39,516 nt of DNA from Octopus sinensis (GCF_006345805.1 NW_021835916.1:1-39516); one strand, 5' to 3'; positions 1-39,516 are shown, counted from the stretch's first letter. Notes: generated from the sequence alone by a model not told the origin. Program-made: numbers and translations.

Positions 1-13283: not shown

Positions 13284-13312
13284 GTCTGTCTGTCTCTCTA
13301 TCTCTCTCTCTG

Positions 13313-13345
<33 letters not shown>

Positions 13346-13391
13346 TTTCTTCTATCTATCTGTCTGTCTGTTCTCTCTATCTCTCTCTCTG

Positions 13392-13446
<55 letters not shown>

Positions 13447-13476
13447 GTCTGCCTCTCTCTCTCTCTCTGTCTATCC

Positions 13477-13536
<60 letters not shown>

Positions 13537-13633
13537 GTCTGTCTGTCTGTCTCTCTATCTCTCTCTCTGTCTATCTATCTATCTATCTATCTGTCTATCT
13601 ATCTGTCTGTCTGTCTCTCTATCTCTCTCTCTG

Positions 13634-13692
<59 letters not shown>

Positions 13693-13777
13693 GTCTGTCT
13701 GTCTCTCTATCTCTCTCTCTGTCTATCTATCTATCTATCTATCTATGTGTCTATCTATCTGTCTGTCTGTCTCTTTA

Positions 13778-13818
<41 letters not shown>

Positions 13819-13884
13819 GTCTGTCTGTCTCTCTATCTCTCTCTGTGTCTATCTATCTATCTATCTATCTATCTATCAATCTAA
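13135..13884. repeat. Complex (TCTA)n array 4
   Basis: Same higher-order unit. It grades into (AT)n at ~13888. Confidence 0.97.
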
Positions 13885-13887
13885 CTA

Positions 13888-13904
13888 ATATATATTATAT
13901 ATAT

Positions 13905-13952
<48 letters not shown>

Positions 13953-14358
13953 TATAAATACATATTATATATGTATGTATACAGATCATCATCATCATCA
14001 TACTTGCTTGGCTCCGATAGATTATATTGAGGCAAATTTCCTGCAGCTGGATGCTCTCCCTATCGCCAACATTCTCCTCTTCTTTTCAAGGAAGCTAACA
14101 TTTGCCAAGAACAAGACATGTTCCCGCAGAATGTTGGAAATAAGAGACCCTGCTTATATGACAGTGGCACTCATTTACAACTATCACACATGTCAAGACA
14201 AAGAGACACTCACACACACACAAGCGTATACGCACTCACATATAAGATGAATACTCATATATATATATATATACATACACACACAATGAAGTCTGTGTGT
14301 GTCCGTGCGTATATATATGTATGGATATATACATACATACACATATATATATATATGC

Positions 14359-14413
<55 letters not shown>

Positions 14414-14440
14414 TATGCATTGGGATATGTATATATTTAT

Positions 14441-14473
<33 letters not shown>

Positions 14474-14480
14474 CATATAA
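13888..14480. repeat. Cluster of (AT)n, (AC)n, (GT)n and (CAT)n microsatellites
   Basis: Read directly from the sequence. Confidence 0.85.
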
Positions 14481-14882
14481 AGTAAGAAATTATAAGATGA
14501 ATATATTTCTTTCACCAGTTACATCGTTTCACAGAAATTTTTGTGTATGATAAATCTTTTTACATGTCTGCATTAGTGTATAGGTTATAAATCATACAGT
14601 GCCATCGTACAATTTACAAAGTAAAACAGGTATAAATGACAAGCACCTCAGTTCATAGAATATCATGTTTACATCCATTCTTCAATGCAATATACATATA
14701 CAAGAAGAGAATTTTATTTTTAAAATATTAATGTATGGAAGACAATAATTTACAAAGCAGTTTTTTATAGAAGAGAGAAGGTGATTTAGCAAGATATCAA
14801 AAAGGAAGCAGTAAATATACATACATGCATATACACTTATATATATATATATACTTATACATATATATATATATGTATATAT

Positions 14883-15395
14883 AAAATTAGGGTGGCTTAT
14901 GGGATTACCTTGGGTTTCCCATTCATAAAGGGTTTAGCTTTGTACCGTATCATAAGGCCCCAAAACCTGTTGGCCTAAGACCTCTTCAAAATATGGAAGG
15001 GGAAAAGCCTTGGATTTACGTTTTCTGCAAAAGATCCTTTCAGCTCCCTGGCAAGAGATTATCCCAGTGACCATGTGGTTCCTGTTAAATAGCTCACCAT
15101 TGAAGCGTTTCTACATATTCACTGAAACCACGGGTCTCCCATAAATATGAAAGAATTTGACCTCGGATACTCCAGCAATAACATCCCAAAGTCATCCAAC
15201 GAACTATACACCCGTATGCAGCTGGAAAAGCTATTGGACGTGATTAGGCGTATGAGGTGAAGGGCTTTTCCACCCTCCATATTTAGAAGAGGTCTTAGGC
15301 CAACAGGTTTTGGGGTCTAATGATACGCCATGAAGCTAAATCCTTTTTGGACCGGAAACCAAGGGTAATCCCGGAAACCGGCCTTCCCCAGTTTT
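14883..15395. mobile_element. Non-autonomous DNA transposon / MITE with ~125-bp imperfect TIRs
   Basis: 14883-15009 is the imperfect reverse complement of ~15260-15395. A 30-bp core is perfect: ccccaaaacctgttggcctaagacctcttc (14958-14987) against 15286-15315. No TSD could be fixed. Confidence 0.8.
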
Positions 15396-15542
15396 AAAAT
15401 ATACACTGCTCTGCATCTTAGAGTGTGCTTCTTCTCCGGATTTATCTTTTCTACAATCAAAACATATATATACATAGATATGTCATTATTCAGTTTATTT
15501 CCAGATATTCTATTTTTCCCTTTATGTCAACATCCGCTGGAC

Positions 15543-15610
15543 ATGTATGTATGTATGTATGTATGTATTATGTATGTATGTATGTATGTATGTATGTATG
15601 TATGTATGTA

Positions 15611-15649
<39 letters not shown>

Positions 15650-15730
15650 TGTGTGTGTGCGTGCGCGTGCATGTGTGTGTGTGTGTACGCACGTCTGTCT
15701 GTATGTCTGCACACACACATACACACACAC
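15543..15730. repeat. (ATGT)n-(GT)n-(AC)n compound microsatellite
   Basis: Read directly from the sequence. Confidence 0.9.
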
Positions 15731-15868
15731 GTTATGATATAATTTTCACTTAGTCTACCTCAGGAATTTCACGGTTTTTTGAGTTTTATTACAAATGGGG
15801 GATTGGGAAATGGAGTATTGACCCATTTTGCATCGGACACTTGTGGGTTGGATACTGTATAATTGGAT

Positions 15869-16070
15869 GTGTTGCATCCTCCAGTGCAGATGCATCTCAT
15901 CTGGTGTCTTGTTTTACAGAAGAAACCTTACTAAATATTCTCGGTTTCGCTTGGCATGTTGTTGCCAGGAGGTTGTTGGCTATAATGCTATAATCCAAGA
16001 ACCTACTGACAACAACAACATACCAAGCGACACCGAGAACTTTCCCACCTGCAAGGAATCGATGCAACAC
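15869..16070. repeat. Imperfect fold-back (palindromic) element
   Basis: The arm 15940-15974 pairs with 16000-16037 (one 3-nt bulge). The outer pair gtgttgcatc (15869-15878) / gatgcaacac (16061-16070) is also complementary. Confidence 0.7.
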
Positions 16071-16214
16071 GGGTCAAACCAATGGTTGTGATGGATAAAG
16101 TTTCTCGTGAACTTCATTTTACATATTCCTCATTCAACATATATATTTATATATCCAACAGTAATGTATATAAATCTCTCCCTCTCTCTCTCTCTCTCTC
16201 TCACTATATATATA

Positions 16215-16271
<57 letters not shown>

Positions 16272-16699
16272 AGTGTCTCTGTGTATGTGTGTGTGCACGC
16301 GCATTAATTTCATGGTGGTGGACACTAACCACCTCAACAGTTTTATGAACCTCTTATTAATTATAGCAACATCAAAAGTATACTTTAGAAATTTTGATTC
16401 TTCTTTACTAGTCTTGATCTGTTAATCATGTGTTCACTCGTGTTCAGCTCCCCTAAAACTTACTATAGTTAGGAAGAAAGGTAGATTAAGCTGAAACAAT
16501 CTATTTAGGACATCTTTATCCTGTCTAGAACACATTCTCATAGCAACATCTAGAGGATCTTACGAAGGTTGATTTTACGGACAAAATCAAATGTACATGA
16601 TCAGTTTGATCAAGTATACAGTAGAAGACAATAATGACACATTGATATCCATCCTGATTTTCATGTAAATTTTCATTTTCTATTTTTACTTCCACAAAG

Positions 16700-16909
16700 G
16701 GTTCTGTTCAGTTGGATATTCAAAACAATCAGAAAAGGACACCATTGCTTGAAGCCGTTTCCCAGGGTCACCTCGGAATGACACACAAGCTTATAGCCCT
16801 GGGTGCAAACATAAATGCTGTTGATGGTGAAGGTAACAGCTGTTTGCACCTGGCCGTGGAAAGAAAAGTGTTTGATTCCAAGGATGCACCCTTGGATTTA
16901 CTAAACGAA
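16700..16909 (+). CDS. Ankyrin-repeat exon (70 aa) of host gene, MIB2-like ankyrin region
   Basis: AG at 16698-16699, GTAAGT at 16910, phase 0/0. Translation GSVQLDIQNNQKRTPLLEAVSQGHLGMTHKLIALGANINAVDGEGNSCLHLAVERKVFDSKDAPLDLLNE contains TPLLEA and SCLHLA ankyrin motifs. Confidence 0.9.
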
Positions 16910-16931
16910 GTAAGTTTTTAAATTGTTTGCG

Positions 16932-16970
<39 letters not shown>

Positions 16971-17149
16971 TCGTGTGTCTCTGTGTGTCTGTGTGAATTT
17001 GAGTATTTGTGAGTCTTTGTGTGAGTGTGAGAAAGAGACAGACAAGCAGACAAACTTTGGTTGTCATGTATCAATTCTCCCCTATCAACCCCATCCTCCA
17101 TTACCATTCCGTGATCCAGTCTCCCCTTGTGACCCGAGTGATATTATGT

Positions 17150-17558
17150 AACAAACAATATTCCATCTCCTTTCACTCTCGAAGATGTCGTCTCACCACG
17201 GTCGAGAGGTGACCCATCTCGGTTGTTGGCCATATAAACACAGCCATCACAATGTGACGGAGAAGTGGCCTATTTAAAAGAGGAGATATTATTCTCAATT
17301 AACAATGATGCAAGATAGAAGAGATGTCTGAGCTTTATAGTGCTGGTGCCATGGTAAATACATCCAGTCCATTCTATGGAGAATTCTGAGTGAAACTGCT
17401 CTCTATCCTACTTCTTGTACACGACATGAATCCACTGACTTCTTGTGGACATGTCATAACAATGTTCAATGTTAAGACGCTAGAGAATGAATACAATAAA
17501 GCATGGTCCTTAGTGAGTTTTCCAGTATTTAAGTTCTGTACTTAGGCACACACACACA
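17150..17558 (+). mobile_element. Possible solo-LTR-like or other dispersed repeat
   Basis: TATA-like tatttaaaag at 17271-17280, AATAAA at 17495-17500, ends in CA repeats. Its last 50 bp recur inverted at 280-329, showing it is repeated. The 5' boundary is uncertain. Confidence 0.35.
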
Positions 17559-18539
17559 ACACACACCAACACACACACACACACACACCCACACACCACA
17601 CCACTCACACACCCTCACACAGACAAACACACACAAGTAGTGATTTTAAGTTTGAGTATATATCTTGTAAAATGCTGTTTAAAGCCCGTTCACTGTATTC
17701 GGCTATCTGATGTCATCAACAGTATGGACTTCAATACTTCTGGACTTTTTGCTGTCATCTCATAAATGAAGCAGTTTTTTATAATCCTTATATTTTTCAA
17801 AATTAAGATAAACAAAGTACTTTTTTCTGTTAATCTAAAACATATTCTCCTTCATTTTCTACAATGCTCTTCCATCTATCTGGTAGACTTGCAAGTCGCC
17901 TCTTCCAAAATTCACTTGTCCGTGATTAAAAATACTCCTCCATTACTTTTCTGACTTGACACTAATTCCTGCTTCCTTTACTTTACCGTCATCATTCAAA
18001 GATGCTTCTTGCTTAATTATGGAAACATTATTGATATGTTTGGTCATATCTGTGTGGGATTGACTTTGTTATGTTATAGGTGTTTTTGTTTCTGATATAA
18101 CTTATGTTCTTTCTTCTCATGTTGTGTTATATTTATATATACAATACTCTTTCTTATGGCCACATGCTCGCCTTTATCAAGCCAATTATATAGATAGGTT
18201 CTTGTTGGTTTGTTCTTCCTAAATTTGACTTTCTATTGAATATTGACAAGTAAATATTTACTCATTAATAAATAAGCTTGATGTTAATCAATACGGTTTT
18301 CTCCTGCTCAATGTAATGACAATATTTAGAGGTGTCTCAGTGTTAAAATAAAGTAAAAACATGAAAATGGGAAATGGACTCAATTAAAGATTATGTAGGA
18401 ACTCAATACTTTGTAATTGCTTTAATTAGTGGATAAACAAGCTATGAGTAAATTTAGATGAACTTTTGTGTAATTAGGGGCATTTGTTTTGAATATTTGT
18501 GTAATATTGTCATAATTTTTATTTATTCATCATTTGTAG

Positions 18540-18711
18540 TGCTGCACTTCCCTTACCTGAAGAGGATGAAATGCTCTCTGGTGTAGTGGTAGGTAGATAT
18601 CTCGCCAGCCAGGGAGCGGACTTTCACCATAAAAACAACAAATATAACACACCATTTGACCTCATTAAGGACCCAAATTTGAGAAAAATTAGAAGCATTT
18701 TTACCACCACA
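18540..18711 (+). CDS. Last ankyrin-region exon of host gene, frameshifted as assembled
   Basis: AG at 18538-18539, GTAAGT at 18712. The core reads EDEMLSGVVVGRYLASQGADFHHKNNKYNTPFDLIKDPNL (ankyrin GAD...N...TP). The flanking exons need phase 0 to 2 (3n+2 nt), but the exon is 172 nt. Confidence 0.75.
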
Positions 18712-19424
18712 GTAAGTATTTCCTGGCAATGGAACAGATAAACCAGTACATTTTCTATTTTGTATATAATCATGTTTATATGTTTATTTCGTTTTAATTC
18801 TACCCATACATTATACTGTCGCTAGTGTTTTTGTCAAAGGCCACACAATAAACAATATGCAGTTGTCAGGAGATCAAAGAAAGAACACGATTTAGATTAC
18901 ATTCACATGATTCGTAGTGTTGCCAGTTATACTTCACTGTCCATCACCACCTACCCCTCTTCGTTCCCTATTTTAAAGATTTGTGATCAATACGAAAATA
19001 TAGATCTAAATAATGAAGTGAATGAATTCCATTTTGAAACTGTTACTTAGAATTAAGTGGAATTTATCTGTCTACCAACATCTTTTTCTCACTCTTCTAT
19101 GTCCGAATCAGTCAATATTAAGAATGATTTCATAGAAAAATAACCTACAAACACACACCAACTGTGTATATATTATATTTCTGCAAATACTGATGGAATA
19201 TTGCCACATATCTTCATAGAGAAAAAAACCTGCCAGGAAACGTAAATAATTCAAGTAACACATATACCATTACTAGGTGTTTTAGTCGCCTTTCACTCCC
19301 GTATTTTATAAGGTTTGGCAATTTCGTTGCCATACATCTCTCTGTATGAGCTACTTAAGAAGCAGACACATTTCCCCCTCAGTGAATATACAAAACTTTC
19401 TTTGTCTGTTGAAATTTAAATATC

Positions 19425-19625
19425 ACTCTTTTACTTGTTTCAGTCATTTGACTGCGGCCATGCTGGAGCACTGCCTTTAGTCGAAAAATTCGACCCCAGA
19501 TCTTATTCTGTGTAAGCCTAGTACTTATTTGCTGAAACGCTAGATTACGGGAACGTAAACACACCAACATTGGTTGTGAAGCGATGGTGGAGGGACAAAC
19601 ACAGACAGACAATTTACACAACCAC

Positions 19626-19691
<66 letters not shown>

Positions 19692-19850
19692 ATGGGCTTC
19701 TTTCAGTTTCCCTCTACCAAATCCACTCAAAAAGCATTGGTCAGTCCGAAGCTATAGTAAAGTCACTTGCCGAAAGTGCCACGCAGTGGGACTGAACCCA
19801 GAACCATGTGGTTGGTAAGCAAGCTACTTACCACATCTACTCCTGCGCCT
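19425..19850 (-). mobile_element. tRNA-derived SINE with internal (AT)n expansion
   Basis: The minus-strand head aggcgcaggagtagatgtggtaagtagc...gggttcagtccc has A-box- and B-box-like motifs. A second remnant of the body lies at 3491-3620. Confidence 0.75.
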
Positions 19851-20099
19851 ATTGTTCAGAGATATTGATTTTTGGTCTGCATAAATATAGATCTGTTTTC
19901 TTCAATTGACAAGCCTCAGAAGATTTTCTCTACTTTACAAATGATCGTTTATGTGAATGTTGTAATAATAATATAATGTCTATAGAGCGCAGCTGAAGTT
20001 ACTGGAAAGGGGCAAATAGGGGACAGAAAACTGCAATTAGTCAAAGAAAGGCAGCAATGGAAGCTAGAAGTAGATGCACGATACATATAATAAAACAAC

Positions 20100-21430
20100 C
20101 CGAAAGGAGGGAAACAGTAAAAGAGTTATATCAAAGAAAGAAGACATAGGTACATCAGGAAGAGTGTTAGGGAATTTCAGGAAATATGGAAGTTTTGAAG
20201 AATGCAGTGTCCTGATATCTAACAAGAGATATCAGTTTATTTCATGCTTCAAAAATTCTGAACAGCGAAAAATATTTCTGAAAGTCATGGGTGCTGCACT
20301 GCTTTTCTCTTTGTTCTAAGCATGTCTGCTGGTGTTGGAGAAATTGCTTTCAAAACGATTACCAAAGTTGTTGTTGGGAAGATGATGGATATTCTTGTGG
20401 GATTCCACTGAGTCAGCTGTTAGACATCCAAATTTTAATGTACTCAGATGATACCGAGAGAAACAATACATTCAAGATATGGTGAGTGACAGAGTGTATT
20501 TGCCTAGCTGTACGTAATATTCTAGACAGGATGGGGTTCCAGATTGGAGGTGAATACCGTAAGTTTGGACATACCATTTCCCATACGTAACTTTAAACAG
20601 ACAACTTGACAAAGTGCAAGACAAAGCGTTTTCAGAGAGATGCTAAGATACTTTCGATCTTTTTGATGACTTTAGGAATGGGAATCATCCGTCAAATGTC
20701 CTTCTTGACATTAATCCCGAGGTCCAGTTCACCAGTAGACTTCTGAAGTTGGGTGTTGTGGAGGAAATTGGTAAATTCTGAGTTTACCTTCCATAATGTA
20801 TAGTGGTGCACCTATCTACAACTAGCTTGATTTAGACAGCACCTTGCTGCAAATGTCCAGATGAGGCTGAAGCAATGATCTGTAGCGTAGAGTAACCTGC
20901 TTCAGTTTGGCATCAATTAAATTAATACATTTCCAGAACAACAATGGACTAAAACAGATCCTACCAATCTTCAGGTGTGATTCTATAGTATCATTACACT
21001 GTGACTACTTCTTGTTAAGCAAGAATGAACGACATCAGAGATTTAAGTAAATTAATCCTCACCCAAAATCAGACAGCTTCAACATAATTCGTTTGTGTGG
21101 CAGAGAATTAAAGGCTTTGGTGAAGTCGAGGTAAATAACATCTACCCAAAAGCCACAATATGTTATTTAGGTGATTGTCTTGAAGAAATTCTGTGAGTTG
21201 GTTACAGCAGCTAGAATTAGGGAAAAATCCAAATTGTGAGGATGGAATAAGGTTATGTGAATTCCAGATTCTTCAAAGTATCTCTCTCTGTCACAGAACA
21301 CCATAAATTTGATGAGGCAGCTAATGAAAATGATTGGACAATAATTGGTAGTTATTAAGGGGTCACCTTTTTAATACTCTTCTTGGATAAGGAAATGACA
21401 GTGGCAATTTTCCATAGTTTTGTAGTCAGC
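20100..21430 (-). mobile_element. Old, decayed CR1/L2-like LINE RT remnant
   Basis: The reverse complement of 21092-21145 reads VDVIYLDFTKAFNSLPHK. Other fragments are QFGF and YSPPIWNP. There are many stops and indels, and the boundaries are approximate. Confidence 0.7.
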
Positions 21431-21489
21431 CAAATTAGAAGAGGAGAAAAATTTAATGTAGTAGAAAAGAAGATGTCACATTTAAGGAA

Positions 21490-23264
21490 CAAATATACGA
21501 CGCCATCAATAAAGGGGAAGCATCGTGACACATAATCAACAGGTGTATCGATTGAGGACCCTTATCAGCAGAGTTAGTTATTTGCCGAGGCTTTTTCGAC
21601 AATTTTCAAACAAGATGATGGTCGTGAACCCCCTCCATTTGATAGATGGGTACCTCCAATGCCTAGATTGGTCATCACTCGGGACGAAGTCGAACGCGTT
21701 ATTCAAGGCCTCGATATCAACAAGGGTCACGGCCCTGATGGCATACACCCACAGGTTATCAAAGCGTTGGCTCCGGTCATCTGCCAACCTTTAACACTTC
21801 TATTCAATATGTCATTAGCGACGGGTGTTGTACCTGCGGACTAGAGAACAGCGATAATCTGCCCTATTTTCAAGAAAGGGTGCCGCAAAGACCCACTTAA
21901 CTACCAACCGGTTTCCCTTACTTCAATATTCAGCAAGATATTCGAAACCATCCTTAAGAAAAGTATGTTGCTCCACCTCCAAAACACAGCCTCTATCTCT
22001 GATTCCCAACACGGCTTCGTGCTGAAGAGATCATGCTTGACCAGCTTTCTGGTAATGGAAGAATTGGTGGCGCGTATCCTGGATGATGGTGATGCTGTTG
22101 ACATCGTTTTATTGGACTTTGCCAATGCTTTTGACTCGGTTAACCACCGCCTATTACTTGTCAAGCTTCAAGCATATAGTTTCCATCCGGATATTGTACG
22201 ATGGGTTGGTGCCTTCCTCTCAGATCGCTCCTTCCAAGTCCAATTTAATGGTTCGCGGTCCGACGTCTCCAGTGTGAGCAGTGGCGTGCCTCAATGTTCA
22301 GTGCTTGGGCCGTTATTATTTTTAGTCTTCGTAAATGACTTGCCCGACGACCTCACGCAACACACCCTTCTATTTGCCGACGATGTCAAACTGGTTGCTC
22401 CTCACAGTGATATAGAGGATCTTCGTCGATGCCTCCACCAAGTTCGGAGGTGGTCAAACAAACGGGACCTGTGTCTGAACGTGTCAAAGTGCGGTCATCT
22501 GCCTGTTGGCTCTCCTCCTGCAACTCAACTTGATTTCGAGCCGGGTCGTCTGCTGCTGGAGATGACCGATCAGGTAAAGCACCTGGGTATCTTGGTGGAT
22601 TCCTCCTTTTCGCCTTCGGCCCAGTGCGTCCATGCTGCCAACAAAGCACGCGGAATTCTGTTCTTGATTCAACGGTCATTCGGAATGCTCACAGCAGCCA
22701 TATTCCTACCACTCTATGTCATGCTGGTGAGACCCATATTGGAGTATGGGATTCAAGCCTCTTCTCCTTATCTCCTCAAAGACATACAGCATCTCGAAAG
22801 AGTCCAGAAGCTGGCTACCCGCATGGTTCTTGGTCTTAAGCATTTGTCTTATGAAGAAAGGCTGAAGACGCTCGACCTTTATTCTCTAGAAAAACGACGA
22901 CGCCGTGGTGATCTCATTCTTGCTCACAACATCATAAGCAGAAAGTGTAACCTCTCGAAAGAGCAGTTCTTTACTCCTGCTCCAGAGCGTCGGCTGCGGG
23001 GTCATTCCGAAAAGCTCTATCTACGACAATTTCATCTCAATCGAAGGAGAGGGGCTTTCTCCGTCCGGGTTGCGGGTCCGTGGAATAAGCTGCCGGACGA
23101 CATAGTGAAGATGTCGACGACCACTCGGTTCAAAGTCTCTCTTGACCAGAAATGGTCTGAACTCTTTGTATGACCACCCTCTCTGTACATAACTCCCTAT
23201 CCTCCTACATAACCTTTGAGCCAATAAAAAAAGGAATTGAAAAAAATATTGAATTGAATTGAAT
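21490..23264 (+). mobile_element. 5'-truncated CR1-clade LINE (RT pseudogene)
   Basis: One frame runs 21659-23173 with an in-frame TAG at 21842-21844. Motifs: GPDGIHP, YQPVSLTS, QHGF, LLDFANAFDSVNH, SGVPQCSVLGP, LFADDVKL, HLERVQKLATR. AATAAA at 23223-23228 and an (ATTGA)n tail at 23248-23264. Confidence 0.9.
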
Positions 23265-23289
23265 ATGTATATATATATACATATATGAT

Positions 23290-23470
23290 AGATCGCTAGC
23301 CACTACACATTCTTAATTTTCTCTCCTTGTTTCCTTCTGTATTCCTTCCTGTTGAAGAGTGTAGGCTCGAAACTTTAAAGACTTTTTCACTTCCCGAGCG
23401 TTAAACTTATACATATGTTTGTTGTCTACACTACTTGTCTTCGTCTTGTTTTTTCTTTTCGTGAATTCCT
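23290..23470. mobile_element. Fragment of a dispersed repeat, possibly a Penelope-like element end
   Basis: gttgaagagtgtaggctcgaaac...cttcccgagcgttaaac resembles a common repeat I recall from Octopus. There is only one copy here, so the call is unverified. Confidence 0.3.
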
Positions 23471-24151
23471 CTCTCACTCTCTCTCTCTGTATATGTATAT
23501 GTATATGTATATATATAAGTAATACTCGTAGGCCACGCCAGCGTGACTATCTGTTCCAATGGACTCCACTGCGAATTTTGAACCCCAAGAGACAACTCCT
23601 CCAGTTGGTTAACAATGCGGAACTGCATCCGATAAATTGCAAGCAGGGGAGCGAACCCCTACCATCTTCTAGGGATGTGTCTAGCTGACCAGTACTAGTT
23701 TCGGGTAATTTCTGCCACTCTGCAGTGCTGGAAACCTCATCTGCTAATCTGTGTTGACGGAATGTATACAATACAGTATGTGTATATAAAGAAACCTGTG
23801 TAGATATATTTCTTCAGAAGAAATGAGTTCGATGTTAGAAGTGAAATATATTTCTGGAAGATATGCAGTTCACTGTGTGTCAACCAATTTCTATGATGTA
23901 TCAGGGTCAAGACAAACATTTATCAATGTATGTATGCATGTGTGTGTATGTATGTGTGTGTGTGTGTGTGTGTTTCTGCGTCATTTAACTACACAAAATG
24001 CTGTATGTATGTAAATGTTTAAAGAAGAGTTTCTGCTCTACTCTTGGTAGTTACTGATGTATCTTATAATATTCTCTATTCCGAACATGTAAATAAATAA
24101 TATTTGTTATAAATGAATGTTATTGATTGGATATTTCTGTTTTATCCACAG

Positions 24152-24291
24152 ATGTTTGTGGTGCAGAAATAAAGCGGCCACAACAAAAGTTCATCCATGT
24201 GGACACCTTGTAATATGTAAGGGATGTTCAAACGTTACACTTCAACGATGTTTGAAGTGCGGGAAACCTGTAACGAGCAGAACTGGAGATG
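24152..24291 (+). CDS. C3HC4 RING-finger exon of host gene
   Basis: CAG acceptor (AG 24150-24151), GTAAG donor at 24292, phase 2 to 1. Translation CLWCRNKAATTKVHPCGHLVICKGCSNVTLQRCLKCGKPVTSRTGD fits C-x2-C...PCGH...C-x2-C...C-x2-C. Confidence 0.9.
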
Positions 24292-25443
24292 GTAAGAAAT
24301 CTTGCTGATCTGTCTGTTTGTCCTGCTTGTCCCACTGCCCTTATTGTGTAGAATAATATACTTCATGTTGTTATGTAGGCAGAGGTCTGCCATAATCTGG
24401 CAGATTTATGATAAAAGGTGTTCCTAGTGTCTGTTCTCTGTAATAGTATATCTCTCACACTACATCCACCAAACATTGACCTTATCCAAGTAGGAAACAT
24501 GTCACACTTCAAGAGGGTTGTAGTCTGCAACATAAAAATAATGAAGATTCTGCAAGATAATTAGTGAGTAACTGAAGTATCAATAAATCTCCATCAGCTC
24601 TATAATTATTATGAGTTTTATAAGATAATTATGAGTTATTAGAAGATAATTAAATACAACAGTACTTACAAGGACATCAGTGTCATCTTTGGTAAAGTAT
24701 TAAATTTAGTAGAATATTTTAAAGGAGTAAATTGTATGTGTCACCTGTTTTGAGACTTCAACACGCAACTCCATGTTGCTGTGTTGGTCTTTGGGTGATA
24801 TCAAGGCTAACAGAGACACTGTTTTGTCCGTCTCTCTCAAATTTAGGTTTTGGTTCTGACTTGAGTGTCACATTCCAACCAGATCATGAAACCTTCAAAT
24901 ATATCTTGAATGAGATGACATTCTGGTGAACTGTGAAGTTAAAATTAGGGATTATCAGCAACAATGTTTAACAAAGAGATCAGGTGTATGTTTCTCCTTC
25001 TTGAAGTGGTTGTGACATGTGTTTGTTGTTATATCTTTGATGAATAAATTTGTTGACACTGGAATCAAACAGGTTGTTAGTGAAGATCAGGGTTTTGAAA
25101 AGGCAATAGATTTGGCATAGATATAAGCAGGGAAACCAAAACCTACAGATTAACTGTTATTAGGTGATAATTAAGTGATATAATTACAGCATTGTTAGAT
25201 TATGTAGGATATCTTAACAGAGAGAGGAAATTTACAAAGATCAACTAGAGTTCGTTTTGGAGCTAAATATTGGCTATTACATGGGTCCACTGTTGAAAGT
25301 ATAAAAATATTGACCAAAACAATTATGATCGCCGGTTGGCCATTGATGGTATGAATGTTTCTCATTAATAAAATATAGATTATTAATAAATATAAAGAAC
25401 TTGTGCTATAAATAAATATAAAACTTGGAGACACATATTTCAG

Positions 25444-25494
25444 AGAGTCCAAAGTTTGAAGAGAAGGGAGTGCAGACTGTGGCAGAGACAGTTG
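25444..25494 (+). pseudogene. Cassette-like exon A (51 nt, (E)SPKFEEKGVQTVAETV) lacking a canonical donor
   Basis: The acceptor aaaacttggagacacatatttcag|ag is homologous to exons B-E and the death-domain exon. The donor position reads g|atgagt rather than g|gtgagt. Confidence 0.6.
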
Positions 25495-27170
25495 ATGAGT
25501 TTAAAATAAGAGATCTTAATTAATTTCTATGGATTTTACATTCACCTCAGCTATTTTGCGTATTAGAATGGTGGAGAACAAATCCCATCTCTAATTTCCA
25601 TTTGAAAGGTTAGCTCTAAAGTAATTGTATTAAAAATATTACTGAAATTTCATAAAGTCATGGTTAACGTGTTTGGTAAAATGGATAAATTAAAAGCCAC
25701 AATAGAGTTAATATTGTCTTCTGGAAGATGGAACTATAATTTATTATTTTAGGTGTAAACTCGTGAATTAATAAAATAGTTGTTTGTTTTTCTACTAAGA
25801 TCTTTCGTAAGTTTTCTGATAGGTTATTCTTGATGTTGTTATGTAGCCAGATGTCTGTCGTAATATTTTGTATTTTCTGGGGTTGTGTACCCTGAATGTC
25901 TCTGGTTAGAATACATTTTGTTGTTGCAAATTAGAAAATTCTAATTAAATATTAACTCTGTATAAGAATATTCATCATGAACTTAATTTTATTAAATGTT
26001 AAATTTAGTATTGAACCGTGAATATCTGTTTATATTTAAACAAATTATTGGTGTTTATACAAAATATACGATCAGAAATTGAATATGACTTGAATACACA
26101 AATCCTTCTTTGTAGCTATATATAATATACACTTATTACATTGTTTGAACAACATTTACCATCCATATAGTCATTCTTTTTCTCACTCTTGTTAGATTTT
26201 AGATGATATTAATGCTAAAAGAGGCACAGTTTTCTGAGTGTTTCACCCTTTGGTCTTGATTGTTGCGTTCAAATTATTTAATGAAAGATATCATTGTTAT
26301 TTGACCAGGAAATGAATTAATCATTAGTATTTGGCAGTGGACTTGGTTATATCTTTCTTCGTTTGCTCATGGAACTACCATAATATTAGCTGTGCTGAGA
26401 CACAATCATATTCATTGTAATGAAGGCTATATGTTCTTTACTCAGATTATATACAATCTATATTGATATCTAGTATTGCACCGTCAAGCACAGTGCCATT
26501 GTATCACATATATACCCAATTATCATGATAATTAATAAGCTATAATTCATTAACTCTCTTACATTTGTATGTCTGAAATGTAAACTGATTTTGTCATAGG
26601 AATCCTGTACCCTCACCTTACATGTTATATCTTGTTAGGGATCATGTTGGGGAAGGGTGTATGGAATTTGGCTTGTGGAGATGTTTTTTAGGGGACAGAT
26701 TGTGTGCGGGGTGGGGGGTATGCACATAAAGGACATGTCTTTATGGCGCAGTTTTACTTAATTAGAGAGGAATGTTGATTAGTGAATTCTAGAGATGAGA
26801 GGACTGTGCCATGCCATAGGTTTGGCACAGTTATAAGAAAAGAAAGACAATGCTAAGAGAAAACTGTCATCAAGTGTTAATTAAATGAGATAATTGCAAC
26901 ATTGTTAGAATATTTAATGTGTTTTTAGAGAGAGAGAGAGAGAGGGAGAGGGTGGATTTAGAAATGTTAGTCTGTTTTATTGTGGTCATATTGAGTTATT
27001 ACATGGGACCACTGTAGAAAGTACAGAAATATTGACCAAAACCATAATGGTCAACATTTGACCATTAACGACAGAAATTGAATGTCTCACAATAACAAGA
27101 TAGAGTTTAATATAAATAAAGATGAAGAAAGTTTATTTTTAAATGTAAAACTTGGAAATATTTATTTCAG

Positions 27171-27248
27171 AGGCTCCAAAGTTTGAAGACAGGTGTGTAC
27201 AAATAGAGGCTATATGTCAGGAATTAGGGGCTGCATCTCAGGCAATTG
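27171..27248 (+). CDS. Cassette exon B, 78 nt, phase 1/1 ((E)APKFEDRCVQIEAICQELGAASQAI)
   Basis: tttatttcag| acceptor and |gtgagt donor, with no stop in the frame set by the RING exon. Confidence 0.7.
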
Positions 27249-27498
27249 GTGAGTATAAAATAATAGTTCCCAATTGATTTCTGTAAGGTTTTCTTCCCCC
27301 GAGTATATTGTGCTTGAAAGAATAACTGAAAACAGATTCCATTCCTATTTTCCAATTGAACGATTATCTGTATAATAATTGAATTAAAGATATCGATTTA
27401 CTGAGAGTTTATGAAATACCCATTGAGGTTAATGCTGTTGGTAATAATGTTCAAATTAGAAGACACAATAGAGTTAATTTTGTCATTTGGTCAAGAAC

Positions 27499-28327
27499 TC
27501 ATCATCATCATCATCGTTTAACGTCCGTTTTTATAGTAGCATGGGTCGGACGATTTCACTGGCAAGGCAGTAGGCTGCGTCAGGCTGCAATGTGATCTGG
27601 CAAGGTTTCCACATATGTATGCCATTCCTAACGCCAACCACTCCGAGAGTGTGGTGGGTGCTTTTAACGTGCCACCGACACAGGAGCCAGTCGGGGTGGG
27701 TGCTGGCATCAACCACGTTCGGATGGTGTTTCTTATGTGCCAACGGCACAGGGAACTAGTCAGGCGTCAGTGACAAGGACCTATGCTTCTATGGTACTTA
27801 TAACGTGACACAGGAACAGGTGCCAGCCAGGCGGCACTGGCATCGGTCACAACTACAATTTCCATTTTGATTTCGATTTTAATTTGATTTTGATTTGTGA
27901 TTTCTGGTTTTTGGTTTTACTTGACTCGGAAATTCTTCTCAAGCGCAACTTATCACTCTGTGATTCAAGGGTACTTTTAAAAGGGGCTGGTTATGCGCCA
28001 CTGGTATAGGCTACAGCTGTGATCTCACTTCACTTGCCGAGTCCTCTTAATCACGTCATATTTCCAGAGGTCTCTGTCTCTTGCCATTACCTCTGTGAGG
28101 GCCAACGTTCGAAGGTCGTTTCACCACGTCATGCCTGTCTTCCTGGGTCACCCCTTTCCACGGGTTCCTTCCACTGTTAGGGTGTAACGCTTCTTCCCAC
28201 AGCACTCCTCATCCATACACATGACCATACCAGTGCAATTGTCTCTCTTGTACACCACATCTGATGCTTCTTATGTCTAACACTTCTCTCAGGCCTCTTC
28301 ACTCTGCCTTGTGTGCACACTGACATC
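27499..28327 (-). mobile_element. 5'-truncated RTE-clade LINE in unit 1
   Basis: The minus strand encodes the RTE C-terminus (QERQLHWYGHV at 28218-28250, VEGTRG, DRDLWKY), followed by 3'UTR and a (GAT)n tail, seen as (CAT)n on +. Confidence 0.75.
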
Positions 28328-29004
28328 GTTGCGTTCAAATTATTTAATGGAAGTTAGTCATTGTTATTTGACCAGGAAATGAATTAAGCATTAGTATTTG
28401 ACAGTGGACTTGGTTATATCTTTCTTCGTTTGCTCATGGAACTACCATAATATTAGCTGTGCTGAGACACAATCATATTCATTGTAATGAAGGTTATATG
28501 TTCTTTACTCAGATTATATACAATCTATATTGATATCTAGTATTGCACCGTCAAGCACTGTGCCATTGTATCACATATATACCCAATTATCATGATAATT
28601 AATAAGCTATAATTCATTAACTCTCTTACATTTGTATGTATGAAATGTAAACATATTTTGTCATAGGGACCTTGTGTACCTTCACTTAACATTTTACACC
28701 TTGTTAGGGATTTAGGGATCATGTTGGGGAAGGGTGTATGGAATTTGGCTTGTGGAGATGATTTTTAGGGGACAGATTGTGTGCGGGGTGGGGGGTATGC
28801 ACATAAAGGACATGTCTTTATGGGCGCAGTTTTACTTAATTAGAGAGGAATGTTGATTAGTGAATTCTAGAGATGAGAGGACTGTGCCATGCCATAGATT
28901 TGGCGCAGTTATAAGAAAAGAAAGACAATGCTAAGAGAAAACTCTTATCAAGTGTTAATTAAATGAGATAATTGGTACATTGTTAGAATATTTAATGTGT
29001 TTTT

Positions 29005-29038
<34 letters not shown>

Positions 29039-29257
29039 GGTGGATATAGAAATGTTAGTCTGTTTTATTGTTTCATATTGGGCTATTACATGGGACCACT
29101 GTAGAAAGTACAGAAATATTGACCAAAACCATAATGGTCAACATTTGACCATTAACAACAGAAATTGAATGTCTCACAATAACAAGATAGAGTTTAATAT
29201 AAATAAAGATGAAGAAAGTTTATTTTTAAATGTAAAACTTGGAAATATTTATTTCAG

Positions 29258-29335
29258 AGGCTCCAAAGTTTGAAGACAGGTGTGTACAAACAGAGGCTAC
29301 ATGTCAGGAATTAGGGGCTACATCTCAGGCAATTG
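29258..29335 (+). CDS. Cassette exon C, 78 nt, phase 1/1 ((E)APKFEDRCVQTEATCQELGATSQAI)
   Basis: Canonical AG/GT and an open frame. Confidence 0.7.
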
Positions 29336-29585
29336 GTGAGTATAAAATAATAGTTCCCAATTGATTTCTGTAAGGTTTTCTTCCCCCGAGTATATTGTGC
29401 TCGAAAGAATAACTGAAAACAGATTCCATTCCTATTTTCCAATTGAACGATTATCTGTATAATAATTGAATTAAAGATATCGATTTACTGTGAGTTTATG
29501 AAATACCCATTGAGGTTAATGCTGTTGGTAATAATGTTCAAATTTTAGACACAAAAGAGTTAATTTTGTCATTTGGTCACAGAAC

Positions 29586-30426
29586 TCATCATCATCATCA
29601 TCAACATCACCATCGTTTAACGTCCGTTTTTTATGGTGGCATGGATTGGATGATTTCACTGGCAAGGCAGTAGGCTGCGCCAGGCTCCAATGTGATCTGG
29701 CAAGGTTTCCACATATGTATGCCATTCCTAACGCCAACCACTCCGAGAGTGTGGTGGGTGCTTTTTACGTGCCACCGACACAGGAGCCAGTCGGGGTGGG
29801 TGCTGGCATCAACCACGTTCGGATGGTGTTCTTATGTGCCAACGGCACAGGGAACTAGTCAGGCGGCAGTGACAAGGACCTATGCTTCTATGGTACTTAT
29901 AACGTGACACAGGAACAGGTGCCAGCCAGGCGGCACTGGCATCGGTTACAACTACAATTTCCATTTTGATTTCGATCTTAATTTGATTTTGATTTGTGAT
30001 TTCTGGTTTTTGGTTTTACTTGACTCGGAAATTCTTCTCAAGCGCAACTTATCACTCTGTGATTCAAGGGTACTTTTAAAAAGGGCTGGTTATGCGCCAC
30101 TGGTATATGCTACAGCCATGATCTCACTTCACTTGCCGAGTCCTCTTAATCACGTCATATTTCCAGAGGTCTCTGTCTCTTGCCATTACCTCTGTGAGGG
30201 CCAACGTTCGAAGGTCGTTTCACCACGTCATGCCTGTCTTCCTGGGTCACCCCTTTCCACGGGTTCCTTCCACTGTTAGGGTGTAACGCTTCTTCCCACA
30301 GCACTCCTCATCCATACACATGACCATACCAGTGCAATTGTCTCTCTTGTACACCACATCTGATGCTTCTTATGTCTAACACTTCTCTCAGGCCTCTTCA
30401 CTCTGCCTTGTGTGCACACTGACATC
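29586..30426 (-). mobile_element. RTE fragment in unit 2
   Basis: Duplicate of 27499-28327. Confidence 0.75.
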
Positions 30427-31095
30427 GTTGCATTCAAATTATTTAATGGAAGTTAGTCATTGTTATTTGACCGGGAAATGAATTAGTCATTAGTATTTGG
30501 CAGTGGACTTGGTTATATCTTTCTTCGTTTGCTCATGGAACTACCATAATATTAGCTGTGCTGAGACACAATCATATTCATAGTAATGAAGGCTATATGT
30601 TCTTTACTCAGATTATATACAATCTATATTGATATCTAGTATTGCACCGTCAAGCACTGTGCCATTGTATCACATATATACCCAATTATCATGATAATTA
30701 ATAAGCTATAATTCATTAACTCTCTTACATTTGTATGTCTGAAATGTAAACTGATTTTGTCATAGGGACCTCGTGTACCCTCACCTAACATTTTACACCT
30801 TGTTAGGGATCATGTTGGGGAAGGGTGTATGGAATTTGGTTTGTGGAGATGATTTTTAGGGGACAGATTGTGTGCGGGGTGGGGGGTATGCACATAAAGG
30901 ACATGTCTTTATGGGCTCAGTTTTACTTAATTAGAGAGGAATGTTGATTAGTGAATTCTAGAGATGAGAGGACTGTGCCATGCCATAGATTTGGCACAGT
31001 TATAAGAAAAGAAAGACAAAGCTAAGAGAAAACTGTCATCAAGTGTTAATTAAATGAGATAATTGCAACATTGTTAGAATATTTAATGTGTTTTT

Positions 31096-31129
<34 letters not shown>

Positions 31130-31349
31130 GGTGGATATAAGAATGTTAGTCTGTTTTATTGTGGACATATTGGGCTATTACATGGGACCACTGTAGAAAG
31201 TACAGAAATATTGACCAAAACCATAATGGTCAACATTTGACCATTAACAACAGAAATTGAATGTCTCACAATAACAAGATAGAGTTTAATAAAAATAAAG
31301 ATGAAGAAAGTTTATTTTTAAATGTAAAACTTGGAAATATTTATTTCAG

Positions 31350-31427
31350 AGGCTCCAAAGTTTGAAGACAGGTGTGTACAAACAGAGGCTACATGTCAGG
31401 AATTAGGGGCTACATCTCAGGCAATTG
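31350..31427 (+). CDS. Cassette exon D, 78 nt, phase 1/1, same peptide as exon C
   Basis: Canonical AG/GT and an open frame. Confidence 0.7.
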
Positions 31428-31678
31428 GTGAGTATAAAATAATAGTTCCCAATTGATTTCTGTAAGGTTTTCTTCCCCCGAGTATATTGTGCTCGAAAGA
31501 ATAACTGAAAACAGATTCCATTCCTATTTTCCAATTGAACGATTATCTGTATAATAATTGAATTAAAGATATCGATTTACTGTGAGTTTATGAAATACCC
31601 ATTGAGGTTAATGCTGTTGGTAATAATGTTCAAATTTTAAGACACAAAAGAGTTAATTTTGTCATTTGGTCACAGAAC

Positions 31679-32520
31679 TCATCATCATCATCATCAACAT
31701 CACCATCGTTTAACGTCCGTTTTTTATGGTGGCATGGATTGGATGATTTCACTGGCAAGGCAGTAGGCTGCGCCAGGCTCCAATGTGATCTGGCAAGGTT
31801 TCCACATATGTATGCCATTCCTAACGCCAACCACTCCGAGAGTGTGGTGGGTGCTTTTTACGTGCCACCGACACAGGAGCCAGTCGGGGTGGGTGCTGGC
31901 ATCAACCACGTTCGGATGGTGTTTCTTATGTGCCAACGGCACAGGGAACTAGTCAGGCGGCAGTGACAAGGACCTATGCTTCTATGGTACTTATAACGTG
32001 ACACAGGAACAGGTGCCAGCCAGGCGGCACTGGCATCGGTTACAACTACAATTTCCATTTTGATTTCGATCTTAATTTGATTTTGATTTGTGATTTCTGG
32101 TTTTTGGTTTTACTTGACTCGGAAATTCTTCTCAAGCGCAACTTATCACTCTGTGATTCAAGGGTACTTTTAAAAAGGGCTGGTTATGCGCCACTGGTAT
32201 ATGCTACAGCCATGATCTCACTTCACTTGCCGAGTCCTCTTAATCACGTCATATTTCCAGAGGTCTCTGTCTCTTGCCATTACCTCTGTGAGGGCCAACG
32301 TTCGAAGGTCGTTTCACCACGTCATGCCTGTCTTCCTGGGTCACCCCTTTCCACGGGTTCCTTCCACTGTTAGGGTGTAACGCTTCTTCCCACAGCACTC
32401 CTCATCCATACACATGACCATACCAGTGCAATTGTCTCTCTTGTACACCACATCTGATGCTTCTTATGTCTAACACTTCTCTCAGGCCTCTTCACTCTGC
32501 CTTGTGTGCACACTGACATC
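31679..32520 (-). mobile_element. RTE fragment in unit 3
   Basis: Duplicate of 27499-28327. Confidence 0.75.
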
Positions 32521-33186
32521 GTTGCATTCAAATTATTTAATGGAAGTTAGTCATTGTTATTTGACCGGGAAATGAATTAGTCATTAGTATTTGGCAGTGG
32601 ACTTGGTTATATCTTTCTTCGTTTGCTCATGGAACTACCATAATATTAGCTGTGCTGAGACACAATCATATTCATAGTAATGAAGGCTATATGTTCTTTA
32701 CTCAGATTATATACAATCTATATTGATATCTAGTATTGCACCGTCAAGCACTGTGCCATTGTATCACATATATACCCAATTATCATGATAATTAATAAGC
32801 TATAATTCATTAACTCTCTTACATTTGTATGTCTGAAATGTAAACTGATTTTGTCATAGGGACCTCGTGTACCCTCACCTAACATTTTACACCTTGTTAG
32901 GGATCATGTTGGGGAAGGGTGTATGGAATTTGGCTTGTGGAGATGATTTTTAGGGGACAGATTGTGTGCGGGGTGGGGGGTATGCACGTAAAGGACATGT
33001 CTTTATGGGCTCAGTTTTACTTAATTAGAGAGGAATGTTGATTAGTGAATTCTAGAGATGAGAGGACTGTGCCATGCCATAGATTTGGCGCAGTTATAAG
33101 AAAAGAAAGACAATGCTAAGAGAAAACTGTTATCAAGTGTTAATTAAATGAGATAATTGCAACATTGTTAGAATATTTAATGTTTT

Positions 33187-33225
<39 letters not shown>

Positions 33226-33444
33226 GGTGGATATAGAAATGTTAGTCTGTTTTATTGTTTCATATTGGGCTATTACATGGGACCACTGTAGAAAGTACAG
33301 AAATATTGACCAAAACCATAATGGTCAACATTTGACCATTAACAACAGAAATTGAATGTCTCACAATAACAAGATAGAGTTTAATATAAATAAAGATGAA
33401 GAAAGTTTATTTTTAAATGTAAAACTTGGAAATATTTATTTCAG

Positions 33445-33522
33445 GGGCTCCAAATTGTGAGGACAGGTGTGTACAAACAGAGGCTACATGTCAGGAATTA
33501 GGGGCTACATCTCAGGCAATTG
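33445..33522 (+). CDS. Cassette exon E, 78 nt, phase 1/1 ((G)APNCEDRCVQTEATCQELGATSQAI)
   Basis: Canonical AG/GT and an open frame. Confidence 0.7.
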
Positions 33523-33772
33523 GTGAGTATAAAATAATAGTTCCCAATTGATTTCTGTAAGGTTACTTCCCCCGAGTATATTGTGCTCGAAAGAATAACT
33601 GAAAACAGCTTCCATTCCTATTTTCCAATTGAACGATTATCTCTATAATAATTGTATTAAAGATATCGATTTACTGTGAGTTTATGAAATACCCATTGAG
33701 GTTAATGCTGTTGGTAATAATGTTCAAATTAGAAGACACAATAGAGTTAATTTTGTCATTTGGTCACAGAAC

Positions 33773-34597
33773 TCATCATCATCATCATCATCATCATCAT
33801 TTAACATCCGTTTCTTATGGTGGCATGGGTCGGACGATTTCACTGGCAAGGCAGTAGGCTGCGTCAGGCTGCAATGTGATCTGGCAAGGTTTCCACATAT
33901 GTATGCTATTCCTAACGACAACCACTTCGAGAGTGTGGTGGGTGCCTTTTACGTGCCACCGACACAGGAGCCAGTTGAAGTTGGGGCTGGCATTGTCCAC
34001 GTTCGGAAGGTACTTTTTATGTGCCAACGGCACAGGGAACCAGTCAGGCGGCACTGGCAACAAACAATGTTTGAATGGTACTTATTATGTGCCAGCCAGG
34101 CGGCACTGGCATTGGCCATAATTACAATTTGCATTTTGATTTCGATCTTGATTTGATTTTGATTTGTGATTTCTGGTTTTTGGTTTTACTTGACTCGGAA
34201 ATTCTTCTCAAGCGCAACTTATCACTCTGTGATTCAAGGGTACTTTTAAAAGGGGCTGGTTATGCGCCACTGGTATAGGCTACAGCTGTGATCTCACTTC
34301 ACTTGCCGAGTCCTCTTAATCACATCATATTTACAGTGGTCTCTGTCTCTTGCCATTACCTCTGTGAGGCCCAACGTTCGAAGGTCGTTTCACCACGTCA
34401 TCCCCTGTCTTCCTGGGTCACCCCTTTGCACGGGTTCTTTCCACTGTGAGGGTGTAACACTTCTTCCCACAATTCTCCTCATCCATACCCATAACCATAC
34501 CAGTGCAGTTGTCTCTCTTGTACACCACATCTGATGCTTCTTATGTCTAACACTTCTCTCAGGCCTCTTCACTCTGCCTTGTGTACACACTGACATC
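33773..34597 (-). mobile_element. RTE fragment in unit 4 (more diverged)
   Basis: Homologous to the RTE fragments of units 1-3, with private variants. Confidence 0.75.
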
Positions 34598-35694
34598 GTT
34601 GCGTTCAAATTATTTAATAGAATATAGTCATTGTTATTTGACCGGGAAATGAATTAGTCATTAGTATTTGGCAGTGGACTTGGTTATATCTTTCTTCGTT
34701 TGCTCATGGAACTACCATAATATTAGCTGTGCTGAGACACAATCATATTCATTGTAATGAAGGTTATATGTTCTTTACTCAGATTATATACAATCTATAT
34801 TGATATCTAATAATGACCGAGAACAGGTTCCAATGCTAGATTTCATTTGAATGCTTAGCTATAAAGAAATTCTGTTCTTCTACAACAACACAAATATCCA
34901 ATAAATGTACTTTATGCAAACATCAGTTACTCATTCACTCGCAGAAAGAAAGATACAAAAATTAAATATAAACCCTGAAACGGTTCTCTCCCGTTAAGGA
35001 GAATATTCGCCCTGTTTGTCATCTCATTGTACTCATTCATTCTCTCTCTCTCACTCATGCTCTTTCTCTCCGTCTTTTCAAGAAAGATGCTGGTTAAAAG
35101 TTTCAATACAATAAATGATATCATCCTCATCCTTTCTCATCTGCTCTCCATGCTCCCATACACTAGGTGGGTCATCACTGTCCAAGTCAGTTGTATCTGA
35201 AATTACTGCCAACCGTCATTTGTTGAGGAAAACATCTCACTTAAACATTGCAGCTTTTCTAAGGTGGTAGACCCTTTCTAACCCCAACCACTTTATAAAA
35301 GGTCCTGGGTATATTTTATTGTCGCACAAGCATTAGAAATGATCATCAATTTCCCAACAATATCAAACGTTCCTTTCAAACTTGTGGTGTCATCTTTCCT
35401 AGTTTCCACCAACCACTTCCTAGTGTGTTCTGGGAGCATTTAATTATAGCACAAGTAGTAATCAAGTTGTGCTACATTCTATATAATTAGACGGTCCTCA
35501 CTACTCTATGATGTTTTGTTTCACTGAAGCTGATGACATTTTCAGGAGGTGAGAAGGGAATGTGATGACAAAAGAATCAGGATGCGGGGAGAGAAATTTG
35601 CAATACCCCCTCTCCCGGCTGTGGGGTCTTTGTCTTACATGTCTTTTGGCTAAATATTCCAGTACTTGTGCGTTACACAAAGGGGCCACGTACA

Positions 35695-35859
35695 CTCTGT
35701 GAGGTGGTTGGCATCAATAAGAACATCCTACCGTAGAAAACCATGCCAAAGAAACCATCTGGGGCCTGGTGCAGTTGTCTGGCTTGTCAGATCCTGTCAA
35801 GATTTCCAACCCATTCCAGCATGGAAAACAAACTTTGAATGTTGATGATGATGATGATG
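35695..35859 (+). mobile_element. RTE-related 3' end with (GAT)n tail
   Basis: gtgaggtggttggc...ccaacccattccagcatggaaaac...gatgatgatg is a diverged forward-orientation homolog of the tails in the tandem units. Confidence 0.6.
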
Positions 35860-36760
35860 TCTTCCAGTAACTCATCATAATTCTTTGTCTTAGATTGTTA
35901 CAGTAGTTTCCTGTCTGGTATAACATATTAGCTCAGTATAATAATATCGATTGTGGAAACCGATTCAGTGATTTTGATAACATTCATATTGAACAGAGAA
36001 CATATGTTCACATTTGAACAAAACATTGATGCTAACATATGCAATACATGGAAAGGAATGAACGTAAGAGATTCCTGTGTGACTTGAACTCACAACTCTT
36101 TTCTAACTATATATATATAATTATCGCTTGTTACGATGTTTCAATAACGTTTACTGTCCATATAGACATCGTTATACTGACAATTGTTGGCTTTGAGATG
36201 GTTTCAATTGTAAGAGAGTCACTGTTTTCAGTCTTTCACATTTTGGTTTTACTTCCGACTTGATTGTTATGTTGAAATTAGATCATGGAACCTGGTCATT
36301 GTTATTTGACCAAGAAAAGAATTCATCATTAGTATTCGGTACTGGAAATGGTTACATTTTTCTATGGTTTCTCATGGAACTGCCATCATATCAACTGTGC
36401 TGAGACACAACCATATTCATTGTAACAAATGTCACATGTTCTTCACACAGATTTTATACAATCTATATTGATAGTTAGTGTTTAAACGCCGCATTAACAT
36501 GATAATTAATCAGCTATCATTCATTAACTCTCTTAAACTTGTCTGTCTGGAAGTTTCATAGCATTATCTTGTACCCTCATCTGATATTTTACACCTTGTT
36601 ACCCTCAAAGTTAACATAACTTTTATATGGGTACACAACCACATCCCTACGAACTAGTTTTTACAGATGTATGCCCTTCCCACAATAATAAAGTGTTGAT
36701 TATCAATAACTATAATGAAATTATACTATAAAACGTAAAACTTGAAAATATTCATTTCAA

Positions 36761-36808
36761 ACACTCCAACGTCTGTGAAGGATGCCTTGACAACATCACA
36801 GCCAGTTT
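36761..36808 (+). pseudogene. Cassette-like exon F (48 nt, TPTSVKDALTTSQPV) lacking a canonical acceptor
   Basis: The context aaaacttgaaaatattcatttcaa| is homologous to the other acceptors but ends AA, not AG. A GTGAGA donor lies at 36809. The upstream intron from ~36290 is homologous to the tandem units. Confidence 0.5.
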
Positions 36809-37569
36809 GTGAGAAGCAAATAACAGTACCTCATGGATTTCTATATTTTTAACCTTCACCTGAGCATTTGTAGTTTATCAGAATGACTGAGGACAAGATC
36901 CATTCCTAATTTACATCTGAAATTTTAGCTGTATAATAATTCTATTAGACATTTTGATATCAATGGAATTTCACAAAATATCCAACGGGGTTGGCATGGT
37001 TCGGAAAATGGATAATTTAGAAGACAATAGAATTAATACTGTATTTTGAAACGGAGGACTAAAATATGTAGTTACTAAGTTTACTGATAGGTTATTGCTG
37101 TTGTTGCTATTTAGGCAAATGTCTCTCATAATATGACAGATTTACAATGAAATGTGTTCCGTATGTGAACACCCTGCCTTTTGTTCTCACTGATAATAAA
37201 TTTATCATTACATCCCCTAACATTGTCTTTATCCATGTAAAAGCATTAGGTTTGATGTTGAGACAACTGTTCTCTCTCTCCTCTCTCTCCAAGATAGACA
37301 CTGATGACCCTCATCATTTATCATCTGATGTCTATGCTCCTATCGATTGGATGGATGATTCCTATCCATGTCAGTTCTTATTAACAAATACTGTCCGCCT
37401 TGATTGGATGAGGAACACATTCCGGCTTTTCTATGGTGATGTGCCTTTCCTAACATCAACCACTTTAAAAAGGGCCTTGGGCACAATTTTGCTCCAAAAG
37501 CCCTAGAAAAATGATCATGTCGTCAACAAAATTAAACGCTCCTCTTTAACTTCTACAAGGAAATTCTGT

Positions 37570-38260
37570 TTGCAGATACTGAGAACAGAAAGCTAAAATA
37601 CAATAAAGATGAACTGGATGGATATATGCAGGAGATCCAAAGCAAAAGCAATGATTCCCATTCATAGACAGTTTGAAATGTCCATTGAAACCAGCAATCA
37701 AATACCGATTGATTAGTTCAGACTAATTTCAACCTTGAATATTGATGGCAAGATTTATAAGGTTGTATTCACAAAGAGATCAACTGTAAATCTACAGAAT
37801 AATGAATATGGGACTAAAAGTATCTTGAAGACTGGAATCCTCTGGCATTCCAGGCTGTGTGGAACATGTGTCTTAAATCTAGGATGTGATACAAGACGGA
37901 AAGAAGAATAAAAGGGATTGAATGTTGTGTGATTTGATCTGGTTTATGGTTCTCTAGCAAACAAATTGTTGATGGAAGCAGTGGACCTGTTTTATATATG
38001 AGAAAAGATTAAGGATCTGATGAGGAGCTGCTATAACAATTTCAATATGCAGTTCTTGAGGAAAACTTTCTCGGTAGACTGGTATCATTTTGAAGCGGGA
38101 ATTGCTGTAGTTTCTACAAAATCAGTCATTTGGTTTGTGATTTTTATGGAGATGTTACTTAAATCAGCAGATTGATAAGAAATGGCTCAAAGGAAAACAC
38201 TGGAGAAGACATTAATGGATTACATGACAATAGTAACAACAAATAAAAGGATATGCAAAT
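37570..38260 (+). mobile_element. Highly decayed RT remnant, probably R4/NeSL/CRE-like non-LTR element
   Basis: FRLISTLNIDGKIY (37718-37759), SGIPGCVEH (37841-37867) and NVV*FDL..YGS resemble the FRPISLLN.EGK, G.PGC.EH and VVWLDL..AYGS motifs. The boundaries are approximate. Confidence 0.5.
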
Positions 38261-39310
38261 AGTTCTGGATTAACTGAGTAGACTGAGGAACTTGGTGAAG
38301 AATGTGGTTCAATGCAAATGGGTAATGCAGCCCGTCATTTGTGAAAGGTCAGCAGAAACAAGTGAAGGTCAAAATAGCAGGAGAAACCCTGATGAAGTTT
38401 AAAGGGAAACTTGAAAAACTATTACGACGATGGTAAACTACCTAATTTTGCAATAAGAGTAAAGGCATTGAGATCAAGTCACAGAACGAAGATGGTTAAA
38501 AGAAACAAATATGCCAAACATTCTGGAAAATAAAAGATTTGGAGCTCGCACTTTGTATTCCCGTCTTTCTTATATATTTTTGAGTATCAGTCCTTTTGTA
38601 CCATTTCAGATGTCTTCACTGCAATAATGTGTAGATGTCCAGTTGTATGTAGTGAATGGGGTTTTGTACAAGTGTGCAGTGTTTTAGGACACCTGATATC
38701 ACTTTTTGTTTCATCTGTGGAGAACTGATCATTGCTCACCTGTATTAAGGAGTCTTAAAATATTCCCTGCACCAGATAATGACCAGGTGAACTGGCATGT
38801 GGGATGATAAAATTCAAGATTTCCAACAGCAAAGAGAACAGGTATTACGTTTATTTTACTTGAAGTGGTGTGTCATGCAATTCTGACGAGATCTTTGGAG
38901 ACCACATTGGATGATATTGGACTTTAGCAGAAGATGAGGAGAATGGTGGTTAGTGAAGTGTAGAGTTCAGAGGACAGTCACATGTCATAGATTTGGTACA
39001 GATATATGAAAGGAGAGAGAGAACTATGAAATGATAATTGAATGAAATAATTGCAACATTGTTAGATTATGTAGGATGTCTCTGTTAAAGAGAAACAAGG
39101 TTTCGGAAAGTTAGTCTATTTTGTTGCGGGCCTAAATATTGAGCTATTACCTGGTCCCACAATGGAAAGTATAAAAATACTGAGCAAAACCCTAGTGGTT
39201 ACCAGCCAACCACTGATGATAACAATGTCCCACAACAATAAACTACAGAATATTTATAGAGATAAATAAGTTTTACAATAAATTATAAAAGCTGGAAATA
39301 TTTATTTCAG

Positions 39311-39382
39311 AGAGTCCAGTTCTGAAGGAGAAAGATCTTCTGAGAGTGGCTAAGAGGTTAGGACGTGATTGGTGGCAAATAG
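39311..39382 (+). CDS. Probable first death-domain exon, 72 nt, phase 1/1 ((E)SPVLKEKDLLRVAKRLGRDWWQI(G))
   Basis: tttatttcag| acceptor, |gtgagt donor, and in frame with the RING exon. The pattern L..vAk.LG.dW..iG matches death-domain helices 1-2. Only 24 codons are visible. Confidence 0.6.
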
Positions 39383-39516
39383 GTGAGTATATTTGATTTC
39401 TATATATTTTACTTTCACCTGATCTATTTTATTTGTCAGAATGAATGAGAACAAGTTACATTCCTCATTTCCAATTGATAGGTCATCTGTATGACAATTT
39501 TATTTACGATATTCCT

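What the first reader, a model, noticed from the sequence alone, without database searches (positions are those of the whole stretch)
25444..39382. Array of duplicated, frame-preserving mini-exons between RING and death domain
Seen: seven homologous intron-exon modules share the acceptor context aaaa(ct/gc)tggaaatatttatttcag and a downstream gtgagtat-like donor. They are A 25444, B 27171, C 29258, D 31350, E 33445, F 36761 and the death exon 39311. All are multiples of 3 (51, 78 x4, 48, 72 nt) in phase 1/1, matching the RING exon's phase-1 end, so any subset can be spliced in without a frameshift. Upstream intron blocks are also shared (ttgttagattatgtaggat near 25192 and 39059), and A and the death exon both begin agagtcca. 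Inference: repeated duplication of the death-exon module built an expandable, possibly alternatively spliced linker, in at least two age layers. No supplied ORF reveals these exons.
Basis: partly seen in the sequence, partly recalled or inferred. Interest (0 to 1): 0.85.

Follow-up and report, generated by a model that had tools for sequence, protein, structure and literature searches.

The report
Duplicated mini-exon linker in octopus gene
An octopus gene for an ankyrin–RING–death-domain protein carries a real tandem array of duplicated, frame-preserving mini-exons between its RING and death domain. This is a known way of building a variable-length, alternatively spliced linker, sister-genome annotations already model it, and this copy of the gene looks broken upstream.

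Summary
The window is octopus DNA. A RING exon (24152-24291, ends in phase 1) is followed by seven homologous intron-exon modules.

B, C, D and E (78 nt each) sit in a 2.09-kb tandem repeat (26259-34819; units 95-99% identical). They have canonical AG/GT sites and only the phase-1 frame is open. The seventh module is the first exon of a death domain.

Modules A and F are relics. A has an AT donor and F has an AA acceptor. These defects are shared with related loci, and neither module appears in any gene model seen.

NCBI gene models in Octopus sinensis, O. vulgaris and O. bimaculoides ("MIB1/MIB2-like") carry 0-4 or more such units between RING and death domain. Their isoforms differ only there, and one gene has at least 22 isoforms.

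Unit number ranges from 1 to 4 or more among seven loci. The B array is 90-98% identical between paralogs whose ANK/RING or death parts are only about 67-80% identical, so the loci are mosaics.

B exons evolve almost neutrally (dN/dS about 0.8; exon diversity equals intron diversity). AlphaFold2 models the repeat region as disordered.

The window's own copy has two 2-nt deletions in the ankyrin exon upstream, so it is a probable pseudogene.

Verdict: a real feature and a new member of a known kind (comparable to titin PEVK exons). Moderate interest.

The parts
16700..16915 (+). Ankyrin-repeat coding exon (GSVQLDIQNNQKRTPLLEAV...DLLNE); reading frame intact
   Evidence: tblastn of family proteins gives 90-92% identity. 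Translation shown. Pfam Ank_4/Ank/Ank_5 pass their thresholds.
18540..18711 (+). Second ankyrin-region exon, disrupted by two 2-nt deletions relative to intact paralogs: one after 18555, the other an A5 run at 18684-18688 where the paralogs have A7. Reading from the acceptor hits TGA after 6 codons.
   Evidence: Three-frame translations and the alignment with L001 and L004.
24152..24291 (+). RING (C3HC4) exon. Starts after a phase-2 intron and ends in phase 1.
   Evidence: RING regular expression matched. Sequence shown. Pfam zf-C3HC4_3 scores 34.8 bits against a cut-off of 27. Its amino-acid sequence is identical to the RING stretch of O. sinensis P0002.
25444..25494 (+). Module A: relic 51-nt mini-exon of the 17-aa type. 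The AG acceptor is present but the donor is AT. Not splice-competent in frame.
   Evidence: the same AT is present in L001 and L004. A is absent from the gene models P0003 and P0023. It is homologous to units that are used in other paralogs, such as ARPIFEDKVVQTVEEPR in P0014 and P0017.
26259..34819 (+). Tandem repeat of 4.1 copies of a ~2.09-kb unit. Each unit holds old intron sequence, a 78-nt exon, and a ~0.8-kb transposon-like insert with a (CAT)n end.
   Evidence: Self-BLAST. Unit-by-unit identity is 95.2-98.8%. Sequence shown.
27171..27248 (+). Mini-exon B, 78 nt, phase 1-1, canonical AG/GT; encodes (E)APKFEDRCVQIEAICQELGAASQAI
   Evidence: Matches the 26-aa units of Octopus gene models at 84-97% identity.
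29258..29335 (+). Mini-exon C, 78 nt, phase 1-1, canonical AG/GT; encodes (E)APKFEDRCVQTEATCQELGATSQAI
31350..31427 (+). Mini-exon D, 78 nt, identical in exon sequence to C
33445..33522 (+). Mini-exon E, 78 nt, phase 1-1, canonical AG/GT; encodes (G)APNCEDRCVQTEATCQELGATSQAI
36761..36808 (+). Module F: relic 48-nt mini-exon. AA stands where the AG acceptor should be; the GT donor is present.
   Evidence: the AA at the homologous acceptor position is shared by L001, L005 and L006. F is not included in the models P0003, P0019 or P0005.
39311..39382 (+). First exon of the death domain (helix 1 region; (E)SPVLKEKDLLRVAKRLGRDWWQI), phase 1-1. The last coding exon lies beyond the window end, 1.57 kb downstream in L001.
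   Evidence: It is 100% identical to P0003 and P0007. The family death-domain profile matches the RIPK1 death domain at E=4e-10 starting at profile position 3. Pfam Death passes in the paralogs P0006 and P0023.

Best explanation
The region is the 3' half of a member of an Octopus-specific gene family. The family encodes ankyrin repeats, one C3HC4 RING, a variable linker and a C-terminal death domain. NCBI names its members 'MIB1/MIB2-like'.

The linker is encoded by cassette mini-exons. They arose by repeated tandem duplication of an intron-exon-intron module containing the first death-domain exon. Every copy keeps phase 1-1, so any number of intact units can lie between the RING exon (phase-1 end) and death exon 1 without a frameshift.

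The window shows an old layer of modules: A, the B progenitor, F and the death module. A and F have since lost a splice site. A transposon-like element then inserted downstream of B. The resulting 2.09-kb unit was amplified to four copies (B-E), probably by unequal crossing-over.

The same B array is exchanged between paralogs, or carried along when they recombine. This produces mosaic genes with 1 to 4 or more units.

The units most likely encode a disordered spacer. Its length is set by unit number in the genome and by exon skipping in the transcript, and it sets the reach between the E3 RING and the death-domain docking module.

Shown: homology, phases, splice sites, the two age layers, copy-number differences, mosaicism, and annotated isoforms in paralogs. 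Inferred: the mechanism of amplification, the spacer function, and actual splicing at this locus. This locus is probably a recently inactivated copy.
For: Module homology and tandem structure.

Phases, open frames and splice sites.

Family architecture: 33 of 33 hits in the first search are Octopus ANK-RING-(26-aa units)-death proteins. In the exhaustive search, the hits whose source was looked up are Octopus apart from one Gadus protein.

Cassette use in gene models:
- P0002, P0009, P0011 and P0016, all from one O. sinensis contig, contain all three units or a single different unit.
- P0001, P0004, P0010 and P0017 contain 4, 3 or 2 units, or one 26-aa unit plus one 17-aa unit.
- Eight isoforms of one O. 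sinensis gene, out of at least 22 annotated, differ only between RING and death domain, and one of them skips every unit.
- O. bimaculoides isoforms differ by whole 17/18-aa units.

Domain identities: death-domain profile against RIPK1, ankyrin, PIDD and FADD death domains, E from 4e-10 to 1e-3. Pfam Death passes in P0006 and P0023. The window's RING exon passes Pfam.

Copy number: 4, 4, at least 4, 4 plus a fragment, 1, 2 and 3 units in seven loci.

Mosaicism: the B array is 89-94% identical to the window in L002, L003 and L004. In L002 and L004 the death-containing 3' parts are only 67-70% identical, and in L003 the ANK/RING 5' part is only 70-80% identical. L005 shares its 3' part with the window at 98.3%, while its ANK/RING part is 70-80% identical. 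Units from different loci intermix in a neighbour-joining tree.

Disorder: AlphaFold2 gives pLDDT 22-27 with no secondary structure over the four units. The ankyrin part scores 70-90 and the death domain 79-88.
Against: No RNA evidence for this locus could be examined. The support is from automated gene models of paralogs and orthologs. That such isoform models normally rest on RNA-seq is my own knowledge, not something tested here.

B exons show no constraint beyond their introns. Nucleotide diversity is 0.055 in the exon against 0.056 in the upstream 300 nt and 0.03-0.07 in the downstream intron. dN/dS is about 0.8, with 14 nonsynonymous and 4 synonymous variants. So sequence-specific function is not demonstrated.

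The window's ankyrin exon 2 has two frameshifting deletions. The collinear O. sinensis locus has a 1-nt deletion in its RING exon. This lineage may therefore be a pseudogene.

The disorder call rests on a shallow 25-sequence alignment and an overall mean pLDDT of 58.
Confidence: 0.72

Rival explanations
1. Neutral by-product. The B-E array is a 2.09-kb intronic macrosatellite that happens to carry a duplicated exon. Inclusion of the units is tolerated splicing noise with no function, and at this locus the whole gene is a decaying pseudogene.
For: Exon diversity equals intron diversity. dN/dS is about 0.8. There are two frameshifts in exon 2 of the window and a RING frameshift in L001. One unit in L003 has lost a base at its donor. 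Modules A and F show that units do decay.
Against: Canonical splice sites and the open frame are kept in 16 of the 17 B-type units examined across five loci, and in the five further units read in L005 and L006.

Among the old module types, splice-proximal intron sequence is better conserved than the exon bodies: 70-87% over the last 30 nt before the exon, against 39-63% for the exons.

Mini-exon linkers of different unit types persist in many paralogs and in O. bimaculoides, and gene models include them.
Confidence: 0.2
2. Valency model. Each unit is a short linear binding motif, for example an acidic xPxFEDxxVQT core, or the TCQE tetrapeptide that fits the (P/S/A/T)x(Q/E)E consensus of TRAF-binding sites, which I recall from memory. 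Unit number would then tune how many partners the E3 recruits, rather than its length.
For: The core PxFE(D/E)(K/R)xVQT recurs in all unit types across paralogs and species, although the rest of the unit varies. The region is predicted to be disordered, as regions rich in linear motifs usually are.
Against: No partner is known and the motif assignment is from memory and untested. Within B units the variable positions fall in the N-terminal PKFE part. The 17-aa units lack the TCQE element.
Confidence: 0.12
3. Mutually exclusive homologous exons, as in Dscam. One unit, or death exon 1 itself, would be chosen per transcript through competing RNA structures, each unit supplying an alternative first helix for the death domain.
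For: The units are homologous to death exon 1 and share its phases, so a unit spliced directly to the last exon would stay in frame.
Against: Gene models contain 0 to 4 or more units together, and the full-length models that reach the C terminus also include death exon 1.

There is no significant complementarity between the conserved upstream and downstream intron flanks (duplex z-scores from -1.8 to +1.8).
Confidence: 0.03
4. Assembly artefact. The four units are an erroneous expansion of one or two real copies.
For: None beyond the general risk that high-identity tandem repeats are misassembled.
Against: The units differ by 1.2-4.8%. An independent O. sinensis assembly has 4 units at the collinear locus with different unit sequences. 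Five other loci in two species have 1 to 4 or more units.
Confidence: 0.02

Closest known systems
Titin PEVK exon array (vertebrate TTN)
   Same: Many short exons of about 26-28 codons, produced by tandem duplication and all frame-compatible. They encode a disordered segment whose length is set by differential exon skipping. Blocks of exons have been re-duplicated recently, with transposable elements at or in the repeat units, and the arrays expand and contract between species (PMC6469411). That PEVK exons are frame-compatible is from my own knowledge.
   Different: Here the array has 1-7 units rather than more than 100. It lies between a RING and a death domain in a small signalling-type protein, not in a muscle spring. 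The unit derives from part of a folded domain (death-domain exon 1). The array is also shared and exchanged among many paralogs.
Tandem exon duplication with alternative splicing, the general class including mutually exclusive exon clusters such as Dscam (review PMC9013439, seen)
   Same: Homologous neighbouring exons with homologous flanking introns, and alternative use in transcripts.
   Different: Usage in the gene models is additive (cassette exons, 0 to n units), not one-of-n. No competing RNA structure was detected.
Mind bomb E3 ligases MIB1/MIB2, the name NCBI gives these proteins
   Same: Ankyrin repeats followed by a C3HC4_3-type RING. The best structural match of the ankyrin part is the ANK repeat of MIB1 (8v0e, 30% identity).
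   Different: No MIB/HERC2, ZZ or REP domains were found by Pfam in any family member examined. There is a single RING. There is a C-terminal death domain, which MIB proteins lack. So the family resembles only the ANK-RING part and is not an ortholog.
Death domains of RIPK1, ankyrin-1/2/3, PIDD, CRADD and FADD
   Same: The C-terminal ~85 residues match these solved death domains by profile (E from 4e-10 to 1e-3) and are modelled as a confident helical domain.
   Different: The combination with ANK and RING and a mini-exon linker was found only in the genus Octopus. Binding partners are unknown.

Membership tests
Death domain superfamily (Pfam PF00531) | Sequence match to the death-domain profile over the whole ~85-residue domain | tested here: met
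   P0006 scores 36.7 bits and P0023 27.7 bits against a cut-off of 22.6. The closest relatives of the window, P0001 and P0007, are below the cut-off (19.5 and 14.8 bits) but align over profile positions 3-80 of 86. The family profile A4 matches the RIPK1 death domain at E=4e-10. The window itself holds only the first 24 residues (39311-39382).
Death domain superfamily (Pfam PF00531) | Six-helix bundle fold | tested here: inconclusive
   The AlphaFold2 model of P0001 has four DSSP helices over residues 275-357 (one long helix spans 275-296) with pLDDT 79-88. The Foldseek search of the whole model returned only ankyrin matches. The domain was not searched on its own.
RING finger, C3HC4_3 type (PF13920) | C3HC4 cysteine/histidine pattern and a profile match above the cut-off | tested here: met
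   The pattern was found at 24153-24290. The window exon scores 34.8 bits against a cut-off of 27.
Mind bomb (MIB1/MIB2) E3 ligases | N-terminal MIB/HERC2 and ZZ domains, plus two or three C-terminal RINGs (defining features as I recall them) | tested here: not met
   Pfam hits for all returned family proteins are only Ank families, one RING and Death. No upstream exon with such domains is present in the window.
Tandemly duplicated cassette-exon array (titin PEVK-like) | Neighbouring exons that are homologous together with their flanking introns | tested here: met
   flanking introns are 64-75% identical among the old modules, and whole units are 95-99% identical among B-E.
Tandemly duplicated cassette-exon array (titin PEVK-like) | All units have the same symmetrical phase and a length divisible by 3 | tested here: met
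   Lengths are 51, 78 (four times), 48 and 72 nt, all phase 1-1 and matching the phase-1 end of the RING exon.
Tandemly duplicated cassette-exon array (titin PEVK-like) | Units are variably included in transcripts | not testable with these tools
   No RNA data were available. There is indirect support from NCBI isoform models of paralogs and orthologs that differ only by whole units. Nothing is known for the window's own locus.
Tandemly duplicated cassette-exon array (titin PEVK-like) | The encoded segment is an unstructured spacer | tested here: inconclusive
   pLDDT is 22-27 with no secondary structure over the four units of P0001, but the alignment is shallow. There is no Pfam family for the unit.
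Mutually exclusive exon cluster (Dscam-like) | Exactly one exon of the cluster per transcript, enforced by competing RNA pairings | tested here: not met
   Gene models contain 0 to 4 or more units together. Flank-to-flank duplex energies are no better than those of shuffled sequences.

The most novel reading that the evidence does not exclude
The mini-exon arrays may be a diversification device for an Octopus-specific set of death-fold signalling E3 ligases. Three things would combine to generate a large repertoire of adaptor variants: rapid gain and loss of units, exchange of whole arrays between paralogs with different ANK/RING and death-domain halves, and combinatorial cassette splicing (at least 22 isoforms in one gene). 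The system would be functionally comparable to other invertebrate immune-diversity systems. The hypervariable first six codons of each unit would be the selected part.
Probability: 0.1. Interest if true: 0.7.

Novelty: new member of a known kind. Interest (0 to 1): 0.38.

Why it matters
The locus is a clean, datable example of how symmetrical (1-1) exon duplication builds an expandable protein linker out of a piece of a folded domain. It also shows how such an array becomes a recombination substrate that shuffles N-terminal (ANK-RING) and C-terminal (death domain) halves among paralogs.

The ANK-RING-linker-death family appears confined to the genus Octopus in the databases searched. I found no paper describing it. 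It could matter for cephalopod innate-immune or cell-death signalling.

For genome annotation, the result flags two things. The 'MIB1/MIB2-like' names are misleading. Prokaryote-style ORF lists miss these genes entirely.

Tried and rejected
- Exact-protein look-ups for P0002, P0009, P0007 and P0001 found no locus. As a result, the paralog whose RING is identical to the window's, and which has isoforms X1/X6/X7/X8, could not be examined at the DNA level.
- Foldseek of the whole P0001 model returned only ankyrin matches, none at E below 1e-3. It says nothing about the death domain or the linker.
- I tested for RNA pairing between the conserved upstream and downstream intron flanks as a possible splicing-control structure. 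It was not significant. An earlier, larger version of the script timed out.
- tRNA scan for a SINE head in the unit's transposon-like insert: nothing found. The inverted-repeat scan found only one pair of (CAT)n-tailed element ends.
- Pfam on four concatenated units gave only sub-threshold chance hits.
- Literature searches for an existing description of the family or of cephalopod exon arrays found none.
- The hypothesis that exon sequence is under purifying selection was rejected for the B units.
- One-to-one orthology of units between the window and L001 was rejected.
- The species of the window could not be fixed. It is 93-97% identical to an O. sinensis locus and up to 98.3% identical to part of an O. 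vulgaris locus, and identical to neither.

Full report
**What the window is.** The sequence is eukaryotic. It is AT-rich and full of microsatellites and LINE reverse-transcriptase fragments. Protein searches place it in the genus Octopus.

On the + strand I mapped five kinds of coding feature:
- an ankyrin exon at 16700-16915;
- a second ankyrin-region exon at 18540-18711;
- a C3HC4 RING exon at 24152-24291, which scores 34.8 bits against Pfam zf-C3HC4_3 (cut-off 27);
- four 78-nt mini-exons;
- the first exon of a death domain at 39311-39382.

In the collinear O. sinensis locus L001 the last coding exon lies 1.57 kb beyond death exon 1. That places it just outside the window.

**Check of the observation.** Their lengths (51, 78 x4, 48, 72 nt) are correct and each is open in phase 1. 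For B-E, phase 1 is the only open frame. The RING exon ends ...GAT G|gt, which is phase 1.

The shared acceptor context occurs 6 times against 0 in 100 shuffles. The shared upstream block occurs 6 times against 0.05 expected.

Self-BLAST shows that 26259-34819 is 4.1 copies of a ~2.09-kb unit. It also shows that the A, F and death modules are homologous to the B module across 370-690 bp of intron plus exon, at 64-70% identity with E values from 1e-28 to 1e-51.

Two corrections are needed:
- Module A has AT where the donor GT should be.
- Module F has AA where the acceptor AG should be.

Both defects recur in related loci. The A defect is in L001 and L004. The AA at the F acceptor position is in L001, L005 and L006. 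Neither module appears in the gene models of those loci. No alternative nearby splice site keeps the frame. A and F are therefore relic pseudo-exons.

**Anatomy and history.** The old modules (A, B type, F, death) are 64-75% identical in their flanking introns but only 39-63% identical in their exon bodies. The 30 nt before each exon are the best conserved part, at 70-87%.

The B-type exon (78 nt) keeps the ...ELG...QAI end of death exon 1 (...RLG...WQI). The 17-aa types (A, F) lack about 27 nt in the middle. The death domain is an ancient fold, so the direction of descent is from death exon 1 to the mini-exons.

One paralog, P0049, even carries a degenerate 24-aa copy of death exon 1 just before the real one.

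Each B-E unit contains a ~0.8-kb GC-richer, transposon-like insert beginning with (CAT)n, for example 27506-28324. The older modules lack it. The order of events was therefore old duplications, then the insertion, then fourfold amplification. B-E are 95.2-98.8% identical, with C and D the closest pair.

**What the units are in the gene family.** The hypothetical spliced product retrieved 33 proteins, all from O. sinensis or O. vulgaris. They are named 'E3 ubiquitin-protein ligase MIB1/MIB2-like' and have the architecture ANK, RING, n copies of APKFEDRCVQTEATCQELGAASQAI, then a death-like C-terminus.

Isoforms from one 46.6-kb O. sinensis contig have a RING identical to the window's. They contain either all three units (P0002) or a single unit, a different one in each of P0009, P0011 and P0016. 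Isoforms of another gene contain 4, 3 or 2 units, or one 26-aa unit plus one 17-aa unit.

An exhaustive profile-free search with P0006, followed by name look-ups, showed more:
- The family also exists in O. bimaculoides.
- Many paralogs have arrays of other 17-aa units, for example VCPKSEDKAVQAVVESV (about five related copies) and VNRTFEVKETQTLAEPV (three copies).
- Among the hits whose source was looked up, all were Octopus except one cod protein with several death domains.

Eight isoforms of one O. sinensis gene, out of at least 22 annotated, are identical except between the RING and the death domain. One of them skips every unit. O. bimaculoides isoforms differ by whole 17/18-aa units.

To my knowledge such NCBI isoform models are normally built from RNA-seq alignments. 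I could not inspect that evidence.

**Domain identities.** A profile of the family's C-termini matches solved death domains: RIPK1 at 4e-10, ankyrin-3 at 4e-9, PIDD at 4e-8, and also CRADD, FAS and FADD. The alignment starts at profile position 3, so the exon at 39311 encodes the first helix region.

Pfam Death passes its cut-off in P0006 and P0023. It falls below the cut-off in the window's closest relatives.

The proteins are not Mind bomb orthologs. No MIB/HERC2 or ZZ domain is found, there is only one RING, and there is a death domain.

**Comparison of loci.** Six related loci were fetched: L001-L004 from O. sinensis and L005-L006 from O. vulgaris.

| Locus | B-type units |
|---|---|
| window | 4 |
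| L001 | 4 |
| L002 | at least 4 (contig starts inside the array) |
| L003 | 4 plus a fragment |
| L004 | 1 |
| L005 | 2 |
| L006 | 3 |

The loci are mosaics:
- L001 is collinear with the window at 93-97% identity.
- L004 matches the window at about 90-92% from the ankyrin exons through the first B unit, then drops to about 67%.
- L002 and L003 share only the B array with the window, at 89-94%. Their other parts are 68-80% identical.
- L005 shares the segment from F to death exon 1 at 98.3%, but its ANK/RING part is 70-80% identical.
- L006 shares 11.3 kb (array through death exon 1) at 94.8% and has a different RING.

In a neighbour-joining tree of 16 B modules, units from different loci intermix. 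The window's units are not one-to-one with those of L001.

The array with its homologous introns therefore behaves as a substrate for unequal crossing-over or gene conversion, both within and between paralogs. That exchange shuffles N-terminal and C-terminal halves of the genes.

**Selection and structure.** Among 16 B modules, nucleotide diversity is 0.055 in the exon. It is 0.056 in the 300 nt upstream and 0.03-0.07 downstream.

Among 13 distinct exon sequences, dN/dS is about 0.8. There are 14 nonsynonymous and 4 synonymous variants, concentrated in the first six codons (E/G, P/T, K/N, F/C/S). There is thus no detectable purifying selection on the unit's sequence.

What is kept is the frame and the splice sites, in 16 of the 17 B-type units examined in five loci. 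The exception is one L003 unit that has lost a base at its donor.

AlphaFold2 on P0001 with a 25-sequence alignment gave three results:
- a confident ankyrin domain;
- a confident helical death domain, with pLDDT 79-88;
- pLDDT 22-27 with no secondary structure across all four units.

Together these results favour a disordered spacer in which length matters more than sequence. They are also compatible with neutral, tolerated inclusion of the units.

**State of this particular copy.** The window's second ankyrin exon has two separate 2-nt deletions relative to L001 and L004. One lies after 18555. The other is an A5 run at 18684-18688 where the paralogs have A7. Reading from the acceptor reaches a TGA after six codons, and the three parts of the exon are in three different frames.

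Unless both are assembly errors, this copy is a recently inactivated pseudogene. Its RING exon, B-E and death exon 1 are still intact.

The collinear O. sinensis locus has a different lesion, a 1-nt deletion in the RING exon. Its RING exon also differs from the window's at about 17% of positions, within flanks that differ by only about 4%. That pattern suggests conversion from another paralog.

**Mechanism proposed.** The steps below are marked as shown or inferred.
1. Tandem duplication of a phase 1-1 module taken from the start of the death domain created cassette exons. Homology and phases are shown; the direction of descent is inferred.
2. Unequal crossing-over between the homologous introns expands, contracts and exchanges the arrays. 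Copy-number differences and mosaicism are shown; the mechanism is inferred.
3. The spliceosome includes a variable number of intact units. This is annotated in paralogs and not shown for this locus.
4. The resulting disordered linker sets the spacing, or the motif valency, between a RING E3 module and a death-domain docking module. The protein presumably acts in a death-fold signalling complex. This step is inferred.

**Comparison with known systems and novelty.** The closest analogue is the titin PEVK region. It consists of short, tandemly duplicated, differentially spliced exons that encode a disordered segment, with recent block duplications associated with transposable elements (PMC6469411).

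The array is not a mutually exclusive exon cluster. Gene models combine units, and no competing RNA pairing was detected.

Four literature searches found no description of this Octopus family or of its exon arrays. The gene models themselves are public. I therefore rate it a new member of a known kind.

It is of moderate interest as a well-resolved case of exon-duplication-driven linker evolution and paralog mosaicism in a lineage-specific death-domain E3 family. The main caveat is that the copy in this window is probably dead.

Noticed in passing
window 18540-18711: The ankyrin exon upstream of the RING exon carries two separate 2-nt deletions relative to L001 and L004: one after 18555, and an A5 run at 18684-18688 instead of A7. 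They put a stop codon six codons into the exon. This copy is either a probable pseudogene or a low-quality stretch of assembly.
   Followed up: yes
window 24152-24291 versus L001 14480-14620: The RING exon differs from the collinear O. sinensis locus at about 17% of positions, clustered in its second half, while the flanking intron differs by only about 4%. L001 also has a 1-nt deletion there. Each version matches a different set of paralogs, which suggests gene conversion between paralogs.
   Followed up: partly
window 27506-28324, 29590-30420, 31690-32515, 33775-34595: Every 2.09-kb unit holds a ~0.8-kb GC-richer, transposon-like insert that starts with a (CAT)n run, as expected for the (ATG)n tail of an element on the minus strand. 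A related element end in the opposite orientation lies at 35805-35859. No tRNA-like head was detected.
   Followed up: partly
window 4952-5833, 9754-12039, 21965-23173 (+): LINE-type retrotransposon fragments lie upstream of the mapped exons and in the introns. Reverse-transcriptase (RVT_1) matches cover 9754-10955 and 21965-23173, and a zf-RVT match covers 11293-12039. The two copies at about 4.5-5.8 kb and 10.8-12.0 kb have near-identical ORF translations.
   Followed up: partly
window 329-2700, 3876-4507, 12467-13887: There are very long microsatellites: (GAT)n of about 2.4 kb (791 copies) and (TCTA)n/(TATC)n arrays of 0.6 and 1.4 kb. Similar arrays flank paralogous loci, for example in L003 and L004.
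   Followed up: no
L003 and the proteins P0008, P0012, P0013, P0018: Several NCBI gene models end by reading into the intron after a B unit or after death exon 1 (...SQAIGEYKIIVPN*, ...WWQIGEYI*). These could be intron-retention isoforms or truncated models.
   Followed up: no
L005 24612-24662: An A-type 51-nt unit (ARPIFEDKEVQTVEEPR) in this O. vulgaris locus has CT in place of the GT donor. The homologous unit is included in the gene models of another paralog (P0014, P0017). Different paralogs have thus lost different units.
   Followed up: partly
Proteins P0001-P0040 (NCBI names): Automated names for members of this one family vary widely: MIB1-like, MIB2-like, ankyrin-1, ankyrin-3-like, RIPK1, PIDD1-like and 26S proteasome subunit 10. 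None reflects the shared ANK-RING-linker-death architecture.
   Followed up: partly
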